From positions 1 through 49,235 of the IMG/VR virus record IMGVR_UViG_3300017548_000003: a stretch of DNA of 49,235 nucleotides; one strand, written 5' to 3'. Source of the stretch: a virus (lineage: Duplodnaviria > Caudoviricetes). Of the stretch, positions 1 through 49,235 are shown piece by piece (within the stretch, counting starts at the first letter, position 1; every line of letters starts with the position of its first letter). The notes below the pieces were generated by a model. That model was not told where the DNA came from, did no database searches, and saw only the letters and a list, made by a program, of their open reading frames with translations. A program made the position numbers and the translations under genes.

Positions 1-2
1 CG

Positions 3-8
3 TATAAT
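3..8 (+). promoter_or_regulatory. Putative -10 box (TATAAT) of the tRNA promoter
   Basis: Perfect TATAAT followed by a GC-rich stretch ~40 nt upstream of the tRNA; the -35 would lie outside the window. Confidence 0.5.
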
Positions 9-49
9 GCCGGACTTGGCCCGGATCAGTCCGGGCATCGGACATCACC

Positions 50-123
50 GGCGCAATGGCAGAGTGGTGATGCAGCGGATTGCAAATCCGTGTACGTCGG
101 TTCGATTCCGGCTTGCGCCTCCA
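50..123 (+). tRNA. tRNA-Cys(GCA), prophage integration target
   Basis: 74-nt cloverleaf: acceptor GGCGCAA/TTGCGCC, anticodon loop TTGCAAA, T-loop GGTTCGATTCC, encoded 3' CCA. Confidence 0.97.
77..123 (+). repeat. attL core (47-bp direct repeat, 3' part of tRNA-Cys)
   Basis: GGATTGCAAATCCGTGTACGTCGGTTCGATTCCGGCTTGCGCCTCCA is identical to 49113-49159. Confidence 0.97.
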
Positions 124-149
124 GGGTTTACAGAGATTTGATGATTCGC

Positions 150-170
150 AGTGTGGGGAATTTTTGACAT
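150..170 (+). promoter_or_regulatory. Putative integrase arm-type site (left arm)
   Basis: AGTGTGGGGAATTTTTGACAT matches 49009-49029 at 19/21 positions; the copies flank the core in the excised circle. Confidence 0.6.
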
Positions 171-182
171 GCCCTAGACAAT

Positions 183-206
183 GCCCGCCCCAGCGCGGGC
201 TTTTTT
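183..206 (+). terminator. Phage-supplied intrinsic terminator for the tRNA
   Basis: GCCCGC-loop-GCGGGC followed by TTTTTT. Confidence 0.8.
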
Positions 207-258
207 GCGTCTGGACAGTTTGCGCTGCGGGATATGGGGTAAATACCTTTCTTGGCGC

Positions 259-287
259 TTGCGCAGTCGCAAATTGCGACTTATAAT
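259..287 (+). promoter_or_regulatory. Sigma70 promoter with palindromic operator filling the spacer
   Basis: TTGCGC(259-264), 17 nt, TATAAT(282-287); the spacer is the inverted repeat AGTCGCAA-A-TTGCGACT. Confidence 0.8.
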
Positions 288-357
288 GCATTTATGGTGA
301 TCGGAATCGAACGCCAACCGCCCCGGCGGAACCGGGCATCCCGATAGGAGCAACATC

Positions 358-519
358 ATGCAAGCAATCCGCACCCTCCGCGAAGCCAACAAAATCGCCG
401 CCAGCCTGGGCCTGATCCGTGGCGCCGGAACGTACAACGGCGCGGCTTACTGGAAGCGCCCCGGCAGCAACGCCATCGTCACTCGCGAACGCCTGGCTGA
501 ACTGGCCGGTCTGGTGTGA
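358..519 (+). CDS. 53-aa small protein, candidate anti-CRISPR/anti-defence protein (not in ORF track)
   Basis: AGGAG RBS at 346-350; MQAIRTLREANKIAASLGLIRGAGTYNGAAYWKRPGSNAIVTRERLAELAGLV; GTGA overlap with the next ORF. Confidence 0.75.
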   Translation: MQAIRTLREANKIAASLGLIRGAGTYNGAAYWKRPGSNAIVTRERLAELAGLV

Positions 520-962
520 CTGACGCACTGATTCATCTTCGCGTGCCCGCTGAGCTAAAAGCCAGATGGGTGCGCGAATCTCGGGCCGCAGGAATGCGGC
601 TCACCGATTGGATCATTACCCGCGTGGAGCCGCCCATGGACACCCCTGCCCTCATTTCTGAGATCGCGGTCTTGGCCGAGCAGGCTACGGACCTGCCGAT
701 CTACTTCAAAAGCCGCCAGGCCGCTGACGGCATCGAAGCCATGATTCAGGCCGCGCAGGCATTTGCAGCAGCCCAGGACGATACCGCTAGGCTTGACGCC
801 GCGCTATGGATCGGCGAGGCCTATCTGCTTTTCTCAAGCGCCCTGCCGGACGCCGGAGCCAATGAAGAAAGCACCGGCTGGGCCACGGCCCGACAGATTG
901 CTCAGTTACTGGGCGGGCCGGATGTCTGGGAAGCAAGGATGCGCAAGGAATTCGGCGCATGA
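516..962 (+). CDS. RHH-like N-terminal domain protein resembling the AcrIC6 N-terminus; candidate anti-CRISPR
   Basis: LIHLRVPAELKARWVRESRAAGMRLTDWI has a ribbon-helix-helix pattern and, from memory, resembles the AcrIC6 N-terminus; acidic helical C-terminal part; directly upstream of a small HTH gene. Confidence 0.6.
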   Translation: MTDALIHLRVPAELKARWVRESRAAGMRLTDWIITRVEPPMDTPALISEIAVLAEQATDLPIYFKSRQAADGIEAMIQAAQAFAAAQDDTARLDAALWIGEAYLLFSSALPDAGANEESTGWATARQIAQLLGGPDVWEARMRKEFGA

Positions 963-1165
963 CCCCCGACGATCTCCGCCGCTGGCAAGCCGAAATGGGC
1001 CACACATACGACACCGCCGCCCAAGCACTGCGTGTCAATCGTGCGACGTACGCGCGATGGCTTTCGGGCGACAGCGCGATACCCGGCCCCGTGGATCTGG
1101 CCTGCGCCGCTCTGGTCGAGCACCTGGTGCCGTACAGTGCCCGAGATCACCGCAGCGAATCGTAG
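959..1165 (+). CDS. Small XRE-type HTH regulator, Aca10/Aca6-like
   Basis: LRRWQAEMGHTYDTAAQALRVNRATYARWLSG HTH; last gene of the operator-controlled operon; ATGA coupling. Confidence 0.7.
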   Translation: MTPDDLRRWQAEMGHTYDTAAQALRVNRATYARWLSGDSAIPGPVDLACAALVEHLVPYSARDHRSES

Positions 1166-1182
1166 GCCCCTACCGTCTGCTG

Positions 1183-1211
1183 TTGACGAGTTCCGAAAAC
1201 GGAACTAATGT
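1183..1211 (+). promoter_or_regulatory. Second promoter with palindromic operator
   Basis: TTGACG(1183-1188), 17 nt, TAATGT; inverted repeat AGTTCCG-AAAA-CGGAACT at 1189-1206. Confidence 0.7.
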
Positions 1212-1259
1212 GATGGCCTGCCTTGTGATTGGCACGAGGCTCGCTCAAGGAGCAACATC

Positions 1260-1895
1260 ATGACTCAACAACAAGCCGCCAACACGATCGACGCCGGACG
1301 CCAAAGTCCAATGAGTGGCGCCACGCTCAAGACTATCCGGGAGGCCCTGGGGCTGTCTGTCCCCTGGTTTGCCCAATTCTGCTCCGTGCAGGAACGTACG
1401 GTGCGTCACTGGGAGTCTGGGCGTAATACCGTCCCGATCAAAGTGGGGGAGGCCATCTTGACTTTGGAAGGAGCGTCCCTGGAACTATCGGACAGCATCG
1501 TGTCCCAGGTTCGCGCCATCACGGCCACACACGGTAAGCCGGATGGGTCAGTGCCAATCGTTCGCTACGCGGACGATCAGGACCTGGCGCGCTGCCAGCC
1601 GAACATGAAGGGCCTGCCGGCCACATTTCACGCTGCCGCGATTGCCAGGGCGCGCTGGGAGTTGGCTGGCGAGGTTGAGGTTGTGGCTCAGATGTTCGGC
1701 GCAGTACCGCAAGAAGGCGATACAGTCATTCTCAAACGAAAGCTAGGTGTCTCCAAGCGATACCGAATCATTGCAACGCTCGACAGTTACCCGGCTATTC
1801 GATACCAAGGGGTGCCGCTTGATGGCGCCGGCAGACAAATCGGAAGGGTTGAGACATTCAGTCTCGGCGACATAGATCCGATGATTGAACCATAA
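1260..1895 (+). CDS. Aca2/YdiL (DUF1870)-like HTH protein with an extra C-terminal domain
   Basis: LKTIREALGLSVPWFAQFCSVQERTVRHWESGRNTVP motif; AGGAG RBS; ~65-aa beta-rich C-terminal extension. Confidence 0.7.
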   Translation: MTQQQAANTIDAGRQSPMSGATLKTIREALGLSVPWFAQFCSVQERTVRHWESGRNTVPIKVGEAILTLEGASLELSDSIVSQVRAITATHGKPDGSVPIVRYADDQDLARCQPNMKGLPATFHAAAIARARWELAGEVEVVAQMFGAVPQEGDTVILKRKLGVSKRYRIIATLDSYPAIRYQGVPLDGAGRQIGRVETFSLGDIDPMIEP

Positions 1896-1899
1896 GCTC

Positions 1900-2112
1900 T
1901 CACCCACACAGCCGTCGTACCGTCTCGTTATGCTCGAGCACCTGACGCCGTACCTGCGCCGGGGTTGCATCCACATCGGCCGCCGAATCGAACCAGATCG
2001 GTCGCGCATGATCGCAATACTCAATCCCGGCGCGGGGCGTCGCGCACCCAGCCAGACTTGAGCCGATCGCTGACAGCAGCATCACCCATCGCATCCACTT
2101 TCTGAGCCACAT
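1900..2112 (-). CDS. Outer-membrane spanin (Rz1-like lipoprotein)
   Basis: Lipobox LAGC; overlaps the i-spanin gene in another frame at the end of the lysis cassette. Confidence 0.8.
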   Translation of the reverse strand: MWLRKWMRWVMLLSAIGSSLAGCATPRAGIEYCDHARPIWFDSAADVDATPAQVRRQVLEHNETVRRLCG

Positions 2113-2275
2113 CGCGGGCCTCCTTTCTCGCCTTGTCGCTGGCCTCTACGGCCTTTTGCAGCGCGTCGCGCTGCGCCTCCGCCCTGCCCTGGTGCTTCGC
2201 GGCGAACCAGCCAGCCAGCAGCGCCAGCGCGCCCAGCAGGTATGGCCACACCTGGCCGATGATCATCTCGATCAT
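2021..2275 (-). CDS. Inner-membrane spanin (Rz-like)
   Basis: N-terminal TM (WPYLLGALALLAGWFAA) then coiled coil; ATG 2275 overlaps the endolysin stop. Confidence 0.8.
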   Translation of the reverse strand: MIEMIIGQVWPYLLGALALLAGWFAAKHQGRAEAQRDALQKAVEASDKARKEARDVAQKVDAMGDAAVSDRLKSGWVRDAPRRD

Positions 2276-2940
2276 GCCGCTTCCCTCCACAAATTCCCCG
2301 GCAGTCGCCCGCGCTCCAGCTTGGCCAACACCAGTCCGGCGGCCTCGGCCTTGGTGATGTCGTGATCGCCATTCACGTCCAGGCCGCTGTTCTGCCGGTA
2401 GGTCGTGGGGCTCGTGCCCTTGGACCACAGCACATAGCCCTCCGGCTTGCCGATGGCCTTCGGCCACAAGATCGCCATGTAGACGTCGGAGAGGGTCTTC
2501 AAGCGGCCAGCATAGGGCTTGAAGTACATCCGCACGTAGTCCAACTGCTCGGTGGCGGACATCCTGGCCAGGGCCTCGGTCGACGTCCCCAGCCCTCGCG
2601 CTGTCGCTGGCATGAACTGAATCAGCCCCACCGCCCCACTGCCGGCTGCATTGCGGATGTCAGGCCGGAAGGTTTCGGCCGTCTCGAATGCGATGCAGGC
2701 CATCAGATAGTCGGGCTTGACGCCCAGCGCTGCGGCGATCTCAAACAGCGTCTCGCGGAATGCCGCGCTGACCTTCGCCCCCCAGGCCAAGGTTCTGGGT
2801 TTGGTGGAGCCGCTCTTGCCGGACGATGCGGGCGAGGATGCCGGCGGCGAGGCAGGCGTACCCGATCCAGCGGAGGGCGTCGTCGGGGATCGCAGCATGG
2901 ATTTCAGCAGGAAGAACAAGCCAGATATGAGCGACTGCAT
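2272..2940 (-). CDS. Endolysin, lytic transglycosylase/SLT-like fold, with hydrophobic N-terminus and Ser/Pro linker
   Basis: LMACIAFET catalytic Glu region, GAVGLIQFMP motif; AGGAG RBS 7 nt before ATG 2940. Confidence 0.88.
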   Translation of the reverse strand: MQSLISGLFFLLKSMLRSPTTPSAGSGTPASPPASSPASSGKSGSTKPRTLAWGAKVSAAFRETLFEIAAALGVKPDYLMACIAFETAETFRPDIRNAAGSGAVGLIQFMPATARGLGTSTEALARMSATEQLDYVRMYFKPYAGRLKTLSDVYMAILWPKAIGKPEGYVLWSKGTSPTTYRQNSGLDVNGDHDITKAEAAGLVLAKLERGRLPGNLWREAA

Positions 2941-3040
2941 CGGGAAACTCCTGTAAAGCGCCCAAAAGAAAAACGCCCGCGAGTTGCAGGCGTACGGACC
3001 AGAATTTGTGGCATTGCCGCCAGTTGTCGATGAGCTTCAC
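2741..3040 (-). CDS. Holin-like membrane protein
   Basis: KLIDNWRQCHKFWSVRL start, two hydrophobic segments, basic C-terminus; GTG 3040 overlaps the upstream stop. Confidence 0.75.
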   Translation of the reverse strand: MKLIDNWRQCHKFWSVRLQLAGVFLLGALQEFPDAVAHIWLVLPAEIHAAIPDDALRWIGYACLAAGILARIVRQERLHQTQNLGLGGEGQRGIPRDAV

Positions 3041-3297
3041 CTGATGCCTCCTTTCACGCTGGCCCAAGCGCCGGCGACCGCCGCGATTGTGGCCGCGATG
3101 TAGCCCAGCGGCTTGGCCGCCTTGCCGATCCAGTTCAGGACCTTGAACGCGCCCGTGGCGCTGTCGAAGAAATCCACGATGCCGGCCGTGTCGGCTCGGA
3201 TCTGCCGGATGTTCTCGCGCACTTCCTTGAGCGCCTGCTCGCTGGCCTCCTGCCTACGCACCATGGCCTCGAACTCAGCTTTTTCGATCTCGCACAT
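3037..3297 (-). CDS. Small coiled-coil plus C-terminal TM protein (holin/antiholin-like)
   Basis: 86 aa, coiled coil then LGYIAATIAAVAGAW TM; first gene of the lysis cassette. Confidence 0.6.
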   Translation of the reverse strand: MCEIEKAEFEAMVRRQEASEQALKEVRENIRQIRADTAGIVDFFDSATGAFKVLNWIGKAAKPLGYIAATIAAVAGAWASVKGGIR

Positions 3298-3317
3298 GCG
3301 GTCCCTTCCTTTGGACG

Positions 3318-3341
3318 AAAAAATACCCGCGCAGGGCGGGC
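3318..3341 (-). terminator. Intrinsic terminator after the tail-fibre genes
   Basis: Minus-strand CCCGC-loop-GCGGG followed by TATTTTTT. Confidence 0.6.
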
Positions 3342-3363
3342 TAGATGGGTGATTGTGGGGGGG

Positions 3364-3813
3364 CTACAGGATAATGGCTGCGGCAGTCACAAATAGATCG
3401 TCAAGCTGCGTTTCCGACAAGCCAAGCGCAGCCGCAGCAGTCGCCAGGAACGGGCTATCGCGCCGCCATTCGGTCGTATCGTCGAGCGCCACCAGCGCCA
3501 GGGCTTTTTCGGTCGGGTCCGTAATGCTGCCCACGTAGGCCTCGACTGCATCCCACAGGCCAGCCTGGATCAATGCGGCTTTGCCTTGGGCGCGAGTGAC
3601 GACAGTGGGCGGTCCGGGCGGCTGCGGATCAGGCGCGGGCGGCTCCTCGGGCGCGGGCGGATCGACCACAGCAAAGCCGCCGTCGATGCTCACGATCTTG
3701 CCGACCTGCATCCCGGCCAGCGCTTGTGCGTACTGGTTTTCGTCGATCTCGATCCACGCGGGGTCGCCGGACATATCAGCGCGGGACACCCCGCCGTTCG
3801 TTGCATAGGGCAT
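3364..3813 (-). CDS. Tail-fibre-associated (assembly chaperone-like) protein
   Basis: Follows the tail fibre gene; Pro-rich linker; VVTRAQGKAALIQAGL...QLDDLF C-terminal pattern seen in phage tail modules. Confidence 0.6.
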   Translation of the reverse strand: MPYATNGGVSRADMSGDPAWIEIDENQYAQALAGMQVGKIVSIDGGFAVVDPPAPEEPPAPDPQPPGPPTVVTRAQGKAALIQAGLWDAVEAYVGSITDPTEKALALVALDDTTEWRRDSPFLATAAAALGLSETQLDDLFVTAAAIIL

Positions 3814-4700
3814 TACAGTATCCTCCGGTAGTGTGGCAGGCGGTGGGCGCGTGGCTGCGTGTGATCCCCTGTGCGCGGGGTGCCGTTTGCGCCATCGGAA
3901 ATGAACACGGCTGCTTGGAACCGGGCTGCGTCACTCAAATTCACGTCTGTGTAGACAGAGTCGTTGCCTGTTCCTGATGTACTAGCGCGGCGGATCGTCA
4001 TTGCCCCGTTCGCCATACGGATTTCCATCTTGTGCGCCTGGAACTGGTCGTCCTCGAACGCCTCCACAGCACCCGCCCCGACAAACCGGCCTTCGGTGTT
4101 GATCAGGTGGATCGTCAGTCCATCGAACGGACTGCCGTCCAGATCGACTACGGCTGTAGCTTCGACAAGCGACGCAGAACCGGTGACGGTTTCGTCTGTC
4201 AGGATGCCCTCGTTGTAGCCGCCCACCCCATCTTCACCGGCCGTGCAAAGCACATATCGAAATCGTGGATCATCCGTGGGTGGCAGCGTCAGCGGAGTGA
4301 TGTAGCCGCCAATAGGGGTGCCGAGCCATTGCAGATCAGTGTTGTTCGGAAAATCCGGCATCAACACCTTGTACTCAGACACCACCCACTCTGCAGGTCC
4401 CTTACCGATGATGTAGATCGGCCCGATGTCCAGCACCGGCACGTCGGCCTGGGCATACATGGGCAGGTGCGCGCGCAGCAGGCGACCTTCGATCACCCAG
4501 GCACTATTTGTGTCGTTGCGGCGCTTGAGGGTGCCCGTGCTGGAGTCGGCCCAGGTGGAGTACGCCCAGGCCATCGCCGCCGGATCGGTGCTGCCCGCGA
4601 AATCGGTCGCGATGGTTTCCAGGGCCTTATTCATGTCCTGCACGAGCTGCAGGCCAGGCAGCGGCGGTGTGGTCGTGATTTGCACAGCTTCTTGGGTCAT
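3813..4700 (-). CDS. Tail fibre / receptor-binding protein
   Basis: N-terminal LETIATDFAGSTDP anchor-like region; C-terminal DDQFQAHK...GTPRTGDHTQPR collar-like motifs; downstream of TipJ. Confidence 0.7.
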   Translation of the reverse strand: MTQEAVQITTTPPLPGLQLVQDMNKALETIATDFAGSTDPAAMAWAYSTWADSSTGTLKRRNDTNSAWVIEGRLLRAHLPMYAQADVPVLDIGPIYIIGKGPAEWVVSEYKVLMPDFPNNTDLQWLGTPIGGYITPLTLPPTDDPRFRYVLCTAGEDGVGGYNEGILTDETVTGSASLVEATAVVDLDGSPFDGLTIHLINTEGRFVGAGAVEAFEDDQFQAHKMEIRMANGAMTIRRASTSGTGNDSVYTDVNLSDAARFQAAVFISDGANGTPRTGDHTQPRAHRLPHYRRIL

Positions 4701-4757
4701 ATCGACTCCAAACGAAAAAGCCCGCGCGCGGCGGGCTTGGGTTGATGCGAAGGAAAA

Positions 4758-7700
4758 TCAGAATCCCTGGCTCAGCCAGTTGATGACGGCGGCCTTGGGC
4801 GTAGATGAGTTGAGGACCTGGATGTCGAAGCCGGTCTCATCCGAATTCGTCAGGACGTAGCGATCGCCGTCCACGGCATCAAACAGTGCAATCTGCACGT
4901 TCGGCACGGCGTGGAAGACCTTTTCGTACTCGATCCGCAGGCCTGTGGTCGGCACCGTGATGCCCTCGGCCGACTGCAGCAGATCCGGCACATCGACGAT
5001 CCAGGTGAAATGCTCGACGAAGGGCACGATGAGCGGCTCATCGGTCTCAATCACAATGCGGACCTGGATATACCGGATGTTGACCAGTCCCGGCGTGTAG
5101 TTGATCCACGGCCCGTAGACTTCGTCGTCGCCGGCGACCCGGTATTGCGGCGTAGCTTTCCAATGCTGCGCATTCGAGGCATTCAGGATGTCCGGATTGG
5201 ACAGGACATCGTCCATGCTCAACACGTCCTCGCCAAAATTCAGGGCATAGGCATCGATATGGAAGTCCAGCCGCACAGGCGCGACGAAACCAATGTCCAC
5301 GGTCTGTGCAGACGTATAAACGCCGCGCGGCTGAGCACCGCCGTACCAGAGCACATCACGCACGGCCAGGATGTCAGCCTCGGCCAGAACATCACCGGCG
5401 CCCAACAGCGTCAGCAGGTCATCCCAGACGTAGGCGCCCTCGCTGAGATCGCCGTCCCATGCCGGATCCTCGACCTCGGTCAGCAGAACATTGCGCACCA
5501 GCGCAGCGCCAGACACAAGCAGGCTGTCTGGCTGGCCGTAGATCGCCTGCCCTTTGTAGACGTAGCGCGCGGCGACCCAGTACAGGCCGTTGCCGACAGT
5601 CAGTGATTCGAGCATGGGCGTCACCGCCACCGTGCGCGAATTCGCCCAGGATTCGCCGATCCGGATCTCATAGTCCGGCTGCCGGACATCCACGACGCGG
5701 CCCCAGGTCAGTACGGTCAGGCCGTCACGAAACACGCTGGTCAGGCCGGTCACTGCGGGCAGCGGTGCGCGCAGGCCCTGAACCGTGTAGCTGCGCATCA
5801 CGGGCTTGCCCCGGCCCAGCACGGAAACCGGCGTGACCGTGATGTCCAGCACGTCCCCGGTCTGGGCCTGGATCGTCATCTTCCGATCCTCGACGCGCAC
5901 CGCAGGTTGCGCAGCACCATTGACCGCGATCACGACATCGACCGGCATCGCAACAGACAGCGCCCAGCCGATCTGCACACTGTTGATGTCGGCCAGGACG
6001 TTGACGATGCCCTCGGTGACAGTCACTCCAAAGATCACTCCACCCAGGTACGCACCGTCGCGAGGCGGCGTGTAGCCGTACGGGTTCGTCTCCGAAGCGT
6101 AGTATTCGGGGTCGTCATCCACGGCGGAGAACCGCACCCCATCCTGGGTCGGCTGGACGTCCACGATTTTGAACCGCCGCCCCGGGGTTGCCAGGGGATC
6201 GAAAAAGAACGCCCAGTCGAGCGCCGGCACATCCTCAAATCCTGCGTCCCCAGGCAGAGGAAATCCGGTCATGTCGCTGGTGATCGTGACGGTGTCGGTA
6301 TCCACATCGCCCGCCACCACGACGGTCTTCATGTTGCCCTCGGGGTCGCGCAACATCATCGTGCCAGAACCCGTGGGGATGGATTGCGAGAGCGTGATCT
6401 GATTGCCAGAGCGTCCCATCAGCCGCCCGGAGTACCCCCAGACAGTCAGGTCGTGGCTGATCTGAACGACATCCCCACGGCTGGCGACCCAGCCTTCGAT
6501 ATCCGTCTCCCATGTCGTGCGCCGGCGATGCCAGACCTGGGACGCAGCGATCAGATTGGCTTCGCGTCCGGCCATGTCAGCGACCGTGCAGCCATCCAGG
6601 TCCAACTGCAGAGGATTGTTCGTGGCCGTGGCGCCGGGCACCGCAACCCGCACTTCGTCCATCTGATAATCGCGTTCTTCGTTCGCGAAGTTCAGGACGA
6701 TCTCGTCGGGCGTATCGTCATTGATGTAGGCGACCTTGAAGCTGCCGGCCTTGATGTTGAACGGCCCGAACATCGCCACGACCGGCTGATCAGCGGCATC
6801 CCACACCACGCCCAGTTTGCCGGTCTGCCACGTGGGCGAAGCGCGGCCGGCGCGCGCGATTATCTGCAAGACCTGGGCGCTGCTCATCTTGCGATCAAGG
6901 ACATAGTCGAACGTCAGCTTTTTCAGGTCGCACCACGCGCCCCATGCCTTGATCGACTCGACATCGATCTGCGCTTCTGTCAGACCAGCCCCGTAGACGC
7001 GACCCTTGCCCTCGATGGACTTGCCCATCGCGAACCACAGGTACCACCAGGCCGGATTGCGCGTGTGCTGGACATCAAAATGCTCTCCAGTCCACACTGG
7101 GGCATGTGCCTGGGCCATGGCCGAGAATTCATCGATGGCGCCGTTCAGTTGCGACGTGGCCTTGATCCTCAGCGCAACCCGCAACTGGCCCGAGTAATCG
7201 GCATCGTCAGTCTGGAAGCACAGGATCTGGGAGACGGCCGTCTCGTTGCTTTGACGACTGTCCTTGATGTCTGCGGTGCTTTTCCAGATGCGGACCTCGT
7301 ACTGGCCTTTCGCAACGGCCCAGGACACGGTCTTTCGCGTCGGCTCCTGGCGGGCGCCGTAGATGCGCACGCCCGGGCTTGTGACGTAGCCGATCAGCGG
7401 ATCCGGGGCAATGCCCCGCCACGGCCGCCCTTGGCGGTACGGGTGCGGCAGCCAGCGCCATACCGCATACCGCGCCGGATAGCACCGCTCCGGGTTCACC
7501 ATGCAATAGGCATCAGCAATCTTCACCCGCTCGCCGTCGACATGATCCGCGTAATTCGTGGAGCCGTAGCTGATATTGCGATAGCCGGTTTGCTGGCCAG
7601 CTCCTGGGGTATTGCCATCCACCCAGTAGGTGTACTCCTCGTCATAGGACCAGTAATGCGTCGCGTAGATGGCGTCCGTGATTGAGCCAGCATCGATCCA

Positions 7701-8648
7701 GGCGGTATCTCCAACTTTGCGGTACTGGACCACCACGTCCACCGACATGCCGGTGACGGCGCCCTGGTCCGTAATGTTGAAGAGTTGCGCGGCCAGGTCG
7801 ACGGAGATCGAGGTCGTATCCAGCGGCGTGGTGCGCGTGTTCACGACACCCGATTCGAGCACGAACCCATCCAGGGTATCGACGTTGCCCGGGAACATGG
7901 AGAGCTTGCCGTCCTCGCCGGACACCTGGATCTGGACGTCCTGGTAGTCATTGATCGAAGTCGCGCCGATCTTGAAATCCGTGAGCACACACTGGCCCGC
8001 CTGCAGGCCAAAGTGAAAAACCTGATTCAGGTACTGCGTGTCGCCGACGTACTCGGTGAAATACTTCGCGCCCAGATCCGGGACGACCTTGTGACGCCCG
8101 AAGATCAGCGTCATCGGCTCCCACAGGCGCAAGCGATTGCGGCCGCCGGAGAGTGAATAGGTCGGCGAGGCGTCGTACTTCGCGCCTGTTCCCAGGGCTT
8201 CCGCAGTTGCGGTCGGTGGCGGCAGCAAGGCATTGATCAGCAGGGAGCCGCCGATCATGACGCCGGCAGTTAGGACGCCGCCCATAAACCCCGTCGCGGC
8301 AGCCCACGTCCCAGTCATCGCCCAGCCCGCGATATAGGGGGCCGCTACCACCAGCGCGATCATGGCAACAGTGCGCAACACCTTCCCGCCGCCTCCGCCG
8401 CCCTGGGCGATGGCGTGAATCACAATCTGGTCGCCCGTGCGCGGGATCAAGCGCTGCCACAGATGATGCGGCACCGCGCGGCCATTGTGCTGAACGCGGA
8501 ATTCCGAGCGCGGCAACACGATGCCGTTACGCTCGACGTACGCGCCCAGGGTCTCGCCCTGCAAAAAGGCCGCGACGGTAAACGTGCGGCCCTCGGGCGT
8601 GAAGGGATGCGGCTGGACGACCAGCGGCGTTACTTCGTTGCGATCCAC
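4758..8648 (-). CDS. Host-specificity / central tail tip protein (TipJ family, with N-terminal gpI-like part)
   Basis: 1296 aa; GGGGGKVLRTVAMIA, TRNPAWWY and FNIII-like PAVTGL motifs; position in the tail operon. Confidence 0.88.
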   Translation of the reverse strand: MDRNEVTPLVVQPHPFTPEGRTFTVAAFLQGETLGAYVERNGIVLPRSEFRVQHNGRAVPHHLWQRLIPRTGDQIVIHAIAQGGGGGGKVLRTVAMIALVVAAPYIAGWAMTGTWAAATGFMGGVLTAGVMIGGSLLINALLPPPTATAEALGTGAKYDASPTYSLSGGRNRLRLWEPMTLIFGRHKVVPDLGAKYFTEYVGDTQYLNQVFHFGLQAGQCVLTDFKIGATSINDYQDVQIQVSGEDGKLSMFPGNVDTLDGFVLESGVVNTRTTPLDTTSISVDLAAQLFNITDQGAVTGMSVDVVVQYRKVGDTAWIDAGSITDAIYATHYWSYDEEYTYWVDGNTPGAGQQTGYRNISYGSTNYADHVDGERVKIADAYCMVNPERCYPARYAVWRWLPHPYRQGRPWRGIAPDPLIGYVTSPGVRIYGARQEPTRKTVSWAVAKGQYEVRIWKSTADIKDSRQSNETAVSQILCFQTDDADYSGQLRVALRIKATSQLNGAIDEFSAMAQAHAPVWTGEHFDVQHTRNPAWWYLWFAMGKSIEGKGRVYGAGLTEAQIDVESIKAWGAWCDLKKLTFDYVLDRKMSSAQVLQIIARAGRASPTWQTGKLGVVWDAADQPVVAMFGPFNIKAGSFKVAYINDDTPDEIVLNFANEERDYQMDEVRVAVPGATATNNPLQLDLDGCTVADMAGREANLIAASQVWHRRRTTWETDIEGWVASRGDVVQISHDLTVWGYSGRLMGRSGNQITLSQSIPTGSGTMMLRDPEGNMKTVVVAGDVDTDTVTITSDMTGFPLPGDAGFEDVPALDWAFFFDPLATPGRRFKIVDVQPTQDGVRFSAVDDDPEYYASETNPYGYTPPRDGAYLGGVIFGVTVTEGIVNVLADINSVQIGWALSVAMPVDVVIAVNGAAQPAVRVEDRKMTIQAQTGDVLDITVTPVSVLGRGKPVMRSYTVQGLRAPLPAVTGLTSVFRDGLTVLTWGRVVDVRQPDYEIRIGESWANSRTVAVTPMLESLTVGNGLYWVAARYVYKGQAIYGQPDSLLVSGAALVRNVLLTEVEDPAWDGDLSEGAYVWDDLLTLLGAGDVLAEADILAVRDVLWYGGAQPRGVYTSAQTVDIGFVAPVRLDFHIDAYALNFGEDVLSMDDVLSNPDILNASNAQHWKATPQYRVAGDDEVYGPWINYTPGLVNIRYIQVRIVIETDEPLIVPFVEHFTWIVDVPDLLQSAEGITVPTTGLRIEYEKVFHAVPNVQIALFDAVDGDRYVLTNSDETGFDIQVLNSSTPKAAVINWLSQGF

Positions 8649-9025
8649 CGGTAATATCCTTCCAGGGAGTAGGCCCAGCGGGTCAGATCCCGCAGGCGCT
8701 GGCAGACCACCATGCCCGCCGATTGATCGTTGTGCAGCACCCAGGTTTCATCGCCGATCAAGGCGACGGCGCCGCAGTGATAGAACCGTCCCCGGGCGAC
8801 AAACAGCACGGGCTGCGCATCGATCGGCGCATCCACGCGCTCGGCGTAGTCGGCCTTCAATCGATCCAACTGCTCGGCCTGCCCGCGAAGGGACGTTTCA
8901 TGCGCGGCCGGGATACCGGGATAGATACCCAGCACTTCGTTTGCGACCTGCTCGGCTAGGTTCATGCAGTCGGCCACGCCCGCGATATAGGGCTTGCCGA
9001 TATAGCGATCCGTCCAGTGCGCCAT
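8630..9025 (-). CDS. NlpC/P60-like tail assembly protein (gpK-like)
   Basis: WTDRYIGKPY...ADC and HCG...VLH motifs. Confidence 0.8.
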   Translation of the reverse strand: MAHWTDRYIGKPYIAGVADCMNLAEQVANEVLGIYPGIPAAHETSLRGQAEQLDRLKADYAERVDAPIDAQPVLFVARGRFYHCGAVALIGDETWVLHNDQSAGMVVCQRLRDLTRWAYSLEGYYRWIATK

Positions 9026-9501
9026 CAGAACGCCCCCGGCGTAGATTTCGGATCGTAGCGAACCGCCACGGCCGGCAGCATCAACGTGTTCTGAAACCCC
9101 AGGTCAGCGGTGACGGCCAGGTTGTCGATGGAGATCCCGGACATATCCAGCGTCATGTCGTACTCGAAGACGTCCGGATCACTGCGCAGCGCCTGGATGA
9201 TCCGGCACTTGGCGCCCTTGCCTCCCCGGCTGTACTCCAGCCACTGGGTCAGTTCGCGACCGATGTTGTCCACGCGAAGCGAAGCCTTGGGCACCTGCTG
9301 ATCCACGTCATCAGGCAGCACAAGCTCGAACGGGCACGCCACATATTCATTGCCGCGCGCGGTGATGTTCACGGTGTCATTGACCACGCGCACCGGTTCA
9401 TCCAACTCCGGATGCGAGATCTCCAGCAGAACCAGGAACGGCTCATCGGCGGACGTGGCCAGGAGATTCCGGCGTCCGGCAGAGGTGTAGGTATTGGGCA
9501 T
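9025..9501 (-). CDS. DUF1833-family minor tail protein
   Basis: FLVLLEISHPELDEPVRVVNDT...ACPFELVLP pattern; start moved to MPNTYT. Confidence 0.75.
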   Translation of the reverse strand: MPNTYTSAGRRNLLATSADEPFLVLLEISHPELDEPVRVVNDTVNITARGNEYVACPFELVLPDDVDQQVPKASLRVDNIGRELTQWLEYSRGGKGAKCRIIQALRSDPDVFEYDMTLDMSGISIDNLAVTADLGFQNTLMLPAVAVRYDPKSTPGAF

Positions 9502-9541
9502 AAAAAAACCGCCTCGTGGGCGGTCATGTAAGTTGTGCGGG

Positions 9542-9895
9542 CTATCGGCCCAGAGTCTCGATCTGGCAGGTGGCCTGCCAGACAGGCCCTTGTGGTTCGC
9601 CCCACCGGAGCTTGCCGCTGACAAGTCGCGCCTGAACGCTGTTGCCGGTCAATGGCTCGGCCCAGGCGAACCAGGCCGCGCCGCCCGCGAGATCGGCCGC
9701 GATCCAGGCATCGAGCGCCTGCTTGTCCGTCAGGCTCATCACGATGACCGTGGCGTCCCTCGTGACGATGGGCATGGAGAACCGCGCGCGCTGCTTGGCG
9801 ATGCCGTTGTCCATCTCGGTGCGCAGGACGCCGTAGTCGGCTTCCTCGCCGTAGCCGGCGACGATAAGCCGGGCGTAGGTGGGCCATGTCGCCAT
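9542..9895 (-). CDS. Distal/minor tail protein (gpM-like)
   Basis: VLRTEMDNGIAKQRAR motif; directly after the tape measure gene (TGATG overlap). Confidence 0.7.
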   Translation of the reverse strand: MATWPTYARLIVAGYGEEADYGVLRTEMDNGIAKQRARFSMPIVTRDATVIVMSLTDKQALDAWIAADLAGGAAWFAWAEPLTGNSVQARLVSGKLRWGEPQGPVWQATCQIETLGR

Positions 9896-12297
9896 CACAG
9901 CGCCCCTTTCAACTGCCGGGCGTACGGGCCGTTGCGCTGCAGGTCAGCGATCATGACTTCCACCACCATGCGCCCCATCGAGTCCATGCTGACCTTCGGC
10001 TGGCTGGCCGTCACCGGCTGGCTGCTGTTGTTGATGACGTTCACCGTCACATCGCCCGCGCCACGACCGGCATCAGTTGACACCCCCAGACGCCCATCCG
10101 GGCCGCGCTTGAGCGGCATGATGGCCTCGGGGCCGGCCTCACCGAATACCCCGGCTCCCCTGGCAAAGGCGAACAGCTTGGGCGTGTCGTGGATCTGGTT
10201 CGAATAGGCAGACAGGCTGGGTGAGTCGTAGACGCCGCCCTTGGCATTCATTTTCGGCAGCGCCCACGACGCGGTGGACGGCAGGGATGATCCGAACATC
10301 CCAGAAAGCGCTCCGCCCAATGCCCCAGCCAGCGGCCCAGTGATGGACTGCTGAATGGCGATCCGCACCATGTCACTGATGATCGAGTCGGCCAGGTCCT
10401 TGAAGGACAGCTTGCCGGTCATGACGAACTGCGTCAGGGCGTCTTCCATGCCTCGGAAGGCGCCATCGACCATGTTGCCAATCGACGCATAGACGTTCTC
10501 TGACTCGTCGCGGTAGTTGATCAGTGCGTCTTGCGCACCCAACAGCCAACTTCCTTGCTTTTCCTTCAGCCTGGCGTAAAAGTCCACCGCCATCTGTTCT
10601 TCGCGCTCCATTGCGGCCTTGAGCGCGGCTTCGTCCTGTTCGGACAGACCCACGGAGGAATTGCGCCGCTGTTCAAGCAGGTCTTGATATTTGTCGCGGA
10701 TCTCCTGCAAGGCGCTGTTGACCTGGCGGCCCCAGTCACCCTGCCCCATGGCTTCCAATTCGCGGTTGTACTTCGTCTGCGCAATGGTCAGCCGGTTTTC
10801 GATCAGATCGCCGATTCGGCCGTACTGCTTTTCCACATCAGCCAGCCGGGCCATGCCATCGGCAGAGCCCATCCAGTCCTCGATGCTGTCGTACTGGATC
10901 TTGCGCTTGGAATTCTTGCCGGATTTGCTTCCGCCGGACGGCTTTACCGTAACAGGGGCAAGCTGCGGCGGATCGAACAAGGGCATGTCGAATGCATCGT
11001 TCAGCCCACGCAGAGCCTTGTCGCGCTCACGGCCGACCATGGACGACCAATAGGCCTGTTGCTGAATTAGCGACCGGAGGCGCTCTCCTTGGATCTTCTG
11101 CGCTTTCTCATCCGAGAGCGCATCATATCCTTGTAAGTACGGTTTTGATGCCTCGCTGATCGCCACGTTGCGCGACTTCTGTAGCTGCTCGATCTGCGCA
11201 TTGACCTCGGCAAGCTGCTGCGCGGCGGTTTTGGCCGGATTCGTCAGACCATACTTCCCGAGCGCGTCAAAGAACCCGTCGGAATAGCGCATCCCAATGG
11301 CGAACTGATTTGCCAGGTTGACAACCTCTTCAGCCACATTCGCCAGCAGCCCGACGAACTCTTGAAAGGACCGTCGGGTTTCTTCCGACCCCAGGCTGGC
11401 GGTCAGGGAGTTGATGTCTGATGTCAACCCGTCAATCGAGCCGTCGCCACCCGTCATCAGGTCGCTGATCTGGTTCTGGAGCGCCTGCATCGCGCCGCCC
11501 AGCGTGTTCCTTGCCGCCGCAGCAGCGCCGCCGTAGGACGATTCCAGCGCCTCTATGACGATGCCCTGGGCTTCGGCAATGCGACCAGTATCCTCCAGGG
11601 CCTTGGTCATCTTCTTCTGCTCGTCTGTGAACCGGAAGCCCTGGCGAGACAGCGAAGACAGGCCCTCACTCGGAATGTCCAGCGCCCGCCCGACAGTCTC
11701 TGCGGCCTGGGTAACACTCATGCCCATGCGGATAGACGTGTCAATCACCGCCTGCATCGCACGCGGGAACATTTCGTGGGCGATGTTCGAGTACGACAGC
11801 AGCCGCGTCTGCGCTTGGTTGATTTCGCCTGCTGTGAAGGTGGACATGGCCGCCATGTCGGCGGCCATTGCGTTCAACTCTGCCCGGGTGAAGCCGGCAG
11901 CCATTCCCGTGGACTTCAACACGGCAGCCAGCTGCGCCTGCTCCATCTGCGCGTTCTTCGTCTCGCTGATGAATTTGCTGAAGATCGCGCCCAGCGACAG
12001 CGTGCCGCCGATGCCGGCAATTGCGCCCAGGCTCCCTAGGCCACGCATCAAGGTGCCGAGGGACGAATTCGCCATGACCACCGCCTGACGCATCCTGTCG
12101 GTTTCTGCCTTGACCCTTGCTGCAGCCGCCCCGACAGCGCTCACACCTGCAGCGCCAGATACACCGGCGCCCTTCAGGCGATTGAGCGCCTGCTCGACGG
12201 CCGGCCCGGACTGCGCCAACGCGCTCAGGTCCTGTTTGGCCTTACGCGCCGCGCTGGAGTCAATCTCCATGCCGAAGCTTACGATGTCATCTGCCAT
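9895..12297 (-). CDS. Tail tape measure protein
   Basis: 800 aa, Ala-rich helical; C-terminal FRGMEDALTQFVMTGKLSFKDLA and GVFGEAGPEAIMPL motifs. Confidence 0.92.
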   Translation of the reverse strand: MADDIVSFGMEIDSSAARKAKQDLSALAQSGPAVEQALNRLKGAGVSGAAGVSAVGAAAARVKAETDRMRQAVVMANSSLGTLMRGLGSLGAIAGIGGTLSLGAIFSKFISETKNAQMEQAQLAAVLKSTGMAAGFTRAELNAMAADMAAMSTFTAGEINQAQTRLLSYSNIAHEMFPRAMQAVIDTSIRMGMSVTQAAETVGRALDIPSEGLSSLSRQGFRFTDEQKKMTKALEDTGRIAEAQGIVIEALESSYGGAAAAARNTLGGAMQALQNQISDLMTGGDGSIDGLTSDINSLTASLGSEETRRSFQEFVGLLANVAEEVVNLANQFAIGMRYSDGFFDALGKYGLTNPAKTAAQQLAEVNAQIEQLQKSRNVAISEASKPYLQGYDALSDEKAQKIQGERLRSLIQQQAYWSSMVGRERDKALRGLNDAFDMPLFDPPQLAPVTVKPSGGSKSGKNSKRKIQYDSIEDWMGSADGMARLADVEKQYGRIGDLIENRLTIAQTKYNRELEAMGQGDWGRQVNSALQEIRDKYQDLLEQRRNSSVGLSEQDEAALKAAMEREEQMAVDFYARLKEKQGSWLLGAQDALINYRDESENVYASIGNMVDGAFRGMEDALTQFVMTGKLSFKDLADSIISDMVRIAIQQSITGPLAGALGGALSGMFGSSLPSTASWALPKMNAKGGVYDSPSLSAYSNQIHDTPKLFAFARGAGVFGEAGPEAIMPLKRGPDGRLGVSTDAGRGAGDVTVNVINNSSQPVTASQPKVSMDSMGRMVVEVMIADLQRNGPYARQLKGAL

Positions 12298-12345
12298 TTC
12301 TTGCGCCCATGAAAAAGGCCCTGCCGATGGCAGAGCCCGAGAATG

Positions 12346-12369
12346 AAAAAGGCTCGCCGAAGCGAGCCT
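12346..12369 (-). terminator. Intrinsic terminator of the DprA-PRTase cassette
   Basis: Minus-strand AGGCTCGC-TTCG-GCGAGCC-TTTTT. Confidence 0.75.
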
Positions 12370-12410
12370 GAGGATAAAGCCACCCGCAAGCAGAGAGGCT
12401 CTAGTGAGTC

Positions 12411-13046
12411 TTAGAAGTCATCAAGCGAAGTCGATCTCTCTGTTCGCGCCAGAAATAATCCAAAAGTCCTCACCCCAGGAAAATGTCTCTCAAGGACCAT
12501 TTGCATGGCCTTGAAGTGTGATCCAGCCGTCAAAACATCGTCAACAATTCCTATTGCGGTTGGCCTGGGGTCGGTAAGTCTCTCGTCAATACGGTAGTTC
12601 GCAGCAATCTCAGCCGGTTTGGGCCGGTCGCCACGTAAATGCGAGGCTTCGACAGTGGATTCCTGATAGACCAACTCCCGAACATCAACTCCCAAATTGG
12701 CGGTCATATAGTGCAATACCTGCACCATACGATCATCGTACAGCGGGTCAGACTTAGTATGCGACGGAGGGATAGGGACCCAGGTTACGCGACGATTACC
12801 TTCGCGTTCCCAATTAATTGCACCACGAAGAACCATCCCATACTGCTTTATCGCCTGCTCTTTCCAAAAATACTGGGGCGTCCCACGAAGCGAAACGTCC
12901 TTCTTTAGATTCGATATCTGCTGATTTGTAGGACTACATCCATAACCGCCGCGAGGCGTGTACTCGCCTAGGTAATAGCACGCATCTTGCGGTTCAAGGT
13001 AGTAATGATCTGACCGTGTCAAATCATCAATTTTCTTAAGACGCAT
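12411..13046 (-). CDS. Type I phosphoribosyltransferase-domain protein (putative effector)
   Basis: WVPIPPS and PRPP-binding IGIVDDVLTAGSHF motifs; overlaps the dprA-like stop; low GC. Confidence 0.85.
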   Translation of the reverse strand: MRLKKIDDLTRSDHYYLEPQDACYYLGEYTPRGGYGCSPTNQQISNLKKDVSLRGTPQYFWKEQAIKQYGMVLRGAINWEREGNRRVTWVPIPPSHTKSDPLYDDRMVQVLHYMTANLGVDVRELVYQESTVEASHLRGDRPKPAEIAANYRIDERLTDPRPTAIGIVDDVLTAGSHFKAMQMVLERHFPGVRTFGLFLARTERSTSLDDF

Positions 13047-13944
13047 GGCACAGCTCATCCAAAATCTGCTCGAGATCTCTTACACGGATGGCGCCCATCT
13101 TCTCATACTTTGCAGGCCACGTTAATGCAGGATTCTGGAAGCAGCTATCGAGGATAAACAGCTTACGCCCCTGCTTTAAAGCAGCCCGGGCTTGCGTCAA
13201 TGTCCCCGATGTCTCGCCCGCCTCCACGATAACCGTAGCATCTGACAGCGCAGACATCGTGACATTTCGTTCAGGGAAGAATAGCCTGTTCCATTTAAAA
13301 TTTTGACGAGAATATCTGAGTATAGGAACCTGGCTGATCAATAAGTGATCACGAGCAATAGTCTCTTGGAGAGCACGATTAGATTTCGGATAGGATTCCG
13401 TGATCGGGGTGCCGATCACTCCAACAGTGCGTCCGCCATGATCCAGTGCTGCCTGATGTGCGGCAGTGTCTATGCCCTCGGCCAAGCCAGAAAAGATCGT
13501 GAACCCCTCTCGCACAAGCAAGCTAGACAATTTCCTGGCCCGCCGGACGCCCTCCGCTGAGGGCTTGCGGCTTCCCACTATAGCCACAGACTTTTCTGAA
13601 AACGCAAGATCCCAAAAGCCCTGATAATAGAACAGTTCAATAGGGTAAGCCGCGTCCCTGAGTCTGGCCGGGTAGTCGGCAGTGCCAAACACTGAAATGC
13701 CAAACTCTTCCACGCCAGCCTTGGCAATTGCGTCTTCAATCTGCAGCTTGGTACCCACCACAGCGTCGTCAGACACGAGTTCCGAAGGCATCCTTCCAGG
13801 ATTCCGCTCAAACAACTCAGCGACCGTCTTAAATGTGGCCCCCTCAGATAGCCACAAGGACTCATACGCCGCCACTTCCCGATAGGGTTCGATAGGCGGC
13901 GCCTCGAACAGACCATCTAGAAAATTGGTGTCAGACATGTCCAA
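13036..13944 (-). CDS. DprA/Smf-family (SLOG) protein
   Basis: VAIVGSR, SGLAEGIDTAAH, FFPERN, VIVEAGETSGTLTQARAALKQGR motifs; alternative ATG at 13938. Confidence 0.92.
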   Translation of the reverse strand: MDMSDTNFLDGLFEAPPIEPYREVAAYESLWLSEGATFKTVAELFERNPGRMPSELVSDDAVVGTKLQIEDAIAKAGVEEFGISVFGTADYPARLRDAAYPIELFYYQGFWDLAFSEKSVAIVGSRKPSAEGVRRARKLSSLLVREGFTIFSGLAEGIDTAAHQAALDHGGRTVGVIGTPITESYPKSNRALQETIARDHLLISQVPILRYSRQNFKWNRLFFPERNVTMSALSDATVIVEAGETSGTLTQARAALKQGRKLFILDSCFQNPALTWPAKYEKMGAIRVRDLEQILDELCHAS

Positions 13945-13958
13945 AAGGCTACCAAATA

Positions 13959-13974
13959 CTGTATGTAATTACAG
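13959..13974. promoter_or_regulatory. LexA (SOS)-type box
   Basis: CTGTATGTAATTACAG = CTGT-N8-ACAG with AT-rich core, just upstream of the dprA-like start. Confidence 0.7.
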
Positions 13975-14005
13975 CAAATAATACAGTGACGGAAGAGACT
14001 TCGCA

Positions 14006-14033
14006 ATTATGCCCTACCGAAGGCGTCCGTCAA
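14006..14033 (-). promoter_or_regulatory. Putative promoter of the DprA-PRTase operon
   Basis: Minus-strand TTGACG, 16 nt, CATAAT. Confidence 0.55.
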
Positions 14034-14042
14034 AACATCTTT

Positions 14043-14064
14043 CCCCTCCCCCTCCCCCTCCCCC
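14043..14064 (-). repeat. (GGGGGA)n tract, G-quadruplex motif
   Basis: Minus strand GGGGG-A-GGGGG-A-GGGGG-A-GGGG. Confidence 0.75.
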
Positions 14065-14145
14065 ACTGCCCGCTTGCTTCTTCCAGCGCTCCGCCTCTGC
14101 ACAGCACCGGGAAGGCGGATCATAGAACCGCCGGCCCGCTTCACA

Positions 14146-14919
14146 TTACCCTCGCGCTTCCCTGTAGCTGGTCGGAACCTCGACCAAAAGGCCTGCGGGG
14201 GCTCCCGTTTGTCGCCCTTCCCTGCTCAGCCGCCGCGCCAGCGCGGTCAGGCCCAGCGGAGTAATGCGAACTTGCTCACTCAACCGCTCCTCGCCGGTGT
14301 GGACGTCCTGGATCGGCGTCTGCTTCAGGTAGAGATACCCGGCCTTCACCTTGTCAGCGTAGGCCAGCAGCGACTTGTGGCCGGCCCGCCGATAGCACCA
14401 GTCGTTCATCAGCAGCCACTGCACGAACTTGCGTTCGGGGAAACGCAGCGTGTTGGCTGCCTCGCGGATCGTGATGCTACCTTCGGCATCGGCAATCCGG
14501 TCATGCACGGCGACCTTCGGGGCCATTTCCTCGACCTTGGTTTCCAGGGCCAGCCGTTCCTGCTCGGCCTGCATCGCCATCTCGATCAGTTGCAGCCGGG
14601 ACAGGTTCGCCGGGTTCAAGGCTGGCTGGCCCTGCTTGGCCTCCAACTCCTGCCAACGGTCCACAAGCCGGGCCGTGAACTCGGGCGAGAGTTGGGCCAC
14701 GACGATGATGCTGTCGCGCTTTCCCTGTTCGCCGGTGAACTGGTAGACGGTGGTCGGCTTGGTGGCCGTAGGAATCTCCACCGACGGTGGGAATTCGATA
14801 ACCCCTTGATTCGCCAGCCGTTCGATGGTGCGCTTCACGCTGTCGTGCCGGGACTCGACCAGATCCGCGATTTCCTGGCTGGTCATGCTCATGGCACTCA
14901 TGTTCATGATGTTGCTCAT
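14146..14919 (-). CDS. Rha-family / KilAC (ANT) antirepressor-like protein
   Basis: MTSQEIADLVESRHDSVKRTIERL Rha domain; PKVAVHDRIADAEGSITIREAA...QVRITPLG KilAC domain. Confidence 0.88.
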   Translation of the reverse strand: MSNIMNMSAMSMTSQEIADLVESRHDSVKRTIERLANQGVIEFPPSVEIPTATKPTTVYQFTGEQGKRDSIIVVAQLSPEFTARLVDRWQELEAKQGQPALNPANLSRLQLIEMAMQAEQERLALETKVEEMAPKVAVHDRIADAEGSITIREAANTLRFPERKFVQWLLMNDWCYRRAGHKSLLAYADKVKAGYLYLKQTPIQDVHTGEERLSEQVRITPLGLTALARRLSREGRQTGAPAGLLVEVPTSYREARG

Positions 14920-15623
14920 GCCGCTACCCCGCCCAGTTCGTGAATCGACAACGCCGACCGGATCAGGCGCTTGAGTTGCAACAATGCCCGCTCTTTGTGC
15001 TGCGAGAAGTCCCGCGCATCATGGATGCGGATCTCCAGGGCCTCGCCCACCATCTGAGCCGACATCGGTCGGCCGCTGGTGAACCTATCGGCATACCGAT
15101 CCGCGTCACAAGCCAGATCGTGGCCGAAAGCCTCGATCACGCGGTCCGCGCCGTGGTAAGCGGCATTGCCGATCTCGTAGCGGATGCAGTTTGAGTACTC
15201 GGCCTCGCTGACTTCCAGTCCAGGCAATGCCGCCCTCTTTCGATACGCAGCAAAGACTGCCTGCAAAGCCGGCACTGCTTGCGGTCGTAACATCTGGCAC
15301 AAGCGCAGCGCTGTGCGGTGTTTCAGCCAGTACACATGGACGCGATCACCAGCCGCCGGCCGGTAGATGGTGGTCACATGCTGAATGCCTTGCTCCTGCT
15401 TCTTGTTCATCCAGAAGGACTGGAACACAACCAGGCGGCCCATGAGTTCCCGGCTGTAGCCCAGCCACAGAGCAAGTTCATCGCTGCTGATCACCAGCAC
15501 AGAGCGGCGAGCGCCGTTGTTCAGGACCTTCGGCGCCGGGCCTTGCGGCTCCCATGCCAAGTTTTCTGCCACATCGTCACCGCAGGATTGCGGATTTTCG
15601 ATGGATGAGTTAAATTGACTCAT
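14916..15623 (-). CDS. Hypothetical protein in the antirepressor operon
   Basis: 235-aa ORF between the arc-like and ant genes, ATGA-coupled to ant. Confidence 0.6.
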   Translation of the reverse strand: MSQFNSSIENPQSCGDDVAENLAWEPQGPAPKVLNNGARRSVLVISSDELALWLGYSRELMGRLVVFQSFWMNKKQEQGIQHVTTIYRPAAGDRVHVYWLKHRTALRLCQMLRPQAVPALQAVFAAYRKRAALPGLEVSEAEYSNCIRYEIGNAAYHGADRVIEAFGHDLACDADRYADRFTSGRPMSAQMVGEALEIRIHDARDFSQHKERALLQLKRLIRSALSIHELGGVAA

Positions 15624-15649
15624 ATCGGTTTTCCTTTGTCCACAAGGGG

Positions 15650-15832
15650 TTACTGAACCAACGCATCAGAGGCTGCAACCTCTGGTGCGTTTTCTTTTGC
15701 CCGGCCCTGTTCAAGCCGGTGGATGATCTCCGCATTCAGACTGCGGCGATTGCGCTGGGCCTGCTCTGCAAGCCATGCTTTCAACTCCGGCTGCATGCGT
15801 AGCCCGAACGGAGTAACTTGGTAGCCTTTCAT
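15650..15832 (-). CDS. Arc-family RHH repressor
   Basis: PFGLRMQPELKAWLAEQAQRNRRSLNAEIIHRL; GGAG RBS before ATG 15832. Confidence 0.88.
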   Translation of the reverse strand: MKGYQVTPFGLRMQPELKAWLAEQAQRNRRSLNAEIIHRLEQGRAKENAPEVAASDALVQ

Positions 15833-15846
15833 CTCATCTCCAGTTG

Positions 15847-15929
15847 ATGCCGAGTCGGCATGATTGAATTCTGCGCCCAATCCGCAATGATGTCAACTAG
15901 GCATCATTAAAAACATTCCGAGTCGGCAG
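15847..15929. promoter_or_regulatory. Divergent promoter region with three related operators
   Basis: ATGCCGA-G-TCGGCAT (15847-15861), ATGTCAACTAGGCAT (15890-15904), ATTCCGAGTCGGCAG (15915-15929); minus-strand TTGACA-17-CAGAAT. Confidence 0.7.
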
Positions 15930-15942
15930 TATCATCCGCGTC

Positions 15943-16350
15943 ATGGATAAGAAACCCTACCCCAGCGAACTCCAGGACAGATTCATTGTTCGGATGCCTG
16001 ACGGCATGCGTGATCGCATCAAGGCCGCGGCCGAAGCCAGCGGCAGATCCATGAACGCCGAGATCGTCCAGGCCCTCCAGGCCTATTACGACATCGTGGA
16101 GCGAGATCCATCAGCCATCAGCAGGGCACTAAGCCCGGCCATCGGTCTAGGATTAGACCTTGGGGCAGTCGGCCAAGAGATCCACCCAACACCAGCACGA
16201 ATCGGTGGCCTGGGCCTGCTCTCTATAGGGGACACGATAGGCGAACGGCGCCTTAAAGAGATCATCGAAGAAACAGCCGAGGCCGCAGCCGAAAAAGCCC
16301 ATCGACTTGCGCTGGCTGAGGCTCTGCTTAACCATAAGCCCAAAAAATAG
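15943..16350 (+). CDS. Arc/Mnt-family RHH repressor
   Basis: QDRFIVRMPDGMRDRIKAAAEASGRSMNAEIVQAL; divergent from the arc-like gene. Confidence 0.88.
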   Translation: MDKKPYPSELQDRFIVRMPDGMRDRIKAAAEASGRSMNAEIVQALQAYYDIVERDPSAISRALSPAIGLGLDLGAVGQEIHPTPARIGGLGLLSIGDTIGERRLKEIIEETAEAAAEKAHRLALAEALLNHKPKK

Positions 16351-16373
16351 CCGCCCGTAGGCGGCGTCTTGCA

Positions 16374-16691
16374 TCAATTGGCTATTCGTTTCCTGCAATC
16401 TAAGTATGAGCGATTAGAAAACTCCACAGCCGATTCTTCCCTGTTTTCTGATCTGCTGAACTTTGGCATTTCATACGCCTGCATCACCAGCAACTGGACA
16501 ATCTTGCTGTCCCCTGCCCCATCCATCGCTTCCGTGATCGGTAAACCGCTCTGCCGCATCCGCATGACGTTGCCAGCGATGTCAGCAACCACCCGACAAG
16601 GATCATCAACCATCGACTTCTTCGGCTTGTCGTCGCCAGCGTGTGCAAAACCGGTCAGGCCCAGCAAGCAAACCAAAACAATCGCCCTCAT
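16374..16691 (-). CDS. Small exported protein (moron)
   Basis: Signal peptide MRAIVLVCLLGLTGFAHA; two Cys in the mature part. Confidence 0.7.
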   Translation of the reverse strand: MRAIVLVCLLGLTGFAHAGDDKPKKSMVDDPCRVVADIAGNVMRMRQSGLPITEAMDGAGDSKIVQLLVMQAYEMPKFSRSENREESAVEFSNRSYLDCRKRIAN

Positions 16692-16731
16692 GCCCATTCT
16701 CCGTATCAATTCGATACGGCCATCATACCCG

Positions 16732-17019
16732 TCACTCCCGCCGCATTTCCTCCAGCGCCGCCGCCTCCATCGTCCGGATGTCCTCGAAGAGCCGGTCGTA
16801 CTCCTCTCGATCCAGCCCTATACGGTCCATCTCGTGAAAGAGCACGTTGTAGTCCAGCCCTACCACGCCAGAGACACCGACGCGCCATTGCGACGACAGT
16901 CTGGAGAAGAGCGCCACGGCCTGGACATTCTCTGGCCACAGCGGCACATCACGCTCATAGTCTGATGCTGTAATGCCGAATGCGGCCGCCGCGCTACCGC
17001 CCGGGTCTTTCCCGTACAA
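16732..17019 (-). CDS. Tail assembly chaperone, C-terminal (gpT-like, DUF1799) frame
   Basis: LWPENVQAVALF...QWRVG...GLDY motif; reachable by -1 frameshift from the upstream chaperone. Confidence 0.85.
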   Translation of the reverse strand: MYGKDPGGSAAAAFGITASDYERDVPLWPENVQAVALFSRLSSQWRVGVSGVVGLDYNVLFHEMDRIGLDREEYDRLFEDIRTMEAAALEEMRRE

Positions 17020-17036
17020 ATAGACGGCGACCGTCT

Positions 17037-17345
17037 TCAGTTTCCCCGGCGCGCCCCGGCCAGTTCCCGTAGGTAGACGGTCAGAAACTCCGCTGCGGCG
17101 CCCGGGTAGTTGTCCAGCAGCACGGCCAGCGTTTCCTCGGAGAACTCGACGTCCTTGTCCTTCCAGCCGACCAGAACCTCCTGGACGGCATCCAGATCGA
17201 ACTTGTGGGCCGCCAGGAACGTCTCGCGCTCTGCCGCTGTCTTGTGCCGGAACTCGCAGTCGATGTCGAAGGGCTTTCCATCCCCGGGTGGCTGGATCGT
17301 GACCTTGGCCCGGAAGGTGGGGTTCGGCGTCAGTTTGATTGCCAT
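17037..17345 (-). CDS. Tail assembly chaperone (gpG-like)
   Basis: IKLTPNPTFRAKVTI...LLDNYPGAA...ARRGN; follows the tail tube gene. Confidence 0.85.
   Translation of the reverse strand: MAIKLTPNPTFRAKVTIQPPGDGKPFDIDCEFRHKTAAERETFLAAHKFDLDAVQEVLVGWKDKDVEFSEETLAVLLDNYPGAAAEFLTVYLRELAGARRGN
17040..17046 (-). other. -1 programmed ribosomal frameshift site GGGAAAC
   Basis: X XXY YYZ heptamer just before the chaperone stop; the -1 frame is open into 16732-17019. Confidence 0.85.
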
Positions 17346-17355
17346 GAACCCCCCC

Positions 17356-18018
17356 TTACACCAGCGGCTTGTAGCGCATGAAGTCCGGCGCCGCCATGGT
17401 CAGCACCAGCGCGTTCGTCATGATCTGGCCCTGGGTCAGGGACGGCTGCTTGTCGAAGCCCACGTACATCATGTACGGGATCTCGGAGCCGTTGGCCAGG
17501 ACGAGACGCACCGGCTGCGGAGTGAGAGACCTGTCGGCCGCCACCAGCGCGGCGAAGATGGCCGAATCGCCGCCATCGTCGGTGATCTGCATGGACAGGC
17601 TCTTGGCGTTTTTCACCGTCGGGATCTGCCGCTGGATGCGCTCGGCCAGGTACTGGAACTGATAGAACTGCTGATCGCCGCCGTTCATGGCCGGCTGGGT
17701 GATCTTCGGGATTTCCAGCCAGGTCGTGACCTTCTTGGCCTTTGCGGTGTTGGTCGCCGCCGGGAAGTTGGTGGTGTTGGTGGTGTCGAACCCACCCAGC
17801 TCAAAATCATCCGTCGAGCTTCCCTCGACGCGCAGGACCATGCCGTCCAGTTGCGCCCAGGGCGACGCCAGGGTGATGTAGTCTCCATCCGTGTAGCCGT
17901 GCGCGGCTGCGGTGGCGACCGCAGGGTCGGCGTTGGTGATTGCAGTGATGCTGACTTCGGACGCCAGCGCGGTGCCCAGGAACAGGCGGGCACCGTCGGG
18001 GAGGGTTTCTCCGGCCAT
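17356..18018 (-). CDS. Major tail tube protein
   Basis: ITAITNADPAVATAAAHG and GGDQQF motifs; start moved to MAGETL. Confidence 0.85.
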   Translation of the reverse strand: MAGETLPDGARLFLGTALASEVSITAITNADPAVATAAAHGYTDGDYITLASPWAQLDGMVLRVEGSSTDDFELGGFDTTNTTNFPAATNTAKAKKVTTWLEIPKITQPAMNGGDQQFYQFQYLAERIQRQIPTVKNAKSLSMQITDDGGDSAIFAALVAADRSLTPQPVRLVLANGSEIPYMMYVGFDKQPSLTQGQIMTNALVLTMAAPDFMRYKPLV

Positions 18019-18082
18019 GAGTAGCTCCAATAAAAAAAGCCGCACATGGCGGCACAGATGAAAAACCCGGCGCTGGGCCGGG

Positions 18083-18538
18083 TCAGTGAATGGTGTGGTG
18101 TTGCCGTTCTCGCTCAAGCTGAGCGGCTGCGACTTCTGGTGTGGTTTCGTCTGACATCATGCGGCTGAAAACATCTTCCATGCCGAAACCGTTGATTGCT
18201 CGAAACTGTCTGCTGGCATTGCTCATGGCGCCAACCACGAGCACCTGTATCTGCGCACACGCCTTGCGAAGATGCGGATAGTCGCCGGCCCAGTCCAGGG
18301 CAAAGCCGTCAGGTTCTATGCTGTGTCCCAGAGCCTGCCCCAGCCTGTCGCTGAAGTCAGAGAAGATCAGGAACATCGTGCCAATCGGCAGGGTCTCGCC
18401 GTCCACCGGAGCGCCGTTTTCTTTTGCTGCGCTTCGTAGCAGGTCAGAAATGCATCCGGGTGACATGCTCTTGCCATCTGCCAGAATCGCAAGCGACAGA
18501 GCTTTGCATAGCGTTGCCACGGCGAATCCTTCCATCAC
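18083..18538 (-). CDS. Hypothetical protein coupled to the KilA-N gene
   Basis: 151-aa ORF overlapping the kilA-N stop; followed by terminator-like hairpins. Confidence 0.6.
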   Translation of the reverse strand: MMEGFAVATLCKALSLAILADGKSMSPGCISDLLRSAAKENGAPVDGETLPIGTMFLIFSDFSDRLGQALGHSIEPDGFALDWAGDYPHLRKACAQIQVLVVGAMSNASRQFRAINGFGMEDVFSRMMSDETTPEVAAAQLERERQHHTIH

Positions 18539-19260
18539 GCGGCCCTCGGAAACACAAAGCCAAGCTGACCGCCGCGACCGGACACGGCCATCATGCGGGC
18601 CTTGAAATCCGCATAATCAACAGACGATGCGGCAATGGCTGTCACCAGGGCAATCTGGCGATCCAGAATGTCATGCCCGCCATCAGTCAACCACTGATGC
18701 ATCTTTTCCGATTGGTGGCGACGCACCTTCAATTCGGCGTGAACGTCAGCGGGCAGGATGCAGCCATAGACCCAGAGATCCGTGATTTGCGCGTACTGCA
18801 TCGGCGTGCCTGTGGTATGGCCCATGTAGCGCGTGTTCGTCATGCGGGCCAGCGCGTGGTAGTAGGACGGCGGAAAGCGCAATTCCCAGGCCGCTGCAGA
18901 CTCCCGCAGGAACATCGGAAGCAGATTGACGCTGCCCTCGGCGCGGATGCCATTGCGGATGATGGCGTCGATCTGCTCGTCGCACCAAACCGCGAAATCG
19001 TCACTGAGCCATTGGGCAAATCTGACAGCCAGCTTCGGATGAAGCCAAGTGCCGCCGCCCACGCCTCGCTTGGTTCTCAAATGCGGGATATTCCCGTATT
19101 TGCGCCTGAACGCCGCCAAATACGACGCTGTCCCTGGGAGTCGAAGCCATTCGTTCGGGGCCTTCCCAAACCTTTCAGCCGCCTCGGTCGCATTAAACCA
19201 ACCATCAGCCCGAAAGCTGTAGAGGTCGCCCTGAAAGTCGTACTTGATGATGTTGCTCAT
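18535..19260 (-). CDS. KilA-N domain plus P63C-like domain protein
   Basis: GWFNATEAAERFGK...GTWLHPKLAVRFAQWLS KilA-N; WELRFPPSYY...MHQWLT P63C-like C-terminus. Confidence 0.85.
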   Translation of the reverse strand: MSNIIKYDFQGDLYSFRADGWFNATEAAERFGKAPNEWLRLPGTASYLAAFRRKYGNIPHLRTKRGVGGGTWLHPKLAVRFAQWLSDDFAVWCDEQIDAIIRNGIRAEGSVNLLPMFLRESAAAWELRFPPSYYHALARMTNTRYMGHTTGTPMQYAQITDLWVYGCILPADVHAELKVRRHQSEKMHQWLTDGGHDILDRQIALVTAIAASSVDYADFKARMMAVSGRGGQLGFVFPRAA

Positions 19261-19292
19261 GCCGCTACTCCATGCCGCCTCAGTGAATAGGA

Positions 19293-19352
19293 TTGCGCGA
19301 CCAAAGCCGGAGGCGGTCCCGGCCTTTTCGGTAGCTAACCTAGGTCGCGCAA
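19293..19352 (-). ncRNA. C4-like antisense RNA upstream of kilA-N
   Basis: 10-bp outer stem TTGCGCGACC/GGTCGCGCAA; unpaired GCTAC and CCGCCTC are complementary to GTAGC and GAGGCGG at the kilA-N RBS. Confidence 0.6.
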
Positions 19353-19400
19353 AAACAAAGGCCGCCCAACCGGACGGCCTGAAATTGATTGATGGACGGG

Positions 19401-19811
19401 CTACTGAACAGCCATATACCGGCAGTCCATCGGGATCGTGTAGGTGCTGGTGTCCTGCAGGGCCGGGCGCTCGCGCATGGGCGTCGCCACCATCACAGTG
19501 AACCCAGCAAAGGTCATTCGGGCCTTGGCCGGGTACAGCGCGGTGATCGCTGCGGTCAGCGCCTCCGCTGCGGTCGGGCCGGTGCCGGCAGGACAGACAA
19601 CGCTCACCTGAAACAACCCTCGGTACTCGCTCAACTGCCCGGCCATGGTGTTGTCGACCGTGTCGGCCGGCAGCAGGAAGCAGCGCAGGTACGGGCCGGT
19701 CGCGGGCGGCTTAAACGCCACGTTCTCGAAGGCGACCGGAATGGCCGGCGTCTGTGCAGCAGCCCAGTCGGCCAGCGTCTTCTCGAAGGCGGCACGGATG
19801 ATGGCTTTCAA
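19401..19811 (-). CDS. Tail terminator (DUF4128-like)
   Basis: IPVAFENVAFKPP...YRGLFQVSV motif; TTG start overlapping the upstream stop. Confidence 0.8.
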   Translation of the reverse strand: MKAIIRAAFEKTLADWAAAQTPAIPVAFENVAFKPPATGPYLRCFLLPADTVDNTMAGQLSEYRGLFQVSVVCPAGTGPTAAEALTAAITALYPAKARMTFAGFTVMVATPMRERPALQDTSTYTIPMDCRYMAVQ

Positions 19812-20209
19812 AGCTGACCCCTGACGTAATCTCGGATGGCGTTGGGCAGGTTGGCGATGGTGATCCGCACCATGCCGGCCGGCGCCTTCGTGTGCGACCA
19901 ACCTTCGTATTCAATGCGCTTGGCATACGGCAGCGCAGTCGTGATGTAGAACTTCGGGCCGGCCTCCTGACTTTTGACCGCTGCGGCGATCTTGGTCAGA
20001 GTCGCGCCGCCGGCCTTGTCGGTCGTGTCGGTTGGGCCGTTCTTGGGCACGCTGACGCCGAACCCCCAGGAGCCGCGCAAGCGCCCGGTATCTACTGGCG
20101 TATTCATCACCACGCCCTGAGCGGCCAGAATCAGCGCCTGGCGCACGGCCTTGTCGATGTTCCCGTTGGCTTTCTCGACCAGGCGGGATAGGTCTACAGC
20201 GCCGCTCAT
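19808..20209 (-). CDS. HK97 gp10-like neck/tail completion protein
   Basis: TPVDTGRLRGSW and LPYAKRIEYEGWS...APAGMVR motifs. Confidence 0.85.
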   Translation of the reverse strand: MSGAVDLSRLVEKANGNIDKAVRQALILAAQGVVMNTPVDTGRLRGSWGFGVSVPKNGPTDTTDKAGGATLTKIAAAVKSQEAGPKFYITTALPYAKRIEYEGWSHTKAPAGMVRITIANLPNAIRDYVRGQL

Positions 20210-20583
20210 CGCCGCAACTGGCATTCGTAGAGGACCGGCACGCCAGCGGGCGCCGTAGCCTTCACGCTCACCACCGTGAAACTCTCCCCGAATGCCTGAA
20301 CACGGAACCCGGGGCCAATAGCCGCTGGGACTCCTTCGGGCGACAGATACAGATGCTTGTCCCCTGCTTCGATCAGGCTACCGGCCGTGAATGCCGCGCC
20401 TGACTGATGCAGGCCGAAGTCGAACACCACGCCAGTACAGGAATGCTCGATATCTGGCTGTGTCACCATGCCCTGGCCGGGGATGTATTCGGACGCCCCG
20501 GGCTGAATGAGCGTCACCGGGCCGCCCGCGTCCAGGATGGCGGCATGGGCGCCTTCGGCGATTGAGGGGTAGTCGATGGCCAT
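20206..20583 (-). CDS. Head-closure / head-tail joining protein
   Basis: SLIEAGDKHLYL...PAGVPVLYECQLR; position in the neck module. Confidence 0.7.
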   Translation of the reverse strand: MAIDYPSIAEGAHAAILDAGGPVTLIQPGASEYIPGQGMVTQPDIEHSCTGVVFDFGLHQSGAAFTAGSLIEAGDKHLYLSPEGVPAAIGPGFRVQAFGESFTVVSVKATAPAGVPVLYECQLRR

Positions 20584-20584
20584 G

Positions 20585-20761
20585 TCAGTCGTCCTCGTCC
20601 TCCGCCGCCGCGTCTTCGATCAACTGCGCCTTGCACATTTCCAACACGCCCACAGCCAGCGCATACGGCACCGTGCCGTCGTATTTGTGGATCGCTTCCA
20701 GCACGTCGCGCACCATGGCGCGGGACAGATCAGCGGGGCCAGACCGAAGCAAGTCCATCAC
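20585..20761 (-). CDS. Small acidic hypothetical protein
   Basis: 58-aa ORF coupled between the adaptor and head-closure genes. Confidence 0.5.
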   Translation of the reverse strand: MMDLLRSGPADLSRAMVRDVLEAIHKYDGTVPYALAVGVLEMCKAQLIEDAAAEDEDD

Positions 20762-21216
20762 GCCCTCACCACAGGCACATTCCACCCGCCGCCAGAAACC
20801 CAGCGGCGCAGCATCGAATCGACCGCCGCAAACCGCTTCTGGCCGCCGTTGACCGGCTCGGCATAGGTGGTGCTGATCGGGCCCACGGTCTGGCTCACGA
20901 TGGCGCGGGGATCGACGTCCGCCCACAAATCTCCAGTCTTGCAGGCCAGTTCGCAGCAGGCATTGACGATTTCACGCGGCACCACGCCAGGGGCGACATC
21001 ACGCGGCCAGGCCAGCGCCTGAGTATCGGTCGATTCGCCGCCCTTGAAGCTGTACTGCGCGTCCAGGTATTGGGTGGCGCGTCGAAGCCGGGCCTCTTGC
21101 GCGGGCTCGTCGCCGGCGAAGGTCAGGCCGTGGGCGGCGGCGTAGGTGGCGCAATCAGCCGCGCTCACGTAGCTGTCGGCGTCCGCCTTGCCGGTGCCGT
21201 CCTCAACGATCAACAT
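20758..21216 (-). CDS. Head-tail adaptor (DnaT-like ssDNA-binding family annotation)
   Basis: LIVEDGTGKADADSYVS...QALAWPR motif. Confidence 0.8.
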   Translation of the reverse strand: MLIVEDGTGKADADSYVSAADCATYAAAHGLTFAGDEPAQEARLRRATQYLDAQYSFKGGESTDTQALAWPRDVAPGVVPREIVNACCELACKTGDLWADVDPRAIVSQTVGPISTTYAEPVNGGQKRFAAVDSMLRRWVSGGGWNVPVVRA

Positions 21217-21689
21217 GTGATCTCCATTGGATAGTCGCGTCGCGGCTGGCTCAAGATGCGGTCTTCACTCCACCCTCTTCGCAAGCGATTCTTGATGGTC
21301 GTATACGGAAGGCCGCTGATCTCGGATAGCTCCATTGGTGACAGCCCAGCTATCCGCGGTGTATTCCTGCGGTTATTGGCCTGATCTTTTGGGCTGGCCC
21401 ATCGGCAATTTCCTGGCTCATAGTCCCCATTTACATCAATTCGCTCCAGCGAATGATCGGGCGATGGCTTTGTTCCCATATCCATCAAGAACGCCTCAAA
21501 ACTGGCCCTCCACCTGGAGCAAACCTTGATCCCTCTCCCGCCATATTCTGGCCACTGCTGCGCCGATTCATTCTCGCAGCGATAAATTGCATTTGCCCAG
21601 GCTCTATATTCAACGGACGATTCCAGGCCGTGCGTCCGGAGAAACCGCCCGGAACATTGATCGCGCTGGACCTTCAAAATTCGAGCCAT
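21210..21689 (-). CDS. Free-standing HNH homing endonuclease
   Basis: YGGRGIKVCSRW...SLERIDVNGDYEPGNCRWASPKDQANNRR plus C-terminal HTH; lower GC. Confidence 0.85.
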   Translation of the reverse strand: MARILKVQRDQCSGRFLRTHGLESSVEYRAWANAIYRCENESAQQWPEYGGRGIKVCSRWRASFEAFLMDMGTKPSPDHSLERIDVNGDYEPGNCRWASPKDQANNRRNTPRIAGLSPMELSEISGLPYTTIKNRLRRGWSEDRILSQPRRDYPMEITC

Positions 21690-21692
21690 GGC

Positions 21693-21983
21693 TTACACCC
21701 CCTCGCCGTCCTGGGCCGCAGCGTCCAGCAGAGCCTGCAGATCGGCCTTCTTTGCTTTCGGGTCGAACTCGATACCAAGTTCGACGAGCTTGCCGCGCAA
21801 TTCAGCCACGCCGAGCTTGTCGCTTACGCCCTTATCGCCCTCGCCGCCCTGGGCGGCGGCGTCTTGGCGCTCATACCCATCGGGCGCGAACTTGGCGTCG
21901 ATGATCTTGTAGCCTTGCGCGCGCAGTTCGGCCTTGCGCTCCGGGCTGACCGGATGCGGCTCATATGCGATTTTCTGTTCCAT
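21693..21983 (-). CDS. Capsid-adjacent protein with HeH/LEM-like C-terminus
   Basis: YEPHPVSPERKAELR; LGVAELRGKLVELGIEFDPKAKKADLQALL. Confidence 0.7.
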   Translation of the reverse strand: MEQKIAYEPHPVSPERKAELRAQGYKIIDAKFAPDGYERQDAAAQGGEGDKGVSDKLGVAELRGKLVELGIEFDPKAKKADLQALLDAAAQDGEGV

Positions 21984-22029
21984 GATCACCTCATGAGGTG
22001 GGCCAGCCCGCAGGCCGGCCCGGGTTGGA

Positions 22030-22998
22030 TTACTTGGCGGCGTCGCCGATGGTGACCACGCCGGCCGTGGCCTTCACGCTGGTCACGAACTGATCCCAGT
22101 TCGAGCCCGTGGCGATCTCGGCGTCGGTCGGGGACTTACCGCCGTTGGCGATGTCCCAGGCGTAGCCTTTCAGGCCCAGCGAGAAGGTGTAGTCGGCCTG
22201 AAAGGTCGTCTCGATCCGCTCCTTGCCGTTGCTCGACTCGATGTTGGTCACGATGTCGCTGCCGTCGTGAACGATGGCGGCGGCGTCGGCCAGAGACAGC
22301 ACCTTCTGCTTGTTGGGCGTGCCGGCCTCATAGAGCGCGGGCGCGTCGGTGACCACCACGGCCTTGCCGAGGATGTCCACGATCGTCACGCCCTGGGCCT
22401 TGAACAGATTTTCCGCGTTGGTCAGGTTCTGGCCGATGAGCTTGTGGAACACCTCCCCGGTCATGACCTGCGCGACCAGGCTATTCGAGGCATCGCCGAA
22501 CTTCGCATGCGCGCTGTTGATGGCGCTGTAAGTGATGCCCGCGGTGCCGGACACGTCATTGGTGGCCGCTGCGACATTGCTGATGGCCGCCACCAGAGCG
22601 GCGACCGACGTGTTCAGTTGGTCGGCGATGATCGCCTCGGCCATGTTGCGGCTGATGACCTCCAGCGCTTCGGCGGGATCCTTTTCGATCCAGGACAGTT
22701 GCGAGGGCTCCCACAGGATCGGGCCGAATCCGCCGGCGATCTTCACGGAGTTCTGCTGCAGTTGCGCCAGAGCGGTGGCCGACTGGGTGCCGTTGGTGGC
22801 GTAGCGATCAACCCGGCGTTGGGCCGAGTGCAGGCCCTTCCAGATGGATTCCTGGAGGAAGTCGCCGTCCACGCCCTGCGTGGTGAGGCGAATGGCGCCG
22901 TTGCTCGCGGCGTTGAACTTGTCGACCAGTTGGGCCAGGGTCTCGATGGTCGCCTGCTTGACGTACTGGCTGAAGACCTTCATGTTGGACAGTGCCAT
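22030..22998 (-). CDS. Major capsid protein
   Basis: 322 aa after the scaffold gene; FNAASNGAIRL...LKGYAWD...KSPTDAEIATGSNW motifs. Confidence 0.88.
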   Translation of the reverse strand: MALSNMKVFSQYVKQATIETLAQLVDKFNAASNGAIRLTTQGVDGDFLQESIWKGLHSAQRRVDRYATNGTQSATALAQLQQNSVKIAGGFGPILWEPSQLSWIEKDPAEALEVISRNMAEAIIADQLNTSVAALVAAISNVAAATNDVSGTAGITYSAINSAHAKFGDASNSLVAQVMTGEVFHKLIGQNLTNAENLFKAQGVTIVDILGKAVVVTDAPALYEAGTPNKQKVLSLADAAAIVHDGSDIVTNIESSNGKERIETTFQADYTFSLGLKGYAWDIANGGKSPTDAEIATGSNWDQFVTSVKATAGVVTIGDAAK

Positions 22999-23109
22999 GA
23001 TTTACCTCGTATGAAGAATTGCGCCCGGATGGGCAAGAGTTGAATTGCGAGGCATCCGCCTCAGTCGCCTGAGCCCATCCGAGCCCACAGCCAGAAAAAC
23101 GCCCTCTGT

Positions 23110-23862
23110 CTAGAGGGCGGACATATCGAATTTCGATGCAATGGCGGCTTTACGCTCGTCCGGCGTGCCGCCGAAGTTGCCCTTCGCGGTCTGATGGCCG
23201 CCACCACCGCCGCCAGCCCCGCCGCCGTTCGCGCCGGAGGACTTCAGGATCTGTTCCTTGTAGGGGTACTGATCCACCAGCGTTTCCAGGGCCTCATCGA
23301 AGTCGGCCAACTCGCCCGGGCGGGCGCGGCTGAAAATCTTGTTGCCGTGCGCGTCGTACGCCACGGTCTTGCCGTCCTCGACCTTGAAGGCCTGGCCGAA
23401 GCGGGCCTGCACCAGGTCGGCGGGGATGGCGAATTTGTCGGCGATCAGCTTGGAGCGGGCGAAGGCGCCGCCGATCTTCTCGGCGTAGAGTTGGTCTTCG
23501 TAGGCTTTGATCTTTCCTTGGGCGTCATCGAGTTGTGTCTGGTAGGCCTTGCCGATTTCCGCCTTGACTTTCTCGACCTCGCCGGCGTCGATCAGCTTCT
23601 TGCTGTCCAGATTGGCGACCGTTTCCAGCGCCTTGATGGCGGCGGCCGGATCTTCGATGCCATCGAAGGCCTTCAGCGCCTTTTCGGCGGCTTCGGCCCG
23701 CTCGCGGTGGGACTTCGCCTCGCCGTTCAGGCGCGAGATCGTCGTGCGCGTGCCCTCGATATCAAAGGCGGTTTCCTTGCCGTCGGTTTCGATCCACACG
23801 GGCTTGCCGTCTTGGATTTCGGCGTACTGCTTGCCGTCCACTTCAACCAGTTTCAAAGGCAT
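23110..23862 (-). CDS. Capsid scaffolding protein (DUF6651-like)
   Basis: Coiled coil with Gly-rich tail directly before the capsid gene; start moved to MPLKLV. Confidence 0.8.
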   Translation of the reverse strand: MPLKLVEVDGKQYAEIQDGKPVWIETDGKETAFDIEGTRTTISRLNGEAKSHRERAEAAEKALKAFDGIEDPAAAIKALETVANLDSKKLIDAGEVEKVKAEIGKAYQTQLDDAQGKIKAYEDQLYAEKIGGAFARSKLIADKFAIPADLVQARFGQAFKVEDGKTVAYDAHGNKIFSRARPGELADFDEALETLVDQYPYKEQILKSSGANGGGAGGGGGGHQTAKGNFGGTPDERKAAIASKFDMSAL

Positions 23863-23998
23863 GATTTGCTTCCCTATCGGCCATCCGGCCATGGTGCGAC
23901 ATCCGCCGCGTTGCGCCCTGGCCATCCGGCGTTCGGGCATGAAAAAGCCGCCCGAGTTGCCTGGGGCGGCCAGATACGAAAAGCCCGCCGAAGCGGGT

Positions 23999-24256
23999 CT
24001 ATTTGATGGGTTTCAACTCTACTTGCATCGGGACAATCAGCCCGCGCTTGTAGCACTCGGCGCAGATGTCCTTGTGAATCACGGTGCCGCGTGTTCGGCG
24101 GCCATTGTGAACGGATGCGCCGGCCTCGATGGTTGCGGCGGCACGTCCCCCGCAGCGATTGCACTGCAAAAGACCATCCGGGCGATCCATGCGGCGGATC
24201 CTGCGGCGCGTCTTTTCCTTCTCATCGGGCGCGGCAGGCGGGACGATGTAGAGCAT
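23999..24256 (-). CDS. Small zinc-ribbon protein
   Basis: CNRC and CAEC pairs in 85 aa. Confidence 0.6.
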   Translation of the reverse strand: MLYIVPPAAPDEKEKTRRRIRRMDRPDGLLQCNRCGGRAAATIEAGASVHNGRRTRGTVIHKDICAECYKRGLIVPMQVELKPIK

Positions 24257-24260
24257 CGGC

Positions 24261-25334
24261 TCATTCTATCCCCGCTCGCGCGAATGCGGCGTGATTTCGT
24301 TCGGCCAACTGGTCAAGCGTCAGGAGCCTGCCCTTGTCATTGTGGAAGGCCTGGATGTCCAGGCCGCCATCACGGAACAGCTTGCCGCGCGTCGGGCCCA
24401 GCACATCGTCCTGGACGCTGGCCGGCTGGCTTTTCAGCCACGGCCCGTAGGTCAGGTTCGCATCCACGTATCCGTCCTGGCTCGATTGCGTCCCGCTGAA
24501 TTTCGTCTGTCCCTTGAGCAGCCGCAGGCCTGTCGATCGGCATTGCCAGTGCGCGCGCCCAGGACCCCCCAAGTACGGATACTGATGACCGACCGGCTTA
24601 TGGCCGGGTGTGTATTCCAGCCCAGAGCGCAGCCGGCAGATATCGCTGGTGCGCCCGTCCAGGGTCGAGATCCAGACCTCGTTTCCCAGAATGTCGTCGT
24701 TCGCCTCAAAAAAATCCTCACGCGCTGACTGCGCCGTGTGGCCCAATGCCGTGCGGACCACACGCTCGACGCTGCGCCGGTCGCCTTCGAGCAGGCCGTC
24801 GGCATAGTTGTTTGCCCTGGTGCCCCTGATCTGCTGCACAATCTGGTTCGTCGTCTGGCCGGACAGGTATCCGATACGGATGGCGTCGCGGATGCGCAGC
24901 ATGCGGCTGCTTTCCATGCCGGCGGCCCACTCTTTCAGCAGCCGCCCCTGGAACGGGCGAGACAGCGCAGCCGCCCGGGCCTGGGCGGCCGTGATGCCGG
25001 CGAAGTCGACCTCGGGCACGGTATGCCGGTACAGGTTTCGGATGAACACCGCCTCGACCGGGGCCAGATCCTGCATAGCGCCCTTGATGCCTTGATGGAC
25101 CGCTACATAGGCCTCAGCGTTCAGCGTACGCACCGACTGCAACACCTCTTCGATCTGCTTCAAGCCGGCCGAGGCCGGCAGGCTATCGAGCGCCACCGCG
25201 ATGCGCTCCATGAGCGCCGCATCTGTGCGGTTCAGGATGGCGATGATGCGGCGGACCTCCGAGTTCGAATAGCGCGTCAGGTCGATCTGGTGGCGCGTCA
25301 TCGCATCCAGGACGCTGCGCGGGAGCGATGCCAT
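24261..25334 (-). CDS. Minor head protein (SPP1 gp7/MuF family)
   Basis: WISTLDGRTSDICR and AHWQCRS motifs; follows the portal gene. Confidence 0.88.
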   Translation of the reverse strand: MASLPRSVLDAMTRHQIDLTRYSNSEVRRIIAILNRTDAALMERIAVALDSLPASAGLKQIEEVLQSVRTLNAEAYVAVHQGIKGAMQDLAPVEAVFIRNLYRHTVPEVDFAGITAAQARAAALSRPFQGRLLKEWAAGMESSRMLRIRDAIRIGYLSGQTTNQIVQQIRGTRANNYADGLLEGDRRSVERVVRTALGHTAQSAREDFFEANDDILGNEVWISTLDGRTSDICRLRSGLEYTPGHKPVGHQYPYLGGPGRAHWQCRSTGLRLLKGQTKFSGTQSSQDGYVDANLTYGPWLKSQPASVQDDVLGPTRGKLFRDGGLDIQAFHNDKGRLLTLDQLAERNHAAFARAGIE

Positions 25335-26689
25335 TACATCGTCCCCAGCGCGGGCCCGTCAGTTCCGGCTTTCTCGATTTCGTCAGCCGGGATCAGGTCC
25401 GGCGCCAGCATGCCGCGGCGCTGCAGTTCGCGGATCGCCGTCTCGCGGCTGATGAGACCCGCCTGCTGCAGCGACAGGATCAGTTGGGCCGACGCGTCGG
25501 TCAGGGTCGCGGCACCGAAGTCCTTGAAGAGGCTGACGTGGCCGCCCTGAGGCTCGCCCACCCAGTCCGCCATGAATTGCAGGCACTGATCCAGGCTGTC
25601 CTCGAATGCCTCGACAATGCGCTGCAGCTCAGACTTGTTCGCCTCGGCGTCATTGTTCGCCTCGGTGGCGGAGCGCTGGCCGGGCTTTTGTACCAGGAGC
25701 TCAGCGCCAGTCTGAATCATCTGGTCTTCCAGATCCTGCAGCGACTCACGGCCGGCAGCAATCGCAGCGCCGCCATGTTCGACGAACTTCAGGTCGCCGC
25801 CCTCGGGAATGCGAACGGCAGATGAAGCGCCGACGGTCAGCTCGAAACCTTCATCACTGGTGATGGCGGCCAGGATCGGCACCCGGGCGACATGCAGGAT
25901 CGTGTCCTGGTCGCTCTGGCTCTGCCAGTGCTTCACGTTCAGGTGCGCCAGATCCAGCAGCGGCGACTCGCCCAGCATGAAGCCGGTCTTCCTGCCGTAG
26001 AACGGCACGAACGGAATCTCCGGCAAAGTCGTGGCGCCGGACTCGACCAGAGCGTAATCGTCCTTCTCGCCCTTCTCCCAGACCTCCCAGGCCCCAGGCC
26101 GCAGCACGCGCACGCGCTCGACGGTCTTGGTGCCGTAATCACCATCCTCTTCTTCGGCGGCTTCCTTGATGCGCAACTGGGTCAGGCGCAACACGCCCTT
26201 CACGCGCTTGGCGCGCCATCCCAGGATCTGGCTGTGATCGACGCGCACCAGATAAGGTCGCGCATTGACCGCCCGCTCATCTGCCAGGGTCCGCACGCCA
26301 TCAGTGCGGGGAAACTCCACCAGCACGCCGGCGATACCGTACCCCAGCACCTCTTCCATCATGCCGGCGGCAAACGTGTGCAGGTTCGTGCCCTGCAGGT
26401 CGCAGTCGTCACACCACTCGCGGATCCGGGCCGGCACATCGTCGCCGTAGGTCAGCGCCTTGGAGAACGGCTTGCCAGCCATGACGCCCAGGGTGCGACC
26501 GAACGCAGGAAACAGCGTGGCCGTGGACAGGCGCGCCTGATAGCTCTCGCCGGACTCGTTGGGCCATTGCGGCAGGCGCGATTTGCCCGCAGCACGCATG
26601 GCACGAGTGCCGCCCAGCAGATCGGCGGCCAGCTTCCAGTCATCGGACAGCGCGTCAATCTGCGGGGATGGGTCGGAGACTTTGAGCAT
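25334..26689 (-). CDS. Portal protein (DUF4055 family)
   Basis: LLGGTRAMRAAG...IPFVPFY...PLLDLAHLNVKHWQSQSD; TAATG overlap with terL fixes the start at 26689. Confidence 0.9.
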   Translation of the reverse strand: MLKVSDPSPQIDALSDDWKLAADLLGGTRAMRAAGKSRLPQWPNESGESYQARLSTATLFPAFGRTLGVMAGKPFSKALTYGDDVPARIREWCDDCDLQGTNLHTFAAGMMEEVLGYGIAGVLVEFPRTDGVRTLADERAVNARPYLVRVDHSQILGWRAKRVKGVLRLTQLRIKEAAEEEDGDYGTKTVERVRVLRPGAWEVWEKGEKDDYALVESGATTLPEIPFVPFYGRKTGFMLGESPLLDLAHLNVKHWQSQSDQDTILHVARVPILAAITSDEGFELTVGASSAVRIPEGGDLKFVEHGGAAIAAGRESLQDLEDQMIQTGAELLVQKPGQRSATEANNDAEANKSELQRIVEAFEDSLDQCLQFMADWVGEPQGGHVSLFKDFGAATLTDASAQLILSLQQAGLISRETAIRELQRRGMLAPDLIPADEIEKAGTDGPALGTM

Positions 26690-27942
26690 TACATTCTCAG
26701 GGGTTTGACGACGGCCGCACCGCGCCGCTTGATGAGTGGCCCCAGCGCATAGCGGCTCGCGTCGATGTAGTGGTTGTTCTTGTCCACGATGTCCGTCAGC
26801 ACATCGCCGGTCAGGCGGTCGACCTTGTAGCTGTACGTCCTCGCCTCGTGAAGCGTCTTCGTGCAGCGCGGATGAATCACGATCTCGCGGTATGACCGCA
26901 GGTGCGCGATGCCGTCCTCGACGCTGCCCTTCCACTTCTCCACGCCGACAATGCGCGGCAGGCACTTGCGTGTGCCACGGCCGTTGCTCTTGACGTGGCT
27001 GATGGTCTCCGGCCGGGCCGAGTCGGCGCGCACCGCGTGGCTCTCGATGCCCGGCAGCCGGGCAATCATGAAGTCCGCGATGTCGTCGTTCTCGAGTCCG
27101 ACCTTGCCGGCCTCGTGCTCGATGTACAGGCGCTGGTCGTGGATCCAGCACTTGACGCCAGCCGTCGGATCCTGGCTGAAGCCCCAGTCAATGCCGAAGT
27201 ACGGACCATCCCAGTCGGCAGCCGGCGTGAACTCGGCCACCCGGTACTTGCCAGACAGGATCTGCGCCTCGCTGTTCTCGCGGTAGGCACCTTCCCAGAT
27301 CCAGGCGTAGGTCTGGTCGTCCAGCAGGTCGCGGTCGTTTCGCCGTTCCTCATCCAGTTCAGGCGGAAACCAGGGGTTGTCCGTATAGTTCAGCTCGACG
27401 ATCCGGCTGTTGGCCGGCGGACTTTTCCGGAACCGCTTGTCGGTCGGGCTGCCGTCCTTTTCCGGATTCCAGGTAACCCAGATCTCGGAGCCAGCCTCGC
27501 GCACGGTCGGGCGCAGTTTGATCCACGCCGTCTCGCTGACGTCCTCGCCCTCGTCGACCCACGCGATCAGGATGCGGGCCTTGGACTTGATGCTGTTCAG
27601 GCCGTGGCGCAGACCGGCAAAGGCGTATGACACCCGCCGATTCTTCGTGCGGATGTACTTCTCGCCGATGTCGAAATAGGCGTCGAGCCAGGGCACGGAC
27701 AGGATCGCCTGCTTGACCTCCTCCATCGAGGAGTCTTCCAGCGAGTTCATGTACTCGCGGCCGCACAGTATCTTGCCCGAGACGCCAGCCTCGGCAAACA
27801 TATATGCCCGCACAGCCGTCATCAGGGCGAAACTGCGCGTCTTGCCGCTGCCGCGCCCACCATGGGCGCCGCGATACCGGGCCGGGCCGCTGAAAACCGG
27901 GATCAGCTTCGGCGGTAGCTCAATCCTCGCTTTGCTGGACAT
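26689..27942 (-). CDS. terL: Terminase large subunit (PBSX-like)
   Basis: Walker A GGRGSGKT, Walker B AWVDEG, nuclease motifs GIDWGFSQDP and NHYIDASRYA. Confidence 0.95.
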   Translation of the reverse strand: MSSKARIELPPKLIPVFSGPARYRGAHGGRGSGKTRSFALMTAVRAYMFAEAGVSGKILCGREYMNSLEDSSMEEVKQAILSVPWLDAYFDIGEKYIRTKNRRVSYAFAGLRHGLNSIKSKARILIAWVDEGEDVSETAWIKLRPTVREAGSEIWVTWNPEKDGSPTDKRFRKSPPANSRIVELNYTDNPWFPPELDEERRNDRDLLDDQTYAWIWEGAYRENSEAQILSGKYRVAEFTPAADWDGPYFGIDWGFSQDPTAGVKCWIHDQRLYIEHEAGKVGLENDDIADFMIARLPGIESHAVRADSARPETISHVKSNGRGTRKCLPRIVGVEKWKGSVEDGIAHLRSYREIVIHPRCTKTLHEARTYSYKVDRLTGDVLTDIVDKNNHYIDASRYALGPLIKRRGAAVVKPLRM

Positions 27943-28381
27943 TGGGGGCCACCAGTTCGATCGTGGTGGGCATGGTCGGGATGGGACCGCCGTTGGGGCC
28001 GCTCACCTCGCGTTTGTTCGTGAACATGCCGCCCTGCTCCTTGGCGGCCTGCTCGAGCACAGCCGCCGCGGCCGCCACGTTGCCTCGCGCCATGTGCCGG
28101 TCGTAGATCTTGCCCAGGGCCCGCAGCCGGAAGGCCTGGTCCGCGATGGGGATCTCGGCCACGGCCTCGCGAAACTTCTTGCGGGTGTCCTCGAACAGAT
28201 CGCGCCACTTTCTCGCCAGCTTGGCGCCGGCCACCTTCGTGGGGTCGTACTGGGCGACCTGCATGCGCGGCACATCGATACCCATCTCTTCCTTCAGGGC
28301 CGCCGATACCTCGCTGGGCGTGTCGTAGCAGGCCAGCGCTTGGACGATAAAGTGCTTATGGTTGTCTTTGAGCTTGGCCAC
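27920..28381 (-). CDS. terS: Terminase small subunit (DUF2280-like)
   Basis: FIVQALACYDTPSEV...LEQAAKE motif, overlapping the terL start. Confidence 0.85.
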   Translation of the reverse strand: MAKLKDNHKHFIVQALACYDTPSEVSAALKEEMGIDVPRMQVAQYDPTKVAGAKLARKWRDLFEDTRKKFREAVAEIPIADQAFRLRALGKIYDRHMARGNVAAAAAVLEQAAKEQGGMFTNKREVSGPNGGPIPTMPTTIELVAPNVQQSED

Positions 28382-28438
28382 GGCAGGACTACCAAATATT
28401 TCCCACAATTGTTACAACAGAAAATTCAAGGAGCGATT

Positions 28439-28669
28439 ATGCCGCCATATGCTCAAGACCTAGCCGATCCCTCATCCTTCGTCACCATCCGGGAGTGCGA
28501 TGAAGCAGAAGAGAGGATCAAAAGTATGATCACACAAGCCCGGCTAAACGGATGGACTCAGCTCGAAAAGGAATGGGAGGAATACCGACTGGCAATAGGC
28601 GAGCGAAGACTTCAGATCGCGACTAGGGGAATAAAATTGAAGCCGACTCAACGCGACAAGAAAATATGA
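28439..28669 (+). CDS. 76-aa opposite-strand moron protein
   Basis: AAGGAG RBS, ATG 28439, AT-rich upstream region; lower GC. Confidence 0.65.
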   Translation: MPPYAQDLADPSSFVTIRECDEAEERIKSMITQARLNGWTQLEKEWEEYRLAIGERRLQIATRGIKLKPTQRDKKI

Positions 28670-28685
28670 CCGGCGCAGGCTCCTA

Positions 28686-29327
28686 TCACGCAGCAGCCTT
28701 CAGGCAGGTGCCGCAAGCGTGTGCGATGCTGGCGCCGGAGACGGTCGGTGGGCGCTTGGCCGCCTCGACCATCTGGGCGACCTGGGTGCTGGCGCCGTAG
28801 CGCCTCACCACGCCGACGAACTCCTCGACGTCGTGGCCGCGCAGGGCCAGCCGGGGCATGCCGTCCTTCGTGAACTTCGGGGAGCCGAACTCATCCTGCT
28901 CTTGGCCCACATGGTACAGCTCGTGTTCGACCAGCGCGCAGAACTCGGTGTCGCTGCACTGGGCACAGTAGTCGGCGGCCAGGGTGATCAAGAATTCCGG
29001 CACGTGCCCGAACCACTCGCGCAGTTGCTGCTCCTGGCGGGCCTTCTGCCAGCCGCCGGCGCGGATCATGACCTGTTCGGCCTGGCCAACTACCGTGCGG
29101 CCGCGCTTAGTGAATGCTGACGACGCCCACAGGAAGCCGATGTCGGCGTCCAGCAGGTGGGCGTGGTCTAGATTGTGGATCAGGCCGTCTTCGGCCAGGA
29201 CGGCTGCCTGTACCCAGGCGGCGAGATCAGGCGCGGGCACCAAGCGAACGCCTGACAGATCATCTAACAGTGAAGTAGTGGGCGGGATTGGGCGCCGAAA
29301 AGTCGATTTGAATAGCTCGCGGCCCAT
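28686..29327 (-). CDS. Putative phage metallopeptidase
   Basis: HELYH zinc motif and GHDVEEF; AGGAG RBS before ATG 29327. Confidence 0.85.
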   Translation of the reverse strand: MGRELFKSTFRRPIPPTTSLLDDLSGVRLVPAPDLAAWVQAAVLAEDGLIHNLDHAHLLDADIGFLWASSAFTKRGRTVVGQAEQVMIRAGGWQKARQEQQLREWFGHVPEFLITLAADYCAQCSDTEFCALVEHELYHVGQEQDEFGSPKFTKDGMPRLALRGHDVEEFVGVVRRYGASTQVAQMVEAAKRPPTVSGASIAHACGTCLKAAA

Positions 29328-29402
29328 CTTCCGGCTCCTGTTGATGCTCGATGAATACATTGATATCATAATGACATCAAAAACATCATATGCGAGGCAA
29401 TC

Positions 29403-29885
29403 GTGATTTCCCTGAGACTCCCCCATGAACTTGAGCGCCAGATTGACTACCTGTCCATGATGTCTGGCGCCCCGAAGAACACCATCCTGACCGCTGCCAT
29501 TGCGCAGTATCTGAAATCGGCCAGCCTCAGCGCGGTCCCCTTGGAGAAGGAGATCACCGAACAGGCGATGAACATCTATTTGTTCAATAGAGATAATCAG
29601 GACGCAGAGTATGAAAACGCCCATAAAATCGGGGATTGGATCCAGCGCAATTCGATCTGGACTAAAAACCCATCAAAGGCGACTGCTTCGATCACGCCAG
29701 GGATTTATGGCCGCAACGTCGTAGTTGGATTCACTGAGACCGACGACAGGAAAATTGCGGTTATCAGCCGCAATGTATCCAGTCAGTCATATGGCACGGC
29801 AGGCTACTTTCTGTATGTGACGTCGCTAGATGATTGGATGGAGTATATGGTGGAAATCCCTCTGGCTACCCGCCAACAGCGCTAG
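29403..29885 (+). CDS. RHH-domain protein with unknown C-terminal domain (moron)
   Basis: ISLRLPHELERQIDYLSMMSGAPKNTILTAAIAQYL CopG-like RHH; opposite strand, lower GC. Confidence 0.75.
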   Translation: MISLRLPHELERQIDYLSMMSGAPKNTILTAAIAQYLKSASLSAVPLEKEITEQAMNIYLFNRDNQDAEYENAHKIGDWIQRNSIWTKNPSKATASITPGIYGRNVVVGFTETDDRKIAVISRNVSSQSYGTAGYFLYVTSLDDWMEYMVEIPLATRQQR

Positions 29886-30212
29886 ACCATAAACCCCGGT
29901 TTTGGAGATGCTTTCCCTTGGAAAATAAAGCCGCGCCCCACTCAGCATTCACCAAGCGGGGCGCGAAAGATCCCAGGTAGCGGGATCGGAGGAGACAAGG
30001 TGTGGGGCTGCACAGCGACCCACGCCAATTTAGGCGGCCAGGGTATCGCCTACATCGCAGCGGCGCAGGTCAGAGCCAGCATGTGCCGGAACCTTCCGGC
30101 TGTCGCCCCAGGCCTGGTCGCACGGCGACTTGGATGTCTGGACGGTGCTGCTGGTTGATGGCTGCGGCTTCTCCCACACGCATGGCGACTGACTCAATCA
30201 TCATGCGTGTGG

Positions 30213-30248
30213 AAAAACAAAACCCGCCGATCTCTCGAAGGGCGGGTT
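30213..30248 (-). terminator. Late-leader terminator (tR'-like)
   Basis: Minus-strand AACCCGCC-loop-GGCGGGTT-TTGTTTTT. Confidence 0.7.
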
Positions 30249-30256
30249 GCGTTTCT

Positions 30257-30550
30257 TCAGGGCGTAAGAGCCCTGCACGTATGATACGGTTCTTGATGCG
30301 GTTTTGCACAACTTGATGTTACGGTTTTCCACCAGTATTCAGCATTCGCCCCGTTGCGAGTATTGCCGCGCGTGCTTTCGATCTGGCCGGACTCCTCCAA
30401 CTGCCGCAAAACCCGGTGAACCCCGATCCTGATCGAGGCGCGCTGCCTAGGGCCGGCGGTAGGCGCCACGTGGCTCACGATGTGGCGAACGTTGAATCTG
30501 ACGCCCGGCAGCGCCCCCATCAGCCCGATCACCTCATGCGCATACTTCAC
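30257..30550 (-). CDS. Winged-helix-like hypothetical protein
   Basis: KYAHEVIGLMGALPG...VHRVLRQLEESGQI; start moved to GTG 30550. Confidence 0.6.
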   Translation of the reverse strand: MKYAHEVIGLMGALPGVRFNVRHIVSHVAPTAGPRQRASIRIGVHRVLRQLEESGQIESTRGNTRNGANAEYWWKTVTSSCAKPHQEPYHTCRALTP

Positions 30551-30989
30551 ACTCAAACTCCTTGAAAACCTCGATCTTGAATTCATCCAGGCAGGCCGCG
30601 TACTGATCCCTGGTGATCTTCAGGTCGATCCGGGCGCGCTGCCGGCGGTTGTTGCCGACGCGGGTCCACACCGGCCGCATCTGCCCCTCGTGCATCTCGA
30701 CACCGCGCTCGTACTGGTCGAATGCGGAGCGCTGGGTGTATTCGTAGCGCAGTACGCAGCGCGTGAGGGTCGGCAGTCGGTCGAAAATTGCCTGGACGCG
30801 CTCGGCCCGCTCGGCATTGAAGATGATCTTGGGCGGCACGTCGTCAGATTCAGACTCCCAATCAGGCGCTTGCCAGCCGCGTTCAGCCGAATAGCAGCGG
30901 CTCGGCTCCCTGGGTTCCGGCGATTCTCCAGCCCAGCACCAGGCGATCCAGTTCTCGATCTCGGCTCGGACGAAAGTTGGGTATTCCAT
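30534..30989 (-). CDS. Putative late antiterminator / Q-like regulator
   Basis: IENWIAWC N-terminus, VQAIFDRLPTLTRCVLRYEY and C-terminal HTH; position at the end of the early operon. Confidence 0.55.
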   Translation of the reverse strand: MEYPTFVRAEIENWIAWCWAGESPEPREPSRCYSAERGWQAPDWESESDDVPPKIIFNAERAERVQAIFDRLPTLTRCVLRYEYTQRSAFDQYERGVEMHEGQMRPVWTRVGNNRRQRARIDLKITRDQYAACLDEFKIEVFKEFECEVCA

Positions 30990-31339
30990 CAGCGCCTCCA
31001 TACGGGTGAATTCTCGTTCCCATTCCCCGCCCTGCCAGCGGTCGCCTGCATCTTGGGTTCCGCCAGCGCGGCGCGGTCCAGGTTGTGACGCATCATGGAC
31101 AAAGGCTTGATCGTCAGCGGCCTGAATTTCGGCGGCTCTCTGCGGGCCGCCACCGGCAGGGAATCCAGCCAGGCGCGGATGAATTCGGTTTGATCGCCCA
31201 CACATGCGCGGCCGGTCTCGACCTCAATGGCGTAGACCAGGGCGTCGATCTTCTGCAGCGACCCCTTGTGGCCGGCCTTACGCAGCGCTTCTCGGGCCCG
31301 TTGGTGGGTGTGGGATTTTCGGTGGAGATAGTCGGCCAT
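30989..31339 (-). CDS. Hypothetical nin-region protein
   Basis: 116-aa ORF with TGATG coupling on both sides. Confidence 0.65.
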   Translation of the reverse strand: MADYLHRKSHTHQRAREALRKAGHKGSLQKIDALVYAIEVETGRACVGDQTEFIRAWLDSLPVAARREPPKFRPLTIKPLSMMRHNLDRAALAEPKMQATAGRAGNGNENSPVWRR

Positions 31340-31761
31340 CAGAATTCCTCCACGTCCCAGCCGCCGCCGTTCTTTTTGGCGCGGACCTTCACGGCAATGA
31401 AACGCATCGGGTACTGATCGGCTGCGACCTTGATCTTCACGCGGGCATCGTCCTGCCAGAAACCCTTAACCTCGTGACATTCAAGCGTGCCGTCAGCTAA
31501 TAGCACGGAAAAATCCGGGCTGTAGAAAGTGTTGTCGGCCAGGCGCAGCTTCACACCCTCGAAGCGATACCAGAGGATCTCGCCGGCCGCCCTGCGGATC
31601 TCCAGGTGCTGGGCGTAGGCCGCCTCGGTTTTGTTCATCTGGCCGGTCTTCAGGCGCCCCAGGGCCTGCATCTTGCGTATCGCACCGGTATTGCTTCTCG
31701 CCTGTCGATCTCGCGGAAACGCGAGATCCTCCAGGCTCATGGGATGGTCATGAAAAGTCAT
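31339..31761 (-). CDS. DUF1064-like PD-(D/E)XK endonuclease (resolvase-like)
   Basis: MNKTEAAY...YSPDFSV...HEVKGFW. Confidence 0.8.
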   Translation of the reverse strand: MTFHDHPMSLEDLAFPRDRQARSNTGAIRKMQALGRLKTGQMNKTEAAYAQHLEIRRAAGEILWYRFEGVKLRLADNTFYSPDFSVLLADGTLECHEVKGFWQDDARVKIKVAADQYPMRFIAVKVRAKKNGGGWDVEEF

Positions 31762-31940
31762 GGGGCTTCCTTCTTCAATCTGAATTGCCGCTTCACTTCG
31801 GCCTCAAGGTATTTCTGTGCTTCCAGGCCGCGTTTTTTGCCGATGCTGTCGAGCCAGGGCTTGCGCTGGGCGTAGAGCATGGACAGGACGTAGCGCGCCT
31901 CGCACTCGCGGCGGCGCTGTTCGATGGCGTCAGGCGTCAT
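31758..31940 (-). CDS. Small conserved phage protein
   Basis: EQRRRECEARYVLSM...KKRG pattern; coupled to neighbours. Confidence 0.65.
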   Translation of the reverse strand: MTPDAIEQRRRECEARYVLSMLYAQRKPWLDSIGKKRGLEAQKYLEAEVKRQFRLKKEAP

Positions 31941-32883
31941 AGCCCCGATTCCGCATGAAATCCAACGGCAGCCGACGAAAGTCCGGCGTGTACTGGAGGC
32001 TGGGCGCGTGATACCAGAGGGCTATGGTTCCCTCCCATTCCCCGTGCCGGTTCTTGTCGCAGATCAGGAGACAGTCGGGCGTTTTTTCCAGGTCTTCCGG
32101 GATCGAGCCTCCCGGCACCTTCAAGGCCCGGTCCACCTCTTTTTCCTTTTTCTTGTTGCGCCAGATGGTCAGCATCTGATCAACTTGATCGACAATGGCC
32201 CCCGATCCCTTCGCGTCGAATTTCCCAGGCTTTTGGTCTTCGTTCTCGCGCTTGCGGGCGTGGTGAACGAGATGGATATGGATGTTGCAGTCCTGAGCCA
32301 GCCGGCACAGCAGTTCAACGAAGTCCTTCTGGCCGTTGTAGTCGTCCTCGCCGGCCACGCAGCGCATGAGACTGTCGATCACAAAATGGTCGATTTTCAG
32401 TCGTTCCGCGCAATACCGGATGACAGCGGCCAGGGCCCTGGGCTCAGCCCGGCCGAGTTGGTCGTAGATCCAGACCTTCCCAGCCAGCCATGACATCATC
32501 TGTCTGGCTGCCGTTTCCCCGGGCTGATCGTTCATCGAAACCTGACGAAGCATGCGCTTCAGAGTCGATACGGGGCGCATTTCGAACGACGCGATGCAGG
32601 ACTTCTGGCCCTGCGCAGTGAACCCGAGAATGGCCTGCCCCAGAATCTGGCTTTTGCCATGCCCGTTGATGCCTTGCCACAGCGTCACTTCGCCCGGCCG
32701 AAAGCGGATTCTGTCGTGTGTTTTCGACCACGGCAGGCGGGCCCCAGTGATGTGTTCCGGCTGGTTCACAGACCGCACCAAGGCGGCCTCCCAGGACTCG
32801 GCTGGCAACACCTTAACGGACGGCTCTGATTCCGCCATGTAGGCGGAAAAGTCCGTGTTATCAGGGGTGATGATGAGGGTCAT
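31930..32883 (-). CDS. DnaB-like (SF4) replicative helicase domain protein
   Basis: Walker A GINGHGKS, SFEM, FVIDSL, IHLVHH, KNRHG motifs; start moved to MTLII. Confidence 0.9.
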   Translation of the reverse strand: MTLIITPDNTDFSAYMAESEPSVKVLPAESWEAALVRSVNQPEHITGARLPWSKTHDRIRFRPGEVTLWQGINGHGKSQILGQAILGFTAQGQKSCIASFEMRPVSTLKRMLRQVSMNDQPGETAARQMMSWLAGKVWIYDQLGRAEPRALAAVIRYCAERLKIDHFVIDSLMRCVAGEDDYNGQKDFVELLCRLAQDCNIHIHLVHHARKRENEDQKPGKFDAKGSGAIVDQVDQMLTIWRNKKKEKEVDRALKVPGGSIPEDLEKTPDCLLICDKNRHGEWEGTIALWYHAPSLQYTPDFRRLPLDFMRNRGYDA

Positions 32884-33227
32884 AGATCGAAAAATCCTTT
32901 GTTCGGTTTCCAGGCTCGCAGGCCCCAATCGCCTCCCGCAATGGCCTTGGCCGGCTCAAACTCGGCAATGCGCTCCAGCGCGGCGACAGTTCGGTCTCGG
33001 CTATTGCCGGCGATATGCACCACAACTCCCCGCAGGCAACGGAGATCCACCGTGGCCGGGTTGTCGTCAGGCAGGATCACAATGTCCGGCGCCCCGCCCA
33101 TTTCCATAGCTTTGTCCGGATGGGTGAACGACCCCCACGCAGGACGAGCTTCCAAGACCGTGACGAAGGCGCTTTTCGGCATGTAGCCAGCCAGGCGCAT
33201 TTCGATGAGCGGGCGGTGGCCGGTCAT
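32880..33227 (-). CDS. Hypothetical protein between initiator and helicase
   Basis: MTGHRPLIEMRLAGY...DLRCLRGVVVHI; ATGA coupling. Confidence 0.65.
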   Translation of the reverse strand: MTGHRPLIEMRLAGYMPKSAFVTVLEARPAWGSFTHPDKAMEMGGAPDIVILPDDNPATVDLRCLRGVVVHIAGNSRDRTVAALERIAEFEPAKAIAGGDWGLRAWKPNKGFFDL

Positions 33228-33991
33228 ACGTCGTACTCCAACCCGCAGCTCGCAGACCCGTTTTGCAAACGGCCAAGGTACTGCTCGCACTTGGTGCGGT
33301 TGAACAGGGTTGCAGGACGTAGGTAATCCGTCATCTTTGGGTCATCCAGCCACTGCGCCGTTTTCACGTCGATGACGGTTTTCAGGGCCTCCAGGGATGC
33401 GCCCTCCTTGAGCCGGGCCTTGATCAGGTCGAGGTTTGCAGGGTTTGGGCGATAGCTTCTGCCTGCCTTCTGGTTCAGGTAGGCCAGGACCTCCTTGGCC
33501 TGGGAGAGTGTTTGGTCGGCAGGTTTGGGCGGTGTCTCGTCGGGCTTGCCCGACAATGTCTTTTCTCCGTCTTCGACTCCGACTAAAGCGGTTTTTCCCG
33601 GTGATCCACCGTGGTTCACCGTGGAATCCTGGTTTTCATCAGAAATTGGCGGTGGATTATTGGTGTTTTCCGGGGGTGCCGGGAACTTCGACTTGCTCTG
33701 AATACGCTGTCCAAAGTCCTGCATTTCCAAGTACGCCTTGCCTGCGACCGTGTAGAGAACGATCAGTCCGGCACCTTCAGCCTCGGCAAGGTGCTTTTTG
33801 ATCGAGTCTTCTTTCACGCTATCCAGTTTCAGCGGGTAGCAGGACGCCCTGAGCAGCGTCAGATTGGCCGAAAATCTCCCGTAGTCATCCACCACCGACA
33901 TGAGCCGGCGGTAGAAGAGTTCGGCATGTGGCGACAGGGCGTTGACCCTCTCGCTCGTCAGAATTCCGTCACGGATGACGCGCGTCGGCAT
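33224..33991 (-). CDS. Replication initiator with conserved phage C-terminal domain
   Basis: MPTRVIRDGILTSE...VDDYGRF N-terminus; VLAYLNQKAG...YLRPATLF C-terminal domain. Confidence 0.85.
   Translation of the reverse strand: MPTRVIRDGILTSERVNALSPHAELFYRRLMSVVDDYGRFSANLTLLRASCYPLKLDSVKEDSIKKHLAEAEGAGLIVLYTVAGKAYLEMQDFGQRIQSKSKFPAPPENTNNPPPISDENQDSTVNHGGSPGKTALVGVEDGEKTLSGKPDETPPKPADQTLSQAKEVLAYLNQKAGRSYRPNPANLDLIKARLKEGASLEALKTVIDVKTAQWLDDPKMTDYLRPATLFNRTKCEQYLGRLQNGSASCGLEYDV
33595..33670. other. Candidate replication origin (iteron-like repeats inside the initiator gene)
   Basis: Tandem CCACCGTGG/TCACCGTGG repeats next to an AT-richer stretch in the initiator's linker-coding region. Confidence 0.4.
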
Positions 33992-34494
33992 TACGCGGTC
34001 TCCGAGTGAGCCGCACGGGCAAGGGGCTGGATGGTCTGGAGGTATTCCAGTTCATCGGCCGTGGACCATGCGTTGTGCGCAATACGTTCCGCACGGCCGG
34101 CATCCAGCACTTCCCAGGCTTCGCGCAGCAGATCCAACTCTGTGACGCCGTAGGCGCGCTCGAATGCGCGGCGCCCCAGGCCGTGATAGCCCGTACTGCC
34201 GCGATGATGTTCCGGGCAAAGCGGAATGACCGTCTGATTGTCATTGCGCTGCCCTGCTCCCATGCCGGCCCGCAGGTGATGAATTTCTGCCGGGGTGCCG
34301 GGATACCCAAGGCGACGACAAAGAATGCAGCCTTGGGCCGCTATGGCGTCCAGAAATCTATGTTCAGTAGCAGTTGGACCGTGCGACTTCGCGCTGCGCC
34401 TCATGCGGCCACGCGCCATCGGCTTACCCGCCTTCATCGGCGTCTTGCGCTGCATCGGCTTGGCCGGCTTGGTGAATGTCGAATTCCAGGTCAT
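33991..34494 (-). CDS. Ref-family recombination enhancement (HNH) nuclease
   Basis: GCILC...PAEIHH...VIPLCPEHHRG. Confidence 0.85.
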   Translation of the reverse strand: MTWNSTFTKPAKPMQRKTPMKAGKPMARGRMRRSAKSHGPTATEHRFLDAIAAQGCILCRRLGYPGTPAEIHHLRAGMGAGQRNDNQTVIPLCPEHHRGSTGYHGLGRRAFERAYGVTELDLLREAWEVLDAGRAERIAHNAWSTADELEYLQTIQPLARAAHSETA

Positions 34495-34916
34495 GCTGCA
34501 ACCTCATGCCCGTAGCGGATCCGCGCCTCGTGGGTATCGACGCCGTTTTCCGCGCACCAGGCCAGCACGTATTCAATGAGGCTGGTCATTCTGGCCACAG
34601 ACATGCGGGCAGACGACTCGCGGATGTTGACGTACTCGTTCTCAAGTCCGGGCACCATGTCGGCGCCCAGGCCGGTGGCGATGGCGTGGCCGCTGATGAA
34701 AAGCACCTTCCACTGATCCAGAGTCAGCCTCCGGCCGCCCCAGGTCGCTTTCTTCGCCACCTCGCCGAAAAGCGCATGCAGGAGCGCGTTCTGATCCGTG
34801 CTGCGTGTGCGCGGGCCGATCTTCACCATGAAGCCATCAGGCGCAGCCATGACGGCTTGCGCGGCATTGCGCCGGGCCACGACGTGCGAGAGCTGGAAGA
34901 TTTGGTTCTCCATCAC
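34491..34916 (-). CDS. ninB: NinB-family recombination protein
   Basis: TRSTDQNALLHA...WKVLF...SSARMSV...LIEY motif. Confidence 0.85.
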   Translation of the reverse strand: MMENQIFQLSHVVARRNAAQAVMAAPDGFMVKIGPRTRSTDQNALLHALFGEVAKKATWGGRRLTLDQWKVLFISGHAIATGLGADMVPGLENEYVNIRESSARMSVARMTSLIEYVLAWCAENGVDTHEARIRYGHEVAA

Positions 34917-35365
34917 CCCACCATGCCCTTCATGCGCTGCACAACCTCTGCAACTTCGGTCATGACGTGATTGCCCGCGTTTTCGACGCGCCCGACCTCA
35001 CGTTGATCCACGCGGCCGTCGGCCAGGGAGTCGTAGATTTCCTTGCCGAATACGCCGCTGGCGATCATGAAAGCCGCAACCTTCTCCAGCATGCCCATGT
35101 CGCACTCGGACGCCCCGGCAGGCGCCTTCACCAGCAAGAGCCCGCGCTGCCGCGCCCAGGCCCGCAGGATCCTGTCGTCGTCCGTGAAATCGGTGATCCG
35201 CACGGCCTCCTCCAGCGTTAGGTGATGCCGCTTGCCCTCTTTCGGCTGGGTGCGGTTGACCTTGTTCCTCAGCACTGCCGCAGAAATGTCCACCCGGGGC
35301 CCCAGGGATTCCGATCCGCCGGGATAATCGTGGACGACGTGGTAGGCCGCATCGGCTGTGTTCAT
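34913..35365 (-). CDS. CII-family phage regulatory protein
   Basis: VHDYPGGSESLGPR...LRNKVN...HHLTLEEA. Confidence 0.8.
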   Translation of the reverse strand: MNTADAAYHVVHDYPGGSESLGPRVDISAAVLRNKVNRTQPKEGKRHHLTLEEAVRITDFTDDDRILRAWARQRGLLLVKAPAGASECDMGMLEKVAAFMIASGVFGKEIYDSLADGRVDQREVGRVENAGNHVMTEVAEVVQRMKGMVG

Positions 35366-35418
35366 GTGTGTCTTCCTCGAACGTATTAATTGACGGCCGG
35401 CCGGCCTACAGTGGAGAC

Positions 35419-35613
35419 ATGGAAATGGAAACTACGAAGACCGAAGCCCTGCTCAGGCAGGCAAAGGCGATTTGCCAGGAAGTGACGGGCCGCGAGGACG
35501 TCAACGACGATCTGCTTTGCAGCGTCTTTCGGCGCCTGGAACTGGAGGCCGATCTTGTGGACGACGATCTTCTGGACGCGCTCGATGCGGCCCAGCAAGG
35601 GCTCATACACTGA
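35419..35613 (+). CDS. Small acidic opposite-strand protein
   Basis: GGAG RBS before ATG 35419; 64 aa. Confidence 0.55.
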   Translation: MEMETTKTEALLRQAKAICQEVTGREDVNDDLLCSVFRRLELEADLVDDDLLDALDAAQQGLIH

Positions 35614-35740
35614 GGTGTCAGGCGGGCCGATAGGGATGCGGGTGTCCGCTGGATCAGGGCGCCAGGGATGTTGGGTGGCCGGCTCCAGCCGGGTATGCTT
35701 GGGAGTGCCAACAACCAAACGTTTCCGGGAGGAACCGACC

Positions 35741-36016
35741 ATGACGGACATCGAGATTTGCGCCCAAATGACGCTCATCAAGGCGTTGATGGAGAACGTG
35801 TACGGAAACGCCTTCAGGGGCGATCCGGAGGCATTCGAGGCTTTCATGGGCGACCTCTCAAAGCGGCTGCGATTCCGCCTGCAAGCACCCGCACATGCGA
35901 CAGCAGACGACGCAGAATGGCTACAGGCCATGCAAGCGCAGACGCTGAAGGATGCGGATGCTTTTCGTGATCGGGTGCTGTCAGCAATCCGTCCGGACGG
36001 CGATGCAGGGGCATGA
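35741..36016 (+). CDS. Small opposite-strand protein
   Basis: GGAGG RBS before ATG 35741; 91 aa. Confidence 0.6.
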   Translation: MTDIEICAQMTLIKALMENVYGNAFRGDPEAFEAFMGDLSKRLRFRLQAPAHATADDAEWLQAMQAQTLKDADAFRDRVLSAIRPDGDAGA

Positions 36017-36078
36017 TGGCTTCAAGCTTGGATGCGCCGAAAACGCCCGGGCCAGACGTGAAGCGAGGGAAACGGGGC

Positions 36079-36192
36079 TCAGTCATTCCAGCCCCCTCCC
36101 CTGCGATCGCTCACCAGCGCGTGGATGTGGCCGACGACGTAGCCAGCGCAGAACACGGCAGCCCCGATCAGCGTGATGGTCAGGTCAGACAT
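36079..36192 (-). CDS. 37-aa single-TM peptide
   Basis: AAGGAG RBS; MSDLTITLIGAAVFCAGYVVG. Confidence 0.5.
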   Translation of the reverse strand: MSDLTITLIGAAVFCAGYVVGHIHALVSDRRGGGWND

Positions 36193-36421
36193 TGGCGGGC
36201 TCCTTGGAAAGTCGATCAAGCCGCCGCCTGGCGAACAAATAGACGGCCCCAGCAACAAAAAACGGCAGGGCAATCGAATACAAGCCAAGGAGGACGGCCC
36301 AATTGAAAGGCAGGTTTGCGAAAAGCCAGTCGTTCCCGATCAGAACCATGAAGGGAAACTGTGCGAACCAGAACCAAGCCAAGGCGGCCCAGACGAAATT
36401 CTCAATCTCGGGCTTACGCAT
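36185..36421 (-). CDS. Small two-TM membrane protein downstream of cro
   Basis: 78 aa, very hydrophobic; AAGGAG RBS; flanked by an 18-bp direct repeat. Confidence 0.65.
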   Translation of the reverse strand: MRKPEIENFVWAALAWFWFAQFPFMVLIGNDWLFANLPFNWAVLLGLYSIALPFFVAGAVYLFARRRLDRLSKEPANV

Positions 36422-36650
36422 TGGCGGGCTCCTTGGCGAGTTCGGGCCAGATCCGCCTCCAGTCGTCAGGACGCAGGTCGCGGCGAGTCACAGCGCCATT
36501 TGTGACGCGCTCTATATCCGCGCACCATTCGACCGGCACCGGACGCAACCCTTTTGTCCATTGCCAGACGAACGGTTGCGTTGTTCCGATTGACCGCGCG
36601 AACTCGGACTGCGTAATGCCGGACTTGCGGAGGTATTGGGCGATGTTCAT
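36414..36650 (-). CDS. cro: Cro-like repressor (YdaS family)
   Basis: ITQSEFARSIGTTQPFVWQW...IERVTNGAVTRRDLRPDDW; divergent from cI. Confidence 0.88.
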   Translation of the reverse strand: MNIAQYLRKSGITQSEFARSIGTTQPFVWQWTKGLRPVPVEWCADIERVTNGAVTRRDLRPDDWRRIWPELAKEPANA

Positions 36651-36657
36651 AACCCAT

Positions 36658-36726
36658 AAAGTAGCATTGCTGTTAGCTGCTGTCAACAGCGATGCTGGTT
36701 GAGTCATTTAATAGCAACGCTACACT
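36658..36726. promoter_or_regulatory. OR region: PR/PRM with three operators
   Basis: TAGCATTGCTG (36662), CAGCGATGCTG (36687), TAGCAACGCTA (36712) at 25-bp spacing; minus TTGACA-17-TACTTT; plus TTGAGT-16-TACACT. Confidence 0.8.
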
Positions 36727-36735
36727 GCCAACACA

Positions 36736-37446
36736 ATGAATGAGTCTCGGTCCAAGCAGATAGAGCCTTGGCAGCAGGAAGACGCAGCCAGGCTTTACGC
36801 GCTATTCAAGCAGTACGCCACCATGAGCCAGATGGCGTTCGGTGCCGCCTATGAAATTGGCAACCAAAGCATGGTTTCCCAGTACCTGTTGGGAAAGCGC
36901 CCACTGAACATCGAAGCGGCGAAAAAGTTTTCGCTTGGCCTGGGCCGGCCAATTGATGAGTTCAGCCCCACCTTAGCAAAACGAATAGCCGAAGCCAGCG
37001 AGCGGATCGACCAAGACGCGCCAGAAGCCGACCACGCCCCAATCCGCCTCGTAGACGCCAAGGCATCGGCAGGAAAAGGCGAAATCGTCTTTTCCAACGA
37101 CATCACCAAGATCTTGATGTTTCGCCGCGACTGGCTGGCAAAGAACGACGCCAAGCCGGACCAGACCATAGGCTTCGAGGTGGCCGGCGACTCCATGACT
37201 GACTTGCACATCATCGATGGGTCCGTGGTGCTGGCAAACCGCCGGCGCACGGACCCCATATCGAAGCGGGTCTATGTCGTCTGGATCAATGGGAAGCTGT
37301 ACGTCAAGGAACTGGTGAAAAAGGACGGTATGTGGTGGGCCAGGTCACACAATGCCGCCCGCGCAGCCGACTATCCCGACATCCTGATTGACGATCCGGC
37401 GGCCAGGATTGTGGGCCGCGCCTTCTGGTGCGGCTTCGGTCTCTGA
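36736..37446 (+). CDS. cI: CI-like repressor (HTH plus S24 peptidase)
   Basis: NQSMVSQYLLGKRPLN HTH; SAG cleavage site; GDSM catalytic Ser; YVK catalytic Lys. Confidence 0.93.
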   Translation: MNESRSKQIEPWQQEDAARLYALFKQYATMSQMAFGAAYEIGNQSMVSQYLLGKRPLNIEAAKKFSLGLGRPIDEFSPTLAKRIAEASERIDQDAPEADHAPIRLVDAKASAGKGEIVFSNDITKILMFRRDWLAKNDAKPDQTIGFEVAGDSMTDLHIIDGSVVLANRRRTDPISKRVYVVWINGKLYVKELVKKDGMWWARSHNAARAADYPDILIDDPAARIVGRAFWCGFGL

Positions 37447-37537
37447 GAAACCCTGATTGATGAGCGCGGACGAGAGGATTACTTTGGGCCAGCAAGTAAC
37501 AAAACCTTATTATTAATGTGGATATGTGAGGAGAACC

Positions 37538-37675
37538 ATGAAAAAGATCATCGCAGCCGCCGTCCTGGCCGTCTTCGGCGTCATCGCAACAGCACCAGTC
37601 TGGGCACACAGCGGCGGTACCGACAAGAACGGCTGCCACATGAACCACAAGACCGGGACCAGGCACTGTCATTGA
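37538..37675 (+). CDS. 45-aa exported YHYH-like His/Cys peptide (not in ORF track)
   Basis: GAGGAG RBS; signal peptide MKKIIAAAVLAVFGVIATAPVWA then HSGGTDKNGCHMNHKTGTRHCH. Confidence 0.8.
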   Translation: MKKIIAAAVLAVFGVIATAPVWAHSGGTDKNGCHMNHKTGTRHCH

Positions 37676-37729
37676 AGTCGACAAGGCCGTCCTACAACAG
37701 GCCCGCAGGGCCAACACAAGGAGGAGCAG

Positions 37730-37948
37730 ATGGCTAGGTTTATTCTGAATCGAGACCAGCAGCCCAACGGAGACAACGAAGTCCACAACGCGACGACGGG
37801 CTGCAACTGGATGCCGGCGCCGCACAACCAGATCAACCTTGGCGAGTACCCCAACTGTCACGGAGCCGTTGCTGCCGCCAAGGCCGCATATGGCAATGCA
37901 CGCATCAATGGGTGCGCCTACTGCTGCCCGGCTTGCCACACAACTTGA
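37730..37948 (+). CDS. 72-aa Cys/His-rich protein
   Basis: AAGGAGG RBS; NEVH...GC...INGCAYCCPACH. Confidence 0.8.
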   Translation: MARFILNRDQQPNGDNEVHNATTGCNWMPAPHNQINLGEYPNCHGAVAAAKAAYGNARINGCAYCCPACHTT

Positions 37949-38054
37949 GCAGAACAAATGAGTCTCGGCCCGCCTGCACGGCGGCCGGGATCATGAGGCC
38001 ACGCCTTCTGGCATAAATGTAGGGTGGAAATGTATGAACAGGGAGAACCCGTAA

Positions 38055-38492
38055 ATGTCGCATCAACAAGAAATCGCACTGTCGTCGACTGAGCCTCACA
38101 TCGGCTCTCAGCAACAATCCGTCCTGCACATCGCCCCCACTCACCAGCCGTTCCAGAACCTCCAACTCAAGTCTGAGTTGGGTTTCATGGATGTCATCGG
38201 CCACATGATCGTCTGGGTGCTGCTCTCGATCGTGACGCTGGGCCTGGCCCTGTTCGTGTTTCCTTACTACATGCAGCGCTTCATCATCAGCAAGACCTAC
38301 GCCTATGACGGCGAGGGAAAACGTGTTGGACGCCTGGTGTGCACGATCGACTTGGCCAGCATCATCGGCAAGATCATCCTGTGGGCGATCATCAGCATCG
38401 TGACCCTTGGCATCGGTTACCTCGTGTTCATGTACAAGATCACGGCGCACTGCATGACACATACGAAGATTGTTGGTGTGAACTCGCTGTAG
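38055..38492 (+). CDS. Membrane protein with duplicated LSIVTLG repeat (YjgN/DUF898-like)
   Basis: WVLLSIVTLGLA and WAIISIVTLGIG repeats. Confidence 0.75.
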   Translation: MSHQQEIALSSTEPHIGSQQQSVLHIAPTHQPFQNLQLKSELGFMDVIGHMIVWVLLSIVTLGLALFVFPYYMQRFIISKTYAYDGEGKRVGRLVCTIDLASIIGKIILWAIISIVTLGIGYLVFMYKITAHCMTHTKIVGVNSL

Positions 38493-38675
38493 ATCGCCCT
38501 GCCCTTCGCTGTGTTCGGCATCAAGAAGCGGCTCGACGCCATCCTGGTGGAACTGAAGCGCGTCAACGGGAACATCAGGCCGCCTGAGGGCAGGTAGACC
38601 GCGCCTTCTGGTGTGGGGTTTGGTGTAATGTGTCCTCAGCCAATATCAATCTAAAGATATTTTCATAACAGTTTT

Positions 38676-38693
38676 TTTGATATAATTATCAAA
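38676..38693. promoter_or_regulatory. Inverted-repeat operator overlapping TATAAT upstream of the P63C gene
   Basis: TTTGATA-TAAT-TATCAAA; second inverted repeat AATATC-N8-GATATT at 38642-38661. Confidence 0.6.
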
Positions 38694-38713
38694 TCTACTG
38701 AATGAGGATCGCT

Positions 38714-39835
38714 ATGTCAGCAAAAGCAATTATTGAGAAATTTGGCGGCCAGTCTGCGTTGGCGGAGGCTATCGGCAAAGGCCAGAGCACGGTAGCTTAC
38801 TGGAAGAAGACTGGCACGATTCCTGCCAGGTGGCAGCCAACACTACTTCAACTGGCTGCAGAGAAAGGGCTGGATTTGCAACCCAGTGACTTCCTCCTCC
38901 CTATAGAAAACGCCAATTTGATGCCTGCAGAAGATGATGGCATCCCAAAGGCTACCCATTGGGGGGATCTGGATATCGCCGGGACAAAAATCCCCTGCTA
39001 TGTCCTAAGTACAGGGGATCGCGTATTCAGCCTCAAAGGTGTTGTTGTGGGCCTCATCGAGACGGACGGCGGCCAACTGGCAGAATATCTGAAAGTAAGA
39101 GCGCTGCAGCCCCATCTGCCGCCCGATCTGATGCCTTCAGAGAACGGCGACATACCGGCGTTCTTCAGATTTGATACAGGCGGGGAAGGCGTCGCAAAAT
39201 ATGCCGTCGGCATCAAAGTAGAGCGGTTCAATGATTTGATCAGGGCTTATTCCAGCGCACTGGTTGATCATGCGCTCAGCCCCCACGACAAAACAAAAAT
39301 TGCACTGACGGACAGGCAGCTGCAGATCGCGCAGAGAGCGGTGAGGTTTCAGCAGGCCACTGCAGACGTTGGCCTGATAGCGTTGGTGGATGAAGCGACC
39401 GGCTATCAATATGAACGCGAGGAAGATGCGCTGCAAATTAAGCTCAGGCTCTATCTGGAAGAAGACATGAGAAAGTGGGAACGAACGTTTCCGGATCAGC
39501 TCTGGGCAGAATTTGGGCGCCTGACGAACTGGAAAGGAACGCTGCACCAGCGCCCGAAGTATTGGGGAAAGCTCATTATGGAACTGATCTATGGGTACCT
39601 GGACCCCGATGTTGCCAAGTGGCTGAAGGAGCACGCCCCGAAGCCAATCAAGGGACAAAACTATCATCAGTGGCTCAGCAGTCAGTACGGCCTAAAAAAA
39701 CTAACCGAACACATTTGGCTCGTCGTGGGGATGGCTGCAGCTTGCGAAAACATGCCAGAGTTGCGAGAAAGGATGGCGGAAAGGTTCGGACGACACCAGG
39801 TGCAGTTACGCATGTATCTCCCAATAAAGTCCTGA
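38714..39835 (+). CDS. Cro-like HTH fused to P63C-domain protein
   Basis: IIEKFGGQSALAEAIGKGQSTVAYW HTH; IPCYVLSTGDRV, IALVDEATGYQ, WERTFPD, YHQWLS P63C motifs; low GC. Confidence 0.85.
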   Translation: MSAKAIIEKFGGQSALAEAIGKGQSTVAYWKKTGTIPARWQPTLLQLAAEKGLDLQPSDFLLPIENANLMPAEDDGIPKATHWGDLDIAGTKIPCYVLSTGDRVFSLKGVVVGLIETDGGQLAEYLKVRALQPHLPPDLMPSENGDIPAFFRFDTGGEGVAKYAVGIKVERFNDLIRAYSSALVDHALSPHDKTKIALTDRQLQIAQRAVRFQQATADVGLIALVDEATGYQYEREEDALQIKLRLYLEEDMRKWERTFPDQLWAEFGRLTNWKGTLHQRPKYWGKLIMELIYGYLDPDVAKWLKEHAPKPIKGQNYHQWLSSQYGLKKLTEHIWLVVGMAAACENMPELRERMAERFGRHQVQLRMYLPIKS

Positions 39836-39861
39836 TGACGCATGTCCACGCGTCATTTCAC

Positions 39862-39883
39862 AGCCCTCTCCGGAGGGCTTTTT
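39862..39883 (+). terminator. Intrinsic terminator
   Basis: AGCCCTC-TCCG-GAGGGCT-TTTT. Confidence 0.75.
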
Positions 39884-39921
39884 CATGCCTGGGCGCCGTA
39901 GCGCCAGGCCCTCTGTTCCAC

Positions 39922-40080
39922 TCAACCAGCCACAAGCAGCCGGCCCAAGGGCTGGGCGTGATTGAGCAGCACCGCCAGGCCGCGACCAATCTCCGCTTCG
40001 ACTATCCACCAGCGCAGGATCTTACCCGCGCCATCGCTGGCCGTCAGTCGGCCACTTTCAAAGGTCCAAATCACCATCAT
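39922..40080 (-). CDS. 52-aa small protein (not in ORF track)
   Basis: AGGAG RBS; MMVIWTFESGRLTASDGAGKILRWWIVEAEIGRGLAVLLNHAQPLGRLLVAG. Confidence 0.45.
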   Translation of the reverse strand: MMVIWTFESGRLTASDGAGKILRWWIVEAEIGRGLAVLLNHAQPLGRLLVAG

Positions 40081-40227
40081 TTCAATCTCCTGGATGGCGG
40101 TTTATGGCGCCACCACCCGGCGGCACCTAGCTTCATAGTGGCGTCACGACAGGACTAACGCCAAGCCGCGCTGCGCTTCGCAGCCATCACGACCGCTGAC
40201 CGTCAAGTCTTCTTGTTGTGCCCCCCC

Positions 40228-40249
40228 AGCCGCCTAGAGCGGCTTTTTT
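40228..40249 (+). terminator. Intrinsic terminator upstream of PL
   Basis: AGCCGC-CTAGA-GCGGCT-TTTTT. Confidence 0.75.
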
Positions 40250-40298
40250 GTGGCTTACGGATTGCGGGCCGGCGGGGATTTCCCTACACACAAAAAAG

Positions 40299-40338
40299 CA
40301 GCATTGCTATTGACAATAGCAAACAGCATTGCTACTAT
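40299..40338 (+). promoter_or_regulatory. PL promoter with OL operators
   Basis: TTGACA(40310)-17-TACTAT(40333); CAGCATTGCTA at 40299 and 40324, same motif and 25-bp spacing as OR. Confidence 0.88.
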
Positions 40339-40402
40339 CTCTCCAACGCATCACGAAACGCCTAGGCCTCAGGGCCAGCCCAGTAGGGATGCAGCAAGAC
40401 CC

Positions 40403-40415
40403 CGCTCTTTAACAA
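40403..40415 (+). promoter_or_regulatory. boxA antitermination element
   Basis: CGCTCTTTAACAA ~60 nt downstream of PL matches the boxA consensus. Confidence 0.75.
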
Positions 40416-40752
40416 CCGAAGACGATGAACACCAGCCCCCTGCCCTATACGGTCAGCGGTGTGGCTGGCTGCCCAATACCGCATCCCGGCAGGAGGAAAA
40501 GGGATGAAATCCGGCGAGAGTCAGCCAGGCCCAAGAGTGGGCCGCAGTACGCAGACAGGAACCGGGGACGGCGAAAGCCGCGCCCACACACTGCCCTGAT
40601 GGCGTCGTAATCAGGGAGACGATTCCCCGGCCCAACCGGGGAGCGCTGTGCAAGTCAGCAATCTGCGCCCAGGCATCGCGGCATCTTGCCGGGCGCGGAG
40701 TTATCCAAGGCGGCATTGAGTCAGTGTCGCGCTGGATGACAAGGAGATCACC

Positions 40753-41028
40753 ATGGAAATCAACCAGACGAAACGGGTCAAGGTAGACGCCAAGACCATC
40801 AGCATCTACTGCAAGGTCAGCGACCGATTCAGCTACCAGATTCTGGATGCTCAGGGCGAAGTGCTGCACGACCAGGATGACGGATACGTGCCGGACTTCA
40901 TGCCGGGCGACCACTACGGCGATTACGTGATCCTGGAAATCGACATCGATACCGGCGTGGTGAAGAACTGGAAAAAGCTCGACGCGTCGGATATCGAGGC
41001 CGTGATGGAACCCAATCATGAACACTGA
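40753..41028 (+). CDS. Acidic early protein
   Basis: AAGGAG RBS; GYVPDFMPGDHYGDYVILEIDIDTG motif. Confidence 0.8.
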   Translation: MEINQTKRVKVDAKTISIYCKVSDRFSYQILDAQGEVLHDQDDGYVPDFMPGDHYGDYVILEIDIDTGVVKNWKKLDASDIEAVMEPNHEH

Positions 41029-41314
41029 AACCGTACTGACGGATGAGCAGAGAGAGCATCTGTATATGGAAAACCTCGATCCCTTTTTTGTTGATGGGGA
41101 AGAGGGTGAGGCCATCATCAAGGCCATCGAGCAAGCCGTCCTGCAATCGCCTGATGTGCAGGCGTGGAAGAAGGATGCGGAACGGCTGGATTGGCTTGCA
41201 GACCCCAACAACAGTATCGGCAATGTCCAGTTGCCGGCCCAGTGCATCAGGGACCACCTGGACAGCATGCGTGCCGCGATCGATGCGGCAATGAGGCGCT
41301 GGCCCGCCAAATAA
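41018..41314 (+). CDS. Hypothetical early protein
   Basis: KDAERLDWL...RAAIDAAM modular phage motif. Confidence 0.7.
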   Translation: MNTETVLTDEQREHLYMENLDPFFVDGEEGEAIIKAIEQAVLQSPDVQAWKKDAERLDWLADPNNSIGNVQLPAQCIRDHLDSMRAAIDAAMRRWPAK

Positions 41315-41319
41315 TCAAC

Positions 41320-41980
41320 GCCTGCCCGGCTGGCCTCCGTCTCTGACGCGCCAGGCTCAGGCCCGCCCGGCACGGTTAGCCGGGAAAGTTTCGCAGCACG
41401 TCCAGCCCACGTTACGGGCACACGTCGGCGTCACCCCGTCCGCCAGAACGCCGGGGCCAGCAACAAGGAGAGAGCCATGTGTTAGCGGACCAAAAACCGC
41501 ACCTGTGCCGGTAAAGCACAGGGCCATCATCGAAGCGTGATTTCTGACCCGCTGGGCTCAAGGATGTGGTGCCGGCCGCGCTTCGATGATGGCAGCAGTA
41601 CCGCGCAGGTGTCAGCACGCGGCCGTACGGACGACGGACCACCTGGCGAGGGACGGGTAACGCAAATCGCCAATGCCGGGATCGCATCCGGCGCCATCAC
41701 GCCAGCCTGTACGGCGCACAGGCCCGACCCCACGGTGAGCGGGGCATCCTGGAAGCAAGGCCAGGGCCATCACATAACCCCCCATCAGGTCTTCCGCAGG
41801 CAGCACGACGAGCAAGCGTCGGCGGCTTGCCCCTTTCCCATTCTGCTGAGTACGTGCGAACCGGTGCCACATCCGGGGCGTCGTGCTGCCTGCCGAGGGC
41901 CTGAACTCCTGAACCCGCCAATACCGACCGGTCCGGACCGTGCGTGACGGCGGGGAACGCAAGCAGACCCTCGACCTTTT
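41320..41980 (+). ncRNA. Long structured, apparently non-coding leader
   Basis: Consecutive hairpins including two perfect 15-bp stems (41523-41537/41579-41593 and 41796-41810/41879-41893); no convincing long ORF. Confidence 0.45.
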
Positions 41981-41992
41981 TTGGAGGCTGAC

Positions 41993-42220
41993 ATGAGCGC
42001 AGTGGATTCGCTTTTCATGTGGCTGGCGGCCGTCTCATTTGCTGCCGCTGGCGACGCGCTGTGGGTGAGCAGGATCCGCCCTGCCCTGGCGCCCCGCTTC
42101 GGCTGGCGCGACCTGGACCCCGACGAACTGATCCCAGCGAAGGCCTGGATCGGCGCCCTGGCTGTGCTGGCCCTGTTTTTTGTCGTCGTGCCGTTTGTCG
42201 GCGCGGCTGCGGGGTACTGA
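41993..42220 (+). CDS. Small membrane protein
   Basis: GGAGG RBS; two hydrophobic segments. Confidence 0.7.
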   Translation: MSAVDSLFMWLAAVSFAAAGDALWVSRIRPALAPRFGWRDLDPDELIPAKAWIGALAVLALFFVVVPFVGAAAGY

Positions 42221-42221
42221 C

Positions 42222-42563
42222 ATGATCCTCGACGACACGACAACCCTGGGCGGCATCAGCGCCGCATGCCGATCCTGGGAACAGTCCTGGGTTGACGGAC
42301 CGGACTTAGATGATGCGGAAGATGCGAGGCCGGAAGCCACGACCGAGGGCGTGCTGGCCGTCCTTCGCGGCGAATCGTCGGAAGACGAAGAGGGCCGGGA
42401 CTACGGGGTCCTGGACCAGACCGGCCTGCTGACTGCCTGCCTGGCCGAAATCGCCCTGGATTGGCACGCCCGAGCGGAAATGATCGAACTGCTGGCGAAG
42501 AACCAGGGCACCTATCCGGCTGCCCAGGCGGTGCTGCAGAAATACGTCAATCGGATGATTTGA
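42222..42563 (+). CDS. Acidic hypothetical protein
   Basis: ATG 1 nt after the upstream stop; 113 aa. Confidence 0.6.
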   Translation: MILDDTTTLGGISAACRSWEQSWVDGPDLDDAEDARPEATTEGVLAVLRGESSEDEEGRDYGVLDQTGLLTACLAEIALDWHARAEMIELLAKNQGTYPAAQAVLQKYVNRMI

Positions 42564-42685
42564 GGCCGGCATGGACCACAAAGAATATTTCCTGCCTGGC
42601 CTGCCCGAGGCGGTAATCCGTGGCGGCGCCGGCCAAGTCGTCGCAAAACTCAAGCAGCAAGAACCTCACGAATTGGAGAGCAACT

Positions 42686-43339
42686 ATGAGCGTCGTAACC
42701 ATGGTCTTGGGCGAGTCCGGGACCGGAAAGTCAGCGAGCCTGCGCAACATGCAGCCGAAGGACACCCTTTTGATCCAGGCGGTGAAAAAGCCCCTGCCCT
42801 TTAAGTCGTCAGCCTGGAAACGCTTCGGCAAAGAGACCAAGGACGGCAATATCTTTCAAACCGACATCGCCGCCCAGATCATCACGCTCATGCAGAAAAC
42901 CCAGCGCAAGATCATCGTGCTGGACGACTTCCAGTACGTGATGGCCAACGAGTTCATGCGGCGCACGAATGAGACGGGTTTCAACAAGTTCACCGAGATC
43001 GGCAAGAACGCCTGGGACATCATCAATGCCGCCGCCGCTCTTCCCGAAGATGTGCGGGTCTACATCCTGAGCCATATCGAAACCAGCGAATCCGGCCACA
43101 CCAAGATCAAGACCATCGGGAAGATGTTGGACGAAAAGATCGCGCTCGAAGGCATGGTGACCATTGTTCTGAGAACCATGATCCGGGACGGCCAGTACCT
43201 CTTTGCCACTCGCAACAACGGCAGCGACACCACCAAAACCCCCATGGGTCTGTTCGACACCGAGACGATCGACAACGACCTGCAGGCCGTCGATCAGGCC
43301 ATCCAGTCTTACTACGAATTGACCGAGCAACCCGCTTAA
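42686..43339 (+). CDS. AAA ATPase, Sak4-like recombinase
   Basis: Walker A GESGTGKS, Walker B IIVLDDFQY, KIKTIGKMLDEK. Confidence 0.85.
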   Translation: MSVVTMVLGESGTGKSASLRNMQPKDTLLIQAVKKPLPFKSSAWKRFGKETKDGNIFQTDIAAQIITLMQKTQRKIIVLDDFQYVMANEFMRRTNETGFNKFTEIGKNAWDIINAAAALPEDVRVYILSHIETSESGHTKIKTIGKMLDEKIALEGMVTIVLRTMIRDGQYLFATRNNGSDTTKTPMGLFDTETIDNDLQAVDQAIQSYYELTEQPA

Positions 43340-43351
43340 AGGAACCGCACA

Positions 43352-43972
43352 ATGCGCAGCTATACCGCAGACCCCGCCGCCGCCCGCCAGGCCAACCAGA
43401 ACAACTACGTTGACCAGTCTGGCAAGTACATCGGCGAATTCACTCTGGCCGAGGCTGTGACCAGCCGACAAGGCACCGACGGCATCGAATTCTCGTTCAA
43501 GACCCGCGAGGGTCAGCAGGCCAATTACCTGACGCTTTGGACCCATAACGCGAAAGGCGAGGCACTGTACGGCTACAAGGTGCTGAGCGCCATCATGACC
43601 GTCATGGGCGTCCAGTCGCTGGAACCCAAACAGGGGAACATCAAGGCTCCGGATGGCAATCCGCGTCAAGTGACCGCCTTCCCCGCTCTGCACGGCAAGC
43701 CTATCGGGCTGGTCCTGCAAAAGGTGCTGTACACCAAGAACGACGGCAAGGATGGCTACAAGTTCAATATCTTCGCGCCCTTTAATGCGCGAACCGAGCT
43801 GACCGCCAAGGAAATGCTCGACGGCAACACCCAGCCCGTCGCGCTGGGCGGAATCATCGCCACACTGAAGGATAAGGACGAACGCACAGCCGGACATCCG
43901 GGCGCAGGACAAGCCAGCACCAACGGCATCCCTGACGACCCATTTGGTGACGACCTCGGCCAAGGCTTTTGA
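43352..43972 (+). CDS. Putative single-stranded DNA-binding protein (DUF669-like)
   Basis: Follows the Sak4-like gene; acidic C-terminal tail IPDDPFGDDLGQGF. Confidence 0.65.
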   Translation: MRSYTADPAAARQANQNNYVDQSGKYIGEFTLAEAVTSRQGTDGIEFSFKTREGQQANYLTLWTHNAKGEALYGYKVLSAIMTVMGVQSLEPKQGNIKAPDGNPRQVTAFPALHGKPIGLVLQKVLYTKNDGKDGYKFNIFAPFNARTELTAKEMLDGNTQPVALGGIIATLKDKDERTAGHPGAGQASTNGIPDDPFGDDLGQGF

Positions 43973-44007
43973 TCAACTATGGAGCGGCCCGACCGGGCCG
44001 ATAAAAC

Positions 44008-44511
44008 ATGACCACACTCGCACCCCTGTACGAGGTGGCCGGGGAAGCCCGCGCCATCTACGAAAAACTGATGGACCTGGACCTGGATGATCAGGCCATC
44101 CAAGACACCCTGGAAGCCGAAACCGACATGGTCCCGAAAGTCCAGTCCTACGGCTTCGTGATCCGCAACATGGAGGCTCTGGAATCGGCGGTGAACGCCG
44201 AGGCCGAGCGCCTGGCAACGCGGGCCCGGATCATCGCCAACCGGCGCGAAGCCCTCAAAAAGCGCCTGTTGGACGCCATGGTGTACTCAGGCATCCAGAA
44301 GGTCGAGCATCCGCAGTTCACGATCAGCGTGCAGAAGAACCCGCCCAGCGTGGATGTGTTCGACGAGCGCCAGATCCCTGCCGAATACATGACCGATCCG
44401 AAGCCGCCCGAGCCCAAGCCCAACAAGACGCTCATCAAGAAGGCGATTCAGGACGGCTTCGACGTACCGGGGGCGAAAATACAGCAAGGTTTCCGGCTGG
44501 CGGTTCGATAA
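44008..44511 (+). CDS. Siphovirus Gp157-family protein
   Basis: FTISVQKNPPSVDV...IPAEY...KTLIKKAIQDG..VPGA. Confidence 0.9.
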   Translation: MTTLAPLYEVAGEARAIYEKLMDLDLDDQAIQDTLEAETDMVPKVQSYGFVIRNMEALESAVNAEAERLATRARIIANRREALKKRLLDAMVYSGIQKVEHPQFTISVQKNPPSVDVFDERQIPAEYMTDPKPPEPKPNKTLIKKAIQDGFDVPGAKIQQGFRLAVR

Positions 44512-44517
44512 ATCGCC

Positions 44518-44538
44518 GGGGACCACCGCCGAGAGCCC
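44518..44538 (+). promoter_or_regulatory. Putative C4-type antisense target site (a1/b1-like)
   Basis: GGGGACC and GAGAGCCC are complementary to GGTCCCC (45344) and GGGCTCTC (45323). Confidence 0.5.
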
Positions 44539-44555
44539 CGCAGACGCCCCATTTT

Positions 44556-45230
44556 TCATAATTTGCCCGTGTTCTTCTTGTTGTGCTCTTGCTCGATCCT
44601 CGCTCTTATCTCACTCAAATCTGGCACGGACGCTCCATTGTAATCGGCTGAAATAGCTCGTATCGTTTTCATGTTCTTTGACAATTGCTTACCGACTGAC
44701 GCCAAGGCCTTTACCATTGACTCCCTGTTCACCTCCATATCTTCGCGCATCGTCCGCGCTATTCTCTGAAGAGTGATTTTCATGTTGATCGCTTCTTGGG
44801 CTACATATGCATATGGAGCTTGATGAAAATCAACCCCACTGAAAGCCAAAGCCAATTCCTCCAGGGCGGGCGCACAAAGCTTTCTCATTTTTTCGTAGTC
44901 TGGATATTTTTCCTTATCCTGGAAAACTTTCCTTTGTTTTACTGCCGTGCCGCTAGCCAGTCTTGCTATTGATACCACACCATCAAGCTGAGCCCTCCGA
45001 ATCTCTTCTTGATTTTCTCTGGTGCGCTTTGCTTGATGCGTTGAAATAAAAATTGCCGCTACAACAGCGAGTATTGACCCAATCGCCTGGACCCAGGCCG
45101 CCCCCTCTATCGATTGAAAGGCGGGATGCGCCAAGACGTAAATGGCTATGCCAACGATTGCGCCAATAACCATCCCAATTACCAAAAAGACGCACATGCC
45201 GTACACGGCGTGACGTTTTTCTCCATTCAT
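44556..45230 (-). CDS. Low-GC two-TM membrane protein (moron)
   Basis: Two N-terminal TMs with AAWVQAIGSILAV; GGAGG RBS; opposite to the PL operon. Confidence 0.8.
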   Translation of the reverse strand: MNGEKRHAVYGMCVFLVIGMVIGAIVGIAIYVLAHPAFQSIEGAAWVQAIGSILAVVAAIFISTHQAKRTRENQEEIRRAQLDGVVSIARLASGTAVKQRKVFQDKEKYPDYEKMRKLCAPALEELALAFSGVDFHQAPYAYVAQEAINMKITLQRIARTMREDMEVNRESMVKALASVGKQLSKNMKTIRAISADYNGASVPDLSEIRARIEQEHNKKNTGKL

Positions 45231-45311
45231 GATTCCGCCTCCTTTGTTTTGGCGAAATCATACCCCCAACCCCGCGAACCCAGGCCATCGGCCTCGGATA
45301 GTCGCGCCTAT

Positions 45312-45371
45312 ACCAGATCAACGGGCTCTCAAAAGCCAGCAGCGGTCCCCCATTCCTGCGCTCCCTGGCTG
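45312..45371 (+). ncRNA. Second C4-like antisense RNA
   Basis: GGGCTCTC-AAA followed by the AGCCAG...CTGGCT stem carrying a GGTCCCC loop. Confidence 0.45.
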
Positions 45372-45392
45372 CCCACCCTATTGGAGATTGAG

Positions 45393-45815
45393 ATGAGAAA
45401 AATTGCCGTGGCCATGCTGGCTGCACTCGCCCTTGCTGGCTGTAACGACGCCGACATCGCGTCACGCAACCTGTCGCAGGCCGCTGACAACTTCGAGATC
45501 AACCGCCGCATCGTGTTCTACAACGGGATCACTGGCGAATACATGCTGTCCATCGAGGGGCTTTGCTCCCTTGGTAATCGGGACGATCCACGCCAGCGGA
45601 CGGTGACATGCAAGACCGGCCCGGATGCCTACAAAAAGCATTTCCTCGGCCTATCGGACAACGTGACGTACTTCGCTGAACAGATTGATAGCGCGAACGT
45701 CAGCGCGTACCACTACCGCGTCATTTTCAAGCCGCAAACCATCGTGCCGGACGTCGATTTCCGGGGCAGCTCTGGCGCCCTGATGCGTGCAGTGACACCG
45801 GACTCGGGAGATTGA
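45393..45815 (+). CDS. Lipoprotein
   Basis: MRKIAVAMLAALALAGC lipobox; GGAG RBS. Confidence 0.85.
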   Translation: MRKIAVAMLAALALAGCNDADIASRNLSQAADNFEINRRIVFYNGITGEYMLSIEGLCSLGNRDDPRQRTVTCKTGPDAYKKHFLGLSDNVTYFAEQIDSANVSAYHYRVIFKPQTIVPDVDFRGSSGALMRAVTPDSGD

Positions 45816-45816
45816 C

Positions 45817-46185
45817 ATGACCCTGGACGAACTGAATGCCATCAGTCGCCGCGCGGGCGGCCTGCGTAGCGACAAAGAGAGCGCCACGCGTGCAGCAAAG
45901 GCGCTTGCGGAACAACGAAACGCTGACCCGGGTCAATCTGCCGAAGACCTGATTACGTCGATGTTTCGGAACTGGTGTTACGGCACCGACAAACAGGCCA
46001 GGGACGAGTTTTTCGCCGTGCTGGATGAATTCCTGCCCGACATGCTGCGCATCGCTGAAATGAGGCTGGAAGCCAAAGCGCGGGCGCTAGGCCAGCAAGA
46101 GCGGGCGCTGCGGGCGCAAGTGGCTGGATTTTTGGGCGAAGGCGAAGAAATCGCAGCCAGGGAAAGGCATGAGCACACCGCTTGA
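45817..46185 (+). CDS. Hypothetical protein
   Basis: GGAG RBS; 122 aa, helical. Confidence 0.7.
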   Translation: MTLDELNAISRRAGGLRSDKESATRAAKALAEQRNADPGQSAEDLITSMFRNWCYGTDKQARDEFFAVLDEFLPDMLRIAEMRLEAKARALGQQERALRAQVAGFLGEGEEIAARERHEHTA

Positions 46186-46393
46186 GGCTGCGAGCTGGAT
46201 TGATGCGGTCGTCCTGAAAACCAGGGCGGAGGCACTGGAGACTGCGCTGCAGGCCCTTCTGGACTGCATCGAGACGCCGCCAGACGCCAACTGCTCATGT
46301 CACCTGCATCCGCCCTGTTCGGATTGTGTGGAGCATGCCGCGCTGCGGGAAGCCCTGAATCTTGCCCGCATAGCAATGAGGATCGAATCATGA
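46169..46393 (+). CDS. Hypothetical protein with CSCH-x2-PPC-x2-C motif
   Basis: PPDANCSCHLHPPCSDC. Confidence 0.7.
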   Translation: MSTPLEAASWIDAVVLKTRAEALETALQALLDCIETPPDANCSCHLHPPCSDCVEHAALREALNLARIAMRIES

Positions 46394-46458
46394 GCCGAAA
46401 CAGCAAGCGCAAGCGTCAGCGCCCAGGCAGGGATTTTCCTGGGCCGTGGGAGGAATGA
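46390..46458 (+). CDS. 22-aa basic peptide (not in ORF track)
   Basis: MSRNSKRKRQRPGRDFPGPWEE; ATGA overlaps with both neighbours. Confidence 0.4.
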   Translation: MSRNSKRKRQRPGRDFPGPWEE

Positions 46459-46844
46459 TGGGCGCTCTACCGCCACTCGGCGCTTTCCTGCGGCCTATCG
46501 GCATGCATCGGTACGGGTACTGCATCCGAGTGATGCAGCTATTCGACCCCGCGGAGGATAAGAACCTCGATTTTCCCGCGATCGAATACGAGCGATGGGG
46601 CATGCGGGAAGGACAGCCGGTCGACGACGGCAACGTCAGGCGAGGAAGTTATCTCGACCTGCTGCCAGCCCTGGTCCCTGGCGTATGGCGCCCCGCAGTG
46701 CACACAGGCGAGCTCCCCCTATGCATTGGATACCGACGCGGAGACGAAGCGACGCGCTGGTGCCAGCCATCACGCCAGCTTGTCGAAACCTATTACCGCC
46801 TGATGCCGCTCAACGAGGCCGGGCAACTGGAGCTTTTCGCATGA
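46455..46844 (+). CDS. Hypothetical protein
   Basis: GGAGG upstream; ends in GQLELFA, a beta-clamp-binding-like motif. Confidence 0.65.
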   Translation: MMGALPPLGAFLRPIGMHRYGYCIRVMQLFDPAEDKNLDFPAIEYERWGMREGQPVDDGNVRRGSYLDLLPALVPGVWRPAVHTGELPLCIGYRRGDEATRWCQPSRQLVETYYRLMPLNEAGQLELFA

Positions 46845-47113
46845 TCGACGCCCGAACCCTCTTGCTTGCAGAGCAAGCCCACCGCGACGACGGCAATCAC
46901 GCCGCCGCCGATCTGCTGCGTGAAGCCGCCAGCACGATTGCCAGCCTGCGCACGGCCCTGAAACTCGCCCGCGCTCAGATCGCCGCCGAGCGTGATGTCC
47001 TGATCCTGTGCCATGGCATCGACGGCGTGATTCCGGCCACCGACCGCGAGGGACTTGCTGGCGTGGCCGATCTGAATGCCGTTCTGGCCCAAATTGATGA
47101 GGCTTTGAAATGA
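46841..47113 (+). CDS. Hypothetical protein
   Basis: ATGA coupling; AADLLREAASTIASLR modular motif. Confidence 0.65.
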   Translation: MIDARTLLLAEQAHRDDGNHAAADLLREAASTIASLRTALKLARAQIAAERDVLILCHGIDGVIPATDREGLAGVADLNAVLAQIDEALK

Positions 47114-47394
47114 CCATCGAAACCGAAAGAATCCGCGATGCTGCCGAGGTGCTGGACACCCTGACCAGCCAGCTACCGGCCGGCCACCAGTTACGCGCAG
47201 ACGCAGACGCTCGAGCGAAAAGCTGCGTTGCGGCGCTCTATTCCGCAGCCGATCACATTGACGCCCAGACAGCGGAGATAGCGCGACTGCGCGATGGCAT
47301 TGAAGAAGCGATTCGGTTGCTGGGCCTCGACCGGCCGATTGACCCAACTGACACGCTGCGCGCCGCCCTATCAGGAGAATCCAATGGCGGCTAA
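47110..47394 (+). CDS. Hypothetical protein
   Basis: ATGA coupling; AADHIDAQTAEIARLR motif. Confidence 0.65.
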   Translation: MTIETERIRDAAEVLDTLTSQLPAGHQLRADADARAKSCVAALYSAADHIDAQTAEIARLRDGIEEAIRLLGLDRPIDPTDTLRAALSGESNGG

Positions 47395-47623
47395 CTCGAA
47401 GTGGATCAAGCGCGAAGATGTCGCTGTATTCCGCGCATTCTGCGAAGCAAACGGACACGCTACCCGCGATCACACCGACCCCTTCCGGGATGGGTTTCAA
47501 GTGCGGCACCAAGGCCATTGGATGGCCGTCGTCTGGAGCAAGCCGTGGAACCGATACACCGCTGATCGCCGCCTTGGGCTGCTCGTGCAGTCCTTCGCTG
47601 CTGAAAGGAAAAGCCATGACTGA
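47384..47623 (+). CDS. Hypothetical protein
   Basis: AGGAG RBS before MAANSKW. Confidence 0.65.
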   Translation: MAANSKWIKREDVAVFRAFCEANGHATRDHTDPFRDGFQVRHQGHWMAVVWSKPWNRYTADRRLGLLVQSFAAERKSHD

Positions 47624-47840
47624 CCCGCACTGGTACGTGATGAGCAGAATCGGACTGCTGACTTTGTGCGCCGACGAGACGGATGCCCGCGCCGTCGCGG
47701 GCAGGTTTGACAAAGAATGGCCGGACGCGGCCCCGCATCGTGCCGTGCAGCTTGTGGCAGTCGAGGACATGGACGCCATGCGCCAGCGGATGTTTCAGCA
47801 AGGATGGGACGCCGGATACGCGGCCCGCGACGAGGAATGA
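47616..47840 (+). CDS. Hypothetical protein
   Basis: AAGGA RBS before MTDPHWY. Confidence 0.6.
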   Translation: MTDPHWYVMSRIGLLTLCADETDARAVAGRFDKEWPDAAPHRAVQLVAVEDMDAMRQRMFQQGWDAGYAARDEE

Positions 47841-47908
47841 TCATGAAAGACGTCATCGCCCGCATGATCGAGACGACGCGGAAAGAATGGAAATTGTAGG
47901 GAGGATGT

Positions 47909-48232
47909 ATGCTGACCCCCGCCGATTTGGCCGCAAGGCTGAACATCAGCAGGACAAAGGCGCGGCAACTAGCGGCGCCTGGGGGGCCGATCCCCTGCAT
48001 TCGGATCGGCCGGCTGATCCGATTCGATGAGCGCGACATTGTGGAGTATGAAGAGGCATGTCGATCTACTACGATAAAAAGCGCCGTCGATATCGCTTTG
48101 AGTTCGACCGCCTTATCCACGGAAACCGGGTCCGAGGCACGAAATTACTTCCGCAAACTTGGACTCAAGCCCAGGCCGACAAGTTCGACCGGGAGGAAAG
48201 CGGCAGGCTCTACGCAGTCGCCCAGGGCGTAG
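47909..48232 (+). CDS. xis: Excisionase-like HTH protein
   Basis: MLTPADLAARLNIS...IPCIRIGRLIRFD; GGAGG RBS; overlaps the int start. Confidence 0.8.
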   Translation: MLTPADLAARLNISRTKARQLAAPGGPIPCIRIGRLIRFDERDIVEYEEACRSTTIKSAVDIALSSTALSTETGSEARNYFRKLGLKPRPTSSTGRKAAGSTQSPRA

Positions 48233-49026
48233 AGCAGAATGTCCCGACAATCGATGTGGCAGTGGTCCACTACCTGAAGGCAAAGCAGCACCTGAAATCC
48301 CACATGCAGGCTGCCCAGCACTTAAACGCCACGCTGCCGTGGTATGAGGGCCGCAGGCTCAACGAGCTGCCGGATGTGGCCCAGGCCATCGCGGACGACA
48401 AGACGGGCGAGTGGAAGGCGGCGACGATCAAGCAGCGCATTGCTCTGCTTCGGGCCGCTTGCCGGCTGATCTGGCGAGACAGGCGGCTACAGATTCCAGA
48501 CCCGGCTGGGCATCTGGCGCTGCCCGAGGTCAATAATGCGCGGCAGGAATATGCGACTCGACTTGAAGTGCTGCGCATGTGCCGGGCCATTCCAAAGCGA
48601 GAGGCCCGCCGCATCATCCTGATCGCGTTTTATTCCGGCATGCGCCGCGGTGAAATCTGGAATGCAGAGGTTGCGGGCGGGAATTTCGTGCTGACCGACA
48701 CCAAAAACGGGGATCCGCGGATTGTGCCGATTGTGGGCAAGATCGCCTGCTACGCCCGCAAGCTGCCGCCGTCAATCAGCTACCGATCGCTCATGATTTG
48801 GCTGAAAAAAGGCGCGGCGGCAATCGGGCGGCCAGGATTGCGGCTGCACGATCTGCGGCACAGCGCGGCGTCCGGGATGGTGCAGGCCGGCGTGCCGCTC
48901 TACACTGTCGGCAAAGTGCTGGGCCACAAGTCGCAGGCATCGACGGCCAGATACTCGCATTTGGGCACCCAAGACCTGCACAATGCGCTGTCAGCAATCG
49001 GCAAAAAGAGTGTGGGGAAATCTTGA
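48058..49026 (+). CDS. int: Tyrosine recombinase / integrase
   Basis: SGMRRGE (R), TKNG (K), HDLRH, LGH and TARY (Y); adjacent to att. Confidence 0.95.
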   Translation: MSIYYDKKRRRYRFEFDRLIHGNRVRGTKLLPQTWTQAQADKFDREESGRLYAVAQGVEQNVPTIDVAVVHYLKAKQHLKSHMQAAQHLNATLPWYEGRRLNELPDVAQAIADDKTGEWKAATIKQRIALLRAACRLIWRDRRLQIPDPAGHLALPEVNNARQEYATRLEVLRMCRAIPKREARRIILIAFYSGMRRGEIWNAEVAGGNFVLTDTKNGDPRIVPIVGKIACYARKLPPSISYRSLMIWLKKGAAAIGRPGLRLHDLRHSAASGMVQAGVPLYTVGKVLGHKSQASTARYSHLGTQDLHNALSAIGKKSVGKS

Positions 49027-49029
49027 CAT
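49009..49029 (+). promoter_or_regulatory. Putative integrase arm-type site (right arm)
   Basis: AGTGTGGGGAAATCTTGACAT, 19/21 match to 150-170. Confidence 0.6.
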
Positions 49030-49044
49030 ACGACAGGCTTTCCC

Positions 49045-49105
49045 CTGTCTATATGTTCAGTATTTTGCACTGGATATACAGTAGTTTCACTGTTTGCCTA
49101 TACAG
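49045..49105. promoter_or_regulatory. Two LexA-type boxes in the attR arm
   Basis: CTGTCTATATGTTCAG (49045-49060) and CTGTTTGCCTATACAG (49090-49105), both CTG-N10-CAG. Confidence 0.55.
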
Positions 49106-49112
49106 CCTTTAT

Positions 49113-49159
49113 GGATTGCAAATCCGTGTACGTCGGTTCGATTCCGGCTTGCGCCTCCA
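49113..49159 (+). repeat. attR core (displaced tRNA-Cys 3' end)
   Basis: Identical to 77-123. Confidence 0.97.
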
Positions 49160-49168
49160 AATGAAATC

Positions 49169-49201
49169 AAGGACTTGCGTGTTGAACGCAGGTCCTTTTT
49201 T
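49169..49201 (+). terminator. Host terminator originally following the tRNA
   Basis: AAGGACTTGCGT-loop-ACGCAGGTCCTT followed by TTTT. Confidence 0.7.
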
Positions 49202-49235
49202 CATTCCAGCCCCATCCCCGCATCAGTGGCCACAG

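Follow-up and report, generated by a model that had tools for sequence, protein, structure and literature searches.

A prophage operon of the acr-aca type with an AcrIF25 homologue, a predicted Aca6-like repressor and a candidate anti-defence lead gene

Aca proteins generally repress through inverted repeats located in the promoter, according to PMC9410906, which also reports Aca6, a family of short HTH proteins (that of WP_035450933.1) closing acr operons, beside acrIC6. In the acrIC7-acrIC6-aca10 operon of Pseudomonas citronellolis, which a search with the leader of the window retrieved (L083) and which was recognised by its published promoter and repeat (PMC9410881) and by the Aca10 sequence, a lead gene is followed by an RHH-capped acr gene and an HTH gene, and a repeat occupies the promoter spacer. 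The C-terminal domain of AcrIF25, as reviewed in PMC13131331, strips the type I-F complex of Cas7 subunits without ATP. The prophage operon described here has the same order of lead gene, RHH-capped acr gene and HTH gene as the P. citronellolis operon and a repeat in the same place; its N-terminal module is 68% identical to the one encoded there and its leader is identical at 43 of 46 nt, whereas the operator, the lead gene, the Acr domain and the Aca family are different.

The window, by which we mean the whole stretch of 49,235 nucleotides analysed, is a complete prophage flanked by a 47-bp att core repeat, the second copy of which is found at 49113-49159, beyond the integrase; locus L001 is an identical copy of the window together with host-side flank. 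The operon lies just inside the att repeat and converges on genes for an Rz-like spanin and a holin, in agreement with a preliminary description of this DNA, which had placed it at the prophage end and opposite to the lysis genes. The same description had proposed a translationally coupled set of three genes, and the ORFs for 53, 148 and 68 aa (Table 1) do share 4 nt at each of the two junctions. An AcrIF25 homologue, a terminal small HTH gene and an inverted repeat in the promoter likewise bear out its proposal of an acr-aca type operon. Judged by its sequence, the locus appears to be a genuine acr-aca operon of an established type, built around a known Acr family and carrying one strong new anti-defence candidate. 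We are fairly confident that it combines a full-length AcrIF25 homologue with an Aca6-like protein that likely represses through the spacer repeat and with a lead gene that likely encodes an undescribed anti-defence protein. A putative ribosome-binding site with a Met codon at the domain junction of the middle gene, a shared structured leader and a second promoter with an operator in its spacer are additions to the preliminary description.

Table 1. Features of the prophage end discussed in the text, in window coordinates
Feature	Position	Strand	Basis or remark
tRNA-Cys	50-123	+	3' 47 bp (77-123) = att core
Terminator-like hairpin, between tRNA and operon promoter	183-206	+	pattern match alone
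Sigma-70-like promoter	259-287	+	-35 TTGCGC 259-264, perfect -10 TATAAT 282-287
Predicted HTH operator	265-281	.	perfect 8-1-8 inverted repeat, the whole 17-nt spacer; single copy in window
Predicted 5' leader	294-357	+	variable hairpin ~295-315, conserved hairpin 322-336, SD 346-350
orf53, 53-aa basic protein, undescribed family, candidate anti-defence	358-519	+	homologues, neighbourhoods, model
AcrIF25 homologue, 148 aa, full length	516-962	+	phmmer, AF2 model, Foldseek
RHH-like N-terminal module, common to AcrIC6 and other cargo domains	516-635	+	sequence comparison
Internal SD-like GGAG (626-629) and in-frame ATG (636-638, Met41)	626-638	+	start of Cas7-binding domain; possible second start
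68-aa Aca6-like HTH, predicted autorepressor	959-1165	+	Pfam HTH_31 E 7e-5 (below cut-off), profile, operator comparison
Second promoter, inverted repeat in spacer	1183-1211	+	repeat 1189-1206, GTTC-N8-GAAC, Aca2-type layout (PMC9410881)
211-aa Aca2-related HTH	1260-1895	+	PF08965 E 0.017, below cut-off

With phmmer, residues 3-147 of the product of the middle gene align to residues 9-158 of AcrIF25 (PDB 8JDH/8JDI) at E 1.5e-41 and ~50% identity; the AF2 model has a pLDDT of 89.9, and all five Foldseek hits of this model at E<=0.001 are 8JDI/8JDH (TM 0.66-0.73, 49-51% identity). By full-length homology and by a predicted two-domain fold with a helical C-terminal domain, the protein is an AcrIF25 homologue: both domains align end to end and the predicted folds are alike, the differences being a length of 148 aa, compared with 166 residues in the deposited AcrIF25 chain, and a loop near residue 113 that is 4 residues shorter. 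Pfam, PHROGs and NCBIfam gave no family match at E<=0.01, and 50,697 annotated phage records contained no match. The AcrIC6-like N-terminus noticed in the preliminary description was recovered, in that 28 of 41 residues (68%) are identical, but the likeness is confined to residues 1-41 and nothing further in the 144-aa AcrIC6 protein could be matched. The remaining ~105 aa, which had been taken for an undescribed domain swapped onto AcrIC6, fall within the end-to-end alignment with AcrIF25, and the swapped-domain reading is thereby ruled out. A complex prediction for residues 41-148 with Cas7f (CSY3_PSEAB) scored 0.00, which is no verdict and is counted neither way. By analogy with AcrIF25, the protein is predicted to strip Cas7f from the type I-F complex of the host.

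At other loci the AcrIF25 C-terminal domain is joined in frame to a complete Aca1 (L009:2659-3261, L010:3135-3704, L034:915-1493 and L037:1921-2481). These fusions match PDB entries 8JDH and 7VJN (PDB E 5e-15 for the Aca1 fusion), are found under Aca1-type operators and leaders, and might be bifunctional Acr-Aca proteins. A word search of the literature, with subscription papers and bioRxiv supplements outside its scope, retrieved no paper that links AcrIC6 to AcrIF25 through a shared cap or describes AcrIF25-Aca1 fusions; the primary AcrIF25 paper may already note some of the cap, fusion or orf53 findings.

The RHH-like module that AcrIF25 and AcrIC6 have in common is joined to at least five different C-terminal domains. 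A domain census of the best 120 of the 390 homologues of the 148-aa protein counted 57 with the cap and an AcrIC6-like domain, 38 with the AcrIF25 domain alone, 14 with the cap and the AcrIF25 domain, 6 with the cap and unclassified tails, 4 with the cap and another domain and 1 that was mixed; one cap tail looks Aca4-like by eye. Since residues 3-9 form a low-confidence helix and no strand in the AF2 monomer model, the RHH label rests on the sequence pattern and on a remark in PMC13530269. An RHH-type domain also occurs in the acr operons of AcrIE10 and Aca14, that of AcrIE10 being fused to a Cas7-binding domain; unlike these, the operon in the window has an HTH protein of its own, and its operator appears to follow that HTH.

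Just past the cap, 28 of 29 distinct fusions in the fetched loci have an in-frame Met codon, and in 25 of the 29 this codon is preceded, at a distance of 4-15 nt, by an SD-like motif; among 79 internal Met codons of ten window ORFs, 8 are so preceded. Two caveats apply, namely that the fusions are related to one another and that a conserved Val-Glu pair gives GGAG wherever it is coded GTG GAG; longer cap linkers, however, carry AAGGA(G) motifs (L128, L085, L063 and L053). We infer from these sequences that the junction is either a remnant of the capture of a gene or a second start that still functions (at 636 in the window), and such a start would let the role of the N-terminal domain of AcrIF25 and AcrIC6 be tested directly. 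Two unnamed domains were also encountered, each either stand-alone or RHH-capped. One of 76 aa is found after orf53 (L006:2668-2898, L007, L003, L022 and L017:640-870; stand-alone in L006 and L007, on the cap in L017) and is another anti-CRISPR candidate, while one of ~70 aa (L053:136-324, L064:2166-2504, L043:2169-2504, L085 and L111) is encoded in operons that also hold AcrIF25, AcrIC6-like or Aca6-like genes.

The 68-aa protein had been singled out in the preliminary description as a terminal HTH, in accordance with its sub-threshold Pfam match. It has 28 close homologues, and its relatives end small-gene operons that hold AcrIF25 or AcrIC6-like genes. In the window, too, a small HTH gene closes an operon with a known acr, as is general for Aca families. 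Of the two resemblances that had been suggested, that to Aca10 was rejected (27% over 26 aa at E 0.026 with gene 3 of L083; elsewhere E 0.031, at the level of a generic HTH) and that to Aca6 was retained in a weaker form. A profile built from 9 long-loop proteins of the local loci gave the protein 60.7 bits, compared with 20.9 for Aca10 and 11.1 for Aca2, although this profile is partly circular, 6 of its 9 members having been found through an alignment that included the query's own family. Judged by eye, the group resembles the published Aca6 seed members (PMC9410906 supplement), with which the window protein shares the C-terminal LACAA-type helix, and like Aca6 it is a short HTH that closes an acr operon; in contrast to Aca6, it is without the canonical long loop, has another recognition helix and another operator, and is linked to that family through intermediates alone. 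BLASTP gave no direct match to L036, the most Aca6-like local protein, no PDB sequence matched, and the published Aca6 repeat (a GCAC-N3-GTGC core, from one promoter) is not matched by 265-281. A tree of the HTH proteins, with its long branches, gave no firm placement for any of them. In view of the partly circular profile, the missing match to L036 and the differing repeat, we call the protein Aca6-like, not Aca6.

The promoter is as it had been described, TTGCGC and a perfect TATAAT enclosing an 8-1-8 repeat, and it was missed by a stock promoter scanner because the -35 hexamer matches the consensus at just 3 of 6 positions. Promoter-like sites with spacer repeats whose arms are at least 7 bp long number two in the 49 kb of the window, namely this promoter and the one at 1183-1211, compared with a mean of 0.1 in 100 dinucleotide shuffles of the window, 9 of which had at least one such site and 1 of which had two. 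An inverted repeat within the core promoter, here at 265-281, is also what is general for Aca operons. Operators and recognition helices were compared by eye over 31 Aca6-like rows, uncorrected for kinship. Helices like that of the window (TYDTAA..R.TY) go mostly with operators that end in GACT (L001, L085, L051, L050 and L049), the A.ATY.DW group with arms of (T)GCACTCA or GTACTCA (L063, L065 and partly L028), the SRSGFAKL helix with GTGTA operators (L056-58) and the RTTFAEY helix with AGTACGG (L006/7); as exceptions, L052, L053 and L054 are without a clear repeat and L134 differs. The RHH cap, meanwhile, hardly varies, while the operators above it are many and different, the published Aca10 site of L083 among them. 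This by-eye tendency, with its exceptions, suggests that the operator tracks the recognition helix of the HTH and not the RHH module, which favours the 68-aa protein as its reader.

The second unit begins directly behind the operon. The 15-nt ribosome-binding site and start of its 211-aa HTH gene are identical to those of orf53. In L003, L004 and L022 a homologue of this protein (44% over 106 aa) is encoded immediately before an orf53 operon, and the promoter operator there is almost the same as the repeat at 1183-1211, which pairs the 211-aa HTH with the second repeat. Its residues 121-211, for which the fetched loci contained no match, could be a fused cargo domain.

The leader that precedes orf53 is widely distributed. 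A 19-nt motif from 319-336 was found in 97 stretches of viral contigs, representing 91 distinct contexts, of which 44 are preceded by a promoter-like site, and spacer repeats with scores of at least 5 are seen in 29; in many of them the genes behind the leader encode HTHs of the Aca6-like or Aca10 type and proteins that bear the cap or resemble AcrIC6. The upstream variable hairpin has z<-2 in 30 of 41 leaders (single-sequence folds against mononucleotide shuffles). RNAalifold on 38 leaders recovered the second hairpin and not the first, with zero covariation at the second because the leaders were selected on it, and the leader matched no Rfam family. The leaders of aca10 contain a predicted RNA motif that Aca10 did not bind (PMC13551039), and the window-type leader may be that motif. 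It occurs with several unrelated Aca families and is tied to none of them, which could explain the failure of Aca10 to bind if the two are the same. About 50 operons (L066-L162) have the leader, in three copies in L145 and in two each in L073 and L117, and dozens of unnamed small cargo genes follow it; gene 1 of L100 and L107 may be AcrIE9-like. A Pfam search of 74 cargo proteins named no Acr, the AcrIC7 and AcrIC6 controls included, so that Pfam is blind for proteins of this kind.

The lead gene, orf53, had been described as an orphan, which it is not: 38 close homologues were found. A profile search gave 33 hits among 50%-identity representatives, 5 of them long repeat-like proteins matched over short stretches, and in one distant homologue the protein is joined to a RadC/JAB domain. 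The orf53 loci form 19 clusters at 90% identity, leaving aside copies of the window (L001, L002 and L014-16) and weak partial hits (L040 and L045-47). The suggestion that orf53 is an anti-defence candidate is strengthened by its recurrence in acr/aca operons, since the operon includes a gene of an Aca family in 10 of the 19 clusters and an AcrIF25-type gene in 6. It is accompanied by Aca6-like genes (the window, L005, L006, L028 and L036), by Aca10 (the L025 group; 7XI5 E 3.6e-18), by Aca2 (L011/L044; PF08965, 87 bits) and by Aca1 fused behind the AcrIF25 domain (L009/L034, L010 and L037). Each of these Aca families brings its own type of operator and leader, from which it follows that orf53 has moved between cassettes. 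No Aca gene was found in the operon for the other 9 of the 19. Among the loci concerned, the L003 group adjoins a homologue of the 211-aa HTH of the window, L033 and L035 are short contigs whose operators and leaders look Aca1-type by eye, no HTH could be found in L017 although an operator is present, L038 is truncated, and the L008, L012, L013 and L018 groups lie in other strings of phage genes. One genome (L044), in which orf53 and aca2 are present and the profiles used found no known acr, has type I-F cas1, csy3 and an array of 100 repeats, the 99 spacers of which gave chance-level matches of 15-19 nt to the window and the fetched loci, the 4.8 kb of L044 being the part of that genome screened. 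In the type I-F array of 100 repeats at L164 (G001:C78), spacer 36 matches orf53 of L011, L036, L038 and L044 over 15-16 nt, also at chance level. A repeat-containing helical protein is encoded between orf53 and the AcrIF25-Aca1 or Aca2 gene in L010:2698-3138, L011:1896-2450 and L044:1832-2379.

The orf53 protein has a pI of 10.9 (family median 10.2) and a predicted alpha-beta-beta-beta-alpha structure (pLDDT 90.8). Its structural matches are weak, the best being 5YRZ_D (Z 4.2, rmsd 3.1, 48 aligned), and a search of 48,161 chains gave none at Z>=5, which shows neither novelty nor absence. No family match at E<=0.01 was found in Pfam, PHROGs or NCBIfam, no match among the 50,697 annotated phage records and no usable one in the ESM Atlas, and a PDB sequence search returned nothing beyond a designed repeat protein. 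The orf53 motif is absent from one Aca supplement searched, and literature word searches miss unnamed ORFs. On the strength of its neighbourhoods we consider an anti-defence function of some kind reasonably probable; an anti-CRISPR function in particular is close to an even proposition, though a little on the doubtful side. Most acidic AcrIC proteins mimic DNA (PMC7913775), and the basic character of orf53, which is unlike theirs, counts against such a function.

The main competitor to this reading, less probable but to be taken seriously, is that orf53 is a general early protein of phages that rides on expression cassettes and has no anti-CRISPR role. Four of the 19 clusters are indeed in non-acr gene strings, the profile search gives 33 distant hits and many unrelated cargo genes follow the operon leaders, but orf53 heads the operons of four Aca families, whose promoters and leaders differ, for which a single ancestral linkage is insufficient. 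It is very improbable that the cassette is a toxin-antitoxin module in which an RHH or HTH partner restrains a HicA-like RNase. Of the eight top structural matches of orf53, four are HicA toxin-antitoxin entries or similar (1WHZ counted as HicA-like), and HicA toxins are also small and basic with an alpha-beta-beta-beta-alpha arrangement; this likeness is one of fold only, with Z below 5 and in a common arrangement. HicA toxins have a catalytic His, whereas orf53 has none at the hairpin in 37 of 37 aligned members and no conserved His in either alignment, there is no Pfam HicA hit among 28 distant members, no HicA match by sequence and no HicB partner, and the gene downstream of orf53 is not constant.

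Alternative roles can be envisaged for the other two proteins as well. The repeat at 265-281 might be read by the RHH module of the AcrIF25 homologue or by the HTH encoded at 1260-1895, acting singly or jointly with the 68-aa protein, which we regard as unlikely. RHH domains are what AcrIE10 and Aca14 use to repress the promoters of acr operons (PMC13530269 and PMC13551039), and Acas are reported to control adjacent operons (PMC13551039); moreover, both repeats of the window have AGT...ACT ends, the one at 265-281 shares a TCGCAA/TTGCGA core with a published Aca2 site (PMC9410881), and the L017 operon combines an operator with an RHH fusion and no HTH that was found. Against this, operators with no relation to each other, the proven Aca10 site among them, stand before genes whose RHH modules are nearly identical, and the homologue of the 1260-1895 protein accompanies the second type of repeat in L003/L022, not the first. 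Improbable to a similar degree is a change of target of the AcrIF25 homologue, to another family of Cas7, or a loss of its activity: identity is just ~50% and the loop near residue 113 is shorter by 4 residues, yet the helical core of the C-terminal domain is strongly conserved over 51 homologues and superposes on 8JDI.

For the preferred reading, of an AcrIF25 homologue under Aca6-like control with an anti-defence lead gene, the anatomy of the sequence, the AcrIF25 homology and the recurrence of the neighbourhoods are the observations from which we infer the following course of events. When the phage enters a cell, or once the prophage is induced, the strong promoter would fire and the three coupled genes would be translated. 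The C-terminal helical domain of the AcrIF25 homologue would bind Cas7f at the Cas7-Cas7 interface and disassemble the complex without ATP, as reviewed for AcrIF25 (PMC13131331), while the accumulating HTH would bind the predicted operator at 265-281 and shut the operon off. The RHH-like module would be a portable dimerisation cap and not the reader of the operator, and the retained SD and Met41 would permit a second product without the cap. The orf53 protein would most likely bind RNA or DNA and act against a type I system; a nucleic-acid-binding inhibitor of this sort is the likeliest single role for it, although we put this at slightly under even. Rather unlikely is a broader scheme in which orf53 founds a new family of small basic, RNA-binding anti-CRISPR proteins of HicA-like fold that attack crRNA, possibly as exposed by AcrIF25, in operons built of interchangeable parts. 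The parts would be the shared structured leader, a swappable pair of operator and Aca and a portable RHH cap that is joined in frame to many Acr domains, each of which keeps its own ribosome-binding site and start, so that from one gene would come a dimer with the cap as well as a free inhibitor.

What is new here is the orf53 candidate, the portable cap with its retained internal start and the shared leader, the acr-aca operon and its AcrIF25 core being of known kinds. The linkage of orf53 to four Aca families is a broad case of guilt by association and makes it a ready-to-test candidate anti-CRISPR family, the AcrIF25 family is extended to stand-alone and Aca1-fused forms, and the RHH cap and the shared leader are new search baits that retrieve known acr operons as well as many unnamed cargo genes.

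Elsewhere in the prophage, a stretch of ~22 nt is nearly identical just inside both ends (149-172 and 49009-49030, the right copy overlapping the integrase stop), and these might possibly be arm sites for the integrase. AT-rich perfect inverted repeats at 40304-40322 and 38676-38693, in the immunity region, are possible operators.
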